From the NCBI GenBank assembly GCA_963676835.2, contig CAXXFF010000002.1, positions 1,312,001-1,376,000 of the forward strand: a DNA stretch of 64,000 nucleotides, in the 5' to 3' direction. Position numbers and translations under genes: made by a program. Of the stretch, positions 1-64,000 are shown piece by piece (position 1 is the stretch's first letter; every line of letters begins with the position of its first letter). The notes beneath the pieces were generated by a model. It was given only the letters and a program-made list of their open reading frames with translations, was not told the origin of the DNA and searched no databases. This stretch comes from Marispirochaeta sp. (GTDB lineage: Bacteria; Spirochaetota; Spirochaetia; JC444; Marispirochaetaceae).

Positions 1-2
1 TA

Positions 3-1217
3 CCCTTTTTCTTTCCCCGGAAGCATGTTAAGGAGCGGCTCAGACAGTTCAGTGAACAGTTCGGCCTTTCCGTTGATCCCGATGCACCGGTCTGGAAACT
101 TTCCGCCGGAGAACAGCAGCGGGTGGAAATTCTCAAAGCCCTTATTCGTAATGCGGATCTGCTGATTATGGATGAGCCTACTTCGGTGCTCACCCCGGCT
201 GAAGCAGATGAGCTTTTCGAAATACTTAAAAAAATGAGTGCCGAAGGTCATTCGGTAATACTTATCAGCCATAAGCTTGATGAGATTATGAAGATCTGTA
301 ACCGCGTGGAAGTACTGCGCAAAGGCAAGGTTACCGGGCAGGCTGAGATCAAGGATGTTACCACCGAAGATCTTGCCCGCATGATGGTGGGCCGTCGGGT
401 GGCCGATTCCTTTCCCAAGGCGGATGTTGCTCCCGGCGAGATTGTTCTTCAGGTAAACTCCCTGAAGGTGAGTAACGATCAGGGGATGCCCGCAGTAAAA
501 GGTGTCAGCTTTGCGGTACGAAGAAATGAGATATTCGGCATTGCCGGTGTTTCCGGTAACGGTCAGCTGGAATTGGTGGAGTGTATTACCGGGCTGCGCA
601 AGGCCTCTGAGGGGCAGGTTCTGCTTGAGGGCGCAGATGTTACCAATAATTCACCCCGAAATCTGCACGACCGGGGAATGAGTCATGTTCCTGAAGAGCG
701 GATAAAGTTCGGCATTGTTCCCAACCTGTTTCTCTATGAAAATGCCGTACTGAAGCACCATCATGTGCCGCCCTATTCAATACGCAATATTATGAACTAT
801 CCCCGTATCCGGACCCATGCGGAAGAGCTGGTAAAGGGGTTTCAGGTTTCCACACCCTCAATCAACGCACCCATGAAGAATCTTTCCGGCGGAAATATTC
901 AGAAGTTGATACTGGGGAGGGAAATCTCTTCCAATCCGGTGCTTATGATTGCCGCTCATCCTACCTACGGTCTGGATGTGGGGGCTGCCGAATATATCCG
1001 TACCCAGCTGGTTCAGCGCAGGGATTCCGGCGGTGCCATTCTGCTGGTTTCAGAAGATCTTGAGGAACTGTTTATGGTCTGTGACCGTATTGCGGTTATT
1101 TATGAAGGAAGGTTTATGGGGGTAGTTGAGCCCGGCAGTTGTGATTTTGAAAAGATCGGTATGATGATGGCCGGTGCAGGTTCCTACACCACCGAGGAGG
1201 CCTGTGATGAGGATTGA
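3..1217 (+). CDS. Nucleoside/sugar (CUT2) ABC transporter ATP-binding protein, 5'-truncated by the window edge
   Basis: Frame open from base 3 (…LSAGEQQRVEILKAL…, LIMDEPT); second NBD with LSGGNIQK and degenerate AHPTYGLD; followed by two permeases. Confidence 0.9.
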   Translation, partial: PFFFPRKHVKERLRQFSEQFGLSVDPDAPVWKLSAGEQQRVEILKALIRNADLLIMDEPTSVLTPAEADELFEILKKMSAEGHSVILISHKLDEIMKICNRVEVLRKGKVTGQAEIKDVTTEDLARMMVGRRVADSFPKADVAPGEIVLQVNSLKVSNDQGMPAVKGVSFAVRRNEIFGIAGVSGNGQLELVECITGLRKASEGQVLLEGADVTNNSPRNLHDRGMSHVPEERIKFGIVPNLFLYENAVLKHHHVPPYSIRNIMNYPRIRTHAEELVKGFQVSTPSINAPMKNLSGGNIQKLILGREISSNPVLMIAAHPTYGLDVGAAEYIRTQLVQRRDSGGAILLVSEDLEELFMVCDRIAVIYEGRFMGVVEPGSCDFEKIGMMMAGAGSYTTEEACDED

Positions 1218-2283
1218 AGTAGTCCCCCGGGAGCAGGTATCCCGGACACTTGAGATTACCGTTCTTTTGACATCTCTCCTCGGAGGGCTTGCCGCAGTGG
1301 GGCTGGTCTTCCTCATAAAGCAGATTAACCCGTTTTTCGCGCTGGGAAGCATTTTTTCCGCCTCTTTCGGCAGCTTCTTCGGTTTCAAGGAGACTGTCAC
1401 CAAGGCGATTCCCCTGATTCTTGTCGGTTCCGGTCTTGCTCTGGCCTTCCGGGCCAAGTTCTGGAATATCGGTGCAGAGAGCCAGATTCTGGCCGGCGCC
1501 ATCTGTGCCACCTGGGTTGGGCTGCACTGGGGGCCGGCTCTTCCGGCGATTCTTATCATACCCATAATGTTTGCCGCAGGTTTTGTCGGCGGCGCCCTCT
1601 GGGGAATGGTTCCTGCCATTCTGAAGATACGCTTTGGCATAAACGAGGTAATCTCAACTTTGATGCTCAATTATGTGGCGGCAGAGTTTGTGAAGTTTCT
1701 GGTTGTGGGACCATGGAAGGGTACCACCAAGTACGGCTATCCCTATACCGATGACCTTCCGCCTCAGGCTATTCTCAAGCTGATTCCCTACTCAAGGATC
1801 TCGCCTTTTCTGGTGGGACTTGCCCTTGCGGTGGCCTGTATTCTGGCCTTTATTATTTTCCGTACCCGTTTCGGCTACGAGGTTCGGGTTATCGGAGAGA
1901 ACCCCGAAGCTGCCCGCTATGCGGGGATAGATTTTTTCAGAACCAGCCTGCTGCTTATGGCTATTTCCGGCGGTATTGCGGGCCTTGCGGGGACCGGAGA
2001 GCTTTCGACCATACATCATCACCTGAGTTATCCCGAAACCCTGAGTGCGGGTTATGGTTTCTCCGGTATTATTGTTGCCTGGCTGGGAAGGCTTAATCCG
2101 TTACTGGTAATAATTTCGGGGTTTTTCCTGGCCGGAATTGTGGTCGGCGGGGATGCGATCCAGATGTCCCTGGGGCTGCCCGCGGCGACAGTACAGATTT
2201 TCAACGGTCTGATTCTCACCTTTCTTATTACCGGAGAGTTCTTCCTCCGGCACCGCTTGCGAATCAGAAAGAAGGTAGGCTGA
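1207..2283 (+). CDS. Nucleoside/sugar ABC transporter permease
   Basis: Hydrophobic; FWNIGAESQ and GYEVRVIGENPEAARYAGI motifs of BPD_transp_2; ATG at 1207 follows GAGGAGG. Confidence 0.88.
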   Translation: MRIEVVPREQVSRTLEITVLLTSLLGGLAAVGLVFLIKQINPFFALGSIFSASFGSFFGFKETVTKAIPLILVGSGLALAFRAKFWNIGAESQILAGAICATWVGLHWGPALPAILIIPIMFAAGFVGGALWGMVPAILKIRFGINEVISTLMLNYVAAEFVKFLVVGPWKGTTKYGYPYTDDLPPQAILKLIPYSRISPFLVGLALAVACILAFIIFRTRFGYEVRVIGENPEAARYAGIDFFRTSLLLMAISGGIAGLAGTGELSTIHHHLSYPETLSAGYGFSGIIVAWLGRLNPLLVIISGFFLAGIVVGGDAIQMSLGLPAATVQIFNGLILTFLITGEFFLRHRLRIRKKVG

Positions 2284-2284
2284 T

Positions 2285-3211
2285 ATGGAAGAGATAATTA
2301 TCTCCATTCTTATACGTACAATTGTTGCGGGAACTCCTCTTCTGCTGGGAACCATGGGGGAGGTTATCTGTGAAAGATCGGGTATTCTCAATCTCGGTGT
2401 CGAGGGAATGATGGCCATGGGGGCTGTTACCGGGTTTATTGTTACCTTTCAGACACAAAACCCCTGGCTGGGTATGCTGGCTGCTGTCGGTATCGGCGGT
2501 CTGCTTGCATCCCTGCATGCCTTTGTTTCAATTACCCTGCGGGGAAATCAGACGGTTTCCGGCCTTGCTCTTACCATGCTGGGAATCGGGCTTTCCGGCC
2601 TCTGGGGAAAGCCTTTTATCGGTAAGCCTCTTACGGTAAAAATGTCCGCGGTAAAAATCCCCCTGCTGTCAGATATTCCCGTTCTGGGCAGGGTGCTGTT
2701 TCAGCACGATCCCTATTTTTACTTCTCCGTTATTCTGGGGCTCCTGGTCTGGTTCCTTTTACGCTATACCACCATTGGTATAAACCTCCGTTCGGTGGGA
2801 GAGAATCCCCGGGCGGCGGAAAGTCAGGGGATCAAGGTCTGGCTGTATAAATACACGGCGGTTATTGTGGGCGGCATGTTTGCCGGTCTTGCCGGGGCCC
2901 ACCTGTCCACGGCCTACAGTAAGTCCTGGATTGAGGGTATGGTGGCCGGCCGAGGCTGGATCGTAATTGCTCTGACCATTTTCAGCCTCTGGGAACCGCC
3001 CCGGGCGTTTCTGGGTGCCTACCTTTTCGGGGGAATCTTTGTTCTACAGTATATGCTGCAGTCCAGGGGAATCAGTCCCAATCTGCTGGCTATGCTTCCC
3101 TATCTGACAACTCTTATTATCCTGCTTGCCTACGGCTTTACCTCCGGAGGGCGCCGTAAAATGAATGCCCCCGCAACTCTCGGGGAACCCTACAGGCCGG
3201 GAGAGCGTTAA
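2285..3211 (+). CDS. Nucleoside/sugar ABC transporter permease
   Basis: ERSGILNLGVEGMM, LRSVGENPRAAESQGI, GRGWIVIAL motifs. Confidence 0.9.
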   Translation: MEEIIISILIRTIVAGTPLLLGTMGEVICERSGILNLGVEGMMAMGAVTGFIVTFQTQNPWLGMLAAVGIGGLLASLHAFVSITLRGNQTVSGLALTMLGIGLSGLWGKPFIGKPLTVKMSAVKIPLLSDIPVLGRVLFQHDPYFYFSVILGLLVWFLLRYTTIGINLRSVGENPRAAESQGIKVWLYKYTAVIVGGMFAGLAGAHLSTAYSKSWIEGMVAGRGWIVIALTIFSLWEPPRAFLGAYLFGGIFVLQYMLQSRGISPNLLAMLPYLTTLIILLAYGFTSGGRRKMNAPATLGEPYRPGER

Positions 3212-3549
3212 AGGATTATTTTCAGGTCTGCATTTGCAATGCTTATGGTATCGTGGACGGCAACTTTATAGTATTTGTTGGGCTTAATCTTTTTTCCATT
3301 GATGAAAGTCCCATTGGAGCTGTGCAGATCACGGATGTAATAGTCGGCCTTGATCTTGTGCAGCTCCGCGTGGTAACGGGAGACCAGCTGATTGTCAATA
3401 ACGATGCTGTTTTCCCTGTCCCTTCCGATTGAAGCCTTTGCCACCAGGGGAATCTTTTTCCCCTGGAAGAGCAGGCAGTAGTTTTCACCTTTTTTAATCT
3501 CTTTAAGGCGCTTGCCTATGGGAGAAGTGCTGTAAATGGTCTCGTCCAT
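3208..3549 (-). CDS. Stand-alone FHA domain protein
   Basis: IGR, VSRYHA and SSNGTFING FHA motifs. Confidence 0.85.
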   Translation of the reverse strand: MDETIYSTSPIGKRLKEIKKGENYCLLFQGKKIPLVAKASIGRDRENSIVIDNQLVSRYHAELHKIKADYYIRDLHSSNGTFINGKKIKPNKYYKVAVHDTISIANADLKIIL

Positions 3550-3567
3550 TCAGGCTCCTCGCTGAAG

Positions 3568-4095
3568 TTATAGGGAGGCCGCTGCTTCCCTGTCGTGGGC
3601 GTCAATATCCTCTGCATCCCAGGGGTAGACCACCCAGTGGTCTTCAATCTCTTCTCCGAAAAATATCTGATTGATCTCTTCCGGGTAGGTTCCGTTTTTC
3701 TGTTTCAGTTTATTGTGAATAACCGCAACAGCTATCTCTTCGGGGTCGTGGGAGAGCAGTTCCCGCAGGCAGTATTCCAGAGTAACCCTGGAATCATCAA
3801 TCTCATCCACTAAGAGAACTTTCTTGCCGGTAAGCTTCTGTTCAACTTCGTCAATCCATTGAATCTTCTGAGGACTCTCGGCCGGCTTGTTATCCGGGCC
3901 GTAGAGTTTAAGTCCTACCGTTAAAATAGGCAGGTCAAGATAGGTTTTGAGTATCCGGGCAGGAATAAATCCTCCGGTTCCGATAGCAACAATAAGGTCT
4001 GGATTGAATCCGGACGTCTGGATTTTCTTCGCAAGTTCCTGGACGGACCTGTGAATATCCTGATAGGTAAAATAGAGCTTTGTAGGTGTATCCAT
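3568..4095 (-). CDS. Type I phosphoribosyltransferase (xanthine/hypoxanthine PRT-like)
   Basis: IVAIGTGGFIPA, VLLVDEIDDSRVTL PRPP loop, WVVYPWD; start set at ATG 4095 after GAGGT. Confidence 0.85.
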   Translation of the reverse strand: MDTPTKLYFTYQDIHRSVQELAKKIQTSGFNPDLIVAIGTGGFIPARILKTYLDLPILTVGLKLYGPDNKPAESPQKIQWIDEVEQKLTGKKVLLVDEIDDSRVTLEYCLRELLSHDPEEIAVAVIHNKLKQKNGTYPEEINQIFFGEEIEDHWVVYPWDAEDIDAHDREAAASL

Positions 4096-4268
4096 TACCT
4101 CTAAACCATAGTCCGGACTGGTGAAATTTACAAGGGAAAGAGCTTTTCTCAATGCGATATTTATACCAGCGGGTTTTCTCCCTTGCCGTTCCCGCTTCTC
4201 TCTGATTATACTACTTCTTTATTTCGAACTTTCGACTTTCTTTCGACGTATCAGTCAGGGAGGTACTT

Positions 4269-5264
4269 ATGCCGGTTAATCTGCGGGGACGCAATTTTAT
4301 TACTCTCAAGGATTTCTCTCAGCAGGAGATCCGCTATCTACTCGATCTTTCCCTTGATCTCAAGCGAAAGAAGCGTTCCGGTATACCGGGAGACCTGCTT
4401 TACCGTCGCAATATAGTTCTTCTTTTCGAAAAAACTTCCACCCGTACCCGCTGCGCGTTTGAAGTTGCCGCTTTTGATGAAGGCGCCAGGGTAACTTTTC
4501 TAACGAACAGCCAGATGGGTAAGAAGGAATCCATCGAGGATACCGCCCGGGTTCTCGGGCGCATGTACGACGGAATAGAGTTCCGCGGTTTTGAGCAGAA
4601 AACAGTTGAAGAGTTGGCGGCCAATGCAGGGGTACCGGTCTGGAACGGCCTTACCGATATGTATCACCCCACTCAGGTTCTTGCAGACCTTATGACCATG
4701 GAAGAGCTTATTCCCAAGCCCTTGTCAAAGATGAAGCTTGCCTATGTGGGGGATGCCCGCAATAATATGGGTAACTCGCTGATGATCGGCTGTGCCAAGA
4801 TGGGTATCGATTTTACCGCAGTTGCACCCAAAGAGCTTTTTCCCGAACAGTCTCTGGTTGATGAGATGAGGGAACTGGGAGCCGCAACGGGCGCCAAGAT
4901 TGAACTTTCCGAGGATATTCCCCGGGGAGTACTGGGGGCCGATGCGGTATACACCGATGTCTGGGTTTCCATGGGAGAAGAGGCAAAGTTTGCCGAAAGG
5001 ATTGGTCAGTTGAAACCCTATCAGGTTACTGCGGAAATGATGTCTATGACGGGAAATCCGGATACGCTTTTTCTCCACTGCCTGCCTTCCTTTCATGATC
5101 TTCAGACCGATACAGGCAAACTGGTAAAAGAGGAGTACGGACTGGACGCCATGGAGGTGACCGATGAGGTGTTTGAAAGCGCCAATTCAGTTGTTTTCGA
5201 TCAGGCGGAAAACCGGATGCATACCATCAAGGCCGTGATGGTGGCTACCATCGGAAACCTATAG
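4269..5264 (+). CDS. argF: Ornithine carbamoyltransferase
   Basis: STRTR carbamoyl-phosphate motif, [34 protein letters not shown]. Confidence 0.93.
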
Positions 5265-6083
5265 CTCTACCTTATCCGGATCAAAGCCTTTCAGGCTTTC
5301 CATTACCGGTTCGGGATAGTCGGTAAAAATGCCCCGGACTCCCAGGCGGAACAATTCCTTCGCCTTGTCCGGGTCGTTAACCGTCCAGACCTGCACAGGA
5401 ATTCCCGCTTTTCCCCAGCTTTGAACCAGCCGTTTGTCTACCACCCGCAGATTCCCGTGAAACTCCGGTACCTGAAAAAGTCTGCCTTTCAGAAGACGGC
5501 TAAGTCCCGGTGCTGTCAATGACAGGGGCGGCCGGTTGAATACTACTGCGGTACGCACTTCCATGGGGGTCATGGAGGTTATACATTCCGGCGCATTACG
5601 GCGGAAGCGTTTGAGTACCGGGCCGTTGAAGCTGCCGGTGATTATCCGTTTCCAGGCCCGGTGCTGTGCCAGAATCTCTGCATATCTGTCGGCTATTTCG
5701 GTGTTGCGGCTTTTCAGGTCGATGTTGAATACTCCGTCGGGAAACTCTTCCAGGAGTTCTTCAAGAGTCATAATGTAGAGTCCGCGGTTTCTGAAGGGAA
5801 AACCGGATGCTTCGTTGTGGCTGTACCCGGCATCCAGGCAGCGAAGATCTTCAAGTGTAGAATCCTCGATCCTGATATTCTTTTCTGTATTACGGCCGGT
5901 ATATTCATCGTGCCAGAGGACTATCCTGCCGTCCGCGGTCAGGTGGGCATCTGTTTCCACCATGGGGCAGCCGATCTCAAAGGCGCTGCGGAAGGCAGGC
6001 AGGGTATTTTCGGGAAAGCGGCCTGAATTGCCCCGGTGGGCGAAAATTCCTGTACGCAAATTAAGGATATCTGCTGCTGTCAC
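5259..6083 (-). CDS. Glycerophosphodiester phosphodiesterase
   Basis: AHRG, PENT, ETDAH, VLWHD, WTVND, GIFTDYP motifs. Confidence 0.9.
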
Positions 6084-6149
6084 TGTTGTGCTCCTGGATT
6101 AAGAGTATCGCCGGTGTAGCAATATTGCAACAATGGGGTAATTGTTTGC

Positions 6150-6178
6150 TTGAGGGCTGAAAAAAGCCATGGTATACT
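6150..6178 (+). promoter_or_regulatory. Putative sigma-70 promoter (extended -10) for the kinase/hydrogenase-like pair
   Basis: TTGAGG-17-TATACT with TGn immediately upstream of the -10. Confidence 0.45.
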
Positions 6179-6229
6179 TCCGCAGTGCTATGTTTGTATA
6201 CGAAATAGTATTTTAGTGGAGCAATCTCG

Positions 6230-6655
6230 TTGAAAAAGAGCTATACCGTTTCTCCCGATATCATGAATGCAGCAGGTGAAGTTTCAACACATGTCAAAAA
6301 ACTTCTGCAGCAGCTGGGAGTTTCCCAGAAAGATGTCCGCCGATTTTCTGTTGCCCTGTATGAAGGGGAGATTAATATGGCTGTGCATGCCGGCGGAGGC
6401 ACCGCGGAGATAGTTATAGCCACCGACCGTATTGAAGCTGTCTTAAAGGATAACGGGCCGGGGATTCCCGATATTGATCTTGCCATGCAGGAAGGGTTCT
6501 CCACTGCCAGCGAGTATGTCAGAGAACTTGGTTTCGGAGCAGGAATGGGGCTTCCCAATATGAAGCGATCCACAGATCTGTTTACCCTGAAGTCTGTTCC
6601 CGGTGAAGGTACAACAGTCAGTTTTACGGTTATTCTCAATGGAGGAGCTGAATGA
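6230..6655 (+). CDS. Anti-sigma regulatory factor / Ser-Thr kinase (RsbT-like HATPase_c)
   Basis: EGEINMAVHA, DNGPGIPDIDLAMQEGFST, GAGMGLPNM; TTG start after GGAG. Confidence 0.85.
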   Translation: MKKSYTVSPDIMNAAGEVSTHVKKLLQQLGVSQKDVRRFSVALYEGEINMAVHAGGGTAEIVIATDRIEAVLKDNGPGIPDIDLAMQEGFSTASEYVRELGFGAGMGLPNMKRSTDLFTLKSVPGEGTTVSFTVILNGGAE

Positions 6656-7920
6656 CCCGTCACTCGGTAACTCTGCTGGAGGAGCGCTGTAAAGGCTGTA
6701 CCCGCTGTGTTACCTCCTGTCCCACAGAAGCTATCCGGGTGAGGGACGGAAAAGCTCATATTATGACAGAGCGCTGCATAGACTGCGGGGAATGCATCCG
6801 GGTTTGCCCCCATCATGCCAAGACGGTCCACTCAATATCTGCAGAAGAGGCCCTGGCTCTTCCCAAGCCGGTTGCCCTGGTGCCTCCCAGTTTTTACGGA
6901 CAGTTTAAACGGTCAATCCCCACAGGAGCCCTCCTGGGGGCACTGCAGTCAATAGGTTTTGTAGATGCTGCAGAGGTTGCCCTGGCGGCAGAGCTGGTAA
7001 CTGAGGCCACTGCTGAAGTGCTGGAAAAAGGAAATATTCCCCTGCCGGTAATTTCGTCTTCCTGTCCTGCCATTGTACGCCTTATGGAGGTCCGTTTTCC
7101 GGCACTTCTGCCCCATCTTGTCCCTCTGCCTTCCCCCATGGAGGTTGCAGCCAGAATGGTGAAAGAGAAATACGGGGACGATGCTTCGCCGGTGTTTCTT
7201 ACCCCCTGTCCGGCAAAAATAACCGACAGTAACCATCCTCTTTTTTCCAGAGATACCGCAGTTGCTGCAGCTGTTCCCGTCCGGGATATCTTTGCTTCCG
7301 TTGTGCGGGAAATCGGCGATGCCTCAATTGCTCCCCGGGCGGGTAAAACCGGTATCCTCTGGGGCAGAAGCGGCGGAGAAAGCCGGGGAGTTGCCCCCGG
7401 GGAAGGGATCGCCGTTGACGGCCTGCGTAATGTAGCTCTGCTGCTGGAACGGGTGGATAAGGGCAATGTTGAAGGTATTACCTTTATCGAGGTAATGGCC
7501 TGCCCCGGCGGCTGTGTAGGCGGTGCGCTGCAGGTGGAAAATCCCTTTATCGCCCGTCCCCGTCTTGTTTTGAGAGCGGAACAGGCCGGTGAAATTCCGG
7601 AAGCCCGCATGCCTGAATTCGGTCATGATATTGTGGACGGTGAAGTCATGGTAAAAGAGAACCCTGTAATGGCTCTTGATGATGACCCCATGCAGGCACT
7701 GGAAAAACTGGAACGCCTTGAAGCGCTTTCCGAAGATCTGCCCTCCCTGGACTGCGGCTCCTGCGGAGCCCCCAACTGCCGGGCCCTGGCGGAAGATATT
7801 GTGCAGGGCAGGGGCAAGGACACGGACTGTGTTTTTATTCTGCGGCAGAAACTGAGGAAGCTTACTGAAGAGATGCTTGCTCTGGATGATCAGCGCTGGC
7901 TGAGCAGCAAGAAAGAGTAG
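6652..7920 (+). CDS. Atypical [FeFe]-hydrogenase-like Fe-S protein (2x[4Fe-4S], H-cluster-like domain, C-terminal Fe-S domain)
   Basis: CKGCTRCVTSCP and CIDCGECIRVCP; L1-like SSSCP, L2-like TPCPAK, L3 EVMACPGGCVGG; C-terminal CGSCGAPNC…C. Confidence 0.82.
   Translation: MTRHSVTLLEERCKGCTRCVTSCPTEAIRVRDGKAHIMTERCIDCGECIRVCPHHAKTVHSISAEEALALPKPVALVPPSFYGQFKRSIPTGALLGALQSIGFVDAAEVALAAELVTEATAEVLEKGNIPLPVISSSCPAIVRLMEVRFPALLPHLVPLPSPMEVAARMVKEKYGDDASPVFLTPCPAKITDSNHPLFSRDTAVAAAVPVRDIFASVVREIGDASIAPRAGKTGILWGRSGGESRGVAPGEGIAVDGLRNVALLLERVDKGNVEGITFIEVMACPGGCVGGALQVENPFIARPRLVLRAEQAGEIPEARMPEFGHDIVDGEVMVKENPVMALDDDPMQALEKLERLEALSEDLPSLDCGSCGAPNCRALAEDIVQGRGKDTDCVFILRQKLRKLTEEMLALDDQRWLSSKKE
7882..7920 (+). 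repeat. Direct repeat copy 1 (3' end of the hydrogenase-like gene)
   Basis: ctggatgatcagcgctggctgagcagcaagaaagagtag; 37/39 identical to 9554-9592. Confidence 0.95.
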
Positions 7921-8026
7921 TTTAATCCGTACAATAATTTCGCATCTCTTGAAGTAAACAGCCATAATTTTTGGTTCTTTTCTGTATGTGCATTAGTTTT
8001 GACAGCTTATACCGGCTTCCATCCGA

Positions 8027-8064
8027 CCCTCACCCCCGACCCCTCTCCCAGGGGGCGAGGGGGG
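8027..8064 (+). repeat. BoxC/REP-like left inverted repeat, unit 1
   Basis: ccctcacccccgacccctctcccagggggcgagggggg; identical to 9072-9109. Confidence 0.9.
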
Positions 8065-8083
8065 ATAGAAATAGGAGGTGAGG

Positions 8084-8105
8084 TTGCACTACCGTGATGG
8101 GATGA
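8084..8105 (+). pseudogene. N-terminal stub of a DUF559 gene copy
   Basis: aggaggtgagg-ttg cac tac cgt gat ggg matches the RBS and first codons (atg cac tac cgg gat ggg) of the 9129 gene; similarity then stops. Confidence 0.7.
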
Positions 8106-8108
8106 AAG

Positions 8109-8142
8109 AAGCAGCCGGTATGGAAGTTCCCGGCTGCTTTTA
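8109..8142. terminator. Intrinsic terminator, probably bidirectional, downstream of the lipoprotein gene
   Basis: aagcagccgg/ccggctgctt stem with A/T-rich flanks. Confidence 0.7.
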
Positions 8143-8169
8143 TAAATATCGAAGAGCGTACAATGAATA

Positions 8170-8637
8170 TTATATTTGAGTAAAATCGCTGCTGTAAGTT
8201 TTGGTTACTGTAGTGTTGCCGTCTACAGTAACCGATGTTTCGAGATAATAGTCACCGCTTGAGGGGCCTGATTCGGTTCCGCTGCTATCCTCATCGCTGA
8301 TTATGTAAATATCATATGAAGTTCCGCCAGTGCCGGTCCATGCTGAACCTGTTGTTCCTCCGGCTCCATCACTTGCTTCAAGTGTTACAGATAAAGTCCC
8401 GCCTGTTCCGGTTCCGGAACCCGCTGCCAGGAAATCTGCTGTCTGGGGATCGGCGCCATCAGCAAAAAGACCGAAAGTTACGGTAATACCATTAGGGCTG
8501 GTTAAGATTTCAACGGTTACTGTACCGTCTTCGGCTGTGGATCCTGATGAACCTGAACCACCCTCACTGCAGCTTGTAAAAAACAAAAGAAGTACAATCA
8601 TTAGAGGGAGGATGATTTTGAAAGGACAATTTTTCAT
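8170..8637 (-). CDS. Hypothetical Gly/Ser/Thr-rich lipoprotein
   Basis: Signal peptide with FFTS-C lipobox, G/S linker, beta-rich acidic domain; AGGAG RBS; AT-rich context. Confidence 0.8.
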   Translation of the reverse strand: MKNCPFKIILPLMIVLLLFFTSCSEGGSGSSGSTAEDGTVTVEILTSPNGITVTFGLFADGADPQTADFLAAGSGTGTGGTLSVTLEASDGAGGTTGSAWTGTGGTSYDIYIISDEDSSGTESGPSSGDYYLETSVTVDGNTTVTKTYSSDFTQI

Positions 8638-8672
8638 AAGTCAACTCCTATTAATTGATGAGTAATTATAAA

Positions 8673-8687
8673 TGAGAATTGTTATCA
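8673..8687 (-). promoter_or_regulatory. Fur-box-like operator upstream of the lipoprotein gene
   Basis: TGAGAAT-T-GTTATCA, 12/14 match to the 7-1-7 consensus TGATAAT-N-ATTATCA, 36-50 bp upstream of the ATG. Confidence 0.5.
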
Positions 8688-8801
8688 TAGCAAATTAATT
8701 GATATATTGAAGACTGGCTTTGCAGTGATTTCATACTTTTCTAATCAGATAGTTATTGTATAACCACTTATATACAGTGATGTTGATAGGTGTTAATTGC
8801 A

Positions 8802-8838
8802 CTCTCTCCCTTTTTTTTAAGAAGGGCCGGGGTGAGGG
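8802..8838 (-). repeat. Degenerate right inverted repeat, unit 1
   Basis: ctctctccc-tttttttt-aagaagggccggggtgaggg resembles 9495-9527. Confidence 0.75.
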
Positions 8839-8939
8839 GGAGCGCCGGAAAGTATATTTCTATATATTAGAATACCTTTTCAGCGGAATCCAGAGAGAAT
8901 GATTATTTGCAAAAATTGTATAAAAAGTGCTTTCACTAA

Positions 8940-8963
8940 CAGCGCTATCTGAGCAGCAAGAAA
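8940..8963 (+). repeat. Direct repeat copy 2 (degenerate)
   Basis: cagcgctatctgagcagcaagaaa; 22/24 to 7891-7914. Confidence 0.85.
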
Positions 8964-9071
8964 ATAACCAATTTTTACAAGAATCTCGGATCTTTTGAAG
9001 TAAACAGCCGTAATCTTGGTTCTTATCGGTATGTGCATTAGTTTTGGCCGCTTGTACCGGCTTTCTTCCAA

Positions 9072-9109
9072 CCCTCACCCCCGACCCCTCTCCCAGGGGG
9101 CGAGGGGGG
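9072..9109 (+). repeat. BoxC/REP-like left inverted repeat, unit 2
   Basis: Same 38-mer as 8027-8064, directly upstream of the DUF559 RBS. Confidence 0.9.
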
Positions 9110-9128
9110 ATAGAAACAGGAGGTGAGG

Positions 9129-9524
9129 ATGCACTACCGGGATGGGGTAAATAAATCCTACTTGCTGGATGCTGTGCGGGTATTACGCAGGAGGGAGACC
9201 GGAGCTGAGAAGTTGGCCTGGCAGGTTTTGAGAAACAGGAATATCAAGGGGCTTAAATTCCGAAGGCAGCATCAGATCGGCTCATACATCGTTGATTTCT
9301 ATTGCAATGAACTCAAGCTGATAATTGAACTTGATGGTGGAATACACCTGGATCCGGAACAAAAAGAGAAAGATCGTCATCGTGATGACTATTTACGATC
9401 CAGCGGTTTTACTGTCCTACGTTTTCCGAATAATACTGTGTTACAGAATATAGTTGGCTTTATAACGGCGATAGAAGCCTTCACTTCTCAACCACCCTCT
9501 CCCTCTGGGAGAGGGCCGGGGTGA
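9129..9524 (+). CDS. DUF559 (Vsr-like / YcjD-family) endonuclease
   Basis: LRRRETGAEKLAW, KFRRQHQIGSYIVDFYC, IIELDGGIH, RDDYLRSSGFTVLRF; AGGAGG RBS; C-terminal PPSPSGRGPG is the translated right repeat. Confidence 0.92.
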   Translation: MHYRDGVNKSYLLDAVRVLRRRETGAEKLAWQVLRNRNIKGLKFRRQHQIGSYIVDFYCNELKLIIELDGGIHLDPEQKEKDRHRDDYLRSSGFTVLRFPNNTVLQNIVGFITAIEAFTSQPPSPSGRGPG

Positions 9525-9527
9525 GGG
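9495..9527 (-). repeat. BoxC/REP-like right inverted repeat, unit 2
   Basis: ccctctccc-tct-gggagaggg hairpin plus ccggggtgaggg; its reverse complement matches the left repeat. Confidence 0.9.
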
Positions 9528-9530
9528 GGC

Positions 9531-9592
9531 GCGTCAGAAGCTGAGGACTTACCCTGGATGATCAGCGCTGGTTAAGCAGCAAGAAAGAGTAG
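9531..9592 (+). repeat. Direct repeat copy 3 (displaced 3' end of the hydrogenase-like gene, with an internal deletion)
   Basis: 9531-9547 matches 7842-7858 and 9554-9592 matches 7882-7920. Confidence 0.9.
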
Positions 9593-9593
9593 C

Positions 9594-9983
9594 CTAGTCC
9601 ACACACCCGGGTATTTTCTCGCCCATCCGGGGAGGCACTTCAGCCTTGTTTCCGTTACAGTCCACGCAGGCAAAAGTGACAGTGGTGCTGAACACCAGGG
9701 TTTCTTCTTTCGCCCCGGGCTCGTCAGACCAGACATCCACGTTATAGGTTAGGGATGTTCGTCCATGTCGTATTTCATTTACATCAAAGCGAAGAATTGA
9801 TCCTACAGGTACGGGGTGGCGGAATTCTATCTTGTCCATGGCCCGGGTAACCAGCTGGCATCCGGGGTACTCCTTGGCTGCCACCAGCCAGGCATATTCG
9901 TCCACCCATTTGAGCATCTGACCGCCGAAGAGGTTGTCGTGATGGTTCAGGTGCTCCATGCGTACAATTGTATAAGTTTCCAC
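9594..9983 (-). CDS. Acyl-CoA thioesterase (hotdog fold, YciA-like)
   Basis: HLNHHDNLFGGQMLKWVDE, VTRAMDKIEF, GRTSL motifs. Confidence 0.88.
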   Translation of the reverse strand: METYTIVRMEHLNHHDNLFGGQMLKWVDEYAWLVAAKEYPGCQLVTRAMDKIEFRHPVPVGSILRFDVNEIRHGRTSLTYNVDVWSDEPGAKEETLVFSTTVTFACVDCNGNKAEVPPRMGEKIPGCVD

Positions 9984-10070
9984 ATGCCTACTATACCGCT
10001 TCTGCTCTTCCGGGGCAATTAATTTGCATCCTGAATCTCTATGAGTATTATCTAGGTAAGGGGGCGGTTT

Positions 10071-10808
10071 GTGCTGGCAGATTTAACAGGTTTTTTACGC
10101 GACTGGGAATTTGATGGCGAGAATACGGTGCGCATGCTTACGACCATTGACGGCCGGGAGATTATGCAGGTACGGCTGCCTCTGGGAGTGGAGCAGATCG
10201 AGCTCGAAGGGAGGCCCGACGGGATCTGTCCCGATGGGTATGATACGGCCCTGGATCTCTGCCGCTCCCGTCTGGCCCAGTCTGAAGGGGAGGGGAATTC
10301 CCGGGAGCTGACAGCGGATGAGTTTCTCCTGCTTCAGGGCGAAGGGATGCTCTTTTATCAGCGCTATCTGGTTCTTTTTCAGATTGGAGAGTACAGCCGT
10401 ACCGTCAGGGATACGGATCATAACCTTGCTCTTTGTGACTTTGTTGAACAACACTACCCTGGAGAGGACAGGGTTGCCCTGCTTCAGTACCGCCCGTATA
10501 TCCTCCGGGTTAATGCAGTTTCCCGTGCAATGCTTGATTTAAACGACGGGAACGCCGAATCAGCAAGAAAACGACTTGAAAATACGGCGGAAATCGTCAA
10601 AAATATGAGCGGCGTTGCAAGTCCCATTTTTGAATTTGAAAAGCTGAGGGCAATTCAGCATCTGAATGCTATACTGGATCAGATACAGGAACGTTCCTTA
10701 AGTAAACGGGATCTGCTGGAGCGGGAACTGCACGATGCAGTGGAACGGGAGGAGTACGAACGTGCCGCCCGTATCCGTGACCAGCTTAAGGAACTCGGCG
10801 ACCAATAG
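10071..10808 (+). CDS. UvrB/UvrC-motif-containing protein
   Basis: C-terminal LHDAVEREEYERAARIRDQL coiled-coil motif; N-terminal QVRLPLGVEQIELEGRPDG. Confidence 0.75.
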   Translation: MLADLTGFLRDWEFDGENTVRMLTTIDGREIMQVRLPLGVEQIELEGRPDGICPDGYDTALDLCRSRLAQSEGEGNSRELTADEFLLLQGEGMLFYQRYLVLFQIGEYSRTVRDTDHNLALCDFVEQHYPGEDRVALLQYRPYILRVNAVSRAMLDLNDGNAESARKRLENTAEIVKNMSGVASPIFEFEKLRAIQHLNAILDQIQERSLSKRDLLERELHDAVEREEYERAARIRDQLKELGDQ

Positions 10809-10841
10809 CTCCAGGCAGCTTCAAGGTAGAAATTAGAAAGC

Positions 10842-11531
10842 GTGAAAAAGGTTTATAAAGAGATTATCTCCGATATTATCAACTCCGTCCGTGACCAGGA
10901 TTTTGCTCCGGGAGACCGACTGCCCCCGGAAAGGGACTTTGCCGAGAAGTTCGGGGTTTCCCGGGCATCCGTAAGAGAAGCACTTCGGGTTATGGAGATT
11001 GTGGGACTCATAGAGACCCGCAGGGGCGGTGGTTCGTATATCACCGAGCTGAATATTATTCCTTTTCTCAGTACTCTGGCGCCGTTGTTTGTAGAGAGAA
11101 AGGGCCTTGCGTTCGAACTGCTGGATCTTCGCTTTCTCATGGAGCTGAAAGCTGCGGAGCTTGCGGCCATAAAGATGACTCCCATTAAAGCCAGCTACCT
11201 GATGGAACCGATTGAGCGGATGAAACGGGCGGTTATTGAAGAAAAGGCCGATCTCAGTGCCAAAGCGGACATAGAGTTTCATGAACGTATCTTTGAGATT
11301 GCCGATCATTTTGTGCTGCAGCGGAGTGCCGAGTTCGTAACCACCCTGCTGGAGATCAGCATCAAGGGGCGGCGCCATCTTGTTCTGGAGCGAGCGGAAA
11401 ATCCTTCCGAGCTGTATGATCAGCATAAAGAGATATACGATGCCATTGTAACCGGAAAGCCCGAAGAGGCTTCGGACCGAATGAAAAAGCATCTTAATCT
11501 GGTACTGGAGCTCTACCGCAAAGAGCAGTAG
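10842..11531 (+). CDS. GntR/FadR-family transcriptional regulator
   Basis: PGDRLPPERDFAEKFGVSRASVREAL wHTH; FCD domain ADIEFH…HKEIYDAI. Confidence 0.9.
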   Translation: MKKVYKEIISDIINSVRDQDFAPGDRLPPERDFAEKFGVSRASVREALRVMEIVGLIETRRGGGSYITELNIIPFLSTLAPLFVERKGLAFELLDLRFLMELKAAELAAIKMTPIKASYLMEPIERMKRAVIEEKADLSAKADIEFHERIFEIADHFVLQRSAEFVTTLLEISIKGRRHLVLERAENPSELYDQHKEIYDAIVTGKPEEASDRMKKHLNLVLELYRKEQ

Positions 11532-11570
11532 AGCCCGGTTTCCGTCTATATCTTTTTAATAGCCTGTCTG

Positions 11571-13940
11571 CTATTCCTCTTCAGCAAGGGGTTCCATAAG
11601 CAGAATTCCTTCCGACTTCATCAGGGAATATATCATTGCGGCTCTGTTTAATTTCTGAAGTTGAGCCAGTGATTCCATATTCTGAAGCGGTGCAGACAGG
11701 GTTTCTGTCATGCGCATTGAAAAGGGAACATCCCGGTAGGAGTAGTCTACCAGCATGTATTCACCATTGATTCCGGATTTCTCAGCGGCGGTCTCTATAG
11801 CGCTGAAGAGACCTCCTAACTGGTCTACCAGTCCCCGCTCCAGTGCCTGGCGCCCTGTCCATACTCTTCCCTGGGCATATTCGTTAACCTTCTCCTTCTC
11901 CATGGATCTGCCGTCGGCCACGGTCTGAAGAAAAAGATCGTAAATATAATCTACTGATTCCTTTATTCTCGCAGTCTGCTCCTCGCTGAAAGGAGTAAGG
12001 GGATTGAAGAAGCCTGCGTTTGGTGCTGTTTCCACAGTATCTGTTCTGACTCCGTATTTCTCCAGCAGCCCGCTGAACTCGGGAAAAGCTGCGTACACGC
12101 CGATTGACCCGGTTATACTGACCGGGGAAGCTATAATGGTATCTGCGTAGGCAGCAATGTAGTAGCCTCCTGAAGCACCGGCGCCTGCAATGGATACGAT
12201 TACCGGTTTGCCCGCCTCTGTGGTCAACTTTACTTCCCGGGCGATAATATCCGAGGCCATTGAGGATCCCCCGCCGGAATCGATCCGCAGAACCACTGCT
12301 TTTACAAAGGGGTTCTCCCGTGCAGCCCGGATTGCAGAACTCAGACTGTCTGCTCCAATAGTTGATCCGGGAATTCCCTGGCCGGGAACAATCAGCCCGA
12401 CTGCATAAATGAGGGCAATCTGCTGAAAATAGGGTTCGCTCCAGTCTTTCCTGTAGGGCGGCAGGAAGTTTCCCCCTGTTATGACCGGATGTTTATGAAA
12501 ACCGGTCAGTTTGTCAGTAAGCTCATCCGGGTAGATAACGCCGTCAATAAGACCGGCTTCCACTGCCTGTGAGCTGACAAAGTAGGGCCCCCGGGCGGCC
12601 AGTTCTTTGATGGGGGCCGATAGCTTGCCCTGCCGACCGCTGCTTATAAAACCAAGCAGGGACTCATAGATGTCACTGTAGAAGAGCTCCAGCACTTCCC
12701 TCTCTTCAGCGGTCATCTCCGGCTCGGAAAAACCGTTCATGGCTGTTTTGTAGGGGTGGGATCGGATGTTGTGGACTTTTATGCCGAAGGCATCCAGCAG
12801 GCCCTTGAAGTAGAGTTTATCTGTACCTATTCCGGTAAGGTTAACGGTACCCATCTTGTTCATGTACACCGCATCCCCTGTGGCGGCGGCAAGTACATAA
12901 TTTTGAAGGCTGATATTCTCAAAATAGTAGACTATCTTTTTGCCTTCTTCACGAAAGCGGTTGAGGCTTTCTATGAGCTCGCTGTACCCGGCCCAGCTCA
13001 ACTGAAAGTTGGCATTCTTTAATACCAGACCTTTTATGGCCGGATTATTCTTGAGCTCTTCAATCTCTTTCAGTACTTCATACAGGGTGGGATTCTGTGC
13101 AGAAAAGAGAGAGAATCCCCGGGAAGGTTCTTCGACAATGATCTTGCCTGGATTGAAATTCACATAGGGGTCAGTTACCGGGAGAACCGGGGTAGTGTAA
13201 TTTCTACCTCCCAGGTGTACATATGCATAACCCCTGGTGTCGTTGTCTGCAATGGTTCCGAATCTGCTGATCCCCATACTGTAACTGATTCCGGCACTGA
13301 TCTGGTTTGTCCCGGTGTTATAGCTTGCCTGAAGCTCAACTCCGGGTACCAGGCTGCTGGTTGCACCGATAATCGGTTCTGAGAATCCATCTTCCCAGGG
13401 AAAATCCATACTCAGGCTCAGAATCCCCGGGTTTTTGTCCAGTGAGGCAAAGGGGCGCAGGCCGAGGCCTGCCAGCCCGTACATTCCGGAGGTAAAGAGT
13501 TTTTCAGCAGTCCCTGCAAATGAGAAGTAATCCGATGGTCTGCTCAGAATGCTCAGGCCTCCCGCCGGTGCTCCTATGTCGCTGTTATCCCAGGAAAACC
13601 GGAATCCTGCATAGGTATTGGGGAGGATCTCTGCCGCACTGAGAATATTATGGTTGAACGAGGTGTCCTGCTTGTCAAAATAGTAGCCCAGGCTGCTGCC
13701 GGAGAGCTGAAAAACAAAATCGGAGAATAACTCCGGCTCTTCTCCGTTTTCTGAATCAAGCTGATAGGGCTGAATATAGGCTATTCCCCCTGCATTCCCG
13801 TAAGCCATGGCGGCTGGGTTGATGCGTATGCTGAGAAAGTCATCGCCGACGGCACTGCCTGGAAAATCAACGGCGTAAACAAGGGATATAATTGAAAGAA
13901 AGAGAAGAGTAAGGGGGCTCTTTTTCACCTGGGACTCCAT
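11571..13940 (-). CDS. sppA: Signal peptide peptidase SppA (S49) with an N-terminal extension
   Basis: YKTA, LRIDSGGGS, GASGGYYIA, TGSIGV, AQGRVWTGRQALERGLVDQLGG. Confidence 0.88.
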   Translation of the reverse strand: MESQVKKSPLTLLFLSIISLVYAVDFPGSAVGDDFLSIRINPAAMAYGNAGGIAYIQPYQLDSENGEEPELFSDFVFQLSGSSLGYYFDKQDTSFNHNILSAAEILPNTYAGFRFSWDNSDIGAPAGGLSILSRPSDYFSFAGTAEKLFTSGMYGLAGLGLRPFASLDKNPGILSLSMDFPWEDGFSEPIIGATSSLVPGVELQASYNTGTNQISAGISYSMGISRFGTIADNDTRGYAYVHLGGRNYTTPVLPVTDPYVNFNPGKIIVEEPSRGFSLFSAQNPTLYEVLKEIEELKNNPAIKGLVLKNANFQLSWAGYSELIESLNRFREEGKKIVYYFENISLQNYVLAAATGDAVYMNKMGTVNLTGIGTDKLYFKGLLDAFGIKVHNIRSHPYKTAMNGFSEPEMTAEEREVLELFYSDIYESLLGFISSGRQGKLSAPIKELAARGPYFVSSQAVEAGLIDGVIYPDELTDKLTGFHKHPVITGGNFLPPYRKDWSEPYFQQIALIYAVGLIVPGQGIPGSTIGADSLSSAIRAARENPFVKAVVLRIDSGGGSSMASDIIAREVKLTTEAGKPVIVSIAGAGASGGYYIAAYADTIIASPVSITGSIGVYAAFPEFSGLLEKYGVRTDTVETAPNAGFFNPLTPFSEEQTARIKESVDYIYDLFLQTVADGRSMEKEKVNEYAQGRVWTGRQALERGLVDQLGGLFSAIETAAEKSGINGEYMLVDYSYRDVPFSMRMTETLSAPLQNMESLAQLQKLNRAAMIYSLMKSEGILLMEPLAEEE

Positions 13941-13985
13941 TTTTTCGTATAGTCTTTAAAAGATACGGTCAGCCTTAACGGGGGG

Positions 13986-15797
13986 TCAAGAAAGAGTTTC
14001 TGTTCCGGAAGGAAAAAGAATGGTGAACACAGATCCTTTTTCAATTTCGCTTTCCACGGTGATGGAGCCTTTGAGAATATCCTTTACGGTGGAGGCGCTT
14101 ATGTGCAGACCGATCCCGGAGCCGCCGGAGTCTGCCTTGGTGGTAAAGTAGGGATCAAAAATCTTGTCTTTTATCTCTTCGGGAATACCTACGCCGTTGT
14201 CTTTAACGCTTATAAGGACAGTATTGTCATTGGTTTTCTCGCCCTGGATGGTTATTATCCCTTCTTCCCTGCCGGAAAATCCATGGATAATGCTGTTCAT
14301 AACCAGATTGGTAATTACCTGGGAGAGTGCTCCGGGGTAACTGTCAACGATAATCTCCGGCTCACACTCAATTAGCACTTCTGCACAGGAGCGTTTAATT
14401 ACCGGCTTAAGGCTGGTTACAATTATCTTAAGATATTCATCCAGGTTAAACCGTCTCAGCTTTTCGCTGCTTTGATCCACCGCAACCTGTTTTATATCGG
14501 TGATAAATTCCCGGGCACGGTCGAGGTTCCTGTTGATTATGGACATAGCCTCTTCGGCAGTATTGAGGAAGGTTTCCAGATCTTTCTTGGTAAGTCTGTT
14601 TTCGCGAAAGTTGCGAATAATGGTCTCTACTTTACCCGCCATATGGGTTCCGGCAGTGTAGGCTACTCCCACGGGGGTATTGATTTCGTGGGTTATTCCT
14701 CCCACAAGAGACCCCAGAGATGCAAGCCGCTCTGATTCAATAAGCTGTGCCTTTGCATTGGAGAGTTCATCCAGGGAGTAGTCCAGCTCCCTGGTCCGTT
14801 CGGCAATCATGCTTTCGAGTTGGTATTGAAACTGCTCCAGCTTTACCTGGGCTGCCCTTTTTTCACTCTCATCAATTGCTATACCTTCAAAATAGCCTGG
14901 CTCTCCTGTTTCTGTACGTACGACCCTGATCATTACGGAGGCAGGAAAAATGACCCCGTATCTGTTCTTCAGGGAGACTTCAAATCTTTCCATTGAGTTT
15001 GAGTCTTTCAGCACTTCATGAATCTTATCAAACTCTTCGGTGTCGGCAAAATTCTGCTCTCGTGCGTTGGTTATATCGTTGATGAACTCTTCCGGATCTT
15101 CGTAGCCGTACATTTCCGCCAGGTACTGATTTGCTTCCAGATACTGCCCTTCTCTGGTTCCGCGGAAAATTCCTACCGGGAGGTTCTGGAAGAGTTCGTG
15201 GTAGATCTTCCCCGCTTCTTTGAGGGTTTCCATGGTCTCTTTTACCATGGAGATATCCGTTACGGTAATCAGCCTTGCTGCTTCTCCAGAACCATGCGGG
15301 TCTGGAATATTTACAATCCGTACGATACAGGGGAAGGAGGTCCCGTCTTTTTTCCTGTGAACAGTTTCAATCTCGCCGAATCCGTTGTGTTCAAGAGAAT
15401 AATAGAGATCTCTGCCTACCCGGTCATACTCCTCCTGACTGTCAAACATCAGCCTTGATTCAATACCGAAAAACTCTTCCTGGGTATAGCCGTAGAGCTC
15501 CAGTATCGCCGGGTTCCCCCAGAGGGCTTTGCGTTCAATGGTGAGGCATGTGGGAAGAGGAATAGCGCGGAGGAGTTCTTTTTTTGAGGGAAGTTTTATG
15601 TTTGTACCACTCGGCAGAGCAAAGGCTGATGACTCCATCCACTTCCGTATAAGGGGTATAAGCAGTACTGTAACTATTCCGGTTAGAAGCAGGCCGATTC
15701 CCAGTCCGGAAAAAAATGATGAATTCAATATATCCTCACCTTCTAAACTATCGAATATTATTACTGCCGGGTCAAGAATTAAATCTATTTTCTCCAT
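13986..15797 (-). CDS. PAS-domain sensor histidine kinase
   Basis: One TM, two PAS-like domains, H-box THEINTP, NSIIHG, DNGVGI, FDPYFTTK, GSGIGL. Confidence 0.9.
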   Translation of the reverse strand: MEKIDLILDPAVIIFDSLEGEDILNSSFFSGLGIGLLLTGIVTVLLIPLIRKWMESSAFALPSGTNIKLPSKKELLRAIPLPTCLTIERKALWGNPAILELYGYTQEEFFGIESRLMFDSQEEYDRVGRDLYYSLEHNGFGEIETVHRKKDGTSFPCIVRIVNIPDPHGSGEAARLITVTDISMVKETMETLKEAGKIYHELFQNLPVGIFRGTREGQYLEANQYLAEMYGYEDPEEFINDITNAREQNFADTEEFDKIHEVLKDSNSMERFEVSLKNRYGVIFPASVMIRVVRTETGEPGYFEGIAIDESEKRAAQVKLEQFQYQLESMIAERTRELDYSLDELSNAKAQLIESERLASLGSLVGGITHEINTPVGVAYTAGTHMAGKVETIIRNFRENRLTKKDLETFLNTAEEAMSIINRNLDRAREFITDIKQVAVDQSSEKLRRFNLDEYLKIIVTSLKPVIKRSCAEVLIECEPEIIVDSYPGALSQVITNLVMNSIIHGFSGREEGIITIQGEKTNDNTVLISVKDNGVGIPEEIKDKIFDPYFTTKADSGGSGIGLHISASTVKDILKGSITVESEIEKGSVFTILFPSGTETLS

Positions 15798-15802
15798 CTG
15801 CT

Positions 15803-15846
15803 CTACAGATTTGTCGAACTATGTTTGCAATGCTACGAAATTGTAG
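15803..15846. promoter_or_regulatory. Two TAC-N6-GT(A/C) upstream activator sites for the nifV-nifA promoter
   Basis: CTAC-agattt-GTCG (15803-15816) and CTAC-gaaatt-GTAG (15833-15846), 30 bp apart. Confidence 0.55.
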
Positions 15847-15902
15847 GTAAAGGTGCTGCTGTGGATGATGCTAACCTATGTGAAGTAATGACTTAGGGTA
15901 TT

Positions 15903-15918
15903 TGGTACGCTTCTTGCA
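15903..15918 (+). promoter_or_regulatory. Sigma-54 (-24/-12) promoter of nifV-nifA
   Basis: TGGTACG-cttc-TTGCA with exact GG-N10-GC spacing. Confidence 0.75.
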
Positions 15919-15928
15919 TATTATTAGC

Positions 15929-17068
15929 ATGCGCATTTCCTCGTCATCTTCCACCGGCAAGGTTCTGGTGGTGGATTCTACCCTGCGGGATGGTGAACAG
16001 GCTCCGGGTATTGCTTTTTCGTATGATGAAAAACTTGCTCTGGCCCGATTATTGTATGAATCCGGGGTGGATGAGATCGAAACTCCCATTCCCAGCGGCG
16101 GTGAAGATGAGTTTCGCCTGAACCGGGAGCTGAACAGCCGGAAAATTCCGGCTCTGACGTTCTGCCGGGCAAGGAGAGAAGATATAGATGCTGCAGAAGC
16201 GTGCGGAGCACGGCGGGTACATATCTCTTTTCCGGTTTCAGACAGAATGCTCAAGATTTTCGGTATGAATCATGGCTGGCTGCTGGATACTATCGGAGAA
16301 ACCGGACGGCTCTGCTCGGACCGTTTTGAATTTTTCTCCGCAGGCATGCTGGACGCGAGCAGGGCGGGAATGCAGCGGTGTCTCGGGTTTTCCGAAGCTG
16401 CCCGGGAAGCAGGCTTTATGCGGATACGGTATGCCGATACCCTGGGAATTCAGTTCCCCGGCGAAGTTGCGAAAGTGTTTGCCAGTCTTTCATTTGTCGG
16501 TCTGCCCCTTGAGTACCATGGTCACAACGATTTCGGCCTGGCCCTCGCCAATGGTCTGGCTGCGGTTGAGGGTGGCGCGGCAGCAGTGTCTGCAACTGTT
16601 CTGGGAATAGGAGAACGGGCAGGGAATCTTGCACTGGAGGAGTTTGCCACGGCTCTGCATTTTTCCGGAAAAGGCAGAACCGGAATACAGCTTGATAAAC
16701 TTATTCCTCTCTGCAGAAAGACTGCGGAATTTTCTCATCGTGAAATCCCTTCGGACAAACCTATTGCGGGATCAGCGGTATTTCAGCATGAATCAGGTAT
16801 ACATACAGCGGCATTAATCCGGGATGAGTCGATTTTACAGCCGTTTTCACCCGAGCTTGTAGGGGGGGGCGGTTCTACTCTTGTTTTCGGGGCAACTTCA
16901 GGGTCTCATGCTCTGGAAGAAGCCTTCACCTCTTTAGGGATTGAAGCCGGTCATGAAGATATTCTTGGTTTTCTGGTCTGGCTGCGTTCTAAAGCGCGCC
17001 AGGAAAAACGATCCTATTCTGTAAACGATTTGGAGCATCTATATGGCGACTACAAGCAGCAAAAATGA
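15929..17068 (+). CDS. nifV: Homocitrate synthase
   Basis: [41 protein letters not shown]; nif context; start taken at ATG 15929. Confidence 0.85.
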
Positions 17069-18632
17069 AGCTGCCAATTTCTGTACCCACTGTGAGGTTC
17101 AGTTCAAGGAAATTCTCGAGCTTCTGGAGAATCTCAATGAGACAATTCAGAAGGATGATGATATTGCCAATATCGTAAGTGATACCCTTAAGGTTCTGTC
17201 TCAGCATAAACAGTTTGTCCGGGGCAGTGTTACTATTTTCGACCGGAAAAACAGCAAGATTGTAACCAAAGAGTCATTCGGGCTCAGTTCTGAGGAGCAG
17301 AGCCGTGGAATATATACCCTTGGCGAGGGGATAACCGGAGAAGTTGTGGAGACGGGGAAATCCATTCTTGTCACCAATATTTCGGAAGACAGCCGTTTTC
17401 TTAACCGTACCGGTGCCCGCCGTAATATGAGCGGCGAATCTACGGCTTTTATCTGTGTGCCGGTAAAGTCGGTCAGAGAAGTTATCGGTACCCTGAGTAT
17501 AGAGCGCTTAACCTCCGAGAGAACCGAGCTGGAAAGGGATCTGCAGTTTCTCCAGGTAACCGCCTCCATGATCAGCCAGGCTGTACGATTGTACCGCGGC
17601 CATTATGAGGAGCATCAGCAGCTTATCAGCGAGAACCTGCGGCTTACTGAAGCACTTAACGGCGGAGCCCGGCCGGGCAATATTATCGGCGAGACTACCA
17701 ATATGCGGGGGCTCTACTCCATGGTCCGCCGTGTGGCCGCAACCAATGCCACTGTCCTGATCCTTGGAGAAAGCGGTGTTGGAAAAGAGCTTGTTGCAAA
17801 GGCCATTCATGATGCCAGCAATCGCAACGGCTCTCCTTTTGTTACCCTCAACTGTGCCGCGCTGCCGGAAAATATCATTGAAAGTGAACTTTTCGGTCAT
17901 GAGAAAGGTGCCTTTACCGGTGCTGTTTCGGAGCGGAAAGGGCGGTTTGAACTGGCCGACAGGGGAACCATTTTTCTGGATGAGATTGGAGAACTGGGGC
18001 TGAATATGCAGGCTAAACTTCTGCGGGTACTGCAGGAACGTGAGTTTGAGCGGGTCGGCGGTGTTAAAACCCTGCATACCGATGTTCGTGTACTGGCGGC
18101 AACCAACCGTGACCTTGAGGAAGAGGTAAAGGCCGGCAAGTTTCGGGAGGATCTCTACTACCGATTGAACATCATCCCCCTTACCGTGCCACCCTTAAGG
18201 GAGAGAAAGGCGGATATTCTTCCACTGGTAAATCATTTTATCGAAAAAACCAACCGCAGAAACGGTCTGGATATAAAAAGAATCTCCACGCCGGCTATTG
18301 ATATGCTTATGGCCTACCACTGGCCCGGTAATGTCAGGGAACTGGAAAACTGCATTGAACGTGCAGCAATTCTTTCCGAGGACGGGGTTATTCATGGACA
18401 GCATCTGCCTCCGACGCTGCAGGTTGCATCACCGGTACACCGGGAAGGTGTCAGTGAAGGATCTCTGCAGCAGCGGCTGGATGCAGTGGAATACGAGTTG
18501 CTGGTGGACGGACTCAAAGCGACAAAGGGGAATCTTTCCAAGGCTGCAGAAATGCTGGGTCTTACCAACCGTCAGATAGGAATCCGCATGCGCAAGTACG
18601 GATTGAGCTTCCGGGAGTTCCGGGGCTACTGA
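17043..18632 (+). CDS. nifA: Sigma-54 activator NifA (AnfA-like GAF-AAA+-HTH)
   Basis: GAF ([12 protein letters not shown]), [33 protein letters not shown], Fis-type HTH; directly upstream of nifH. Confidence 0.88.
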
Positions 18633-18653
18633 TCTTTATTGATTCAATCAAAT

Positions 18654-18682
18654 GCCGTCCCTCCCGGGGGCGGCTTTTTTTT
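18654..18682 (+). terminator. Intrinsic terminator after nifA
   Basis: gccgtccc…gggcggc stem followed by T8. Confidence 0.75.
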
Positions 18683-18740
18683 ACCTCCATGTACAGCGGT
18701 TTAGTTCCCGGTAAAGTGAATTTACATAAAGGTAAATTCA
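18682..18740. promoter_or_regulatory. Two TAC-N6-GTA upstream activator sites for the nifH promoter
   Basis: TAC-ctccat-GTA (18682-18693) and the perfect palindrome tgaattTAC-ataaag-GTAaattca (18717-18740). Confidence 0.6.
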
Positions 18741-18835
18741 GTGTCTGGATATTTTATTGGAATGTTTGCTGTTTGCTGTTTGTAAAACATTATATTATAA
18801 CGAATTAGAAAATATATAATTTTCACCGGTATTTT

Positions 18836-18851
18836 TGGCACGCCCCTTGCA
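18836..18851 (+). promoter_or_regulatory. Sigma-54 (-24/-12) promoter of the nifH operon
   Basis: TGGCACG-cccc-TTGCA, consensus match, preceded by an AT-rich tract. Confidence 0.9.
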
Positions 18852-18857
18852 GTATAG

Positions 18858-19730
<873 letters not shown>

Positions 19731-19748
19731 GTTCAGGGGAGGAGAGTT

Positions 19749-20081
19749 ATGGCGCAGATTTTAGTTAGATCAATTGTTCGTCCGGAAAAATCCCAGGAGG
19801 TTGTGGATGCCCTTCTGGAAGCGGGATATACCGCGGTAACCAAGGTTGATGTTGCAGGCCGCGGCCGTCAGCGTGGACTTAAAGTCGGTGAGGTTACCTA
19901 CGATGAGCTTCCCAAGACGATGCTCCTCACTGTAATTCCTGAAAAGGAAAAAGACATGGTACTGCGCACTGTAATGGAGAGTGCCAGGACCGGTGAAAGC
20001 GGAAACTACGGAGACGGTAAAGTCTTTGTTTCTCCCGTTGAACAGGTTTACACCATCAGCTCAGGCTTCCTGGAAGAGTAG
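19749..20081 (+). CDS. nifI1: PII-family nitrogenase regulator NifI1
   Basis: PII motifs VAGRGRQRG, YDELPK, GNYGDGKVFVSPV; located between nifH and nifD. Confidence 0.92.
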   Translation: MAQILVRSIVRPEKSQEVVDALLEAGYTAVTKVDVAGRGRQRGLKVGEVTYDELPKTMLLTVIPEKEKDMVLRTVMESARTGESGNYGDGKVFVSPVEQVYTISSGFLEE

Positions 20082-20092
20082 GAGCGCAGCTG

Positions 20093-20470
20093 ATGATGAA
20101 GGAAGTAATGGCTGTCATCAGAATGAACATGATGAACAAGACCAAAGTGGCCTTAAGTGATGCGGGGTTTTCCTCCTTCACCGCCACCGGCAGGGTGCTG
20201 GGACGCGGTAAAGGAATGGTGGATTATACCATTATGAAGGGAGCTGAAGAGGGATATCCCGAGGCTCTTGCTCAGTTAGGTGACGGTCCCAGAATGATTC
20301 CCAAAAGGATCATTACCCTGATCGTACCTGAAGAAAAGGCAAAACTGGCGGTTGATACCATTATTGGTGTTAATCAGACAGGTAAGCCCGGAGACGGTAA
20401 GATTTTTGTTCTGCCTGTTGCAGAGAGTCACCGTGTCAGGACCGGAGAATCGGGAGTCGCTGTACTTTAA
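20093..20470 (+). CDS. nifI2: PII-family nitrogenase regulator NifI2
   Basis: MKEVMAVIRMNMMNKTK, GRGKG, NQTGKPGDGKIFVLPV, RVRTGE. Confidence 0.92.
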   Translation: MMKEVMAVIRMNMMNKTKVALSDAGFSSFTATGRVLGRGKGMVDYTIMKGAEEGYPEALAQLGDGPRMIPKRIITLIVPEEKAKLAVDTIIGVNQTGKPGDGKIFVLPVAESHRVRTGESGVAVL

Positions 20471-20551
20471 CCGTACACGACAGAGTATTGTGCAGGCGGC
20501 TGCCGGATACCGGCAGGCCGCTTCCATTAGAGGGAAAGGAGCATAAGACCT

Positions 20552-22186
20552 ATGTCAGCTCAGAAATTTGATCATGATGCGTTTACCGCCGAGGTTACTG
20601 CAAAATATCCTCCCAAGGTAGCGCGTAAAAGAAAGAAGGCCATCGTTCCCAATACGGGCGATCCTGCAAACACCCCTGAGATTCAGGCCAACGTACGGAC
20701 CATCCCTGGCATAATCACCCAGCGTGGTTGTTCCTATGCCGGATGTAAGGGTGTAGTACTTGGGCCGACCAGGGACATTGTGAACATTACCCACGGACCT
20801 ATCGGTTGTGGATTCTACTCCTGGCTTACCCGGCGTAACCAGACAGCCCCTGAAGGGCCTGATGCGCCTAACTATATTCCGTACTGTTTTTCTACGGATA
20901 TGCAGGATTCAAACATCGTTTTCGGTGGTGAGAAGCTGCTGAAACAGGCGATTCAGGAAGCCTATGACCTGTTTCATCCCAAGGGAATTGCGATTTTCGC
21001 CACCTGTCCTGTTGGACTGATCGGTGACGATATCCATAACGTTGCCAAAGAGATGAAAGAGAAGTTCGGCGACTGTAACGTATTCGCCTTTTCCTGCGAA
21101 GGATACAAGGGTGTCAGTCAGTCTGCAGGTCACCACATTGCCAACAACCAGCTGTTCCGGCACCTGGTCGGAAACGACAGTACTCCTGTTGAAGGCAAGT
21201 TCATCATCAACCTGCTGGGTGAGTACAACATCGGTGGAGACGCCTTTGTTCTGGAAGAGCTGCTGGACCGCTGCGGGATTACCCTGAATGCGACCTTCTC
21301 CGGTAACTCTACCCTGAAGCAGTTTGAACAGAGTCATATGGCTGATCTGAACGCGATTATGTGTCACCGGTCCATCAACTATGTAGCGGAGATGATGGAG
21401 GAAAAATACGGTATTCCCTGGATAAAGGTTAACTTTATCGGTGCCGAATCTTCCGCCAAGTCCCTGCGCAAGATTGCCGAATACTTCGGTGATGCTGATC
21501 TCAGCGCCAGGGTTGAAGAGGTTATCGCCGAAGAGATGGCGGTAATTGAGCCCATAAAAGAGGCTGTGAAGCTGCGGAACCAGGGCAAGCTTGCCATGAT
21601 CTTCGTCGGCGGTTCACGGGCCCACCACTATCAGGATCTGTTCACCGAAATCGGCATGGATACAGTTGCTGCGGGTTACGAGTTTGCCCACCGGGATGAC
21701 TACGAGGGACGGAAGGTTATACCTAACATCAAGATTGATGCCGACTCCCGTAACATTGAGGAGCTCAAGGTCGAAAAAGACCCTGAAATGTTCAAACCCC
21801 GGAAGTCCGAAGCCGAAATGGCCGAGCTTGCTGCCAAGGGCTATGAGTTCAAGGACTACGAAGGAATGATGGCGCAGATGTCCGATAACAGTGTTGCCAT
21901 TGATGATATCAGCCACTACGAAATGGAAAAGGCTATTGAATACTACAAGCCCGCCATCTTCTGTGCCGGTATCAAGGAGAAATATGTAGTGCAGAAAATG
22001 GGTGTGCCCATGAAGCAGCTGCATAGTTATGACTACGGCGGACCTTTTGCAGGATTTGCGGGAGCAATCAACTTCTTCCGTGAAATCGATCGGGCTATCA
22101 ACAGCCGGGTATGGTCACTGATAGGTGCTCCCTGGGAGAAGGATCCTTCCCTCCGGGCCGCTTTCAACACTTACGTGGAGGATTAG
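20552..22186 (+). CDS. nifD: Nitrogenase MoFe protein alpha chain (group II, with insertion)
   Basis: RGCSYAGCKG, HGPIGC, TCPVGLIGDD, MCHRS and KQLHSYDY cofactor ligands; insertion containing DADSRNIEEL. Confidence 0.98.
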   Translation: MSAQKFDHDAFTAEVTAKYPPKVARKRKKAIVPNTGDPANTPEIQANVRTIPGIITQRGCSYAGCKGVVLGPTRDIVNITHGPIGCGFYSWLTRRNQTAPEGPDAPNYIPYCFSTDMQDSNIVFGGEKLLKQAIQEAYDLFHPKGIAIFATCPVGLIGDDIHNVAKEMKEKFGDCNVFAFSCEGYKGVSQSAGHHIANNQLFRHLVGNDSTPVEGKFIINLLGEYNIGGDAFVLEELLDRCGITLNATFSGNSTLKQFEQSHMADLNAIMCHRSINYVAEMMEEKYGIPWIKVNFIGAESSAKSLRKIAEYFGDADLSARVEEVIAEEMAVIEPIKEAVKLRNQGKLAMIFVGGSRAHHYQDLFTEIGMDTVAAGYEFAHRDDYEGRKVIPNIKIDADSRNIEELKVEKDPEMFKPRKSEAEMAELAAKGYEFKDYEGMMAQMSDNSVAIDDISHYEMEKAIEYYKPAIFCAGIKEKYVVQKMGVPMKQLHSYDYGGPFAGFAGAINFFREIDRAINSRVWSLIGAPWEKDPSLRAAFNTYVED

Positions 22187-22189
22187 ACC

Positions 22190-23566
22190 ATGTTATTACG
22201 ACACACACCGACAGAAATTGCTGAACGGAAAGCCCTTACTATAAATCCGGCAAAAACCTGCCAGCCCATTGGTGCCCTCTATGCGGCGCTGGGTGTTCAC
22301 GGCTGTCTTCCCCACAGCCACGGTTCCCAGGGGTGCTGTTCCTATCACCGGTCTACCCTGACCAGACACTACAAGGAACCTATTATGGCGGGAACCAGCT
22401 CCTTTACTGAAGGATCTTCGGTTTTCGGCGGACAGGCCAACCTGCTTACCGCACTGAACACCATGTTCAGTGTATATGAGCCGGAAGTTGTGGCGGTTCA
22501 CTCAACCTGTCTTTCAGAGACAATCGGTGACGACCTGCCCCAGATTATCAAAAAAGCCTTCGATGACGGAAAAATCCCGGAAGGTAAAAAGGTAATCTAT
22601 GCAAATACACCCTCCTATGTAGGGTCCCATGTAACCGGATTTGCCAACATGGTTGCCGGAATTGCCCGGGGATTTGCAGTAGATGCCGAAGAGAAGATGA
22701 ACCAGATCAACGTTATTCCCGGCTGGGTTGAGCCCAGCGATATGCGTGAGATCAAACGTCTTCTTAAAACCATGCAGGTTCCCGCGGTGGTTTTCCCCGA
22801 CACATCTGATGTCGTTGATGCCCCCATGACCGGCAAGGCTGTTATGTATCCCAAGGGCGGGACAACCCAGGAAGAGCTTGTTTCTACCGGTTCAAGCTTT
22901 ATGACCCTGGCGCTGGGACCATTTGCTTCCGAGACAGGTGCCCAGGAGCTGAAAAAGCAGTGCCGTGTTCCCTACGAAGTTATGGATCTGCCCATCGGTA
23001 TCCAGGCAACCGACCGCTTCCTGCTGAAGGTTTCCGAGCTTACGGGGCATCAGGTTCCCGAAAGCATCAGTGATGAACGGGGCCGTGCTGTGGATATCAT
23101 TACCGATATGCAGCAGTACTTTTCCGGCAAAAAGGTAGCCATTTTCGGTGATCCTGATCAGCTGGTATCCCTGACAGAGTTCCTGCTGGACCTTGATATG
23201 AAACCTGTTCATATCGTTTCCGGTACTCCCGGAAAGGCTTTCCAGGAGAGAATGTCTGAAGTTCTCGGAGAGAACGAAGCCAATGTACATAACGGTCAGC
23301 GGGCGGACATGTTCCTTCTGCACCAGCTTATCAAGAATGAGCCGGTGGACCTGATAATCGGTAACACCTACGGCAAGTATATTGCCCGGGATGAGGATAT
23401 CCCCTTTGTAAGAATGGGATTCCCGATCCTCGACCGTATCGGCCACAGCTACTTCCCCACCGTGGGATACGCCGGAGCCATGCGGCTGATGGAAAAGATT
23501 CTTGGAGTGATGATGGATCGGCAGGATCGTGACTCTTCCGAAGAAACTTTCGAACTGGTTATGTAG
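22190..23566 (+). CDS. nifK: Nitrogenase MoFe protein beta chain
   Basis: INPAKTCQPIGA, HGSQGCCSY, TCLSETIGDD, TPSYVGSH. Confidence 0.98.
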   Translation: MLLRHTPTEIAERKALTINPAKTCQPIGALYAALGVHGCLPHSHGSQGCCSYHRSTLTRHYKEPIMAGTSSFTEGSSVFGGQANLLTALNTMFSVYEPEVVAVHSTCLSETIGDDLPQIIKKAFDDGKIPEGKKVIYANTPSYVGSHVTGFANMVAGIARGFAVDAEEKMNQINVIPGWVEPSDMREIKRLLKTMQVPAVVFPDTSDVVDAPMTGKAVMYPKGGTTQEELVSTGSSFMTLALGPFASETGAQELKKQCRVPYEVMDLPIGIQATDRFLLKVSELTGHQVPESISDERGRAVDIITDMQQYFSGKKVAIFGDPDQLVSLTEFLLDLDMKPVHIVSGTPGKAFQERMSEVLGENEANVHNGQRADMFLLHQLIKNEPVDLIIGNTYGKYIARDEDIPFVRMGFPILDRIGHSYFPTVGYAGAMRLMEKILGVMMDRQDRDSSEETFELVM

Positions 23567-23623
23567 CAACTATTTGCACTTCTTTACAGAAGATGCAGCG
23601 ATGTTAGAGCGAGGTATTTAGAT

Positions 23624-25021
23624 ATGGGAACAATCCGGAGCAACGAAAGCAGTGCCCTTGTGAGTGGACGGGAACGCCAGGTTCTTACCGTCGGGAAGGA
23701 CAGACACTCAATGAAGTGTGAAGCTCCTTCAACAGCCGGCGCAGTAAGTCAGCGTGCCTGTGTATTCTGCGGCTCCCGGGTTGTTCTCTATCCTATAGCC
23801 GATGCTCTGCATCTTATCCATGGTCCCATCGGATGTGCCGCCTATACCTGGGACATCCGGGGGGCCAGGAGTTCCGGTCCCGAACTGCACAGACTGAGTT
23901 TCTGTACCGATCTGCGGGAAAAAGAGGTCATCTTTGGAGGGATGGACAAGCTTGAAGCCACCCTCAGGGAACTGATTCCCCGCTATGCCCCCAAGGCGGC
24001 CTTTGTGTATGCCACCTGTATTGTGGGAATTATCGGTGACGATGTGGAAGCTGTCTGCCGCAAGGTGGAGAAGAGTGTCGGAATTCCTGTAATTCCCGTA
24101 CATTCCGAAGGTTTCAAGGGTACTAAAAAAGACGGCTACAAGGCTGCGTGTACCGCTCTGGAACGGATTGTCGGAAGCAGCACTGCTGCTCCGGCTGAGG
24201 GAAATACCATCAATATAATGGGCGAGTTCAACCTTGCCGGGGAGACCTGGATAATCAAGGACTACTACCGCCGTATGGGTATTGATGTTGTCTCCGTCAT
24301 GACCGGCGACGGCCGGGTGGATGATATTGCCAGGGCACATACGGCCAAACTGAATCTGGTCCAGTGTTCCGGCTCTCTCACCTATCTGGCGAAACGGATG
24401 GAAGAGAAATATGAAACTCCCTTTAAACGGGTTTCCTATTTTGGACTTGAAGATACCGCAGCGGCCCTGTATGAGGTTGCAGACTTTTTCGGTGACGATG
24501 AAGTGCGGGCTAAAACTGCCGAGCTTATCCGCGAAGAAGTAACAAAAGCGGAAGCAAAGATGGCTGAATACCGGAAAGTACTGAAAGGTAAAAAGGCTGC
24601 CATCTATGTCGGCGGCGCCTTTAAAGCCTTTTCTCTGATCAAACAGCTCCGCCGTCTTGGCGTGGATGTTGTTCTGGTGGGCAGCCAGACCGGAGGACCT
24701 GAGGATTATGAGCGTCTTGCCTCAATGTGTCCTCCCGGAACGGTAATTGTGGATGATTCCAATCCGCTTGAGCTCTGCAAGTTCCTTATTGAGTCCGATG
24801 CCGACCTTTTGATCGGCGGTGTTAAGGAACGGCCCCTGGCGTACAAGCTGGGTATCGGTTTTTGTGATCATAACCACGAGCGGAAAATCCCTCTCGTCGG
24901 TTTCGAAGGTGCGGTGAACTTTGCCGCTGAAGTAGCCGGTTCGGTGAATACACCGGTATGGCGTTTTATCCGCTCCCGTTCCAGGAAGATGGAGCAGGTA
25001 AACGAGGAGGATCGGGCATGA
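23624..25021 (+). CDS. nifE: FeMo-cofactor scaffold NifE
   Basis: SQRACVFCGSR, HGPIGCAAYTWD, TCIVGIIGDD, LVQCSGS, CDHNHER. Confidence 0.95.
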   Translation: MGTIRSNESSALVSGRERQVLTVGKDRHSMKCEAPSTAGAVSQRACVFCGSRVVLYPIADALHLIHGPIGCAAYTWDIRGARSSGPELHRLSFCTDLREKEVIFGGMDKLEATLRELIPRYAPKAAFVYATCIVGIIGDDVEAVCRKVEKSVGIPVIPVHSEGFKGTKKDGYKAACTALERIVGSSTAAPAEGNTINIMGEFNLAGETWIIKDYYRRMGIDVVSVMTGDGRVDDIARAHTAKLNLVQCSGSLTYLAKRMEEKYETPFKRVSYFGLEDTAAALYEVADFFGDDEVRAKTAELIREEVTKAEAKMAEYRKVLKGKKAAIYVGGAFKAFSLIKQLRRLGVDVVLVGSQTGGPEDYERLASMCPPGTVIVDDSNPLELCKFLIESDADLLIGGVKERPLAYKLGIGFCDHNHERKIPLVGFEGAVNFAAEVAGSVNTPVWRFIRSRSRKMEQVNEEDRA

Positions 25022-26331
25022 CTGTAAACCCCTGCCGGCTCTGTGCACCCCTTGGTGCGGTAATGGTTTTTAAAGGTTTCCGCGGAATGATGCCGATTCT
25101 TCATGGCTCCCAGGGCTGTGCGACCTATATACGGCGCTATATGATCAGCCATTTTAGGGAACCAGTCGATGTAGCTTCGTCAAGTTTTACCGAAGAGACC
25201 GCCATCTTCGGAGGCCAGGCTCAGCTTGTCACAGCCCTGACCAATGTCAGGGAGAAGTACAACCCTGAAGTTGTCGGAATTGCATCTACCTGTCTATCAG
25301 AGACAATCGGGGATGATGTTAATCTCTTTATAAAAGATCTGGAAAAAGAGGGACTGCCCCTGGTTACGGTGTCCACACCCAGTTATCAGGGTTCTCATGT
25401 GGAAGGGTTCCGGGCAACCATTGCGGCTGTACTGAAACGCTTCCTGGGAAAATCTGCCCTGGCTCCGGTGAGCGATTCCTCCGACGGCCGCATACTGATG
25501 ATTCCCGGTATGGTCAGCCCTGCGGATATTCGTCACATGAAAGAGCTGGCACGGGCATTCGGACTGAACCCGGTGTTTGCTCCCGACTATTCGGACACCC
25601 TGGACGGCGGAAGCTGGGATGCCTATCACCCCATGGCTCCCGGCGGTACCGGAATCGAGGAACTGGGAAGCTTTGCCAAGGGATCCCCCTGGCTCTCAAT
25701 AGCTGCCGGTGGGCTTAAAAATGTTGCAGGAGAAGCTGCTGCATCAATTCTTGGTGCAGACGGTCATACCCTTGCGTATCCTATTGGTGTTGAAGCCACC
25801 GATGCTTTTATTTCAGCCCTCAGAAGCTATGCTGATCAGAGCATCCCCGAATGGATAGAAGAAGAGCGCGCCCGGCTTCTGGACAGCTATGCGGATTTTC
25901 ATAAATACCTGGCCGGGCTGAAGGTTGCGGTTGTAGCCGATTCCGATCTGGCAGACGGGCTGGTCCGTTTTCTGAAAGAAGTGGGAGTAAGCATCAGCTT
26001 TGCAGCGGTTCCCGATTCCGCCGATGCCCTGATCAAAAATCCTGCCAATGAGGGAGAGAGTATCTACGGCGGAGTTGATTACGACACTGTGGAAACCTAT
26101 CTGAAAGAGAAGGGAGCCGACCTGGTGATTGGTTCCAGCAAGGCATATCCCGCCTCGCGCAGGCTGGAAATTCCGCTTGTACGGGTTGGATTTCCTGTTC
26201 ACGACAGGGTTGGAGGCGCAAGAATCCTCCATCTTGGCTACCGCGGCACCCATCAGCTGCTGGATCAGCTGGTTAATACTGTTCTTGAAAAACGACAGGC
26301 AGAGTCCACCGTGGGCTACGCTTATCAATAA
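25018..26331 (+). CDS. nifN: FeMo-cofactor scaffold NifN
   Basis: MTVNPCRLCAPLGA, HGSQGCATY, TCLSETIGDD, GFPVHDR; ATGA overlap with nifE. Confidence 0.93.
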   Translation: MTVNPCRLCAPLGAVMVFKGFRGMMPILHGSQGCATYIRRYMISHFREPVDVASSSFTEETAIFGGQAQLVTALTNVREKYNPEVVGIASTCLSETIGDDVNLFIKDLEKEGLPLVTVSTPSYQGSHVEGFRATIAAVLKRFLGKSALAPVSDSSDGRILMIPGMVSPADIRHMKELARAFGLNPVFAPDYSDTLDGGSWDAYHPMAPGGTGIEELGSFAKGSPWLSIAAGGLKNVAGEAAASILGADGHTLAYPIGVEATDAFISALRSYADQSIPEWIEEERARLLDSYADFHKYLAGLKVAVVADSDLADGLVRFLKEVGVSISFAAVPDSADALIKNPANEGESIYGGVDYDTVETYLKEKGADLVIGSSKAYPASRRLEIPLVRVGFPVHDRVGGARILHLGYRGTHQLLDQLVNTVLEKRQAESTVGYAYQ

Positions 26332-26358
26332 TGTACGAAATAAACTGAGGAGAACCTT

Positions 26359-27606
26359 ATGAGCTATCCATTACCTGAACATGGCCATCCCTGTTTTGAC
26401 AAAGGATCCTGCGGAGTCTCGGCACGGGTACATCTTCCGGTAGCCCCGGAGTGCAATACCCAGTGCAACTTCTGCAACCGCAAATATGACTGCCCCAATG
26501 AGGGGCGTCCCGGAGTCAGCAGCTCAATCCTGCGCCCGGAAAATGCTGTGGCCTATCTCAAGCAGGTATACAAAGAGGTTCCCCTGGAAGTTGTCGGCAT
26601 AGCCGGCCCTGGAGATCCCCTGGCGAATCCTGAGAAGGTATTTAAAACCCTGGAGCTGGTTCGCGAAGCATATCCTGATGCGGCTTTCTGTATGGCCACC
26701 AATGGTATTGCCCTGCCGGATCATGTGGAAGATATAAAACGGGTAGGTGTCGGCTTTATGACAGTTACCATCAATGCGGCTACCCCCGAAACCGGAGCCA
26801 AGGTCTACCGCTGGGCCCGGTACAAGAAGAAGGTCCTTCGGGGGGAAGAGGGAGCCGCTAAAATCCTTGAGAATCAGCTGATGGGTATCCGTATGCTCAA
26901 GGCTGCGGGAATTACAGTCAAGGTTAATGTGGTAATGGTTCCCGGTGTCAACGATCACGAGATTGAGAGTATTGCAGAACTGGCCAGGCTGGTAGGTGCG
27001 GATGTAATGAATATTCTTCCCATGATGCCCGTCGAAGGTACCCCTTTCGGTGAGATCGAGCCGTCGTCCTCTGAAGAGGTGACAGCTGTGCGCAGTAAAG
27101 CCGGGGAGTATGTAAAACAGATTTCCCATTGTCAGCGCTGCCGTGCAGATGCTGTGGGAACCCTTACCAACGGTCTTTCGCCCGAGAAGGTCGCGGATAT
27201 GCTCAAGAAGGCTGCCAGGCCTGCAGAAAAGCGGACCAGGGTTGCCCTTACCAGTAGAGAGGGAGTTCTGGTTAATCAGCATCTTGGTGAAGCAGACCGC
27301 TTTCTGATTTATGAACTGAAAAATGATGAAGCAGTTCTGGTTGAAGAACGGCCTGCACCCGATTCAGGAACCGGAGATATCCGCTGGCGCACTATGTGCG
27401 AAACCCTGAGTGACTGCGGCTGGATAGCTGTTTCCGGCATCGGAGGAAAGCCGAAAGAGGTGCTGGAGGAGTCCGGGGTAATGCCTATTGTTATTTCCGG
27501 GATGGTTTCTGAAGTAGCCGAGAAGCTTTTGAAGGATGAGGATGTATCTCATCTGGCGGTCAACAACTTCAAATGTTCCGGTGGTAACGGACGCAGCTGC
27601 GCCTGA
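26359..27606 (+). CDS. nifB: Radical SAM FeMo-cofactor biosynthesis protein NifB with C-terminal NifX-like domain
   Basis: HPCF, HLPVAPECNTQCNFCNRKYDC, GIAGPGD, CQRCRADA, VNQHLGEA. Confidence 0.96.
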   Translation: MSYPLPEHGHPCFDKGSCGVSARVHLPVAPECNTQCNFCNRKYDCPNEGRPGVSSSILRPENAVAYLKQVYKEVPLEVVGIAGPGDPLANPEKVFKTLELVREAYPDAAFCMATNGIALPDHVEDIKRVGVGFMTVTINAATPETGAKVYRWARYKKKVLRGEEGAAKILENQLMGIRMLKAAGITVKVNVVMVPGVNDHEIESIAELARLVGADVMNILPMMPVEGTPFGEIEPSSSEEVTAVRSKAGEYVKQISHCQRCRADAVGTLTNGLSPEKVADMLKKAARPAEKRTRVALTSREGVLVNQHLGEADRFLIYELKNDEAVLVEERPAPDSGTGDIRWRTMCETLSDCGWIAVSGIGGKPKEVLEESGVMPIVISGMVSEVAEKLLKDEDVSHLAVNNFKCSGGNGRSCA

Positions 27607-27731
27607 TTACCTGATTAAAGTGTACAGGCTGACCATGGAGAATGCGCTGTGATCGGCTGGTAAATAGATAGAAGCACCTTTGGGTTTAGAGTGCATACAT
27701 AGTACTTAAAGGTGCCTTTAAGGAGAAATGG

Positions 27732-28040
27732 ATGGAGAAACCGGGAAAACACATTCTTGTCTGTGGAAGCTTCAGAGCTTCCGGTGAACCTCAGGGGGTA
27801 TGTCATAAAAAAGGCGCCCTCGGTCTTATTCCGTATATTGAATCTGAACTTGCTGACCGGGGGATGTCCGATGTGGTTGTATCCATGACCGGCTGTCTTA
27901 AGGTCTGCGACCGCGGTCCTGCCATGGTTGTGTATCCTGAGAATACCTGGTACGGCGGGGTGGAATCTGAGGATGATGTTGACGCCATCCTGGATGCTAT
28001 GGAAGAAGGTGAAGTAGCTACAGACTACGAAATGAGCTGA
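27732..28040 (+). CDS. Thioredoxin-like [2Fe-2S] ferredoxin
   Basis: HILVC…C…TGCLKVCDRGPAMVVYPENTWY; AAGGAG RBS. Confidence 0.9.
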   Translation: MEKPGKHILVCGSFRASGEPQGVCHKKGALGLIPYIESELADRGMSDVVVSMTGCLKVCDRGPAMVVYPENTWYGGVESEDDVDAILDAMEEGEVATDYEMS

Positions 28041-28073
28041 TCACCCGATCTGTCTCTTCATGGAGGCTTTCCT

Positions 28074-28517
28074 GTGCATATCAGAAATGCCCGTCCTGAA
28101 GATATCGGAGAGCTGGCCGAAATGCTCGGTCAGCTCTTTTCTATCGAAAAGGACTTTACTCCCCGGCCGGTGCTGCATGCCACCGCCTTGAGTATGATTC
28201 TCGATGACCTCTCATATCGCCTGGTGGTTGCCGCCGATCCGGATGACCATCCGGTTGGTATGTTTTCTCTGCATATTCTCATATCCACCGCAGAGGGAGG
28301 TCGTGTCGGACTGATTGAGGATGTTTTTGTCCGGGAAGACTATCGCAGGCGGAGTGTCGGCAGGGCCCTGATGAATGAGGCTGACCGGATTGTTAAACGA
28401 GAGGGGCTTATCCGGCTGCAGCTTCTGGCAGACAGAGATAACAGTCCCGCCCTGGACTTTTACGACCGCCTGGGCTGGAAGGAGACCTCCATGATAGCCC
28501 TGAAAAAAATGATGTAG
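28074..28517 (+). CDS. GNAT-family acetyltransferase
   Basis: IEDVFVREDYRRRSVGRALM motif A, NSPALDFYDRLGW motif B. Confidence 0.88.
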   Translation: MHIRNARPEDIGELAEMLGQLFSIEKDFTPRPVLHATALSMILDDLSYRLVVAADPDDHPVGMFSLHILISTAEGGRVGLIEDVFVREDYRRRSVGRALMNEADRIVKREGLIRLQLLADRDNSPALDFYDRLGWKETSMIALKKMM

Positions 28518-28585
28518 TTTTTTGTTTCTATTCTTCAGTTCCGTTTGAAGTTCCTCACCAGCTTTTATTATACTTCATTAGAGGA

Positions 28586-30253
28586 ATGCGAGAGTCGGGC
28601 AAAAGAAAAATCCAATTTCTCCTGATTGCTGTCCCTGCAGTTTTTATGATTGCCGCGTTGGGTGCAGTGCTTTTCCTCTTTTCACGCTACCGTTTTTTCT
28701 CCAATTTCAAGGAAGCCGTTGATTTAAGAGAGCTGGAGTGGAACCGCTTTATGTGGACCACTCAGCTTTTTATAGTAGATGAGACAGCAACCAGCAACAT
28801 CGATCGCTGGAAAATTCACAGCAGCGAGTACAGGTTAAAGGTAGAAAAATTTTTCGATTCCGGAGAAACCCGCAAGGCAGTTCACCTTACACCGGAGCTG
28901 GGAACCTGGCTGAACAGACTCAGTTCTTTTCACGACCAGATATTCATAAAGTTCAGGCGGGTTGAGGAGTCCATTCTTCAGTTCAATGCCCTGGTCGAGA
29001 GGTACCCGGAATACAAAAACCGGCGCATCAGCGATCTGATCGATGTTGATAAAACGGCGCAGGAAAACGGCGAAATTGCCTTTGGCGCATACCGGGTTTT
29101 TGATGCGGTGAATAACGGGTTAATGCTCTCTTCTCCGCCTTTTGCACAGTCTTTTGACTTTATCGCTAATATTCTTGAGGAAAAGATGTCCGGGTATTCC
29201 CATCTTTTTCTGGGGGCCCTGCTTCTTCTTCTATTGTTTGCGGTGATGCTTAATATAGAGGTTATCTATTTCCGCGGCGGTCAGATCCGGGCGGAACTGT
29301 CTGCCCGCCGTGCCTCTGAAGAGGCGGCTCTGCGGATGAAGCAGGAACTTGAGTACCGGGTCGAGGAGCGCACCGCAGAGCTGCAGGATGCCCTGGATGA
29401 GTATACCCGTATAAATACGCAGCTGACTACCACCAATAACCGCCTGGAAGATGCCATGCACACCATCAATGAGGCGCAGGATCTTATGGTGGAACAGGAA
29501 AAGCAGGCGGCTCTGGGGCGGCTGGTGGCAGGGCTTGCCCACGATGTTAACACCCCCCTGGGGGTAAGTCTAACGGCGGCTACCTTCTTCAAGAACCGGC
29601 TTGAAAATATGCTGGCTTCCGGCTCGGCCGAATCTGAGGCGGCTCGAAATGAGGTGAAGGGCTTGCAGGATTCAGCTGATCTGCTTATTCGCAATATCCG
29701 GAAAACAGCGGATATTGTCCGCTATTTCAAACAGCTTTCCCTGGACCAGCAGGGAATTCTGAACCGCCGCCAGTTTGATCTGATGGAGTATCTTTCCTCT
29801 CTTGGAAAAACCCTTGCGGCACAGATAAAAGAGCAGCGGTGTCTCCTTAACTATGAACTTGCAGATTCATTTATTCTGGACAGCTATCCCGGTGCCTTCA
29901 GCTATGCTGTTTCCAACCTGATAACCAATGCGGCTCAACACGCCTACAGCGGCAAGGTTGTCAATGGACAGATAGACCTGGAATTTGAACTGAGAAAGGA
30001 AAAGGATATTTACATCCGCTGCAGGGATCATGGCGATGGAATCCCTCCGGAACTGCTGAAAACAATTTTCGATCCCTTTTTTACCACCCGGAGAAGCTAC
30101 GGTTCAAGCGGTTTGGGGCTTTCAATAGCCTACAATTATGTTACACAGGTATTGAAAGGCGATCTGACCTGTACCAGTGTAATTGGAGAGGGTACCGTTT
30201 TTACTATCCATGTTCCGGTGGAAAAGGATGAAAACAGCTATAGAACCCTTTAA
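28586..30253 (+). CDS. Membrane sensor histidine kinase
   Basis: Two TMs, H-box AHDVNTPLG, NAAQHA, DHGDGI, FDPFFTT, GSSGLGL. Confidence 0.9.
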   Translation: MRESGKRKIQFLLIAVPAVFMIAALGAVLFLFSRYRFFSNFKEAVDLRELEWNRFMWTTQLFIVDETATSNIDRWKIHSSEYRLKVEKFFDSGETRKAVHLTPELGTWLNRLSSFHDQIFIKFRRVEESILQFNALVERYPEYKNRRISDLIDVDKTAQENGEIAFGAYRVFDAVNNGLMLSSPPFAQSFDFIANILEEKMSGYSHLFLGALLLLLLFAVMLNIEVIYFRGGQIRAELSARRASEEAALRMKQELEYRVEERTAELQDALDEYTRINTQLTTTNNRLEDAMHTINEAQDLMVEQEKQAALGRLVAGLAHDVNTPLGVSLTAATFFKNRLENMLASGSAESEAARNEVKGLQDSADLLIRNIRKTADIVRYFKQLSLDQQGILNRRQFDLMEYLSSLGKTLAAQIKEQRCLLNYELADSFILDSYPGAFSYAVSNLITNAAQHAYSGKVVNGQIDLEFELRKEKDIYIRCRDHGDGIPPELLKTIFDPFFTTRRSYGSSGLGLSIAYNYVTQVLKGDLTCTSVIGEGTVFTIHVPVEKDENSYRTL

Positions 30254-30344
30254 GCTGTTTATTCCTTAACCTGCTTCCATAACTCTCAATGAATGTACCA
30301 AACCCGCCGAATTTCTAGATATCTTACTAACTTTTCAGGAGGAT

Positions 30345-30857
30345 ATGATGAAACGCATTGCTGCAGCCTGTGCCATATTGCTGGCATCCTCATTACTCTT
30401 TGCAGGTCCGTCTTTTACTGCTGCCCTGGGGGGCGATTTTTTTAACTACGAAAAGAGTTTTCTCGATATCAGCGGAGCATATATCGTGCCCCTGCAGGAT
30501 GATCTTGAATTGAACATTGGTGCCGGCTTTGGAATTTCCACAGAAGAGAACAATGGTGAAACCGAGGCTCTTTTTTACATTCCCATGGATCTGGGCCTGA
30601 ACTTTATTTTTCCCGGAAAGGGCAATATCAGCTACCTTGTGGGTGCAGGGGTCACTCCCCAGTTTGTAATTACCGATGAGCGGAAAATGTATATAGGGCC
30701 CTCAATCAAGGGCGGGGTGAGGATACGTACTCATGAATATATGCAGTGGATTCTTGAACTGCAGCAGGATCTGCTCATCGGACCGCCGGACTGGATTAAT
30801 ACAGCAACCCGCTTTCGCACAGGGATGCAGTTCTCCTTCGGCAGTCTGACCCCTTAA
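30345..30857 (+). CDS. Hypothetical exported protein, probable small outer-membrane beta-barrel
   Basis: Signal peptide ending LFA; alternating hydrophobic/Gly strands; AGGAGG RBS. Confidence 0.6.
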   Translation: MMKRIAAACAILLASSLLFAGPSFTAALGGDFFNYEKSFLDISGAYIVPLQDDLELNIGAGFGISTEENNGETEALFYIPMDLGLNFIFPGKGNISYLVGAGVTPQFVITDERKMYIGPSIKGGVRIRTHEYMQWILELQQDLLIGPPDWINTATRFRTGMQFSFGSLTP

Positions 30858-30862
30858 AACTG

Positions 30863-32143
30863 TTAGAGGACCTCTTCCATTACATAAAAGTAGCTGTTGT
30901 CGGTTCCGAATATAAGCCACTTTCCGGCTATTACCGGAGCCGACAGAATATCTCCATCGGTCTCATATTCCCACAGTACAGATCCATCCTTTGCATTCAT
31001 ACATACCAGCAGGGACGGGTATTCCTTCTCAATGCCCGGGCTGTCCAGAGATCCTCTCAGGCCCAGGTAGAGCCGGTTGCCCGCAACGATGGGTGCCGAC
31101 GATGCGGGCTGCAGGAACTCCCTTCTCCAGGCATCGTCGCCGTTTTTCGCATTAAAGGCACGTATTACATTATCCCCGGAGGTGTAGATTACAAGGTTTT
31201 TCCAGAGGGAAGGGGCCATGTAATCCAGCAGTTCCAGGGAATCCCAGAAAAGATCGTAATGATCAATATCCAGCCAGCGCGGCAGCAGGGCTTCCTCTTC
31301 CCGTATCCAGCGGGTTTCTCCTGTTTCCGCATCCAGTCCGTAATAGGTTAAAAGCCAGCCGTCGGAAAAAAGCTGGCTTGTTCCGTAGTGCAGGGTATCT
31401 CCTTTTTTCCCGGGGAAAGAGTACCATGTGGGGGCGCTCTCCCGGGTATCCACAAACCAGAGGTACTGCCTCTGCCGTATATCATAGGCTCCGAAGCTGT
31501 GGGGGTTATCTTCCGGTCCCGGAGCGAAGTACATTACGTGGTCCTGAATCTGAAAGCTGTGGTAGAGCCATACGGGGTTGGGGATCTGGTGCTGCAGTTG
31601 TCCGTCAGCGGTGAAAAAGTAGCTGGCCCCCACATCTGAGGTAAAGACGATGCCGTCTTCGTAGCCGATGACTGTTGAGTTGACCGGGCTTCCGGTGTCA
31701 AAGTCCCAGCGTTTACTGCCTGTTTCCCGGTCAACGGCATACAAAAAACCGTCGGAAGATCCGAAATAGACGGTTTCTGCATCTGCATAGGGGAGGCTGT
31801 TGATTGGGCTCAAGGTCTTGAAGACCCAGCGCATATAGCCGGATTCCACATCCAGGGCATAGAAGTTGCCGTCATTTGAGCCGAAGTAGATGGTATCGTC
31901 CACTACCACAGGAGGATTAAAGGTCCGTTTTTCTCCGGGCTCATCCTGAAGCTTGAGTTTCCACTTTACCGCCAGGGGAGGGGTAATGCTCTCGTCGGTA
32001 TACCCCATACTTTTGGTCCCTCGAAACATTACCCAGTGGGCGTTCTGGCTGCAGCCTGTCAGAGTTAAAAAGACAAACAGAAACGACAGTAAGTATAGGG
32101 GAAAAATGGAAACGGGGATGAGTCTCCGGACTGACATTTTCAT
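30863..32143 (-). CDS. PQQ-like beta-propeller repeat lipoprotein (BamB-like repeats)
   Basis: LTG-C lipobox; repeats YFGSNDGNFYALDVESG..RW and YFGSSDGFLYAVDRETG..RW. Confidence 0.85.
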   Translation of the reverse strand: MKMSVRRLIPVSIFPLYLLSFLFVFLTLTGCSQNAHWVMFRGTKSMGYTDESITPPLAVKWKLKLQDEPGEKRTFNPPVVVDDTIYFGSNDGNFYALDVESGYMRWVFKTLSPINSLPYADAETVYFGSSDGFLYAVDRETGSKRWDFDTGSPVNSTVIGYEDGIVFTSDVGASYFFTADGQLQHQIPNPVWLYHSFQIQDHVMYFAPGPEDNPHSFGAYDIRQRQYLWFVDTRESAPTWYSFPGKKGDTLHYGTSQLFSDGWLLTYYGLDAETGETRWIREEEALLPRWLDIDHYDLFWDSLELLDYMAPSLWKNLVIYTSGDNVIRAFNAKNGDDAWRREFLQPASSAPIVAGNRLYLGLRGSLDSPGIEKEYPSLLVCMNAKDGSVLWEYETDGDILSAPVIAGKWLIFGTDNSYFYVMEEVL

Positions 32144-34323
32144 AAACTGCGTATCCCCTTCAATGTAAACATCCGTTTTATGGCGCCGCCTATTCCCCGG
32201 CGCCGGTTTGCTCTTGCCACCCGGTAAAGCTCTTCTATCAGTTGATTTTTCATATACCGGCGGGAATCATCGTCCAGCCGTTCCCGAAACCTCAGTTCCT
32301 GATACAGCCGGGCAAACTCTGCAAGTTCCGGAACGGTGGCTGTATATTCTCCGGGAGTTTCACTCTTTCTTTTTAAACGGACACCCTCGTTGGCCAGCAG
32401 TATGACCAGAAGCTTTTCTGCCGCCAGCAAGCCTTCCCTGCCGTCCCTCAAGCTAATCCGGCGCAGGTACAGTTCCCGGCCGTACCTGTATGAATAGATA
32501 CCGACTATAAGCAGCAGTATCAGCATCAGTGCTGTTTGACCAAGCAACCTCCAGGGTACCGCAAATTCACGGCCCTTTATGGTGCGGTCTTCAATGAGGG
32601 GTATCACCACATCCTGGGAATTCGGGTCGCCCCCTGCTTCGGGGGGAATGGCAAACTGGGTGGTTTCAAAATCTATCCAGCCATAATCGGGCAGATAAAA
32701 CTGGGTCCACGAGTGGCGGTGGGCACTGGTTACCAGGAACAGCTCTTCAAGGTCGAACTGCTGCAGCAGGGGAATGTTCTGCTGCAGATGATAGAGCCCC
32801 TGCAGGTGGGAAAAGGTCTGCAGCCCTTCCGATGCCAGATATCCTGTAACAACCCTGCTGGGAATCCCTGCCATTCTGCCCAGGATTGCCGCAGTGTTGG
32901 AGAATTCTGTGCAGTCACCGCTGCGGCTGATATCGAGAAAGTAGCCCATGGCATCAACCGAAACATCCTCTTCAAAACCGATCTCATATTGATACTCCGA
33001 GAATCCTCTGAGAATCTGAATAATCTTCTCTCCGGGACCCATATCGGGCTGAAGCACAGCATCGAGATAGGCCTGAAAAGGGGCTGCAGCTGTATCGTCC
33101 AGAGTAATTGACAGGTAGTCGGATAAATCCCTTTTCTCTCCCGGGCTGTAATCCCGTGCGTTAAACCATTCATAAGGATCCGCGGCGGATACAGCGGAGA
33201 TGCTTGGATACGAATAGGTAAAAGGAAAAACAGAACGGTCATAGATGGTGGGTTCTGCCGAGAGGGGCAGATAGGCCATCAGTCTGTCTGCAATGGTGGA
33301 AAGGACAAAAATGTCCGTACTGTAGCGTTCCTCATCCCAGGGAATATCAGAATTGTTCCATGTTTCAAGCAGCCTGCGGGAGACGATTCTGTTCAGGGGA
33401 AAGTCCTGTTCCATCTGGAATCCCCGGACAGAGTCAAAATGGCTGTAGTACCCTTCAGCCAGATAGGTTTCTGAAAGCGGAGAAGCCACCACGAGAACAG
33501 CGTACTGATTGCCCCCTTTCCCGTCACCTTCACCGTCTCTTCCGGCTTCTCCCCATTGGTCCGCTGGAAGCCCGTAGAGTCCGGGCTCTCCATTCTGCAT
33601 CCTGCGTCGGCCAAGTTCAGTCTCGCCCTGCATCCCGCCTCCGGGGGAGCCGTTTCCGTCCAGGGGTTTCGGTTCCGGCCGGGGAGGTTCGAAGAGCTGG
33701 TTGAACACAATGTTATGGCTGATAAAATCGGGAGGGACAAAAATTATGGCTGCGATAATGAGGGGAATACCCGCTCCAGCCAGGAGCAGGATTTCTTTTA
33801 CTTCGCCTTTTCTTTTTTTCTTGCTTGTCCGGGGCGATCGTACAGCCCGCATGGTTACCAGAAAATGTCCGGCCAGGGCTGCAATTCCGATAAACATCAG
33901 GCTTTGCGGGAGTCCACCGGCAGATAGTTCCGGGGAAATCCCCCGGGTAAAGTTGATCAGTCTCAGATACACTGCGGCAAGATAGAGAATTTCCGGCACC
34001 GCCGACCAGCGCCAGCGGAATCGGAATATAAATACCGTGGAGAGAAAGCTCCACACCCCGGCGGCGGTAAATATCAGCAGGTCGCCGGAGCCTGCGAAGA
34101 TCAGGGCCATTCCTGCCTGAATAATTGCCGCAACAATTAAAGCCCGCTTCCAGGAGCGTCCTTTACGGGTCAGAAAAAAGGCGGTCAGGGCCTGAGCCGG
34201 AATAAGCAGAAAATAGAGGCCCAGACCATATATGTCATAATTGATCACAACGCCGGGGTGATACCACGGGAGTCCCATGGCGGTCAGAAAAAGAATCAGC
34301 CGGAGTATGAGGCTCAGTATCAT
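32140..34323 (-). CDS. Membrane-anchored transglutaminase-like protein
   Basis: N-terminal TMs; GDCTEFS, GIPSRVVTGY, HSWTQFY, WIDFE. Confidence 0.85.
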   Translation of the reverse strand: MILSLILRLILFLTAMGLPWYHPGVVINYDIYGLGLYFLLIPAQALTAFFLTRKGRSWKRALIVAAIIQAGMALIFAGSGDLLIFTAAGVWSFLSTVFIFRFRWRWSAVPEILYLAAVYLRLINFTRGISPELSAGGLPQSLMFIGIAALAGHFLVTMRAVRSPRTSKKKRKGEVKEILLLAGAGIPLIIAAIIFVPPDFISHNIVFNQLFEPPRPEPKPLDGNGSPGGGMQGETELGRRRMQNGEPGLYGLPADQWGEAGRDGEGDGKGGNQYAVLVVASPLSETYLAEGYYSHFDSVRGFQMEQDFPLNRIVSRRLLETWNNSDIPWDEERYSTDIFVLSTIADRLMAYLPLSAEPTIYDRSVFPFTYSYPSISAVSAADPYEWFNARDYSPGEKRDLSDYLSITLDDTAAAPFQAYLDAVLQPDMGPGEKIIQILRGFSEYQYEIGFEEDVSVDAMGYFLDISRSGDCTEFSNTAAILGRMAGIPSRVVTGYLASEGLQTFSHLQGLYHLQQNIPLLQQFDLEELFLVTSAHRHSWTQFYLPDYGWIDFETTQFAIPPEAGGDPNSQDVVIPLIEDRTIKGREFAVPWRLLGQTALMLILLLIVGIYSYRYGRELYLRRISLRDGREGLLAAEKLLVILLANEGVRLKRKSETPGEYTATVPELAEFARLYQELRFRERLDDDSRRYMKNQLIEELYRVARANRRRGIGGAIKRMFTLKGIRSL

Positions 34324-35606
34324 TCTGCTCCTCCTTCAAAAATCCGGACAGCCAGGATCTGGTTGTTTTTCCCCCGGGAAAGTTTTCTTTTCAGGCCGGA
34401 ATGTTTCCGGAAGGTGTTTAACAGCAGGCTGATCGACGGCCGGTCCTCGCCTTTAAAGCAGGGGTAGAGGCTCCATCCAAGTGTCCCGTCGGCCTTGGTT
34501 TCACTCTTGCCTGCGAGAGATGCGGAATGGAGGATAAACTCCGTTTTCGGGAATGCCTGATACAACCGGGAAAGCCCTTTATCCGGCGGCAGGGCAAACA
34601 GATATACCCGGCCTTCCGGAGGAAGTTCCGGTATTCGTGAACCCGGTTTGCTGAACCAGGTGTCTCCCAGGGTGATGGAAAAGTTTTCTATATCCTGTTC
34701 ATTTTCAAGAATATGCAGATCCGTATTGAGATTTACTTCTATCCTGAAATCAGGATGATGTTCGGTAATGCTGAGAATAAAGCTCATAACAGAAGATTTA
34801 AGATACTCTGATAGAACCAGAAGGAAAGGATCCGCCTGGGTCTGGTCCGAGTATAAACGGATACAGAGACTTATGGTTACCGTCTCTTCCTGTGCCATGG
34901 GGGAGATCCTGGTGTACAGTTTTCCGCCTCTTCCGGAAGATTTCCAGTTGATATCCCTGAAGCGGTCGCCGGGGACATATTCCCGCATATAATAGCGTTC
35001 CACGTCGCTCTCTTTCATTCGGTCTTTCTCTTCGGATCCCCGTTCGGCCACCCGGTATTTCAGGGGCTGGTTAATGATCCCCGGCTGTACCGGGAGGCTG
35101 CGTGTCTGTACTGAGCCGGAGCGGCTCCGGGTCAGGCCGAAGATATCTTCAACGGTAAAGGTCACTGAAGCATGAAAGGTGCCGCACTGGGGTAATGCCA
35201 GAGGAAATAGTTCTTCTTCTCCCGGCTTGATTCGAAGAGTCTGAAAGTGGCGGGAAAGTATGGTACTGCCCTGGACGAGGGGGCCTGTAAGGGTTGCCCT
35301 GAGTCGGAAGAATGGAAGAAGCCTGACTGATGCAGTCTCAAGGCTGTGGGGTGCTGCACCTTTGCCGGCAAATAGACGATGCCTGGTGTGCCAGACCAGC
35401 TGGTCGTCATCTATCCGGGATGCCTGGATTTTTGCGGCTGCTGAAAAAAGGGTAATAAGTCCCAGACCGGATATGGAAATCAGATAGCCGTAGGGGTTGC
35501 CTGTGGCGAAAGAACTCCCCAGAACAAGGAAAAGGCCTGCTGCTGCCGGAACGCCAAGTATGGTCAGGGGAAAATAGCGGGAATACAGTTCGGCTGCTCT
35601 ATTCAT
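34320..35606 (-). CDS. DUF58 domain protein
   Basis: EDIFGL, MREYVPGDRFRDINWKSS; located between MoxR and the transglutaminase. Confidence 0.87.
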   Translation of the reverse strand: MNRAAELYSRYFPLTILGVPAAAGLFLVLGSSFATGNPYGYLISISGLGLITLFSAAAKIQASRIDDDQLVWHTRHRLFAGKGAAPHSLETASVRLLPFFRLRATLTGPLVQGSTILSRHFQTLRIKPGEEELFPLALPQCGTFHASVTFTVEDIFGLTRSRSGSVQTRSLPVQPGIINQPLKYRVAERGSEEKDRMKESDVERYYMREYVPGDRFRDINWKSSGRGGKLYTRISPMAQEETVTISLCIRLYSDQTQADPFLLVLSEYLKSSVMSFILSITEHHPDFRIEVNLNTDLHILENEQDIENFSITLGDTWFSKPGSRIPELPPEGRVYLFALPPDKGLSRLYQAFPKTEFILHSASLAGKSETKADGTLGWSLYPCFKGEDRPSISLLLNTFRKHSGLKRKLSRGKNNQILAVRIFEGGAE

Positions 35607-35621
35607 AAAACAGCTCCGGAG

Positions 35622-36641
35622 CTAAAACGCTGCCTTCCGGCCGGGTGCGACCGGTGTTGCCTTGAGAATCTCCCTGAGCACTGTATCTCTGGGGCGGTCC
35701 GGATCGTGAAGGGTTATTCTGTGGGCCAGAGCAGTGGTAAACAGCTCTTTAACCGTATCCTGGGAGACAAAATCCTGTCCCCGGAGCAGGCTTAAGGCCC
35801 GGGCAAGCCGGGAAAGCTTAACCCCGGTACGGGGCGAGGCCGGGGTGGAAATTTCCGGATGTACCCGGGTTGCCCGGATCAGTCGTACTATATATTCCGC
35901 AATGTCGCTGTGAACGCTTATTTCGTCCACCATTGCCTGCCAGTGAAGCAGCTGTCCGGAGGGTGTTACGGGTTTGAAGTTCTTCCAGCCGTCGGTTCTT
36001 CCGTGTTGCTGGAGAATTGATATTTCATCCTCCTCGCTGGGAAAGCCCAGGGAGAGCTGGATCATAAAACGGTCCAGCTGGGGAGCCGGAAGGGGAAAAA
36101 GGTGGGCACCTTTGAGGTTCATAGTGGCGATTATGAAAAACGGGGAAGGAAGGGTGTAGGTTCTGCCTTCAACTGAGACCATCTGCTCTTCCATTGCCTG
36201 AAAGAAAGACCCTTGGGTTTTCGGTGTAAGCAGATTTATTTCGTCGCAGAGAACAAAATGGGCAAATATGGGGCCCTTGTTAAAAGTCAGTTCGTTCTCT
36301 TTGCCGCTGATTCTGGTATAGCCGATAATATCCTGGGGCAGAAGATCAACGGTAGACTGGATTCTCGAAAAGGGGTCCATGGCAATTGCGCCGGAGGATA
36401 CGTTCTCTTCTTCCCATATAATGGAGCCTGCCAGGGCCCGGGCCAGGGATGTTTTTCCCACTCCATGGGAGTCGGCCAGTATTACATGTCCACCTGCGAT
36501 TTTTGCTGCCAGCAGGTATTCAAGTTTTATACGGTCCATGAAGATGACGGAGCGGATATTCTCAAAAAGAGCTTCAATCTCTTCGGGAACTGCCTGGATT
36601 GACGCTGCAGGGGAGGAAGTTGAAACTTCTGAACTCATCAC
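35622..36641 (-). CDS. MoxR-family AAA+ ATPase
   Basis: GHVIL..GVGKT, RIQSTVDLLPQDIIG, DEIN, FPLPAPQLDRF, ASPR. Confidence 0.92.
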   Translation of the reverse strand: MMSSEVSTSSPAASIQAVPEEIEALFENIRSVIFMDRIKLEYLLAAKIAGGHVILADSHGVGKTSLARALAGSIIWEEENVSSGAIAMDPFSRIQSTVDLLPQDIIGYTRISGKENELTFNKGPIFAHFVLCDEINLLTPKTQGSFFQAMEEQMVSVEGRTYTLPSPFFIIATMNLKGAHLFPLPAPQLDRFMIQLSLGFPSEEDEISILQQHGRTDGWKNFKPVTPSGQLLHWQAMVDEISVHSDIAEYIVRLIRATRVHPEISTPASPRTGVKLSRLARALSLLRGQDFVSQDTVKELFTTALAHRITLHDPDRPRDTVLREILKATPVAPGRKAAF

Positions 36642-36774
36642 ATTTCCTGTTTTCCGCAGTCATAAGCCGCGGTTATTTTTCCTTCGTTTATGCTGGTTAA
36701 TGTACACAGACGGAGACGAAAAAGAAAGGGTCCGTACCCTTTTGGCGTTCTATCTGTAGCTCTACATCTGCATT

Positions 36775-37359
36775 TCAGGAGAGCTTTCGGAGCCTCTTTA
36801 TAAAGAAGAGGGGGTCATCCTTGACGGACTTTTCCAGCTTGTCGAAGGATTCCTTGTCTTCCGAGGCTGCCCCGGAAAGTACCAGAGTATTCTGTCGCCA
36901 GCGGAACCAGAGGTAATGCTTCTGGGTAATATTGCGTATTTTTGCCTGGTAACATCTCTGCTCAAGATACCTGTCCAGCTCTATATGGTTTTCCGTGCCC
37001 GTAAGATAATAGAGGTTATCCTGAGTTATATACATAACCATGCGCTTGAATCCTTCTGCAATAGCATCGTCATGACGGAATCCTTCTGTTTTTAACTGAA
37101 ACGCCCCCAGCCTGACGTCATAACCCATCTTTCTTAATGTGCCGCGAAACTCGATGATCTCTTTGCGGACCTGATCCACAACATTGGGATCCCGGCGGGA
37201 TGTTTCCAGCTGTCTGCGCCATTTTCTTAAAGTGTTTTCGTAGCGGTGAAATACCTTGGTGGAGGAGAGAAAGATTGTTGTGTCTGAAAGCAGCCGCCAT
37301 GCAGATGAGAACCTTTCAGCAAGGCTGTTCATCAACTGGTCGACTTTTTTTCTTGCCAT
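36775..37359 (-). CDS. Hypothetical basic protein
   Basis: Uninterrupted ORF filling the gap, RBS-like GAAGGTGG before ATG 37359; no motif recognised. Confidence 0.65.
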   Translation of the reverse strand: MARKKVDQLMNSLAERFSSAWRLLSDTTIFLSSTKVFHRYENTLRKWRRQLETSRRDPNVVDQVRKEIIEFRGTLRKMGYDVRLGAFQLKTEGFRHDDAIAEGFKRMVMYITQDNLYYLTGTENHIELDRYLEQRCYQAKIRNITQKHYLWFRWRQNTLVLSGAASEDKESFDKLEKSVKDDPLFFIKRLRKLS

Positions 37360-37387
37360 GTACCACCTTCTACCCCATAGTATACAC

Positions 37388-38113
37388 ATGCGGCTCCTTG
37401 TTATCTCTGATATTCATGCAAATTTCACGGCCTTACAGGCAGTTTTGGCCGATTCTGCAGGAAAGTGGGATGAGGTTATCTGTCTCGGTGACATTGTCGG
37501 TTACGGCCCCCGGCCGAATGAGTGTATTGAGACCATTGTATCTCTGCCTTCGCTTGCTGTCCCGGGAAATCATGACTGGGCAGCAATTGGCAGAATTGAT
37601 CTTGATTTTTTTAATCCCCATGCCCGGCAGGCCGTGGAGTGGACCCGGGATCAGCTTTCCTCTGAAAGTCATGCATGGATCTCTTCGCTGCGGCCTATGG
37701 TCATTACCGGTGATATTACCCTGTTTCATGGTTCTCCGGTTGAACCGGTAACCGACTATATTCTTAACATTGTAGATGCCTATGGAGCTTTTGATCTTCT
37801 GGAAACATCCATAGGGCTCTTCGGTCACAGCCATATTGATGCAGCTTTCCGCCGCGCTAAAGCGGGCTCCATCCGCAGCATCTCCTCCAGGAAAAAGTTC
37901 AGAATGAACCGTGACTGCGGATATCTGCTTAACCCTGGAAGTGTGGGGCAGCCCAGATCCGGTGACCCCAGAGCGGCATATGCAATTTTTGACACCGAAA
38001 AGCTGAAATGGGATCCCTTCCGGGTCTCTTATGATATCAAGAATGTACAGAAAAGGATGCATGATCGGGGGCTTCCCGATTATCTTATACAACGCCTTGC
38101 TGTCGGCCGTTGA
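37388..38113 (+). CDS. Metallophosphoesterase (YfcE/MJ0912-like)
   Basis: SDIHAN, LGDIVGYG, GNHD, FHGSP, GHSH, NPGSVGQPR. Confidence 0.92.
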   Translation: MRLLVISDIHANFTALQAVLADSAGKWDEVICLGDIVGYGPRPNECIETIVSLPSLAVPGNHDWAAIGRIDLDFFNPHARQAVEWTRDQLSSESHAWISSLRPMVITGDITLFHGSPVEPVTDYILNIVDAYGAFDLLETSIGLFGHSHIDAAFRRAKAGSIRSISSRKKFRMNRDCGYLLNPGSVGQPRSGDPRAAYAIFDTEKLKWDPFRVSYDIKNVQKRMHDRGLPDYLIQRLAVGR

Positions 38114-38119
38114 CCCGGC

Positions 38120-39826
38120 TTATTGCGGGAACCAGATGCGTACCCTGCCTCCGGGAGCGTTGTCGATGCTGAATCGTCCCTGAAGCTGCTGGGTGAGGGT
38201 TTGAACAAGGATCATTCCAAGAGACTGCCTGTCGTTATCCTGAAAGTTTTCCGGAAAACCGGGCCCGTCATCCATAACCGTTAGCAGATTCTCCCCATCC
38301 TCCGAACGGAGAGTGAGGTCGAGATTGATAGGCTGTCCGGGAGTTCCTGCATATTTCACCGCATTGGTTATCAGTTCACTGATCATCAGTGCCAGAGGTA
38401 CTGCTTTGTCTATGGAAATTTCCATGGGCTCAACGGTATTTCTGATTCTGAGGTCGGGAAAGAATCCTCCGGTCATATTTGCCAGCCGGGGAAGGAATGC
38501 GCTCATTTCGACGGTTGCAAAAGAGTTGGCCAGATACATCATCTCATGAACACTTGATATGGCCAGAATGCGGTTTTCCAGTTGTCGGGCAAACTCCTGC
38601 AGGTCTGTGGTGTTGCTTTTTTCAAGATGCAGTATGCTGGTAATTATCTGCAGATTATTTTTTACCCTGTGGTGTATCTCTTTCAGAAGAATCTCTCGTT
38701 CTGACAGGGCTTCACTCAGCCGTTTTTCTGTTTCGTCTCTTTCTGTATTCCGTTTGTTCAGGATTTCCACCATGTTATCCATGGCCATCGCCACTTCCGT
38801 AATTTCCCTGGTTCCTCTCTTTATGCCTGTACGAACAGAGAGATTGCCCCGTTGAATTTCCGAAACAGTGGAGGTGAGAATCCTGAAGTTTCTTCCCACG
38901 GCGAGATGGCTTAAGATCCCGGCGATAAGAATGCTCAGTGCCGCCACTGCAGTAATAAGCGCCGTGTTCCTGTAGAGAATAAGCATGGCAGGTTTTTTTA
39001 CCGCTTCGTCTGGTATGCCTAGGACCATAGTCATGCAGGCGTCTGCCTCACCGGATATGTAGAGCCGTTTGTAGGTGTATGTTCTGGCAATCCCGTCTGA
39101 CCCGGTTGTGTGCAGGCTGCCGCTGTTTCCGTTATCCTGAAAATCCTGCCAGGCCGTCGCTTTAATCTTCTGCCCCACCTGATTTGTCTGTGTGTCCGGG
39201 TAGTAGAACAGGCGGATCCCATTGCGGTCGAGAATAGACATCATCGAATCGGACGGCAGATTCAACCGTTGGAAAAGAACGCTGTAACTGGAGAGCCGGT
39301 AGACGGCTGTCAAGACACCGATTACCTCTCCGCTGCTGCTGAGAACTGTCTGGGCATAACTGAAAGCCGGTTCCTGGTCTGTCCTGGTTAAAATGTATTC
39401 GCCAGTGGTAAACCCCATTCCGGAAAGAGCCTGTTTTACATGAAGCCGCTGGGAGAGATCGATACCGCTGGAAAGCCGTGAAGATGAACGTACAATACCT
39501 GCAGTGTCGGTAAAGGCAAAGTTGTTGTATTCGGGGTTCGCGTTAAGAATTTTCTGCAGTATCAGAGACTGGGCGGGGTAGTCACTATTCTGAAATACCG
39601 GCTGTACCGCCAGGGTGTTAAGAAGCTGGCGAACCGAGTCGGTTACGGTTGTCTGGGTCATGGAGAGGGTTTCAATCTGCCCTTTGGACGAGTCTCTCAT
39701 CCATTGCTCTTTGTCTACCGCATGGTCCCAGCCGGAAAAAATAATAATTCCCAGAGCCGGCAGTGTGGCTACTGCTGTAATCAGCAGAAAGAGAATCTGG
39801 AATGGAATATGTCTTTTTCTTTTCAT
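38120..39826 (-). CDS. Cache/HAMP sensor histidine kinase (HisKA_2 type)
   Basis: EIHHRVKNNLQII H-box, ELITNAVKYA, DDGPGF, SLGMILV; start uncertain. Confidence 0.88.
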   Translation of the reverse strand: MKRKRHIPFQILFLLITAVATLPALGIIIFSGWDHAVDKEQWMRDSSKGQIETLSMTQTTVTDSVRQLLNTLAVQPVFQNSDYPAQSLILQKILNANPEYNNFAFTDTAGIVRSSSRLSSGIDLSQRLHVKQALSGMGFTTGEYILTRTDQEPAFSYAQTVLSSSGEVIGVLTAVYRLSSYSVLFQRLNLPSDSMMSILDRNGIRLFYYPDTQTNQVGQKIKATAWQDFQDNGNSGSLHTTGSDGIARTYTYKRLYISGEADACMTMVLGIPDEAVKKPAMLILYRNTALITAVAALSILIAGILSHLAVGRNFRILTSTVSEIQRGNLSVRTGIKRGTREITEVAMAMDNMVEILNKRNTERDETEKRLSEALSEREILLKEIHHRVKNNLQIITSILHLEKSNTTDLQEFARQLENRILAISSVHEMMYLANSFATVEMSAFLPRLANMTGGFFPDLRIRNTVEPMEISIDKAVPLALMISELITNAVKYAGTPGQPINLDLTLRSEDGENLLTVMDDGPGFPENFQDNDRQSLGMILVQTLTQQLQGRFSIDNAPGGRVRIWFPQ

Positions 39827-39911
39827 ATTAACTCTTTCAGATACTGAGACGATACCATTAATTATAGAGAAAAAGTACAAATTGGAAAGATCCATCGGCT
39901 CTTTTCTCTGT

Positions 39912-41831
39912 TCACCCCAGAAAAAAAGTTGAGATCAGCGGAACGTAGGTAATCAGCAGAACCAGTATCAGCAAAATTAAAAAGAAGGGCAGAACGTTCC
40001 GGTAGATCTTCAGAAGCGGCTCTTCAAAGCGGTAGGATGCAAGAAAGAGATTAAGGCCTACAGGCGGCGTAAGGTAGCCAAGTTCAAGATTTGCCAGAAA
40101 AATTATTCCTAAATGCACCGGATGAATACCGAATACCTCTCCAAGGGGGGTAATCAGGGGGACCACAACAATAATTGCGGAAAAGATGTCCATCAGGCAG
40201 CCTGTAATCAGCAGCGCCAGGTTCAGCAGTATAAGAAAAACATATTTTGAGCTGATGTTGAGGGTAACCCAGTGGCTGAATCGCATGGGGATTTCCGCAT
40301 CTACCAGGTAATACGACAATCCTTTAGCCATAGCCATTATGATCAGAATCCCGCCGATTATAGAGATGCTTTTCATGCTGACAGCAATGAGGTCTTTAGG
40401 GTGAAGATCGCGGTGAATCAGGGTTTCGATAATCAGGGCAAAGACTGCTGCCAGAGCCGCCGTTTCCGCGATGGTGGTGATGCCCCGGAAATAGGCAACA
40501 AGAACTGTCAGCGGCAGGAAAATCTCCCAAACCGCTTCTTTGAGGGAGGTTGTTATCTCTTTTATGCTGAAGTCCCTGCGGGGCATACCCCGGTGGATGG
40601 CGGTAGCCACTCCGGCTGCCGAAAGTGCAGAAACCAGCAGCAGCCCCGGAAGCAGGCCGCCGACAAACATGTCCCGGATGCTTACCTGGGCGACTACGCC
40701 GTAGAGGATAATCGGCAGGCTCGGGGGAAAGAGCAGCCCGATACTGCCCGAGGCTGTGAGCAGGCCGGTGCTGAAATTCTTTGAGTATCCGCCGCTTTTG
40801 GTCAGCATAAAGGAGAGCAGGGCTCCCAGGGCCAGGATGGTCACCCCCGATGCTCCGGTAAAGGTGGTGAAAAATGCACTTACGGCTACGGCAAGAATGG
40901 CCAAGCCTCCGGGGAGCCATCCTAACAGTGCCTGAAAAAGCCGGACCAGCCGCTCTCCTGCCCTGCTTTCGGAGAGAACAAATCCTGCCAGGGTAAAGAG
41001 GGGGATCGCCGGCAGGCTGCTGCCTGTAAGAACCGTATAGGCTTCATTGGGAAGTATTTCCAGAGGTGCGCCTGCACCGGCAAACAGGAGGTATCCTATA
41101 CCTCCGAGAACGATAAATATGGGTATCCCCAGAAATGCTGCCACGGTCATTACAAGAATCAGGGGACCGGACACTACTGCCATTCCGGCATAATAGCTAT
41201 CGAGGAAGGAGTAAAAATCCATGGGCATATCCGGCCAGTAGAGGGAAAGGATATTTACGGCCGCTGGAAAAGCGAGGATGATACCCGGGATTATGGCTGT
41301 GCCGGCAAGTATTTTCCCCCTGTTTCCCGGTATGGAGCGGAGTGAGAAAAAGGCCATTCCAATAAAGCCTGCGGGCATGACCGCTGTAATAACCTGCACC
41401 GGGAAAATGCCTGTTCTGCTGTCCGGGTCGAAGCCCAGCAGAATAAACGAGAGTGCGGTGAGGGCAAAGGCGCTGATAAAGAGGACCGAGATGAAGCCTT
41501 CTGCGATGTTGAGAATGGAGGCTGTTCGCCCGCTTAGAAGATCAACCCCCGCACGCAGAGAGAGATGCTTGTCTTCTCTGGAGGTTATTACGCCACCCAG
41601 AAATGTTATCCAGAGCACCAGGTGATACATGTAGTCTGACGCTCCGGGAATGCCTGTGCTGAACAGCTTTCGAAGCAGAGTTTCCAGGAATGGAATAACA
41701 GTAAGAAGGAACAGAATAAGGATTGAGAGGATAGTCAAAAATGAATGATCTTCTCTGCCTGTTTCCCCCGGGCCGGGATTGTTATTCACTTTTTTTTGTG
41801 ACCTTATGCTGTTGATGGAAGGCTTATTCAT
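39912..41831 (-). CDS. TRAP transporter fused DctQ-DctM permease (TPAT system)
   Basis: AIPLFTLAG, FTTFTGASGVT, SGSIGLLFPPS, GYLTPPVGLNL. Confidence 0.9.
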   Translation of the reverse strand: MNKPSINSIRSQKKVNNNPGPGETGREDHSFLTILSILILFLLTVIPFLETLLRKLFSTGIPGASDYMYHLVLWITFLGGVITSREDKHLSLRAGVDLLSGRTASILNIAEGFISVLFISAFALTALSFILLGFDPDSRTGIFPVQVITAVMPAGFIGMAFFSLRSIPGNRGKILAGTAIIPGIILAFPAAVNILSLYWPDMPMDFYSFLDSYYAGMAVVSGPLILVMTVAAFLGIPIFIVLGGIGYLLFAGAGAPLEILPNEAYTVLTGSSLPAIPLFTLAGFVLSESRAGERLVRLFQALLGWLPGGLAILAVAVSAFFTTFTGASGVTILALGALLSFMLTKSGGYSKNFSTGLLTASGSIGLLFPPSLPIILYGVVAQVSIRDMFVGGLLPGLLLVSALSAAGVATAIHRGMPRRDFSIKEITTSLKEAVWEIFLPLTVLVAYFRGITTIAETAALAAVFALIIETLIHRDLHPKDLIAVSMKSISIIGGILIIMAMAKGLSYYLVDAEIPMRFSHWVTLNISSKYVFLILLNLALLITGCLMDIFSAIIVVVPLITPLGEVFGIHPVHLGIIFLANLELGYLTPPVGLNLFLASYRFEEPLLKIYRNVLPFFLILLILVLLITYVPLISTFFLG

Positions 41832-42828
41832 CTATGGTCCGGTATTGCTTCAAAATGTCTTGAATCTGCTCATAGAACTCCGGGGAGACGCTCTTTCCGA
41901 GCAGAAACTCAAGCCCCTTTGAGGCTTCACTCTGCCACAGCTTTTTATCTTCTTCCGATGCATGATGTATTACCAGACCATTATCTTGCATAATCTGAAT
42001 TGCGTCGGCTTCGAGTTGCAGTGTCTCATGAGTCAGCTTTTCCGTTTCTTCTCTGGCTATCCGGATCAGATCCTCCCGGTATTTGGCCGGAACCCTGTTC
42101 CATGTGCGGGTGGATATTACAATGCTTCCCAGGACCGGGCAGATAGGCAGGTCCAGCATGTTGTCGGCTATGCCGAAGATCTGATAGGCAGCAGCCCCCA
42201 CGGGAATTGTGTAGCATGCTTCAACCATTCCGCTGGAAAAAGCGGTAAGAATTTCATGAAAGGGTACCTGAACTATATCGTAGCCCAGATCCTTCCAGGC
42301 CTGTTCGTTGACCGGGTTCTCCTCCCCTCCGGCCATTTTGACTCGTTTCAACTCATCCGGACGGTAAACGGCTTCTCTGGTAAAGAAGTAGCTCCAACCA
42401 GCACTCGCCCAGGTAATAACCTTAAGGTTGTGATCCTCCATCTGTTCCATAAGCCGTGGTTCAAGATGCTCAAGAACATAGGCGAATTCAGCCTCATTCC
42501 GGAGTAGAAAGGGTACCGCAAGGGCCGTTATGTCCGGGACTACCCGCATCAGACCGATGCTGGAGAGGGCTGCCCCCTGCAGAGCATTGAAGTTCATTTT
42601 GCGGATCATATCCTGTTCCGCCCCGGCGATTCCTCCGGGGTATATCTTCATCTGGACCTCTCCCCCGGTGGCCTGCATCCATCCTGCGGCAATGGCCTTG
42701 AGGGTGTTGTCCCAGGGGGATCCGGCCGGTGTTGTGCTTCCCAGTTTAATAACCAGCGGTGCAGAAAAGAGTCCAATGGATAGAGATAGAAACAGAAGCC
42801 CGAATGAAGCTTTGCGGCGGATATTCAT
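41824..42828 (-). CDS. dctP: TRAP substrate-binding protein DctP (TatP-type)
   Basis: IKLGSTTPAGSPW, KIYPGGIAGAEQDMIRKM. Confidence 0.88.
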   Translation of the reverse strand: MNIRRKASFGLLFLSLSIGLFSAPLVIKLGSTTPAGSPWDNTLKAIAAGWMQATGGEVQMKIYPGGIAGAEQDMIRKMNFNALQGAALSSIGLMRVVPDITALAVPFLLRNEAEFAYVLEHLEPRLMEQMEDHNLKVITWASAGWSYFFTREAVYRPDELKRVKMAGGEENPVNEQAWKDLGYDIVQVPFHEILTAFSSGMVEACYTIPVGAAAYQIFGIADNMLDLPICPVLGSIVISTRTWNRVPAKYREDLIRIAREETEKLTHETLQLEADAIQIMQDNGLVIHHASEEDKKLWQSEASKGLEFLLGKSVSPEFYEQIQDILKQYRTIDE

Positions 42829-43769
42829 GGCTGAACCTCCTCGGATTCCGGTAAAAAGAGAAAGAAGTCATCTATATGCTCCAGATACCATTGTGCTTTG
42901 TTCTGGACAATGATATTTACCAGGCGGTTTTCCGGTGCCTCATCGGGATCAATCTCCAGAGCCTGATGGAGAAGTTTTTTAAACTCTTCCGGATTCTGAT
43001 TTCGGATAGAGAGACTTGATGCAAGCGATACAAAGGGTGATGCGTTTCTTCCTTCCGATAATGAGACGGCCCTGTCGAAATGGTCTCGTGCTTTTGATTC
43101 CCATTTTCCCGAAGCATCAGGGGGCATTGAGGCATACAGAAGCAGATAGAACTCATCAATAGCGCCCTGGTTGAAGTCGGGATCAAGTTCCCGGGCCCGG
43201 GCCAATATGGCTGCCGGCTTTTCTGCCTCTATGGTAAGGGAAATCCGGAACACATCTATGGAGATTGCCGCATACCAGCCTGCTGCGGTCCAGTAGAGTG
43301 GGGGAACATCGTCTTTGGTCATTTTGTTCAGGAAGTCGGGATAAGTCTCATCTTCAAGTGCCCTGCTGAATCCAGGATAGACTGTATCCAGGGACCGTAT
43401 GCAGTAATCTCTTCCGCGGAGGTACATGTTCCGTGCCCTGTTCATCATCATCTGCTGCTGAAGATACTCTTCCTGGGGAAGCATGGATGCCGGGGTCTGT
43501 ATGAAGGCGTTGGCATACATGATAAAACCGCTTCCCGCCGTGAGGAGGAGCGCTGTGTGGTCCGGTGTGTTCTCCAGAAGACTTTCGTAGAGTTTCAGGG
43601 TAAAGGGAAGCGCGTCAGCTATAAGCTGGGGGTCGTTGTCTCCGGTAAAAACGGTGCTGCCCGTAGGGGTTGAAAGGGTGTCTGCAAGGCCTTCAACTGC
43701 CAGTTTCTGTACAGAGCAGGAAGTGAAAATGAGGATTAAAACAGGTAAGGCAAAGTATTTGATCTTCAT
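42825..43769 (-). CDS. TRAP-associated TPR lipoprotein TatT
   Basis: FTS-C lipobox, DNDPQLIADALPFTLKLYESLL, YANAFI, LYWTA; upstream of dctP/dctQM. Confidence 0.85.
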   Translation of the reverse strand: MKIKYFALPVLILIFTSCSVQKLAVEGLADTLSTPTGSTVFTGDNDPQLIADALPFTLKLYESLLENTPDHTALLLTAGSGFIMYANAFIQTPASMLPQEEYLQQQMMMNRARNMYLRGRDYCIRSLDTVYPGFSRALEDETYPDFLNKMTKDDVPPLYWTAAGWYAAISIDVFRISLTIEAEKPAAILARARELDPDFNQGAIDEFYLLLYASMPPDASGKWESKARDHFDRAVSLSEGRNASPFVSLASSLSIRNQNPEEFKKLLHQALEIDPDEAPENRLVNIIVQNKAQWYLEHIDDFFLFLPESEEVQP

Positions 43770-43840
43770 TTACTGCCTTTCTCTGTTAAACTTAATCCTC
43801 CTGTTTTCTGTTGTCAAACAGTGGAGAGTGGAGCAGGTCT

Positions 43841-46800
43841 CTACAGCATTTCTTCGATGGCCTGAATGCGCTTGTCCAGCCGCTGGGGGCTTATTTTAAT
43901 CCTTGTTCCCAGCTCCTGGGCAAAGAGCTGCACTTTATACTCTTCCACTGCCCAGCGGTACTCTTTCAGTGCCGTTTTGCGGGCAAAGCTCTGTCCTCCG
44001 CTCTTCTTTGCATCATCCATGGCATCCTTGTACCAGACCAGGTAGGGTATAAGGCTTCCGGCCTTTTCTGCATCCGCAGCCGGATTTTCCGCGCCCCTCA
44101 TAATGCGGGTCTGCAGGGCTTTGAGAAAACGGGGAAGTTCCCGGATCTCATCTGCGCTGTAGCGTTGATAGTAGTCCCCGGGGATCAGGTTCTCCAGTTC
44201 TTTTCGCCGGGTGGAAAGGAAGCGCTTGAGCCCCGGACGGCGGCTCTCCTTCTCTTCGAGTCTGGCAAGGGTGGTCCGCACCTCGGTGTAGCATTCCAGA
44301 ACCCGGATGGCCGGGTGATACAGTTCTTTTACCGCAGTATAGAGCTCCGGCTTGATGGAGGCGGTGAACTGTTCATACTCCTCCCGGGTGCGAATATTTT
44401 GCTTGAATATGCGGGTGGTTATACATTCCCAAAGGCCCCGGTTGAAGGCATCCAGCCCGCCCAGGGGCAGAACCTTCATCTGGTCCTGCTTTGTCAGCAT
44501 AAATTCGTCCCTGAATGTTTTCAGAATATCCGCAAAGGAGCGGTATATCAGCCGGGCAAGGCCCTCCGGGTGCACTGCGGCGGCTTCATCGGCATTCAGA
44601 TAGAGCCGGAGGGCCACCCGCCCTTGTTCCGGAGTAAGAGCAGGAAAGGCCGGAAGCCCGTCGACACCCTCCACCCGTTCCGGTATCTCCTGAAAATCCC
44701 ATACGCGGATCTCCTCTATCTCCCAGGAATCCTTCAATTTTTCCAGGGAGCTTTCCAGATGCTTTGAAGGGCCGGTACTGGTGAGTACTTCACTGTCTCT
44801 GCCTTCGGTAAGCCTGCCGCCACGGGCATCCACAATGGTAAAACGCATCTTGAGGTGGGGAGGCAGGGAGTCTTCATCCCAGGCTGATTCCGGAATAAGC
44901 ATGCCGAACTCGCTGTTGATATACCTGCTTAAAGAGCTCGCCAGCCGTTCCGAGGTGGTCCGGGGCATATCCGCCGCGATTCTCGATGCTGTTTCCGCCA
45001 CCGGTGCCAGACGCCGGCGGAACTCTTTGGGCAGGGTCTTCATCATTGCTGTAAGTTTTTCTTCAAAAAGACCCGGTACCAGCCATTCAAAAACCGGGGT
45101 GGTCAAATCACGGCTGATTCTTTCGGGAATCAGGGCGGTTATACCGTCATCCGGTCTCTGGGGGTCGAAGACATATTCCAGCTGTATGCGGTGTCCGTTT
45201 ATCTCTGTTTCCGAGGGAAAGTGGGCAAGAACCTCTCCATCCGGGTTGTAGAGCATTATGTCGCCCCGGGTGAGTTCCAGCAGCTTCTGCCCTTTTTCCT
45301 GTTTATTAAGGAACAGTTCCAGGGATTTGAAGTCGAAAACCTCGGAAGGCAGCCGCTCCCGGTAGAAACGGAAGATTTCTTCATCGCCGCAGAAGATGTC
45401 TCTTCGCCTCAATTTCTCTTCCAGTCTCAGGACGCCCTGGATGGTATCCAGATTTCGTTTAAGTACCGGAAAGAGGCGGTGTATGCGGCGTTTGTCGTAG
45501 CGGCCGGGCATGATACCTTCCCGGATAAAGATATCCGAGGCCTCCACCGGCCGTATGGGTCCGTAGGGAACGGCTCTTCCTGCATCGATCAGCAGGCCGT
45601 AAAGCCGGACCTGCTCCACTGCACGGACTTCCATCTGTTTTTCCGCCCACTGGGCTCCATGATAGCTGTAGGTGCACTGCTGGGAAGCAATTCGTTCCAG
45701 CCAGCCGGGAAGAATCATGCCGCAGCCCCGGGCGTAGAGCCTGCTGGTGCGGACCATTTCCGCCGCAACCATCCAGGCGGGTCCTCTGCCGAAGAGCCCT
45801 GAGCCGGGGAAGATCATGGCTTCCCGGTTTTTCGCGGCGGTGTAGATATTCTTCTCTTTCTTCTCCGCTATATTGGAGAGCAGTCCTGTCAGAATGGACA
45901 CGTGCAGGGCTGTATACCAGGGAGAAGGCTCGCCTTTCTTGACTGGCTTCTGTGATGACTTTTCTGCTGTTTTCGGCAGAACCGGCTGCTTCAGCGAGTA
46001 TCCCTGCTCTTTGAGCAGGGAGGTGATCTGCAGGTGAATATCCCGCCACTCTTTCATGCGGCGGTAGCTCAGGTAGTTCTGCTTGCAGTATTTACGCATC
46101 TTGCCCTGGCTGCGGGTCTGGCGCCAGACATTGTGATACTCTTCCCAGATGTTCAGGGATGAGACAAAGTCGGAATCCTGGTCGAGATACTTTTCATGGA
46201 TCGAGTCAGCCTTGCTTTCCTCGTTCTGCGGACGTTCCCGGGGGTCCTGGATGGTCAGACCTGCCACAACAACTGCGGCATCCCGGAGAATATCCTGTTC
46301 TGCCGCCTCTATAAGCATGCGGGAAAAGCGTGGATCCAGGGGCAGACGGCTCATGAGCTGTCCATGGCGGGTCAGCTGGAGCTGGCCCCGGGTGGACTTT
46401 TTCAGGGCATCCAGTTCCCTCAGCATGCCGATACCGTCGTTCAGATGCCTGGTTGAGGGTTTATCGATAAAAGGGAACTTCTCAATATCTCCCAGGTTTA
46501 AGGAGACCATTCTGAGGATTATATCCGCCAGATTGTCCCGGAGTATCTCCGGTTTGGTAAACTCGTCCCTGCTTAAATAATCTTCCTCGGAATAGAGGCG
46601 GATGCACACTCCCGGGCGTACACGTCCGGCCCGGCCTTTACGCTGATCAGCGGATGAGCGGGCCACCGGCTGAATAGGCAGAGAGGTTGTGCGCGATGCG
46701 GGAGAATATGCGGAGATTCGGGCAAGGCCTGTATCTACAACATAGACGATGCCGGGTATGGTTATGGATGTTTCCGCCACGTTGGTGGCTACGACAACCT

Positions 46801-47833
46801 TCCGTCCCGGGCAGCTTGAGAAGATACGGCTCTGGGCGGCAGATGTGAGCCGGGCAAAGAGGGGAAGCACCGTAAGCGAGGGCAGAGAAGCGCGTTCAAT
46901 CAGTTCGCAGGTTTCCCGGATGTCCGCCTCGGTTGGCATGAATACCAGGATGTCGCCTTCTCTGCTGGTTCGGCAGATCTCTTCCACCGCCCCTGCTGCC
47001 TGTTCCACGTATGAGCCCTCTTCGCTGTTTCGCAGGGGATCGTCCCGGTAGATAATATCCACCGGATAGGTTCTTCCGGAAACTTCGAAGATAGGCGCAT
47101 TTCCGAAGGCCCGGGAAAATTTGGCTGTGTCGATTGTTGCTGAAGTTATTATCAGCTTCAGATCTCTACGCTTTTTCAGCAGGGTATTGAGATATCCAAG
47201 GATCAGATCGATATTAAGGCTGCGTTCGTGGGCTTCGTCAATAATCAGGGTGTCGTAACGGTTCAGGAAGCGGTCTCCCTGAGTTTCCGCCAGGAGTATC
47301 CCGTCGGTCATGAACTTTATGTAGGCGGCGCTGCTGCCCTTTTCCTGAAAGCGGATCTTGCTTGCCACCAGGCTGGTTTCGCCGCTGCCGGTATCTCCCA
47401 GTTCTTCGGCAACCCTGGAGGCAAGGCTGACGGCGGCTATCCGGCGGGGCTGGGTACAGCCTATCTGTCCGTCTACTCCGCGGCCTGCTTCGAGGCACAT
47501 CTTGGGAATCTGGGTGGATTTTCCCGAGCCGGTCTCCCCTGCCAGGATAATAACCTGGTTTTCTTTAATGGCCTGTACTATTTCATCCTTTCTGGAGGTG
47601 ATGGGGAGCTCTTCCGGGTAGCTCGGCACCGGGAGTTTTTCAAGGCGTATTCGGCGGAGTTCCACCGATTCGGCAATCTTTACCCCTGCTTCGGCGATCC
47701 TGCTTTCGTTGTTTTTGCAGGATTCCAGCTCCCTCCGCAGCCGGTGCCGGTCGGCTGCCATTGCATGATTCAGGAGAGAGCGCAGCTGCTGTATTGTTTG
47801 AGCCGGTTTATCCGGGGTACCTGTCTCTGTCAT
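43841..47833 (-). CDS. hrpA: ATP-dependent RNA helicase HrpA
   Basis: GETGSGKST, CTQPRR, DEAH, SAT, QRKGRAGR; long C-terminus ending EEYKVQLFAQELGT. Confidence 0.95.
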   Translation of the reverse strand: MTETGTPDKPAQTIQQLRSLLNHAMAADRHRLRRELESCKNNESRIAEAGVKIAESVELRRIRLEKLPVPSYPEELPITSRKDEIVQAIKENQVIILAGETGSGKSTQIPKMCLEAGRGVDGQIGCTQPRRIAAVSLASRVAEELGDTGSGETSLVASKIRFQEKGSSAAYIKFMTDGILLAETQGDRFLNRYDTLIIDEAHERSLNIDLILGYLNTLLKKRRDLKLIITSATIDTAKFSRAFGNAPIFEVSGRTYPVDIIYRDDPLRNSEEGSYVEQAAGAVEEICRTSREGDILVFMPTEADIRETCELIERASLPSLTVLPLFARLTSAAQSRIFSSCPGRKVVVATNVAETSITIPGIVYVVDTGLARISAYSPASRTTSLPIQPVARSSADQRKGRAGRVRPGVCIRLYSEEDYLSRDEFTKPEILRDNLADIILRMVSLNLGDIEKFPFIDKPSTRHLNDGIGMLRELDALKKSTRGQLQLTRHGQLMSRLPLDPRFSRMLIEAAEQDILRDAAVVVAGLTIQDPRERPQNEESKADSIHEKYLDQDSDFVSSLNIWEEYHNVWRQTRSQGKMRKYCKQNYLSYRRMKEWRDIHLQITSLLKEQGYSLKQPVLPKTAEKSSQKPVKKGEPSPWYTALHVSILTGLLSNIAEKKEKNIYTAAKNREAMIFPGSGLFGRGPAWMVAAEMVRTSRLYARGCGMILPGWLERIASQQCTYSYHGAQWAEKQMEVRAVEQVRLYGLLIDAGRAVPYGPIRPVEASDIFIREGIMPGRYDKRRIHRLFPVLKRNLDTIQGVLRLEEKLRRRDIFCGDEEIFRFYRERLPSEVFDFKSLELFLNKQEKGQKLLELTRGDIMLYNPDGEVLAHFPSETEINGHRIQLEYVFDPQRPDDGITALIPERISRDLTTPVFEWLVPGLFEEKLTAMMKTLPKEFRRRLAPVAETASRIAADMPRTTSERLASSLSRYINSEFGMLIPESAWDEDSLPPHLKMRFTIVDARGGRLTEGRDSEVLTSTGPSKHLESSLEKLKDSWEIEEIRVWDFQEIPERVEGVDGLPAFPALTPEQGRVALRLYLNADEAAAVHPEGLARLIYRSFADILKTFRDEFMLTKQDQMKVLPLGGLDAFNRGLWECITTRIFKQNIRTREEYEQFTASIKPELYTAVKELYHPAIRVLECYTEVRTTLARLEEKESRRPGLKRFLSTRRKELENLIPGDYYQRYSADEIRELPRFLKALQTRIMRGAENPAADAEKAGSLIPYLVWYKDAMDDAKKSGGQSFARKTALKEYRWAVEEYKVQLFAQELGTRIKISPQRLDKRIQAIEEML

Positions 47834-47886
47834 GGATGATCTACTAGAACAGCTTATGCAGGGCGGGTCAAGAGCCGCTGCCCGCT

Positions 47887-49146
47887 TCAGCGGGCATCAA
47901 GAACCGTCGGAGGACGATGCTGCCGGGGTTCTTTTACGGTAAGAAAAATTCCAAGGCTGACGGCCGATGCGGCAAGACAGGTCCAGAACAGGATTCTCAA
48001 ACCATAAATTTCAGAAAGCACTCCCAGGGGGATAATTACCAGGGAAGATATACCCACGACAAAACCCACAATACTGATATAGAGGGGGATCTCATGATCC
48101 TGTCCGAACTCCACCACTATGGCAGAATGGGAGACGTTATTGATACACAGGGTCAGGGCTCCCATGACTATGGCAACAAGGCCGGGAATATAGCTGTCGG
48201 TAAAGAGTACTGCCGCATTGCCTGCTATAAGGGCCACCGAGCTTATTACATGATTGATCAGATGGCCCCAGCGGTCTGCAAGAATCCCCAGAACAGGATT
48301 GGCCAGGATAAAGGTTGCGGCGGTCACAATGGTAAAAAGCCCTGCCTGGCTTTCGTGAAGAGAGTACCTGCGGATAAGGTGAAAAGCAAAATAGGAGTAG
48401 CTGGTAAAAGCCAGGGTTACAAAGACCCTGCCCCAGACATAGCGGCGGAAATCCTTGTCATTTTTCAGTATGCCCATAAGATGCATGAAGAATTCCCCGA
48501 AGGGTTCACTGGAAAACCGTATTCTCCGGCTCGGTGGTTCTTTATAGGCTCCCAGAGTGGGCAGATAGAACATCAGAAGAACAAAGCCGATGACCATGAG
48601 TACCGGAAAGTTTGCCGGAAAAGGGACTGCCTTGAGAATCCAGCTGATAAGCCCGCCGCAGAGGAGCCCGATGAGATAGCTTCCCAGGTTTCTCAGGGCA
48701 AAGAGCCTTCCTCTCAGGTCTCTGGGGATGGTTTTTACGGTCATGTCAAAAAAGGCGGATATGGCAAGTCCTGTGCCCGCCTGGGTTATAAACAGGGCGG
48801 TCATAAGATAGAAGATTACCAGGTTGGGGCGGGTACGGCCCATTGAATAGCCTATCAGCGCTGCGATAAGCCAGGGGATACGCTGGAAAAGTCCCATAAC
48901 AAGAATGTAGGGCTTTTTAAAGCGCATACTCTGAATGTAGCGGGCTACAAAGAGGGAGGGGAAGTACATGCCCAGATTTCTCAGTACCGGAATCAATGCA
49001 ATAACAAAAGCACCGCCGCCGAGCTTCTCTATGTAGACGGGCAGTATGCTTTCGGGAGAGATAAAGATCATACCGGCAAAATAGGATATGCCGTCCAGAG
49101 TGTTGAGGAGAAAGTTTCGTTTAAGATACCGTGACTGGATATCCAT
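47887..49146 (-). CDS. MFS transporter
   Basis: About 12 hydrophobic segments; RGRLFALR, GILADRWGH. Confidence 0.85.
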   Translation of the reverse strand: MDIQSRYLKRNFLLNTLDGISYFAGMIFISPESILPVYIEKLGGGAFVIALIPVLRNLGMYFPSLFVARYIQSMRFKKPYILVMGLFQRIPWLIAALIGYSMGRTRPNLVIFYLMTALFITQAGTGLAISAFFDMTVKTIPRDLRGRLFALRNLGSYLIGLLCGGLISWILKAVPFPANFPVLMVIGFVLLMFYLPTLGAYKEPPSRRIRFSSEPFGEFFMHLMGILKNDKDFRRYVWGRVFVTLAFTSYSYFAFHLIRRYSLHESQAGLFTIVTAATFILANPVLGILADRWGHLINHVISSVALIAGNAAVLFTDSYIPGLVAIVMGALTLCINNVSHSAIVVEFGQDHEIPLYISIVGFVVGISSLVIIPLGVLSEIYGLRILFWTCLAASAVSLGIFLTVKEPRQHRPPTVLDAR

Positions 49147-49255
49147 TCTATGTTCCCGGATCGCCTTTCAGTGGGGTGTTGAACATCATTGTAGCAGGAA
49201 GGACTCTCCTGTGAATAGTTCATCTGACGAAGGAAAACCATGGTAAAATCATTGT

Positions 49256-50143
49256 ATGAAGAGTCTTGCCTTTGGAGAAATTCTCTGGGATCAGTTTGAC
49301 AGCTACCGTCATATCGGCGGCGCTGCTTTTAATTTTGCCGCCCATCTTGCCAGGCTGGGAGCAGAATCCCGGCTGGTCAGCTGTCTGGGCAGTGATGACT
49401 CCGGAACTGAAGCCTTAAAGATCATGGACTCCTACGGGGTTGGGCGGGAGTATATGAAAATATCCGACCGTTTCCCCACGGGTACAGTTTCGGTGCTGCT
49501 GGAGGACGGTCAGCCGACGTATACCATTCACGAAAACAGCGCCTGGGATAATATTGCTCTTGGTTCTGCTGATCTTGCGGTATTGTCGGAAAATCCGTGG
49601 GACATTCTCTATTTTGGAACCCTTGCTCAGAGGAGCAGCTTAAACAGAATTACTCTTCAGAAAATCATGGAATCCATACAGACGGAACATATCTTCTTCG
49701 ATGTGAATATCCGGCAGAACTACTATTCCCGGGAGATTCTGATGGATTCTCTTAACTGGGCCACCATTGTCAAGCTGAACGAAGAAGAGGCCGGGAAGAT
49801 AGGGGGGCTGCTGGAGCTTCAGTTTTCTGATGAAGAGTCTCTGGGAGCCCGGCTTGCAGAAATGTTCAATCTGAATGTGCTGATTATAACCCGGGGAAAA
49901 GAAGGAGCAAGGATCTTTTCTTCGGGAAAGACTGCTCTGGTTGCTTCCGAACCGGTTGAACTGGCAGATGCTGTGGGTGCGGGGGACAGTTTTTCCGCGG
50001 CTTTTATGTATGCATATGTAAAAGGCTGTGATGCCTTTGATGCCGGACGATATGGGGCTCTCCTTGGGTCTTTTGTGGCATCTTCCCGGGGGGCGGTTCC
50101 GGAGTATTCCGACACTATCCGGGCTCTTTTTCGGGGTCTTTAG
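49256..50143 (+). CDS. PfkB-family carbohydrate kinase (fructokinase-like)
   Basis: GEILWD, GGAAFN, FDVNIR, KLNEEE, DAVGAGDSF. Confidence 0.92.
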   Translation: MKSLAFGEILWDQFDSYRHIGGAAFNFAAHLARLGAESRLVSCLGSDDSGTEALKIMDSYGVGREYMKISDRFPTGTVSVLLEDGQPTYTIHENSAWDNIALGSADLAVLSENPWDILYFGTLAQRSSLNRITLQKIMESIQTEHIFFDVNIRQNYYSREILMDSLNWATIVKLNEEEAGKIGGLLELQFSDEESLGARLAEMFNLNVLIITRGKEGARIFSSGKTALVASEPVELADAVGAGDSFSAAFMYAYVKGCDAFDAGRYGALLGSFVASSRGAVPEYSDTIRALFRGL

Positions 50144-50304
50144 CCTGGTTTCCCGTATATCCACTTTTTGCTGTTTATTTTTCTTCGTGATTCTTTGATC
50201 TCTTTTTCCCTCTGACCATAAAACTTTCTTTCATCTTTCAGCTAAAACGTATAGGCTGTTTCCGGGTCTTCCCTGCAATGAATCTTATGTTCCGGAGCTT
50301 GGCG

Positions 50305-50763
50305 ATGAATCTTCAATCATACATAAAGAATAATATCCCTGTTTTTACTGCAAACAAACTTTCAATCATTGAAGATCCATCGGGTATTGTTAAAGTTACC
50401 GGACGGTATCAGGATCATTACAACCATAAAAAAACGGTTTTCGGGGGTACTATAAGCACCTCCCTTATGATCAGCGGCTGGTGTCAGGCAATGCTTATTG
50501 TAAGCCGCCATTTCAATACACCCTATGGAGAATCCGCCGGTTTTGTTGTAAAGCATCAGGAAGTGGATTATCTGCGTCCGGTACGTACCGACTTTGAGGC
50601 TTGTTCCATTCTTCCTGCCGAAGACGATATTCAGCGCTTTTTTTCGGAGCTTGAAACGGCGGGGAAGGGGCGGCTGATTCTCTGTTCCTCAATGTTTGAG
50701 TGCGGCGGCACGGAAGTGAAGGCCCGTTTCAGCGGCGAGTTTGTTGCTTTTGCCGACATCTGA
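50305..50763 (+). CDS. YiiD C-terminal-type hotdog/thioesterase domain protein
   Basis: IKNNIP, NHKKTVFGG, SGW, VDYLRPV, ARFSGEFV. Confidence 0.7.
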   Translation: MNLQSYIKNNIPVFTANKLSIIEDPSGIVKVTGRYQDHYNHKKTVFGGTISTSLMISGWCQAMLIVSRHFNTPYGESAGFVVKHQEVDYLRPVRTDFEACSILPAEDDIQRFFSELETAGKGRLILCSSMFECGGTEVKARFSGEFVAFADI

Positions 50764-50891
50764 TTTCAGTTTTTCCTCCTGAAACAAGCTGTTTTTTTTC
50801 TCTTTATTTTTATCTTCTTTTGGTAGAACTATCTCTGCTGTAATTGCTAAAATAGAGATAATTGGATTAATTGTTGGACCAAAAAGCGCAA

Positions 50892-50913
50892 ATAATATAT
50901 TGCAATATATTAT
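50892..50913. promoter_or_regulatory. Perfect 22-bp palindrome, candidate operator
   Basis: ataatatattgcaatatattat, about 55 bp upstream of the -35 of the dehydrogenase-TRAP operon. Confidence 0.55.
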
Positions 50914-50967
50914 AGTCGTTAAAAGTGGGTAAAAATCAAAAAATATGCCGGATATTATAGAAAAAAT

Positions 50968-50996
50968 TTGACAATAAAATATTATGACCCTACAAT
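50968..50996 (+). promoter_or_regulatory. Sigma-70 promoter of the dehydrogenase-TRAP operon
   Basis: TTGACA-17-TACAAT. Confidence 0.8.
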
Positions 50997-51088
50997 GGCC
51001 CTAAATAAAACATTTTACGGATTATCTGTTTTATCTTGGCTGGATCGGCTGATGTAAAGAATCCGGAAGTTGTTACGGGATTTACTGA

Positions 51089-52114
51089 ATGAAAGCACTG
51101 AAATTTGTTGAAACAAGAAAAGGCGAATATGTAACAGCCGAAAAACCTCAATGCGGGGATAAGCAGGTTCTTATCGAGGTAAAGGTAGCGGGGATCTGTC
51201 ACAGTGACATTATGTCCTATGAGGGCAAGCATCCCTGGCGGATTCCTCCGGTTATAACCGGCCATGAATTCAGTGGTGTGATTGTTGAGGCTGGTCAAAA
51301 TGTTCAGGATTTTTCAGTTGGTGACCGGGTTGTTGTTGAGCCGCATATAGGCTGCGGTGAGTGTGAGTACTGCAGGAAGGGTGTATATAACCTGTGCAAC
51401 ACCAAGCGTTTTATCGGGGTCGGGGATTGGTCCGGCTGTTTTGGCGAGTATGTAATTGCTGAACCCTCCATGTGTCTGAAGATGCCCGGTGGTATGAGCT
51501 TTGAAGAGGCTGCTGCACTGGAGCCTTACTGTGTTGGTGAGCATGCTGTGGATCTTGCCGGCAGCGGGGCCGGGGAGTCTGCCCTCATTATCGGCGGCGG
51601 CACAATAGGGCTGATGACCTTATTGAGTCTGAAAAACCGCGGGGTTGAGAAAGTTTATGTTTCTGATATCTCAGCGGAAAAACGGGAGTATGCTCTAAAG
51701 GCAGGAGCTGCCGGAACGGTAGATCCCATGACGGAAGATCTTTTTGATAAGATGATGGCGGATACAGAAGGCGCAGGGGTGGATAATGTGTTTATCTGTG
51801 TGCCGGTTCCCCCTGTTCTTAATCAGTCCCTTTCGGTGGCAAAGAAAAAAGGCAAGGTTGTTGTCATTGCCGTTTTTGGAAACCCTGTAGAGATAGATGT
51901 AAAAAATGTTCAGGTAGGAGAAAGATCCGTTCTCGGCAGTAATATGTACACTATCCGGGATTACCGGAATGCCCTGGCGGATTATGAGGCTGGAAAGCTG
52001 AACCTCGGAAGTATGATCACAAAAACTATTGGCTTCGACGAACTGAACGGTGTTATTGCTCGCCTCTCTGACGGGGAACTTCAGAATGAGATAAAGATAC
52101 AGGTTGTGTTTTAG
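51089..52114 (+). CDS. Zn-dependent medium-chain (sugar alcohol/acid) dehydrogenase
   Basis: GICHSD, GHEFSG, CGECEYCRKGVYNLC, GGGTIG. Confidence 0.92.
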   Translation: MKALKFVETRKGEYVTAEKPQCGDKQVLIEVKVAGICHSDIMSYEGKHPWRIPPVITGHEFSGVIVEAGQNVQDFSVGDRVVVEPHIGCGECEYCRKGVYNLCNTKRFIGVGDWSGCFGEYVIAEPSMCLKMPGGMSFEEAAALEPYCVGEHAVDLAGSGAGESALIIGGGTIGLMTLLSLKNRGVEKVYVSDISAEKREYALKAGAAGTVDPMTEDLFDKMMADTEGAGVDNVFICVPVPPVLNQSLSVAKKKGKVVVIAVFGNPVEIDVKNVQVGERSVLGSNMYTIRDYRNALADYEAGKLNLGSMITKTIGFDELNGVIARLSDGELQNEIKIQVVF

Positions 52115-52171
52115 GACCCCCTGAGGGGTCTATTTATATTGTTTGCGTTTCTTAAAACAAGGAGGACTATT

Positions 52172-53158
52172 ATGTTTAAGAAAATCGCTCTGGTACTTCT
52201 GGCTGCAGCTCTTTTTGCCGCAACCGGTTTTGCCAATGGACAGGGTGAAGACGATGTGATGGTGATTAAAGCTGCTCACTCCATGCCTACAACCTATCAC
52301 TATCATGATGGTATGGTTGCTTTTGCCGAAAAAGCCGCAGAGCTTTCAAAGGGTAAAATCAAAATCGAAGTGTATCCTGCAGCACAGTTAGGTGAAGAAG
52401 TTTCCACCATGGAACAGTGTAAGATGGGAGCTATCCCAATTGTTCTCACCGGTGTATTCGACTCCTATGTTCCCAAAGCAGGTGTTTTCATTCTTCCCTT
52501 CCTGTTTGACAACAGTGCTCATACCGATGCAGTACTGAACGGACCGGTTGGAGAAAAGGTTTTCGCTGGATTTGCTGATCACAACATGCAGGTTATTTCT
52601 GTATGGGAAAACGGTTTCCGCCAGATAACCAACAATGTACGCCCCATCAACAGCGTGGCTGACATGAAAGGCCTTAAGCTGCGGACTCCCCAGAGCCCCG
52701 TATGGATGCGCACCATGGAAGAGTTTGGTGTAACTCCTACTCCAATGCCCTTTGCTGAGGTTTCAACCGCAATTGTACAGGGGCTTGTAGACGGACAGGA
52801 GAATCCCCTGCTGCATATCAAGGCAAATAAAACCTACGAAGTACAGAAGCACCTCGCGGTTGTAGATTACATGTATGGACCTGCTCCGCTTCTGGTAAAC
52901 AAACCCTGGTTTGACAAGCTTTCTGCAGAAAATCAGTCAATCATCAAAGAAGCTGCCGCATATGGTAACAAGGTAATGCGCGATGTTGCAGCTGAAAGAA
53001 ATCAGGGTGCAATCGACTTCTTCAAGGAAGAAGGTCTTCAGGTTACCTATCCCGATAAGGAAGGTTTCCGCGCTCTTGTTACTGGTCTTTATGAGGGTGA
53101 GTGGGCCGAGAAATTTGGTGCAGATCTCCTCAAAGAGATCCAGAATACCAAATACTAG
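52172..53158 (+). CDS. dctP: TRAP substrate-binding protein DctP
   Basis: YPAAQLG, ENGFRQ, GLKLRT, GLVDGQENP; AAGGAGG RBS. Confidence 0.93.
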   Translation: MFKKIALVLLAAALFAATGFANGQGEDDVMVIKAAHSMPTTYHYHDGMVAFAEKAAELSKGKIKIEVYPAAQLGEEVSTMEQCKMGAIPIVLTGVFDSYVPKAGVFILPFLFDNSAHTDAVLNGPVGEKVFAGFADHNMQVISVWENGFRQITNNVRPINSVADMKGLKLRTPQSPVWMRTMEEFGVTPTPMPFAEVSTAIVQGLVDGQENPLLHIKANKTYEVQKHLAVVDYMYGPAPLLVNKPWFDKLSAENQSIIKEAAAYGNKVMRDVAAERNQGAIDFFKEEGLQVTYPDKEGFRALVTGLYEGEWAEKFGADLLKEIQNTKY

Positions 53159-53172
53159 GATTATTTAATAAG

Positions 53173-53202
53173 AAACAGCCCTGCTTCAGGCAGGGCTGTT
53201 TT
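53173..53202 (+). terminator. Intercistronic terminator/stabilising hairpin after dctP
   Basis: aaacagccctgc/gcagggctgttt stem plus T tract. Confidence 0.75.
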
Positions 53203-53229
53203 CTGTAAACAGCTTTGTACGGGCAGGTT

Positions 53230-53736
53230 ATGAAAAACGGACAGAATTCAGGTATGGACAAACTCAGGCGGTTTAATGAAAACGCCCTGATTGTCGGGAT
53301 TATAGCAACGATTATTGTTATTACCCTGCAGGTTATCAGCAGGACATTTTTTTCAAAATCTTTTTCATGGGTAGAGGAAGTCGGAAGGGCTCTCTTTGTC
53401 TATTTCATTTTCGGCGGTGCAGCCCTTGCATACAAGCAGGGACTGTTTATCAGTGCGGACTTTATCAGCAATTTCCTTCCGAAAAAGGTGAATGCCATTC
53501 TTTCTCTGATCATGGATCTGATTACGGTTATCTTTTTTATTGTAGTGGCAATTCTCGGCTACAATTTATTTACTGCATCCAAGGGGCAGCTTACACCTGC
53601 TCTGGAAGTGGAAATCCGCTGGATATACCTTGCGTTTCCAATATTCTTTGCCCAGATGGCTTATTTCGCAGTGATGAATATCATCTCCAGGTTCAGGTCA
53701 AAGTCTGATGCGGAAGGGGGCAGGTCATGGTTGTAA
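53230..53736 (+). CDS. dctQ: TRAP small permease DctQ
   Basis: QVISR, SWVEEVGR, four TMs; start uncertain. Confidence 0.88.
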   Translation: MKNGQNSGMDKLRRFNENALIVGIIATIIVITLQVISRTFFSKSFSWVEEVGRALFVYFIFGGAALAYKQGLFISADFISNFLPKKVNAILSLIMDLITVIFFIVVAILGYNLFTASKGQLTPALEVEIRWIYLAFPIFFAQMAYFAVMNIISRFRSKSDAEGGRSWL

Positions 53737-55004
53737 CTGTACTGCTTGTTACGTTCTTTGTTACTGTTTTTACCAATCTGCCCATTACGGTTGTTCTCGG
53801 GTTCTCTTCTCTGGCTGCCATTTTTGCCTCCGGTACCTATCCGCTGACGATTATTGTTTCCCGAATGTTTTCGGGAATTGATTCATTCACTCTGCTGGCC
53901 ATTCCCATGTTTATCCTCGCTGGAAAGCTTCTCAATGAGAGCGGAGCAACCCACCGGATCTTCAACTTTGCAAACTCCATGGTGGGGCATATCCGTGGAG
54001 GTCTGGGGCATACCAATGTTGTTGCCAGTATTATCTTTGCAGGGATTTCGGGTTCAGCGGTGGCCGACTCCGCAGGTCTGGGTCGTGTAGAAATTGAGGC
54101 AATGAACTCCAAGGGGTATGATCCCAAGTTTTCCAGTGCTATTACCATAAGCAGCTCGGTTATCGGGCCGATTATCCCTCCCAGTATTCCCATGGTTGTC
54201 TTCGGCGCCATGGCGGGAGAATCGGTAATTAAGCTTTTTGCCGGAGGTCTTATTCCGGGGCTGTTTACCGGATTGATGCTTATGATAATGGTGTATATCG
54301 TGGCCCGGCGTACTCCGGATTTTCCCGTCCTCGAGAAGGCCGGTATGAAAGAGCGTCTGACAACCTTCAAGCAGGCCCTGCTTCCTTTGCTCGCGCCGGC
54401 CATTATTCTCGGAGGTATTTTTTCAGGCTTCTACACCCCCACAGAGGCTTCTGTTGCAGCTGTTGTATATGTAATTATCCTTGAAAAGTTCGTCTATAAG
54501 GAACTGACCTGGAATGATTTCCGCCGTATACTGCTGGAAACAATTGTCGATTCCGGAGCTATTGTAATTATTATTTCTTCTGCAAGTATCTTCGGCTGGC
54601 TTATGGCAATTGAACGCATTCCCAATATGCTGATAAACGGACTGATGGGATTTTCCAATCATCCCTACCTGGTAATGCTGCTTATAAATGCAGTGCTCCT
54701 TTTTCTCGGCTGCTTTATAGAAGGCCTTGCGGTAATGATGATTCTGACCCCGGTCCTTGTGCCGCTGGTAACTCAGCTCGGATTCAGTCCCATCTACTTC
54801 GGGGTACTGATGATACTTAATCTGATGGTAGGTACTACCACGCCTCCGCTTGGTATGAGCCTGTTTGTAATAAGTAACATGACAAAGATACCGGTCTCGG
54901 AGTTGAGCAGATCGATGCTTCCCTTTTATTTGGCCCTGGTGGTCACTCTGCTTGTCTGTCTTTTCTTTCCACCGATAATAATGCTTCTGCCGAATCTTAT
55001 TTAG
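53727..55004 (+). CDS. dctM: TRAP large permease DctM
   Basis: LLAIPMFILAG, GISGSAVAD, IIPPSIP, TPTEAS, TTPPLG. Confidence 0.93.
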   Translation: MVVTVLLVTFFVTVFTNLPITVVLGFSSLAAIFASGTYPLTIIVSRMFSGIDSFTLLAIPMFILAGKLLNESGATHRIFNFANSMVGHIRGGLGHTNVVASIIFAGISGSAVADSAGLGRVEIEAMNSKGYDPKFSSAITISSSVIGPIIPPSIPMVVFGAMAGESVIKLFAGGLIPGLFTGLMLMIMVYIVARRTPDFPVLEKAGMKERLTTFKQALLPLLAPAIILGGIFSGFYTPTEASVAAVVYVIILEKFVYKELTWNDFRRILLETIVDSGAIVIIISSASIFGWLMAIERIPNMLINGLMGFSNHPYLVMLLINAVLLFLGCFIEGLAVMMILTPVLVPLVTQLGFSPIYFGVLMILNLMVGTTTPPLGMSLFVISNMTKIPVSELSRSMLPFYLALVVTLLVCLFFPPIIMLLPNLI

Positions 55005-55054
55005 TCCGATACGGCTATCCCGGTACCTGCCTCCGTATCGGGATGAGGTATTTC

Positions 55055-55089
55055 CAGAGGTTCTGCCTGCGGGTGGAACCTCTGATTTT
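55055..55089 (+). terminator. Probable terminator after dctM
   Basis: cagaggttc…gaacctctg stem then atttt; a second hairpin lies at 55006-55041. Confidence 0.5.
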
Positions 55090-55172
55090 ACACATGCTTT
55101 TGTGTTCACTATTTTACTTTTGCTGCTGTACTGGTATAATCACCTCCGTTGACATCAGGGAAGCTTTAAAAT

Positions 55173-55871
55173 ATGAGTAACAAGAAAGATGAAAACCTGA
55201 CCCAGATGGTCTCCAAAAGCATTGTTCAGATGATAACCGAGCATAAGATTGCTGTTGGAGAAAAGATCAATAAGATAGAAATTGCTGCGGCTCTGGATGT
55301 CAGTATGACCCCGGTGAATGAAGCAATTAACCGTCTTACCGGGCAGGGAATTTTTGAACACAGGAAAAACCTCGGATACTATCTGAAGGAGCCGACTCTT
55401 AAGGATCTGGAAGATTTTTATTACGTCCGTGCCGGACTGCAGGCTATTGCGATTTACAATTATATCAAGCGTTGTTTTAACCCCGAGGATGCTTTTCTGT
55501 CGATCTTTGACCGGTTTCGTGACGGGATTCCCCGCGGAGCTGAAAAGGAGTATATGCAGGCGGATATTAATTTCCACATGGAGATTATCAGGCATTGTGG
55601 GAATCCAGTTCTGGTAAAGATATATGAGGACAGCCACTTGCCCTACAACGCCTATGTCCGGGGGCTGCTCCGTGATCCCGGGGAGACCCTGCATGAGCAT
55701 TTTATGATTATCAAGGCCATCAAGGAGCAGAAGGCGGAGTTCGCCCGGCAGCTGATGGTTCAGCATCAAATGGCAGTAGCAGAGAATATCGAAGCAGTCC
55801 GCAAGGATCAGCGTGCAGATCAGTTCTGGGCAGAGGTGCGGAAATTCAATGTAGGCGAGGTTGACATTTAA
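55173..55871 (+). CDS. GntR-family (FCD) transcriptional regulator
   Basis: GEKIN..IAAALDVSMTPVNEAI wHTH; ADINFH, HFMIIKAI. Confidence 0.9.
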   Translation: MSNKKDENLTQMVSKSIVQMITEHKIAVGEKINKIEIAAALDVSMTPVNEAINRLTGQGIFEHRKNLGYYLKEPTLKDLEDFYYVRAGLQAIAIYNYIKRCFNPEDAFLSIFDRFRDGIPRGAEKEYMQADINFHMEIIRHCGNPVLVKIYEDSHLPYNAYVRGLLRDPGETLHEHFMIIKAIKEQKAEFARQLMVQHQMAVAENIEAVRKDQRADQFWAEVRKFNVGEVDI

Positions 55872-55923
55872 CCCTGTTCGGGTGTATCAAGAATTAATCT
55901 TAAAGAAAAGGAGTCCGTAAACT

Positions 55924-56016
55924 ATGACTAAATGCAGATTTACTGTCTGGTCAGCATATCGACCGGTGTTTACCGCCTGGTACGGGTTTACGGATTTATC
56001 GGAGAAGGGACTCTAG
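55924..56016 (+). CDS. Putative 30-aa leader peptide MTKCRFTVWSAYRPVFTAWYGFTDLSEKGL
   Basis: AAGGAG 10 nt upstream; stop codon inside a hairpin, just ahead of a terminator. Confidence 0.4.
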   Translation: MTKCRFTVWSAYRPVFTAWYGFTDLSEKGL

Positions 56017-56039
56017 TTTTCCCTTCAACGAGTATATAC

Positions 56040-56072
56040 GCCGCAGCCCGTAAGGGGTTGCGGCTTTTTTTT
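56040..56072 (+). terminator. Intrinsic terminator 1
   Basis: gccgcagccc/gggttgcggc stem plus T8. Confidence 0.8.
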
Positions 56073-56108
56073 AGGATGAAAAGTGGATATGAAACTTTTC
56101 TCGCCTTG

Positions 56109-56145
56109 AAAAGGCCGCCGGGATTTTTTCCCTGCGGCCTTTTTT
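56109..56145 (+). terminator. Intrinsic terminator 2 (attenuator-like, just before the RBS)
   Basis: aaaaggccgc..ggga/tccc..gcggcctttt stem plus T tract. Confidence 0.75.
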
Positions 56146-56171
56146 GTTTCCATCGGAACAGGAGGCAGACC

Positions 56172-56378
56172 GTGGAACACAATTTTTACGAGGCATGGGC
56201 TATGGGCAGAGAGCGGCAGAAGGATCTTCTGGCAGAGGGGCATAGAAGACGGAGAGCTTCCTCCGTGGTTTCTCCTTCCGGGAGGTCGGGACTGAGGATG
56301 CGTGTAGGCGCAATGCTTATTGCCCTCGGGTTAAAACTGAGCGGGATCGATGAAGAATCAGGAGCTTCTGACCAGTAG
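56172..56378 (+). CDS. Small hypothetical protein (68 aa)
   Basis: AGGAGG RBS then GTG; RERQKDLLAEGHRRR…RMRVGAMLIALGLKLSG two-helix pattern. Confidence 0.65.
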   Translation: MEHNFYEAWAMGRERQKDLLAEGHRRRRASSVVSPSGRSGLRMRVGAMLIALGLKLSGIDEESGASDQ

Positions 56379-57332
56379 GTTGCCCGTAAGCTCAAGAAGC
56401 AGGTTCCGGGTAAGCCCTTCCCTGAGTCCGGACGCTTCATTTACGGCCCGGCGGGTATAGTTCTGTGCCAGTTCCCCGGCCAGAACTATGCCCCCCGCGG
56501 CCTCTATGGTTTCGGCCGCCTTTTTGAGGGTCTCGTCCTGGTATGGAGGTGTGCTGAGGATCTGCTTCAGCTCATCTCCGGCGGAACCCCTGAGGGTGTA
56601 GATAACTGGAGCGGTGAAAATGCCGTTTTTAATATCCCGGGCCAGGGGTTTTCCGGTACTGATCTCGCTGCCCTTTAAATCAAGAAGATCATCTTTAATC
56701 TGAAAGGCGATTCCTATGTTATAGCCGTATCTTCTGAATTGCTGGATCTCTTCCGGGCTGCAGCCGCTATGGCTTGCCCCCAGATAGAGGGAGGCGCCTA
56801 TGAGGGCTGCAGTCTTTGCTGCAATCTTCCGCTTGTATCTGCGCATACTTGCCGAAAGAGAGTACTGGTCATGATTCTGGTTGATCTCTCCTTCGCATAT
56901 GCGTTCAACCGCACGGCTGAAGCGTATTCCGGAAGTTTTCTCTATAAGATCTTCCATGAGGCCGAAGCTGCGGGCAAAAAGGTAGTCCCCCAGAAGCAGT
57001 GCTGTTTTTACCCCGGTGCTTATGTGCAGGGTTGTGCGGCCTCTTCTGGTCGCGGCTTCATCAAGAATGTCATCGTGTACCAGAGTGGCAAGGTGCAGGA
57101 GTTCCACCGCAGCAGCCAGCTGATAGAGGTCGTCCTGATTCTCCTTTCCATACCAGCCGCTTAAGAGTACAAGGGCGGGGCGGAGCATTTTACCTCCGCC
57201 CTCTATCAGGCTGGAGATGCTGCCGGCAATCAGGGGCGAGCTGTGCTGTGCGGTATCGGCGAGAATCTCCCGGACCCTGTCCAGTCCTTTGTCCAGTTCC
57301 GGGCTAATCCACAAGCTATTTCCTTCAGCCAT
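56358..57332 (-). CDS. Polyprenyl diphosphate synthase (HepT/IspB-like)
   Basis: GGKMLRP, HLATLVHDDILD, GDYL, KTAAL, AFQIKDDLLD. Confidence 0.92.
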   Translation of the reverse strand: MAEGNSLWISPELDKGLDRVREILADTAQHSSPLIAGSISSLIEGGGKMLRPALVLLSGWYGKENQDDLYQLAAAVELLHLATLVHDDILDEAATRRGRTTLHISTGVKTALLLGDYLFARSFGLMEDLIEKTSGIRFSRAVERICEGEINQNHDQYSLSASMRRYKRKIAAKTAALIGASLYLGASHSGCSPEEIQQFRRYGYNIGIAFQIKDDLLDLKGSEISTGKPLARDIKNGIFTAPVIYTLRGSAGDELKQILSTPPYQDETLKKAAETIEAAGGIVLAGELAQNYTRRAVNEASGLREGLTRNLLLELTGNLLVRSS

Positions 57333-57340
57333 GAGGAGCC

Positions 57341-59563
57341 TTAGGCTTTCTCCTTCTTTTTCCGTATTACCGGTTCTCCTGCATAGAGATGATATTTCTG
57401 TACAAGCTTTAAAGAGCGCCACTGTCGGTCAACAAAAGGGAGTACATAATGGTCCAGGCCGAAGGCTCGTCCGGCACCTCCCAGCATTACAACTGCGGCA
57501 AAAATAAACCAGAGCTGGCTCCAGCTGAACATCCCCGAAAAGATGAAAACAAAGCACATGATAATGGAGACACCTGCAGCGGGAAAGGTGAAGAGTCCGC
57601 CGATAAGGGCAAGGCCTATAAGCACTTCTGTTGCCACAACCATGGACTGAAAAAGCTGAAAGGGGATATGGGATGCAACTGCATCCATAAAGGTCTGCCT
57701 GAACCAGGTTACAAAGCCGGAATCGTAGGGGATGATTGTTTTGGCAGTATCCCAGACCAGCCCGAATGCATCCCCGGCAGCATCCGCCGCGGCGTGAACC
57801 GCTCCTTCTGCCGCATCCGAAGCGGCACTGACCGTATCCGCTACGGCATGCACTGTCTCTTCCGCCATATCGGTGGCTGCACTCACCGTGTCGGCTACTG
57901 CTTCGACCACCGGCTCCGCCATATCGCTTGCCGCACTTACCGTGTCTGCTGCAGCCTCTGCAACAGGCTCAGCCATATCACTGGCTGCGCTGACAGCTTC
58001 GGCGGCAGCCTCAGCCGCGGGTGCTGCCATCTCAGAGGCTGCACTGCCCGCATCGGCTGCGACTGCAACACCGGCCTGTACAACTCCGTGGCTGAACATC
58101 CAGGCTGATTTTGTCCCTGAGGCGAAGGATAACCAGCCTTCGCCGATTTTATTGACCCCTTCGGTGAGCCACATCAGGCCCAGCCAGAGGCGGAGGGGTA
58201 CTGCCCAGAATCCCTGGGGCCTGTAGGAGAGGTGATTGTGCAGGAAGGTTCTGCCGTCTTCCATGTGCAGGAATTCGTGCTTGATATAACCCCAGCAGGC
58301 GTTTATTCCGGCAATGCCGAAGAGGTAGTGAAGGTTTACCAGATGCTTGGTGGCCATTGCCATCATACCGCTGGTTTTTAATCCCATGGCATTTGACACG
58401 CAGTACCTGCTGCCGATTGATACCATGAATCCGTGGTAGTTGGATTTGAAGGGCTTTTTCTTTCCGCCCTTAATGGCTGCGGCTATATTCTCTGCCGCTG
58501 TCTCTCCTGTCTGCATGGCAGTTTCTACAATCTGGGGGAGAACCTTTCCCTCTTCAACAAACCACATATTGTCGCCTACGGCAAATATGGCCGGATCATC
58601 AGCGGTCTGCATGAATTCGTCCACAAGAATACGACCGCGTTTGCCAACGATATAGGTTTCTTCCTCTTCAAAGCGGCATCCGCACATACCGTGGATTCCC
58701 TCAGAGCTTGCGAAAGAGCATTCGCCTCTGGCGGTGTGTCCTTTTTCCAGGGCTGTACGGCTGGTGAACTCGGAACCATGAATTCCGCAAGTCCATACAA
58801 AGGTTTCTGTGGGGAGGGATCCTCCATCCTTAAAAATCACCAGGTTCTCTTCTGCGGCAACAATAGGTGAGTTCAGGCGTATCTCAACGCCTTTTTTCTT
58901 CAGGTATTTTTCAGTCTTCTTTCTGAGGGGTTCTTCAATTATGGGCAGTATTCTGTCCATGGCTTCGGCGATAACAATTTTCACATCTGCGGGATCAATA
59001 TTGTACCGGCGGCACAGCACATCCCTGCGTTCCATAAATTCACCGGCAAGCTCAATTCCGGTAAATCCGGCGCCGGCAACCACAAAGGTCAGCATCTGCT
59101 GCCGGGTTTCCGGATTCGGTTCTTTGGCGGCCAGCCGGTACCGTTCTTCGCAATGCTGCCGTATGCGGATCGCGTCTTCCAGAGACCAGAGGCTGAAGGA
59201 GTTTTCCTGAATTCCCTGAATGTCAAAGAACTCCGGAGCGCCACCGGTTGCAAGAACCAGATAGTCATAGGAGTAGGTTGCCTTTTCGGAGATCAGCTCT
59301 TTTTTTTGGGTATCCAGTCCCTTGATAACATCGGTTACCATGTTAACCCGGGATCCTGAGAAGATTCTGTCATAGGAGATCATAACTGAATCCGGATCTA
59401 CTCTGGATCCGGCAACCTCATGCAGTTCTGTCATCAGGGTGTGGTAGGTGTTTTTGTCTATAATGGTGATTTCAACCTCGGGGTTTTTCTTGAAAATTTT
59501 CCCGAGTTTCATTGCGGCGGTTATTCCGCCGTATCCGCCGCCCAGAATAACAATTCGTTTCAT
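57341..59563 (-). CDS. ndh: Type II NADH:quinone oxidoreductase fused to a C-terminal DoxX-like membrane domain
   Basis: GGGYGG, GAGFTGIELAGE, WTCG, AVGD; C-terminal LRLWLGLMWLTEGVNKI…EVLIGLALIGGLFT…GAGRAFGLD; AAGGAG RBS. Confidence 0.9.
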   Translation of the reverse strand: MKRIVILGGGYGGITAAMKLGKIFKKNPEVEITIIDKNTYHTLMTELHEVAGSRVDPDSVMISYDRIFSGSRVNMVTDVIKGLDTQKKELISEKATYSYDYLVLATGGAPEFFDIQGIQENSFSLWSLEDAIRIRQHCEERYRLAAKEPNPETRQQMLTFVVAGAGFTGIELAGEFMERRDVLCRRYNIDPADVKIVIAEAMDRILPIIEEPLRKKTEKYLKKKGVEIRLNSPIVAAEENLVIFKDGGSLPTETFVWTCGIHGSEFTSRTALEKGHTARGECSFASSEGIHGMCGCRFEEEETYIVGKRGRILVDEFMQTADDPAIFAVGDNMWFVEEGKVLPQIVETAMQTGETAAENIAAAIKGGKKKPFKSNYHGFMVSIGSRYCVSNAMGLKTSGMMAMATKHLVNLHYLFGIAGINACWGYIKHEFLHMEDGRTFLHNHLSYRPQGFWAVPLRLWLGLMWLTEGVNKIGEGWLSFASGTKSAWMFSHGVVQAGVAVAADAGSAASEMAAPAAEAAAEAVSAASDMAEPVAEAAADTVSAASDMAEPVVEAVADTVSAATDMAEETVHAVADTVSAASDAAEGAVHAAADAAGDAFGLVWDTAKTIIPYDSGFVTWFRQTFMDAVASHIPFQLFQSMVVATEVLIGLALIGGLFTFPAAGVSIIMCFVFIFSGMFSWSQLWFIFAAVVMLGGAGRAFGLDHYVLPFVDRQWRSLKLVQKYHLYAGEPVIRKKKEKA
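57788..58057 (-). repeat. Five in-frame 54-bp (18-aa) tandem repeats inside ndh
   Basis: ADAGSAASEMAAPAAEAA / AEAVSAASDMAEPVAEAA / ADTVSAASDMAEPVVEAV / ADTVSAATDMAEETVHAV / ADTVSAASDAAEGAVHAA. Confidence 0.95.
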
Positions 59564-59648
59564 ATGCAACAGCTCCTTCGAGTAATTGTAGTCAAAGAAA
59601 TAGCTATACTGTGTTTACATGAAACGTTATTCGGTATTTATTTACTCA

Positions 59649-59677
59649 ATTATAGAAGAAAGAGGTCCGTGAGTCAA
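59649..59677 (-). promoter_or_regulatory. Sigma-70 promoter of the ndh-prenyl synthase operon
   Basis: TTGACT-17-TATAAT on the minus strand. Confidence 0.8.
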
Positions 59678-59714
59678 TGTAATTGAGAAAAACAGTCAGG
59701 TTATATCGGTGTTT

Positions 59715-61616
59715 TCAGCTGAAAATTTCCTGTATCAGGTCATTGTACCGTTCTGCGATCACATGGCGTTTGATCTCCTGCTTCTGAGACAATTCATCGC
59801 CTACCTCAAAGGGCTTGCTTATCAGTCTGAAGCGGTTGATTCGTTCAAATGCCTTGAAACCGTTCTTTCCGCACACCAGGTTCCGTATTTCAGAATCAAT
59901 CAACTCTGTTATTTCGGGAGCAGCAAACAGATCTTCCTGGTTCATGACGGTAAGATTTATCTCTTCAGCATACGATTGCAGGGAATCAAGTTCCGGAACA
60001 ACCAGGGCTGCAAGAAAGCGCTGGTCCTGGCCGAGCAGCATGGTCTGGGAGATGTAGGGAGATTCCTGCATTTTCTGCTCAATCGGCAGGGGTTCCACGT
60101 TTTCACCTCCCCGGAGCACGATGGTATCCTTTACCCGGCCTACAATGGCAAGTTCATTATTGCGGGTAAGCATCCCGAGGTCGCCGGTATTCAGCCAGCC
60201 GTCTGTAGAGAGGATAGAAAGGGTAAGCTCTTCCTGCTTGTAGTAGCCCCGCATTACCTGGGGGCCTTTTGCAAAAACAATACCTTTGCTCCCTGGAGGC
60301 AGGACATTGCCTTCTTCGTCGCGAATTTCGATAAGAGTTCCCGGAAAAACCGGACCAATAGTGCCGGGAACCGGATGCCACTGGGAACGTACTCCCAGTA
60401 CCGGGGCGGTTTCGGTGAGACCGTATCCTTCAAGAAGCAGGACCCCGGCGGCGGAAAAGAATTTATCCACCGACTTGGGCAGGGCTCCTCCTCCGGAGAT
60501 TCCCGCTACAAAGCGTCCCCCAAGCTTGGCTTTAATTTTTGAGAATACCAGCAGGTCTCCCAGAGCTTTTACCGGGTAAAGCAGTGCAAAGGGGACAATG
60601 GCGGTGAGAATATCCAGAACACGTATGCGGCGGTGAAATGCGGGGAGCCTGCCGTAGAGACGGTCTCTGAAGCCTGTCCAGGTACCGGCGGCGGAGACAA
60701 AGAAATAGAAGAGCAGTTTCTTGATGCCCCCTTCGCTGTTGATGTTCCGGTAAATTCCTGCCTGAACAGCTTCCCATATTCTGGGTACCGAAGCCATCCA
60801 TGTCGGTTTTATTGCCTGCATATCGCCAAGCATAATCTTTCCAACAGGCTTGGAGTAGGCAAGAGCAGATCCCCATCCGGTGGCCACGTACTGCATGATA
60901 CGCTCGAATGAGTGCCAAACGGGAAGAACACAAAGCCAGATATCCTCAAGGCCTGTGTGGAGGAGCTGGGGAACATTTTCTACCTGATGAAGGAAATTGC
61001 CGTGGGTAAGAACTACCCCCTTGGGTACTCCGGTTGTTCCGGATGTGAAAATAAGGGTGGCTACATCATCACGCTGTCCGGCTTCTATGGAACTCTCTAC
61101 CGGGGCCGGATCTTTTTCGAAAAGCTTCCGCCCTTTTTCCATAATTTCCGCAAAGGTGTGCAGCTTTGCTCCCATCCATGCGGAGGCCTTTTCGCCGGAA
61201 TCGAAGATGATAATATGTTTAACCTGGCTGAGATCTTTTTTGTGGGCAGTCAGTTTTGCAAGCTGTGCCTCGTTTTCGACTATTACCACCCGGCAGTCAG
61301 AAAAGGAGAGAATGTAGCTGATCTCTTCTGCGGTAGAATCACAGCCCCGGGGTACATCTGCTGCACGCAGAGCGTGAACAGCTATATCGCTTATAAGCCA
61401 CTCCTTGCGGTTTTCACTGATCAGGCCGACATGGTCTCCTTCCTTTACTCCCAGATCCTGTAGACCTGCTGCCATTGCTTTGAATTCTGCGGCAAACTCC
61501 CTGAATCGGGTCGGGTGAAACACCCCTTCGGCATCCTTGCTGTACTGAACAGGAGCATCGGGATGTTCGGATGCGAAATGCAGAATCCGTTTTGGCAGGG
61601 TAGCAGGTGTTTCCAT
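59715..61616 (-). CDS. fadD: Long-chain fatty-acid-CoA ligase
   Basis: FTSGTTGVPKG, EGYGLTET, NTGDLG, GRVKD, GENVEP. Confidence 0.9.
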   Translation of the reverse strand: METPATLPKRILHFASEHPDAPVQYSKDAEGVFHPTRFREFAAEFKAMAAGLQDLGVKEGDHVGLISENRKEWLISDIAVHALRAADVPRGCDSTAEEISYILSFSDCRVVIVENEAQLAKLTAHKKDLSQVKHIIIFDSGEKASAWMGAKLHTFAEIMEKGRKLFEKDPAPVESSIEAGQRDDVATLIFTSGTTGVPKGVVLTHGNFLHQVENVPQLLHTGLEDIWLCVLPVWHSFERIMQYVATGWGSALAYSKPVGKIMLGDMQAIKPTWMASVPRIWEAVQAGIYRNINSEGGIKKLLFYFFVSAAGTWTGFRDRLYGRLPAFHRRIRVLDILTAIVPFALLYPVKALGDLLVFSKIKAKLGGRFVAGISGGGALPKSVDKFFSAAGVLLLEGYGLTETAPVLGVRSQWHPVPGTIGPVFPGTLIEIRDEEGNVLPPGSKGIVFAKGPQVMRGYYKQEELTLSILSTDGWLNTGDLGMLTRNNELAIVGRVKDTIVLRGGENVEPLPIEQKMQESPYISQTMLLGQDQRFLAALVVPELDSLQSYAEEINLTVMNQEDLFAAPEITELIDSEIRNLVCGKNGFKAFERINRFRLISKPFEVGDELSQKQEIKRHVIAERYNDLIQEIFS

Positions 61617-61704
61617 GGGAACCTCCGGGGGTGTTTTTCAGACTAATGATTATGCTATCACGGCTTATTCTGTTTGGAAAGCTTTGATTCTATTAATGGT
61701 AGAC

Positions 61705-62274
61705 TTAAAGTTGGCTGAAGTATTTTAGAAAAACACTGGATATCATTCTGTGAAGATCTTGAGCCGCAGCTTCAGCTTCACGGACAACAATCTGCTGTTG
61801 CTCTGATAATTGGCCGGTCGTGTTCAGTATATTTAGGGCGCTGAAAATAATCTGTAAGGGATTGTTGGTAAAATGACTGATTTCATGCAGCGAATCACCT
61901 TTTTTTTGAGGATTGATACTCTCCATGTTGGAACATAAAAACAGAAGAGAATTTTCGATTGTAAATACACCTCTAAAACTATTTAAACTGTCTATGCATG
62001 GTAGTGCGCGAATATTGTTATTGAAGAGTGTTTCTATACCATCTAACAAGTCGGTATCTGTTCTGATAAACTTCCTTTCTTTAACACAATCACCAGATAA
62101 TACACGTTTTCTTAAAGCAATATCCTTATGGGTAAGTAATCCGAAGTATTTTGAATCTTTTAAGACAACGACAAACGAATTCGCTTCGAGGATTTTCTGT
62201 GCTTTTTTAACAGAGTCAAGATAAAGTACAGTGGGGTAATTGGTGATTACTACATCACTGACCTTTGCGTCCAT
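61705..62274 (-). CDS. CBS-pair protein with a C-terminal HisKA-like helical hairpin
   Basis: YFGLLTHKDI and RALPCID..FRGVFT CBS motifs; EISHFTNNPLQII; AT-rich. Confidence 0.65.
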   Translation of the reverse strand: MDAKVSDVVITNYPTVLYLDSVKKAQKILEANSFVVVLKDSKYFGLLTHKDIALRKRVLSGDCVKERKFIRTDTDLLDGIETLFNNNIRALPCIDSLNSFRGVFTIENSLLFLCSNMESINPQKKGDSLHEISHFTNNPLQIIFSALNILNTTGQLSEQQQIVVREAEAAAQDLHRMISSVFLKYFSQL

Positions 62275-62613
62275 CTATAGTTCAATACCGACAAAAGATT
62301 TCTTTACCGATAAATCAACATTAATTGCTTCAATTTCATCAATATAAGGAAATACGTATTTCCCTAAAACCTCTGTAAGTTTATCTATATCTATGCGTTT
62401 CAGAATTCTGTTGGACACGAATATTATTCCGATATTAGGAAACTCTTCCATGTTTATATCAAAAGAGGAGAACTGACCGGGGGCAAGAATTTTTAAGGAT
62501 TCAAAGATACCAAGTTTTCCATGCTGATAATGGCTGCCTAAAACAAGAATATCAGTAACAGGAGGTAACTTTATTGCTTCGAAACTTAATCTAACTTCAT
62601 GTTTTTCCTGCAT
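62275..62613 (-). CDS. Hypothetical protein (AT-rich)
   Basis: AAGGAG RBS; stop codon abuts the CBS gene start. Confidence 0.7.
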   Translation of the reverse strand: MQEKHEVRLSFEAIKLPPVTDILVLGSHYQHGKLGIFESLKILAPGQFSSFDINMEEFPNIGIIFVSNRILKRIDIDKLTEVLGKYVFPYIDEIEAINVDLSVKKSFVGIEL

Positions 62614-62693
62614 GGAAAAGCTCCTTTTTTAATGTGCATATATGATATTATAAATGCTTATTACGGATAAAACAATAAACTGGTTTTCGTCAC

Positions 62694-62722
62694 AAAAAAA
62701 GAGCCGCTTCGATGAAGCGGCT
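62694..62722 (-). terminator. Intrinsic terminator after the amino-acid ABC ATPase
   Basis: agccgcttc/gaagcggct stem followed by T7 on the minus strand. Confidence 0.8.
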
Positions 62723-62735
62723 ATACATACGGGGA

Positions 62736-63467
62736 TTACAGAATGTGTTCCAGGAAGCGTTTGGTCCGTTCCTCTTTGGGGTTGGAGAAAAGTTCTTCCG
62801 GTGGAGAAATTTCCACGATCTGGCCGCCGTCCATAAACACAACCTTGTCTGCTGCGGCTTTGGCGAATCCCATTTCGTGGGAAACCACCAGCATGGTCAT
62901 GCCCTCTTTGGCCAGATCCTGCATTACATCCAGTACTTCCTTGATCATTTCTGGATCCAGTGCAGAAGTGGGTTCGTCAAAGAGCATTACCTTGGGTTCC
63001 ATAGCCAGGGCCCGGGCAATGGCTACCCGCTGCTGCTGACCACCGGAAAGCTGCTCCGGCCAGGCCTCTTCCTTGTCGGAAAGACCAACCTTCTCGAGAA
63101 GCTGGCGGGCTTTTATTTCAGCATCCTGCCGGGATATTCCCTTCACGGTACGGGGGCCCATGGTAATATTGTCCAGTACCCGCAGATGGGGAAAGAGGTT
63201 GAAGCTCTGGAAGACCATACCTACCTCTTCCCGGATTTTACGGATATCTGCTTTATGTCCGGTAACCTTGTCATCGTCAATCCAGATATCACCTTCTGTA
63301 AGATGCTCAAGGCGGTTTACCGAGCGAAGAAGGGTGCTTTTTCCGGAACCCGAGGGGCCGATAATCAGGACTACCTCTCCCGGCTGGACATCAAGACTTG
63401 CTCCCCGAAGGGCCTGTACGGTGTTGAAGGTCTTTACTGCGTTTTCTATGCGTATTCTTGGTTTCAT
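62736..63467 (-). CDS. glnQ: Polar amino-acid ABC transporter ATP-binding protein
   Basis: [35 protein letters not shown]. Confidence 0.93.
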
Positions 63468-64000
63468 TTTGTCTTCATCCTGTCTTCCATTACGGCCACA
63501 AGCTTGGAGAGGGCCAGGGTAAATACAAGATAAACCAGAGCCACGATGGCATAGGTTTCCAGGGAAAGAAAGGTTCTTGCCACATATTCTCTTCCCCGGC
63601 GGAGAATATCTCTCAGGGCAATTACCGATACCAGGGAGGAATCCTTTAACATGGCGATGAATTCATTTCCGATGGCCGGGAGGATGACCTTAATTGTCTG
63701 GGGCAGGATTACCAGCCTCAGAGCCTGTCCCCGGGAAAGACCCAGCGCAAGGGCTGCTTCCATCTGTCCTTTTGGAATGGACTGAATTCCCGCGCGGAAA
63801 ATCTCACCCATATAGGCTCCATAGCAGATGGAAAGAGCAATAACTGCCGCAATTTCGCCTTCAAGGTGAAACCAGCGTCCCAGGGCGAAGTAGATAAAAA
63901 TCAGCTGTACCAGCAGGGGTATCCCGCGGATAAGCTCAATATAGATACCCGCAACAAGGTTGAAAAACCGCATTCGGGAAATCTGTCCGAGACCGGTAAA
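63464..64000 (-). CDS. Polar amino-acid ABC transporter permease, 5'-truncated by the window edge
   Basis: [39 protein letters not shown]. Confidence 0.92.

Follow-up and report, generated by a model that had tools for sequence, protein, structure and literature searches.

A DUF559 gene framed by inverted BoxC/triplex-motif repeats in two stacked units at a convergent gene junction

Anatomy of the locus

The window analysed here, i.e., the whole stretch of 64,000 nt from the source genome (G000), carries a DUF559 gene between two inverted BoxC/triplex-motif repeats, in the form of two stacked units where two convergent genes meet. The host gene at this junction (6652..7920, plus strand, as are all features below unless stated otherwise) encodes a 422-aa [FeFe]-hydrogenase-like Fe-S protein (PF02906, E 2e-35) that scores under the NCBIfam hydrogenase cut-offs, and the gene facing it (9594..9983, minus strand) encodes a 129-aa thioesterase (PF03061). 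The duplicated ends found here derive from the last ~80 nt of the host gene. The host gene's own 3' end (E0, 7882..7920) is 37/39 identical to positions 9554-9592, which belong to a distal copy (9531..9592) of its last ~79 nt that has an internal 17-nt deletion and is joined straight to the outer end of a right repeat. Positions 9531-9552 of this copy are a further, degenerate duplicate of host positions 7842-7865, the alignment score of which was equalled by 0/1000 shuffles. A degenerate middle copy (E1, 8940..8963) matches E0 at 22/24 positions and its counterpart in a second genome of the genus (G002) at 24/24. The distal stop and the thioesterase stop lie a single base (9593) apart. The layout given in the original prediction, with identical 38-nt left repeats, outer direct repeats matching at 37/39 positions and a 1-bp gap, is thus real.

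Unit A opens with a leader (7921..8026) that shares 80% identity with the leader of unit B and resembles the thioesterase 3' end over its first ~13 nt (repeat family D2 reaches 7933/9605). It is followed by a left repeat of the long-loop subtype (8027..8064), which fits the wide TMECO pattern on the minus strand and is an identical 38-mer to the left repeat of unit B (9072..9109); perfect identity extends over 46 nt (8026-8071 = 9071-9116). Next come a ribosome-binding site and the 5' stub of a lost DUF559 gene (8065..8106, LHYRDG; family D1), which align to 9110-9154. The stub retains seven codons, its ATG start is altered to TTG, and 40 of the 46 aligned columns match the start of the intact gene. 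The unit closes with a degenerate right repeat with a T-rich loop (8802..8839; family D7, 89% identical to the unit B right repeat) and a tail of ~100 nt (8840..8939) that is 85-86% identical to each of two tails in G002. Unit B comprises a leader (8964..9071; repeat families D1 and D5), the left repeat, the DUF559 gene (9129..9524) and a right repeat (9492..9529), of which 9495-9527 is the exact type B TMECO consensus with a CCG second loop. The left repeat ends 19 nt upstream of the ATG start codon, which is preceded by a ribosome-binding site, and the final codons and stop of the gene fall within the right repeat. Left and right repeats are just 76% complementary, being two subtypes of one motif. 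Leader and tail may be ancient copies of the two gene ends, to which they align collinearly, with one of nine shuffle tests notable (3/1000) and the other eight returning 61-736/1000. The description of the locus as a tandem DUF559 element is too strong: only the unit B gene is intact, unit A having the 7-codon stub and a 155-aa open reading frame (ORF).

This ORF (8170..8637, minus strand) encodes a predicted lipoprotein, judged from a hydrophobic leader followed by Cys, that is rich in Gly, Ser and Thr, and it is preceded by a sigma70-like site at 8693-8665 (promoter-like match 10/12). It is an orphan: no Pfam or NCBIfam family was assigned, a protein search covering lengths of 85-272 returned the protein itself alone, and no full-length match was found in four congeners. 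The pyruvate:ferredoxin oxidoreductase gene, considered as a further cargo candidate, was ruled out since it is syntenic in 5/5 congeners. Unrelated cargo, i.e., predicted lipoproteins and toxin-antitoxin-like genes, lies between repeat doublets. One toxin-antitoxin-like cargo has repeat doublets on its flanks in G002, but in G000 its flanks consist of another short repeat; cargo stacking is therefore not peculiar to the BoxC-type repeat.

The intact DUF559 gene encodes a 131-aa single-domain protein that matches PF04480 with an E-value of 3.5e-35 (120.6 bits against a cut-off of 20.6). Its structure model (pLDDT 82) matches the folds of 3hrl, 3r3p (ranked second, E 6e-5) and 1vsr (E 0.03), and these Vsr-fold matches support the predicted membership of a Vsr-like nuclease family. 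Against 3hrl the protein gave an E-value of 2e-19, and against NF007294 one of 7e-21, under that family's cut-off. The predicted catalytic residues E27, D56, H73 and D82 are invariant across 29 sequences, the invariance of the IVDFYC block being partly a product of the search seeds; alignment A1 of DUF559 loci omits 9/36 (near-identical, interrupted by stops or short). The spacings, 17 for D-H and 9 for H-D, are those of D196/H213/D222 in I-Bth0305I (PMC3239194). An N-terminal NUMOD DNA-binding region is absent by Pfam. Compared with its G002 counterpart, the gene has a dN/dS of 0.10. Identity between the two DUF559 genes of G000 is only 59%, so this genome gives no hint of recent self-copying.

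Distribution of the repeat and of DUF559 genes

Across the G000 genome, 34 copies of the repeat were found in 13 clusters, mostly intergenic. These include eight inverted doublets without a gene, which have the same orientation as in the cassette and of which five clearly combine a short-loop with a long-loop subtype. Strict and wide motif patterns gave 4 and 19 genome matches, respectively, and their reversed controls none in either case, so the motif is not a chance occurrence. The exact TMECO consensus occurs at the unit B right repeat and at three further sites (reversed control, 0). As this is the consensus printed in PMC4666352, the claimed likeness to BoxC is borne out; the left subtype fits the published form only with a longer second loop. 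A genome-wide search for repeats beside DUF559 genes, as had been proposed, showed that both such genes of G000 have flanking repeats. Hairpin z-scores for six strands, from a folding model that handles duplex pairs only, ranged from -0.1 to -2.7 and are weakly informative. A Y1 transposase was rejected as the mover, the sole PF01797 (Y1_Tnp) gene of the genome having no such repeat within about 1.5 kb.

Among six genomes of the genus (G000-G005), DUF559 and the repeat are both present in G000 and G002, and neither was found in G001, G003, G004 or G005. A looser repeat pattern matched 15 times in G002 and 0-3 times, i.e., at control level, in the others. In three of the four congeners without gene and repeat the junction is empty, with the thioesterase overlapping the host stop codon, and this comparison of filled and empty junctions confirms the empty site that had been predicted for relatives. 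G000 and G002 each have two units bounded by three gene-end copies, and in each the DUF559 gene of unit A survives as a remnant; the two tails of G002 are 95% identical to each other. The distal gene-end copies match their own genome's gene at 28/30 and 26/30 positions, and the other genome's gene at 24/30 and 22/30. At four-fold sites, DUF559 differs between the two genomes at 10/52 positions compared with 107/228 in the host gene (median 0.51 over 467 ORFs), so that, to judge from these substitutions, it is younger than its neighbours. In their empty sites, patchy joint presence and stacking, gene and repeats behave as a single unit, as was envisaged; site-specific insertion with target duplication did not hold up, as described below.

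Beyond the genus, we surveyed 201 genomes of the phylum, with counts made by hand and kin that are not independent, and found a strong DUF559 match in 9/11 genomes with at least 10 pattern matches vs. 26/190 of the others. The two exceptions had high reversed-pattern controls, six of the nine double-positive genomes belong to one family, and 26/35 DUF559-positive genomes have fewer than 10 matches to the one pattern tested. In a first set of DUF559 loci from many phyla, pyrimidine/purine hairpins were detected upstream at 30/35, downstream at 26/35 and on both sides at 24/35 loci, compared with 11/376 and 24/560 control windows; this detector was designed after the flanks of the set had been inspected, and the count omits one locus (L039, 95% identical). 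In a second set, which omits the window's own locus and overlaps the first by one record (L057 and L162 have the same flank), the corresponding numbers were 18/29, 21/29 and 13/29, compared with 6/193 control windows. The hairpin control rate is about 3% per window. In a supported clade of 13 DUF559 proteins, drawn from eight or more phyla, all loci have a common repeat orientation, the reverse of the window's, according to a noisy orientation classifier. In E. coli, the C-terminus of ycjD reads into a degenerate repeat copy and a type A TMECO lies 168 nt beyond the stop; no strict repeat was found 5' of this gene. Because gene and repeat co-occur across many bacteria, sequence comparison suggests that the DUF559 enzyme is likely the missing partner of the BoxC repeat. 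In the open-access literature, including the accessible text of PMC4666352, PMC2267715, PMC3184786 and PMC1189080, no paper linking DUF559 or YcjD to BoxC was found.

Duplications and candidate mechanisms

The original prediction was that the element inserts site-specifically and duplicates its target. Non-motif direct repeats bracket at most 3/35 loci of the first set, with L054 (by another repeat of 71 nt), L066 and L044 as candidates, and 0/29 of the second, in searches that both miss direct repeats shorter than about 14 nt. These counts do not support target duplication as a general rule, and in fixed form it is rejected as a family trait; a fixed-length duplication does not accompany every insertion. 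Site-specific insertion, as stated, is not supported either, the insertion sites of other DUF559 loci being diverse and several insertions lying in frame within genes (open frames of 600-1100 aa). Homologues occupy unrelated sites and not one conserved attachment site. When the two ORFs inside the units were scanned against Pfam and NCBIfam, neither an integrase nor a transposase domain of the kind expected in an autonomous insertion sequence was detected, in agreement with the predicted absence of both. In G000, non-motif direct repeats of 37-181 nt adjoin the repeat at 5/13 clusters, compared with 16/200 intergenic controls. It had been set out beforehand that a lack of target duplications at other DUF559/IR loci, pointing to a one-off local tandem duplication, would count against the proposal. 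Other DUF559 loci do mostly lack them; nor is the duplication a one-off, given that variable-length duplications of repeat and flank recur at these five clusters. Duplication of the repeat together with 37-181 nt of neighbouring DNA looks like repair-driven stacking.

The explanation we favour, with an even chance of being correct, is that the predicted nuclease, its gene framed by inverted BoxC/triplex repeats in two stacked units, cuts at the folded repeats and that host repair then copies, stacks and swaps the units. By analogy, the best reading would be a system of the REPIN/RAYT kind in which the enzyme is a nuclease of the Vsr/homing type. A unit of left repeat, gene and right repeat would have entered the convergent-gene junction and would then have been duplicated with adjoining host DNA. 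Unit A would have lost its nuclease twice independently, with a lipoprotein gene taking its place in G000 and a deletion in G002, and the distal gene-end copy of G000 likely goes back to a template switch that led from the right repeat, at its outer end, into the host gene ~80 nt before its stop. The protein may recognise the hairpin or triplex fold and nick close by. To our knowledge, DUF559 has no strand-transfer chemistry, so movement would have to proceed through recombination or template-switch repair, which would leave duplications of variable length and not a fixed target-site duplication. We also know of no established route by which a hydrolytic PD-(D/E)XK nuclease inserts DNA at new sites.

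A broader proposal, possible but on balance doubtful, is that a widespread class of transposase-free mobile element has DUF559 proteins as its autonomous enzymes. Cuts at triplex ends would be followed by repair that copies cassettes and doublets and drags along 40-200 nt of flank, foreign genes would replace the nuclease, and BoxC sites would serve both as integrase-free platforms for gene capture and as end points of interspecies gene exchange.

The repeats themselves might instead drive these events: folded as a triplex or hairpin, they would stall replication such that host repair alone duplicates, deletes and captures foreign DNA, with DUF559 a persistent passenger or a structure resolver for the host. 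Raised variability near TMECO sites and fork stalling without an enzyme, as put forward by Holder et al. (PMC4666352), are in keeping with this rather unlikely explanation, as are the local, variable-length duplications of G000 and the unrelated cargo between doublets; it leaves unexplained why, in many phyla, such repeats bracket a single gene family and take in its stop codon, and why the repeat was not found in the four congeners in which no DUF559 was found. That a self-contained element inserts site-specifically, with duplication of the target and stacking of cassettes, perhaps by way of excised circles, we regard as improbable. The two units between three gene-end copies in G000 and G002, the identical middle copies and genome-specific outer copies, and a G002 layout that fits circle integration by crossover in the 100-nt tail, given its near-identical tails, all speak for it, whereas the scarcity of bracketing repeats in both locus sets, the diverse and partly in-frame sites and the range of duplication lengths speak against. 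One contig of run X2 that joins 8025 to 9071 would also suit such an element, but the joint passes through 46 identical bases and is possibly an assembly join. Finally, a regulatory or defensive pairing unrelated to mobility, in which the repeats serve as operators, RNA structures or bait, the substrate of DUF559 is RNA or foreign DNA, and spread is by ordinary horizontal transfer and selection, is about equally improbable: the positions of the repeats just ahead of the start codon and over the stop, a fold search that reaches the modification-dependent restriction enzymes PvuRts1I and AbaSI (E 1e-3 to 1e-2) and the bait role floated for RAYT/REPIN in PMC5581495 agree with it, but the gene-less doublets retain cassette orientation, earlier work cited in PMC4666352 found no promoter or terminator activity in the repeats, and an in-frame position within unrelated proteins better suits a selfish insert.

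Comparison with known systems

According to PMC4666352, BoxC/PIT/TMECO repeats, known from the 1990s onward, are conserved, abundant and destabilising sequences without a partner protein or function. The main text of that study (Holder et al., 2015), to the extent available, names no partner gene (ycjD and endonuclease, 0 occurrences each), and the study found no link to mobile elements. The repeats described here share with these intrastrand-triplex repeats the exact type B consensus, a mostly intergenic position, two-subtype inverted doublets and sites that vary between relatives; TMECO doublets in E. coli always pair type A with type B, as that text reports. They differ in the left subtype of the window, the second loop of which is longer than in the E. 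coli consensus. Given a candidate enzyme whose substrate is defined, the BoxC question could be put to a direct test, also in E. coli K-12, where the ycjD gene terminates in such a repeat. The window's DUF559 belongs to the same family as YcjD and N. gonorrhoeae NGO0050 (3hrl), with the difference that YcjD has a strict repeat only 3' of the gene; the cited literature, in its available parts, describes no function for either. To this the locus adds a two-species comparison with an empty and a filled junction, the apparently independent loss of the nuclease from one unit and the presence of a foreign gene in its place.

Insertion sequences, MITEs and integron cassette arrays have inverted ends around one gene, gene-less short derivatives, and stacked cargo with its own promoter. 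DUF559 units share these features, but those of the window have no DDE, HUH, tyrosine or serine recombinase domain and no fixed short target-site duplication, and their repeats are imperfect and fold internally. The mechanism is narrowed accordingly, as the evidence speaks against a fixed target-site duplication. With Vsr and the EDxHD homing endonuclease I-Bth0305I (PMC3239194), DUF559 shares the catalytic fold and the predicted active-site spacing. It is distinguished from them by its length of 131 aa, the lack of an N-terminal NUMOD and of an intron or intein host, and the structured repeats at both ends.

The analogy to RAYT/REPIN fits the genomic pattern, i.e., a flanked enzyme gene, dispersed doublets and a repeat abundance that tracks the gene. 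As in the system described by Bertels et al. (2017; PMC5581495), enzyme genes number one or two per genome and are flanked by the short palindromes that are dispersed as inverted doublets, tandem arrays are local to the gene, and the repeat is abundant where the gene is present (both in 2/6 genomes, neither in 4/6). Unlike RAYTs, the enzyme is a Vsr-fold PD-(D/E)XK protein and not an IS200-like HUH/tyrosine transposase, DUF559 cassettes also lie in frame within genes, and the DUF559 tree, from which L067, L073, L074 and L162 are omitted, mixes host phyla. If the analogy is correct, a hydrolytic Vsr-fold nuclease would play the part for this repeat that HUH transposases play for REPINs, possibly with recognition of three-stranded DNA.

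Architecture of the DUF559 cassettes

Re-inspection of the window bore out the layout read from sequence alone for the junction between the [FeFe]-hydrogenase-like host gene (6652-7920) and its convergent thioesterase neighbour in the 4.4 Mb Marispirochaeta genome (G000). The host gene end was followed by a leader, left repeat (8027-8064), right repeat (8802-8839), tail and degenerate gene end (8940-8963), on the side of the first cassette (unit A), then by a leader, an identical left repeat (9072-9109), the DUF559 gene (9129-9524), a right repeat (9492-9529) and a distal gene-end copy running to 9592, one base from the thioesterase gene (unit B). The outer gene-end copies were 37/39 identical, and an additional host-gene piece (7842-7865) was recopied at 9531-9552, with a 17-nt gap preceding the main copy. 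The element is tandem in DUF559 in part only: the intact gene is confined to unit B, while unit A retains the DUF559 ribosome-binding site and initial codons, followed on the opposite strand by an ORF for a predicted lipoprotein of 155 aa, for which family and homologue searches found no match. Within 6230-7920, an anti-sigma-type ATPase gene (PF13581) overlaps the start of the hydrogenase-like gene, which suggests a sensory rather than catalytic hydrogenase operon.

The DUF559 protein (PF04480, E 3.5e-35) yielded a predicted model (pLDDT 82) whose fold matched NGO0050 and the catalytic domain of I-Bth0305I, a homing endonuclease, and Vsr more weakly. Residues E27, D56, H73 and D82 were invariant in 29 DUF559 sequences, and their spacing appears to fit the I-Bth0305I active site as described in PMC3239194. 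The gene is under selection, as its dN/dS against congener G002 was 0.10, and nuclease activity is predicted.

The right repeat of unit B, with its type B loop, was an exact match to the consensus that Holder et al. give for TMECO, and the left repeat belonged to a subtype whose second loop is longer. In their paper (PMC4666352), TMECO, BoxC and PIT are equated as one repeat, and type A is always paired with type B in E. coli doublets. Genome-wide, G000 carried 34 copies in 13 clusters. Eight clusters were gene-less inverted doublets (~90-105 bp), all oriented like the DUF559-framing pair, and five of these clearly held one copy per subtype. A separate multi-copy family of 280-800 nt (G000:C1:555000-563500 and C1:820000-833000), common to G000 and G002, contained a related C-rich word.

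Pairing of DUF559 genes with the repeat

The proposed co-occurrence was found: both DUF559 genes of G000 were framed by the repeat, and gene and repeat occurred together in relatives. The second gene (L003:2100-3300, i.e., G000:C4:272600-273800), 59% identical to the first, lay between tandem 284-bp and 87-bp repeat arrays whose outer edges carry short direct repeats; the G002 site comprised just 77 bp with a remnant hairpin. Among five congeners (completeness 94-98%), both DUF559 and the repeat were detected in G002 only. Across 201 phylum genomes, strong DUF559 hits occurred in 9/11 with at least 10 pattern hits and 26/190 others, the pattern being a single repeat variant and six of the nine double-positives one family. 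Hairpins were present at both DUF559 ends at 24/35 loci from many phyla, a set inspected before the generic detector was composed, and at 13/29 spirochaete-phylum loci, compared with ~3-4% of control windows.

Protein clades in the DUF559 tree mixed host phyla. A supported 13-row clade shared a repeat orientation opposite to that in the window, which a crude classifier called upstream in 9/13 rows and downstream in 11/13, with the reverse in none. In E. coli K-12, ycjD reads into a degenerate repeat copy, with a strict type A TMECO 168 nt downstream (L172:1700-1910, fabI-ycjD) and no strict copy upstream; this pair provides a ready system for testing.

Empty junctions, duplicated flanks and cargo

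The junction was empty in three congeners (G001, G003, G005), where the host gene's stop codon overlaps that of the thioesterase gene; G004 has a different neighbour. The predicted single copy of the exact repeat cannot be shown there, since these empty-junction relatives are ~72% identical to G000 and their gene tails differ. G002 had two units and three gene-end copies, as in G000, but its unit A retains just a portion of the leader, the final ~20 nt of the DUF559 gene and the right repeat. Given the DUF559 remnants in both genomes, unit A probably once contained the DUF559 gene in both lineages, and the gene was then lost twice. Four-fold sites differed at 10/52 positions in DUF559 and at 107/228 and 23/61 in its neighbours (median 0.51 over 467 ORFs); the lower divergence of DUF559 suggests that it was later exchanged between the two species.

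As a family rule, target duplication did not survive. It is not a DUF559 trait: non-motif direct repeats bracketed at most 3/35 and 0/29 other DUF559 loci and many relatives lie in frame within larger genes (L040-L043 and L046, open frames 780-1100 aa; L045, L048, L148, L150, L155, L165). The flanks of L040-L043 presumably resemble type I restriction subunits, going by motifs; the L042 record, titled Borreliella garinii, is a cave-sample bin (22-kb contig) whose label may be wrong. Distal gene-end copies matched their own genome's gene end at 28/30 and 26/30 positions and the other genome's at 24/30 and 22/30, whereas the middle copies of G000 and G002 were identical (24/24), which favours local and repeated copying. 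Non-motif direct repeats of 37-181 nt abutted the repeat at 5/13 G000 clusters and 16/200 intergenic controls (Fisher p 0.004); they included a terminator-like hairpin beside htpG, copies of which surround a lipoprotein gene, and a 120-nt flank whose copies surround a low-GC gene, both single-copy in G002. The duplicated unit is the repeat plus a flank of varying length. This agrees with recombination or with repair by template switching, but not with the footprint that a transposase leaves.

Four-fold divergence (G000 vs G002) was <=0.25 for 6/22 genes beside repeats, representing about four independent tracts, and for 25/445 background genes, a set that includes spurious ORFs. Low-divergence tracts lay at G000:C4:491001-494719, C2:1516178-1527105 and C2:9390-10076. 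A pyruvate:ferredoxin oxidoreductase tract, 93% identical between the two, had repeat copies at both ends. Repeats may serve as end points of interspecies gene exchange. Several strain-specific ORFs beside repeats had lipoprotein-like leaders followed by Gly/Ser-rich stretches (G000:C2:217261-218724, C4:20151-20693, C4:489670-490584, window 8170-8637), and genes for surface proteins seem to gather at the repeat sites.

Proposed mechanism and relation to known systems

The most likely account, to which we assign middling confidence, is that the predicted nuclease nicks the folded repeat, after which host repair would copy and stack units and swap cargo genes. Two observations count against this nicking account: G000 held no recent DUF559 self-copy, and a PIN-type toxin-antitoxin-like cargo was flanked by BoxC doublets in G002 and by a different short repeat in G000 (C2:9340-9420 and 10060-10130). 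It is possible, if doubtful, that the repeats alone are unstable and the DUF559 gene is a passenger or resolver. True site-specific integration via circles is improbable, and a role in regulation or defence is the least probable.

Repeat (BoxC/TMECO) and protein (DUF559) are each already known; no description of their pairing was found in the open full-text literature. The pairing offers a testable lead on a long-orphan repeat, to which this locus adds cargo swap and evidence against a fixed target duplication. On defining features, the DUF559 unit cannot be counted as a RAYT, an insertion sequence, an EDxHD homing endonuclease or an integrative element. At the genome level, however, unit and repeat behave like RAYT/REPIN as described in PMC5581495, and the nicking account proposes a similar arrangement with different chemistry.

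Follow-up and report, generated by a model that had tools for sequence, protein, structure and literature searches.

The stretch of Marispirochaeta sp. DNA analysed here (the window, 64,000 nucleotides) carries the gene for a type II NADH dehydrogenase with a DoxX-like membrane domain (ndh2), and a dmkB-like gene starts 9 nt past the ndh2 stop (Table 1). In Pfam searches the ndh2 open reading frame carries Pyr_redox_2/Pyr_redox domains and then a DoxX match that just missed its cut-off (E 1.2e-4; 23.1 bits against 23.6). In Foldseek the catalytic domain matched the Caldalkalibacillus NDH-2 (E 2e-38; rmsd 1.6). The dmkB-like product matches Listeria DmkB at 34%, and dmkB lies inside the ndh2 locus in 21 of the 21 loci examined. 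Two sigma-70-like promoters were found where shuffled sequence gave a mean of 3.5, a count that is not significant. Open reading frames on the opposite strand (57449-58108 and 57873-58226) were taken as shadows.

Table 1. Features of the ndh2 locus, in window coordinates
Feature	Position	Strand	Remarks
ndh2, FLEET-type type II NADH dehydrogenase with DoxX-like membrane domain	57341..59563	-	740 aa from ATG
ndh2, alternative start	59569	-	TTG; 742 aa
NDH-2 catalytic domain, cytoplasmic	58268..59563	-	about aa 1-432; Pfam, Foldseek
Predicted membrane helix 1	58142..58213	-	aa 451-474; model helix; invariant R, W, E and K columns
Loop 1, predicted periplasmic	57662..58141	-	aa 475-634; variable repeat core, conserved edges; charge bias and models
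Ala/Glu-rich repeat core	57764..58069	-	aa 499-600; five 18-aa units; amphipathic-helix periodicity
Motif 1, DAGSAAS	58034..58054	-	aligns with the canonical SGAS site of Listeria Ndh2
Motif 2, EAVSAAS	57980..58000	-	
Motif 3, DTVSAAS	57926..57946	-	
Motif 4, DTVSAAT	57872..57892	-	
Motif 5, DTVSAAS	57818..57838	-	
Predicted membrane helices 2-4, DoxX-like	57473..57661	-	aa 635-697
Basic C-terminal tail, predicted cytoplasmic	57344..57472	-	charge bias
dmkB-like polyprenyl diphosphate synthase	56358..57332	-	Pfam polyprenyl_synt, E 1e-62
Sigma-70-like promoter 5' of ndh2	59649..59677	-	consensus match only, 11/12 positions

Judged by sequence comparison, the ndh2 product is the spirochaete orthologue of the FLEET Ndh2. 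It shares 39% identity with Listeria Ndh2, which is encoded in an annotated fmnB-pplA-ndh2-eetA-eetB-dmkB locus, the C-terminal profiles of the two proteins align at a probability of 100%, and a tblastn search of the genome with the Listeria protein returned ndh2 as the best match with both domains covered. An earlier note on this DNA had missed this identity. The Ndh2 of the flavin-based extracellular electron transfer (FLEET) locus (Ndh2 in Listeria monocytogenes and L. plantarum, Ndh3 in E. faecalis), compared here by way of the Listeria protein, has the same two-domain build, the link to dmkB and a motif in the same loop, whereas the spirochaete host is a diderm with scattered genes and no detected pplA, and carries five Ala-form motifs in a helical array where the Listeria protein has one Gly-form site.

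The genome contains matches to fmnB/apbE, eetA, eetB, dmkA and dmkB. The apbE gene that the earlier note had proposed to look for is present (E 2e-89), about 1.18 Mb from ndh2 on the same contig; eetA and eetB, which adjoin each other, gave weak matches (E 5e-7 and 4e-5, respectively). Listeria, Enterococcus and spirochaete queries found no pplA in the 97% complete genome; the same gene was detected in four of five congeners but not in the closest. The notion that extra motif copies replace PplA was rejected, since a seven-copy relative (L014) has its ndh2 beside a pplA-like gene and congeners with three to five copies keep pplA. By the operational definition of a flavinylation-associated cluster, with apbE or an FMN-binding gene nearby (PMC8238504), ndh2 is not in such a cluster in this genome, where dmkB is its only adjacent partner, and the gene lies in one in relatives L014, L017, L018, L042, L044 and L045. 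Overall, apbE is found in 3 of 21 ndh2 loci. All 10 genomes with Ndh2-DoxX among 251 encode apbE, which is however common anyway (185/251), and in metagenome loci of at least 10 kb a nearby apbE did not separate motif-bearing (10/27) from strict-motif-lacking loci (2/5).

The five tandem motifs described by the earlier note within 57788..58057 all lie there, spaced by exactly 54 nt or 18 residues, and, as it cautioned, Gly is replaced by Ala in every copy, so that the canonical D-x-x-[ST]-G-A-[ST] is not matched. When the 106-aa loop was shuffled 100,000 times, no shuffle contained more than three [DE]xxSAA[ST]-type motifs and, in a six-frame scan of the genome, only ndh2 had two or more; the array is therefore not due to chance. 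At the DNA level its five copies share no more than 52-72% identity, and their Ser codons come from both families, which indicates that the array is old rather than a product of recent slippage, and phase-variable slippage in this genome was rejected on the same divergence.

Among homologues, the D..[ST]xA[ST] register is kept across the family, and none of the outcomes that the earlier note had named as refuting its idea was encountered. The 114 parsed loops contain 288 strict motifs, compared with 5.1 +/- 2.1 in shuffles (57-fold enrichment), and of 46 parsed loops of distant representatives, which cannot be aligned outside the motif, 39 keep it (1.2 when shuffled) and 7 lack it. In spirochaete-type motifs, the residue after [DE]xx[ST]AA is Ser or Thr in 285 of 290 cases, so the acceptor hydroxyl is kept with free exchange of the two residues. 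Position -6 prefers Asp (71%) over Glu (18%), while acidic spacer positions favour Glu, and some homologues have Ala at -3 (56 of 349). Copy number does change by repeat expansion, as had been suggested, from zero or one to seven, and loop length varies from 33 to 152 residues; some lineages have expanded recently, for example L014 with its 66-nt units that are 98-99% identical, and L024, L025 and L151 have a single Ala-form copy without an array.

The substitution of Ala for Gly is an objection to flavinylation that the earlier note had raised. Gly occurs in only 3 of 295 motifs of the close set, and this position is Ala in 33, Ser in 20 and Gly in 7 cases among the distant representatives. 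The Listeria Ndh2 site that aligns with motif 1 is canonical SGAS, [ST]GAS occurs in 111 of 120 clostridial-type homologues (a highly redundant set), and canonical [ST]GA[ST] is found at the aligned site in Enterococcus orthologues as well; the Listeria and Enterococcus sites lack Asp at -6, and the motif comparison left out the L. plantarum and E. faecalis Ndh sequences. One paper, citing Bertsova 2019 and Tong 2021, reports that about 50% of flavinylation is left in a Gly-to-Ala mutant and that a seven-residue tag is enough for the modification, even when placed in a surface loop (PMC12052999). Moreover, an unrelated family of secreted spirochaete proteins (P0410) has Dxx[ST]AA[ST] in 12 of 16 members and Gly in none of the 16. 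In all 16 matched loci its neighbour is a gene for a ferric-reductase-like FAD/NAD-binding protein, a layout as in MsrQ-like ApbE systems. Because of the canonical Firmicute site, the retained Ser/Thr, the partly active mutant and the Ala form in this unrelated family, we regard the objection as largely answered. The P0410 proteins look alpha/beta and flavodoxin-like by eye only, and had no Pfam, PDB-sequence or named Atlas match. In a tree of 48 catalytic domains, the Gly-form rows from Listeria, Enterococcus and clostridia group at 99 and the mostly Ala-form spirochaete-type rows at 94; this tree was made by a quick method with a midpoint root and no outgroup, and gives no direction of change between Gly and Ala.

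As the earlier note had it, the motifs lie between DoxX helices 1 and 2, in a loop flanked by predicted helices at residues 451-474 and 635-655. This loop is probably outside the cell membrane, in the periplasm, as suggested by charge bias together with a modelled four-helix fold like that of TMEM35A. The repeat loop has 3 K/R and 24 D/E residues and the C-terminal tail 10 and 4, and in 106 homologues K/R account for a fraction of 0.02 of the repeat loop compared with 0.24 of the tail. The membrane domain resembles TMEM35A with a Z score of 10.5 (rmsd 2.9 over 113 aligned residues), which is under the tool's safe level for helical bundles; a wide fold search returned generic helical bundles beyond TMEM35A, and Foldseek gave no match to this domain at E <= 0.001. 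With known DoxX/DoxD domains (TQO DoxD; TMEM35A) it has in common the four-helix domain, the weak DoxX match and the TMEM35A fold match, and some homologues have DoxD and MauE Pfam matches, whereas here the domain is fused to NDH-2, has a large loop 1 and binds quinone only putatively.

Structure models of the loop have pLDDT values below 50 over residues 502-602 and differ on helix extent. Motif spacings in homologues (11, 14-15, 18 and 22 residues) fit best at 98-100 degrees in both the close and the distant set, and the hydrophobic moment peaks at 95-105 degrees in 93 of 104 loops. Because both measures peak at about 100 degrees, the repeat loop is quite likely an amphipathic alpha-helix with its acceptor residues in register, and probably not the flexible tether that the earlier note had imagined. 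At 1.5 A per residue, sites on a continuous helix would be 16-33 A apart, which is marginal for hopping from FMN to FMN, and the array more probably acts as a small electron buffer, or as a number of sites working in parallel, than as a long wire.

Taken together, the sequence evidence makes flavinylation of at least some of the loop sites likely, and slightly favours the whole role of Ndh2 in an outward relay. In such a relay, NADH would reduce FAD on the cytoplasmic side, and electrons may cross the membrane via a quinone, either a naphthoquinone made by DmkA/DmkB or one that the DoxX domain holds. ApbE, fed with FAD exported by the EetB route, would attach FMN in loop 1, where every D-x-x-[ST]-[G/S/A]-A-[ST] motif offers its final Ser/Thr as the acceptor. 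In spirochaetes, multiplication of the site would have produced an acidic amphipathic helix that either lies along the inner membrane's outer face or packs against a partner; its acceptor residues may line up at the border of the hydrophobic and acidic faces, and Ala in place of Gly would suit such a helix. The FMNs would then accept electrons from the membrane, and periplasmic flavoproteins, free flavins or metals may be the next acceptors.

Genetic results from Gram-positive bacteria agree with such a relay. According to one study, iron reduction in E. faecalis requires Ndh and EetB and not PplA, and screens found no gene outside the FLEET locus; its authors describe as unknown how FLEET bacteria move electrons out of the membrane to extracellular iron (PMC9864754). 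Similarly, flavin-dependent iron reduction in L. plantarum requires Ndh2 and EetA/B and not PplA or DmkA/B (PMC9888254). Flavinylation of Ndh2 would explain both the need for FAD export and the dispensability of PplA in Enterococcus and Lactiplantibacillus iron reduction. In the literature that we searched, Ndh2 is nowhere described as a flavinylation substrate, and only PplA and FrdA are named as substrates of Listeria FmnB. The tryptic peptide of the site is 60 residues long in Listeria and 123 here, so routine tryptic proteomics would probably miss it.

ApbE substrates whose motif does not lie in an FMN-binding domain (FMN_red C-terminal extension, Flavodoxin_4 insertion, DUF2271, DUF3570, NqrB/RnfD) likewise have a short motif on a loop or extension, and NqrB/RnfD show that membrane proteins can be substrates (PMC11334425, PMC8238504); the motifs modified by ApbE include one in an extension that is unstructured and one in a loop insertion (PMC11334425). 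What differs here is the repetition of the motif, with Ala for Gly, along an amphipathic, low-complexity part of a DoxX-like domain. Proteins flavinylated at several sites, which carry as many as 13 FMN-binding domains, also have several predicted extracytosolic sites per chain in variable number, but they devote one folded domain of about 120 aa to each FMN (PMC11334425; PMC8238504), whereas the spirochaete proteins have one site per 11-22 residues, within an NADH dehydrogenase and outside any FMN-binding domain.

Several observations speak against our proposal. Gly is rare in the close set, while canonical GAT is what this genome's four proteins with FMN-binding domains carry, so one ApbE would need to accept both forms, and a Ser within a continuous helix may be a poor ApbE substrate. 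Also unfavourable are the wide occurrence of apbE, its scarcity in ndh2 loci and its failure to separate motif-bearing loci from others, the missing Asp at -6 in Listeria and Enterococcus, the homologues that lack the motif or have Ala at -3, and the low pLDDT of the loop. Unbound FMN is an uphill acceptor for electrons from quinol. The potentials of FMN change when a protein binds it (PMC9888254), and the ndh2 product, which has no FMN_bind (PF04205) match, has no folded FMN-binding domain to tune them. In a rival reading, the repeat is an unmodified structural helix, apolipoprotein-like or a non-canonical coiled coil of 11-, 18- and 22-mers, with a role in membrane-surface binding, in oligomerisation or in contact with a partner; it would derive from an ancestral flavinylation site whose Ala copies are no longer substrates. 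The helical phase of the spacings, the amphipathy, small residues that fit helix packing, an Asp at -6 on the acidic face and the near absence of Gly would all suit such a helix. We nevertheless consider it unlikely, as it does not account for the preference for Asp over Glu at -6 when acidic spacer positions favour Glu, for a final hydroxyl where Ala would serve a helix better, for the single-copy Ala forms or for the same Ala form in P0410.

The multi-FMN wire of the earlier note, taken as a true serial wire, would instead cross the periplasm with its length set by copy number. All evidence for flavinylation applies to it too, up to seven copies occur, the in-register geometry would line up the flavins, and no pplA-like gene was found in this genome or its closest relative. 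Steps of 18 and 22 residues would however span about 27 and 33 A, long for hopping, a single copy is enough in many orthologues and copy number does not track the loss of PplA, which together make the wire distinctly improbable. Ala-rich low-complexity regions are O-glycosylated on Neisseria or Burkholderia envelope proteins, and the predicted outside location, Ala/Ser-rich composition and conserved hydroxyls would fit such a modification here. This reading is nonetheless very unlikely: no Wzy_C/O-antigen ligase (PF04932) match was found in the 97%-complete genome (control positive in 9/14), a result to which PF11846, silent in its own control, adds nothing, the orthologous Gram-positive site is SGAS in FLEET loci, and such an Ala/Ser-rich stretch occurs in only 3 of 3712 ORFs, the other two of which look cytoplasmic by their N termini (identities by eye). 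Neutral low-complexity expansion of a functionless motif in a tolerant loop would agree with the range of loop lengths and the few motif-less homologues, and is extremely improbable given the enrichment over shuffles, the conservation across phyla, insertions that keep the helical phase and motif residues that persisted while the DNA copies diverged.

A flavinylated Ndh2 would fit the dispensability of PplA, the requirement for EetB and the screens that found no gene outside the locus. It is possible, though we put this forward tentatively and as somewhat less than an even prospect, that in FLEET Ndh2 of Firmicutes and spirochaetes we see both the ApbE substrate that is essential and the outward electron donor that has been missing, that its site became in spirochaetes a domain-free multi-FMN amphipathic helix and thus a new flavin-array architecture, and that ApbE has in Dxx[ST]AA[ST] a second natural code, found in P0410 too, so that motif catalogues have missed substrates. 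Without modification of the loop, the protein would count as a normal FLEET Ndh2 orthologue whose helical loop is unusual. Modification of the Ala form, in turn, would widen the substrate code of ApbE, and the 18-residue repeat, carrying an FMN every five turns of the helix, would offer engineered flavin arrays a compact scaffold.

Loop 1 of the Ndh2-DoxX protein, the repeat segment placed between predicted membrane helices 1 and 2, contains five copies of the flavinylation-like motif [DE]xx[ST]xA[ST] (DAGSAAS, EAVSAAS, DTVSAAS, DTVSAAT, and DTVSAAS) spaced exactly 54 nt apart, just as the earlier note had claimed; 100,000 shuffles of the loop never gave more than three, and no other ORF in a genome scan had two or more. 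Because the catalytic domain is inside and the membrane domain has four helices, loop 1 is predicted to lie outside the cell membrane, on the periplasmic side. The loop has 3 Lys/Arg and 24 Asp/Glu residues and the C-terminal tail 10 Lys/Arg, an acidic-loop/basic-tail bias retained across 106 homologues.

By sequence comparison, the 740-aa ORF is an orthologue of Ndh2, the NADH dehydrogenase of flavin-based extracellular electron transfer (FLEET). It matches Pfam Pyr_redox_2 and Pyr_redox, with DoxX slightly below its cut-off, and a model built on 89 sequences fits Caldalkalibacillus NDH-2 (rmsd 1.6). Starting from a distant relative as seed, a search recovered the Listeria Ndh2 gene, located between pplA/fmnB and eetA/eetB/dmkB, as well as Enterococcus loci with a Listeria-like gene layout. 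Listeria Ndh2 is 39% identical to our protein in alignment and, when searched against the own genome, finds this ORF as best match for both domains. Arg, Glu, Lys, and Gln residues in the membrane helices of the DoxX domain are invariant among homologues. The catalytic domain also contains a stretch of roughly 30 extra residues, among them three Cys and two His; common to locus L025 and absent from aligned Firmicute orthologues, it is a possible metal or redox site.

Coordinates of the features discussed (window positions unless prefixed; G000, own genome, contigs C1 and C2; L, individual loci)
Feature	Position	Strand	Source
ndh2 ORF, 740 aa	57341-59563	minus	ORF call
Five-motif array	57818 to 58054	minus	motif scan
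Three-Cys/two-His insertion, aa 275-305	about 58630-58740	minus	
30-aa ORF	55924-56016	plus	
Terminator-like hairpin and T run	56040-56072	plus	
Second small ORF	about 56173-56378		
P0410 gene	G000:C1:937376-937891; L039:3377-3892	minus on G000:C1	genome motif scan
466-aa lipoprotein-like protein	G000:C2:1115712-1117109; L040:3713-5110	minus on G000:C2	
Listeria Ndh2	L035:7183-7875		
Oceanispirochaeta flavocytochrome/fumarate-reductase-like genes	L016:1030-6465		

The motif is widely kept. In the close set, made up of the query plus 119 homologues, boundaries could be set for 114 of the 120 loops and the other 6 were dropped; 288 strict motifs were found versus 5.1 +/- 2.1 in shuffles, at least one in 104 of 114 loops, with 0 to 7 copies per loop, and the residue after [DE]xx[ST]AA was Ser (203), Thr (82), or other (5). 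In the distant set (149 representatives, many fragmentary; 46 loops delimited), 39 loops had the motif versus 1.2 in shuffles, and 7 lacked it. Parsing succeeded for 63 of 80 metagenome loci, and the motif core was present in 54 of these; of the remaining nine, two had been mis-parsed and seven carry what look by eye like degenerate versions. The loops of five homologues (P0012, P0016, P0019, P0033, and P0042) also contain, among their repeats, a conserved non-motif unit of different composition (His-Gly-Asp-Met/Tyr ... Phe-Asp ... Asn), an insertion seen in one clade.

The earlier note had cautioned that the motif Gly is replaced by Ala, which is true of all five window copies; the aligned site is nevertheless canonical in Listeria and clostridial homologues. 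The fifth residue in the distant set was Ala (33), Ser (20), or Gly (7), and [ST]GAS occurs in 111 of 120 clostridial-type homologues (a redundant set). When the two profiles are aligned, SGAS of Listeria pairs with the first motif of the spirochaetes; the second of these profiles was mostly Firmicute-type with a few spirochaete-like rows. Loop 1 has a canonical [ST]GAS core in Listeria and in Enterococcus (L036 and L038, with an Ala-form copy 11 residues on), and E. gilvus and E. raffinosus have TGAS at the aligned position; no Asp stands at -6 in either the Listeria or the Enterococcus sites. Given this conservation and the canonical sites of relatives, the Ala form is, on alignment, a lineage variant of a site canonical elsewhere in the Ndh2 family. 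According to a review (PMC12052999), a Gly-to-Ala mutant of an ApbE substrate retained about 50% flavinylation, Asp-to-Ala had minor effects, and a seven-residue tag suffices, even in a surface loop; ApbE targets described in PMC11334425 include sites on an unstructured extension and an inserted loop.

A second case in the genome scan was P0410, from an unrelated, unannotated and probably secreted family (172 aa; signal-peptide-like start; DAVTAAS). The gene downstream of it encodes a membrane protein that has domains for FAD and NAD binding and weakly matches ferric reductase (E 0.057). The family has matches in 17 of 151 genomes of the class; in all 16 loci where the ORF was recovered, the ferric-reductase-like gene adjoins it downstream, and the -6 Asp and final Ser/Thr are kept (Ala-Ala form in 12, Gly in none). 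Conserved features are GVDxx[ST]AA[ST] and an invariant Met/Trp near the C terminus. The layout resembles the MsrQ-like ApbE systems described in PMC8238504, although apbE was not present in the short flanks of these loci. P0410 is a candidate spirochaete ApbE substrate family, independent of Ndh2. A lipoprotein-like protein of 466 aa, which has fibronectin type III domains, carries canonical DAVSGAT outside any FMN_bind match and is possibly a further substrate.

In structure models, repeat pLDDT is <50, and the repeat is half disordered in one model and a single long helix in the other. Motif-to-motif spacings peak at 11, 14-15, 18, and 22 residues. The angle that fits best is 98-100 degrees for the 254 close-set spacings (98 once near-duplicates are dropped) and 100 degrees for the 35 distant-set spacings (27 once they are dropped), where a jitter test gave p 0.0009 and a uniform null p 0.017. 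In 93 of 104 multi-motif loops, the hydrophobic moment has its maximum at 95-105 degrees (0.22 versus 0.08 shuffled), with Val/Ala/Trp on one face, Glu/Asp on the other, and the acceptor Ser/Thr at the border. Because both measures fit the helical angle, insertions have stayed in phase with a helix. That Pro occurs in 56 and Gly in 189 of 254 units speaks against one continuous helix. Copy number was earlier regarded as tunable, and the 0 to 7 copies and the 98-99% identical units of one relative agree with this. Current slippage in the window is rejected, however, since its copies share only 52-72% DNA identity, and expansion is therefore evolutionary.

A dmkB-like gene directly follows ndh2 in the window and occurs in 21 of 21 ndh2 loci examined (pplA-like in 4, apbE in 3). 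The own genome contains apbE, for which the earlier note had proposed looking, four FMN-binding proteins, all with canonical motifs, and scattered eetA, eetB, and dmkA matches. Using any of our queries, pplA was not found there, nor in the closest congener (G258), while four of five congeners have it. Both genomes keep ndh2 and dmkB, and G000 retains dmkA, eetA/B, and apbE, possibly a natural PplA-less FLEET. In Oceanispirochaeta, a pair of flavocytochrome/fumarate-reductase-like genes is divergent from ndh2; one of the pair has an FMN-binding domain, and they encode a candidate periplasmic acceptor. Also in the window, an aromatic-rich 30-aa ORF, preceded by a strong Shine-Dalgarno-like sequence and followed 3' by a GC-rich hairpin, and a second small ORF with its own ribosome-site-like sequence are possibly a leader peptide or small proteins. 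Of 251 genomes from the phylum, the 10 that bear this Ndh2 all contain apbE, weak support for flavinylation at a background of 185/251 with kin not independent; nearby apbE did not differ between metagenome loci with and without a strict motif.

From sequence, we propose that ApbE would attach FMN to loop 1, giving Ndh2 its own outward flavin, which electrons would reach either via naphthoquinone or via quinone bound in the DoxX domain, and that spirochaetes multiplied this site along an amphipathic helix. Against this relay, passing electrons from quinol to untuned FMN is energetically uphill, and the -6 Asp is absent at the Listeria and Enterococcus sites. In addition, PplA and FrdA are the only FmnB substrates given in the literature consulted; the length of the motif-bearing tryptic peptide (60 residues in Listeria, 123 in the query) could account for proteomics overlooking such a site. 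The repeated sites of the "flexible wire" proposed earlier stand, but helix periodicity and an inferred distance of about 27 A between sites disfavor a wire and make parallel sites or a buffer likelier. In published work, iron reduction by E. faecalis requires Ndh3 and EetB with PplA dispensable, its direct electron donor being described as unknown (PMC9864754), EetB exports FAD for FmnB (PMC9973259), and flavin-dependent iron reduction by L. plantarum needs Ndh2 and EetA/B and not PplA or DmkA/B (PMC9888254). These genetics would fit an Ndh2 flavin relay; the Enterococcus sites compared here include those of E. gilvus and E. raffinosus.

Literature searches at the level of titles and abstract openings yielded no description of a flavinylation site in Ndh2, a natural Ala-form motif, or the repeat, and term look-up in 10.1101/2023.01.13.524026, PMC8837199, and PMC12051747 gave nothing relevant. 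The protein is already known; the site, Ala form, and helical array appear undescribed, and together they offer a test of how FLEET electrons leave the membrane.
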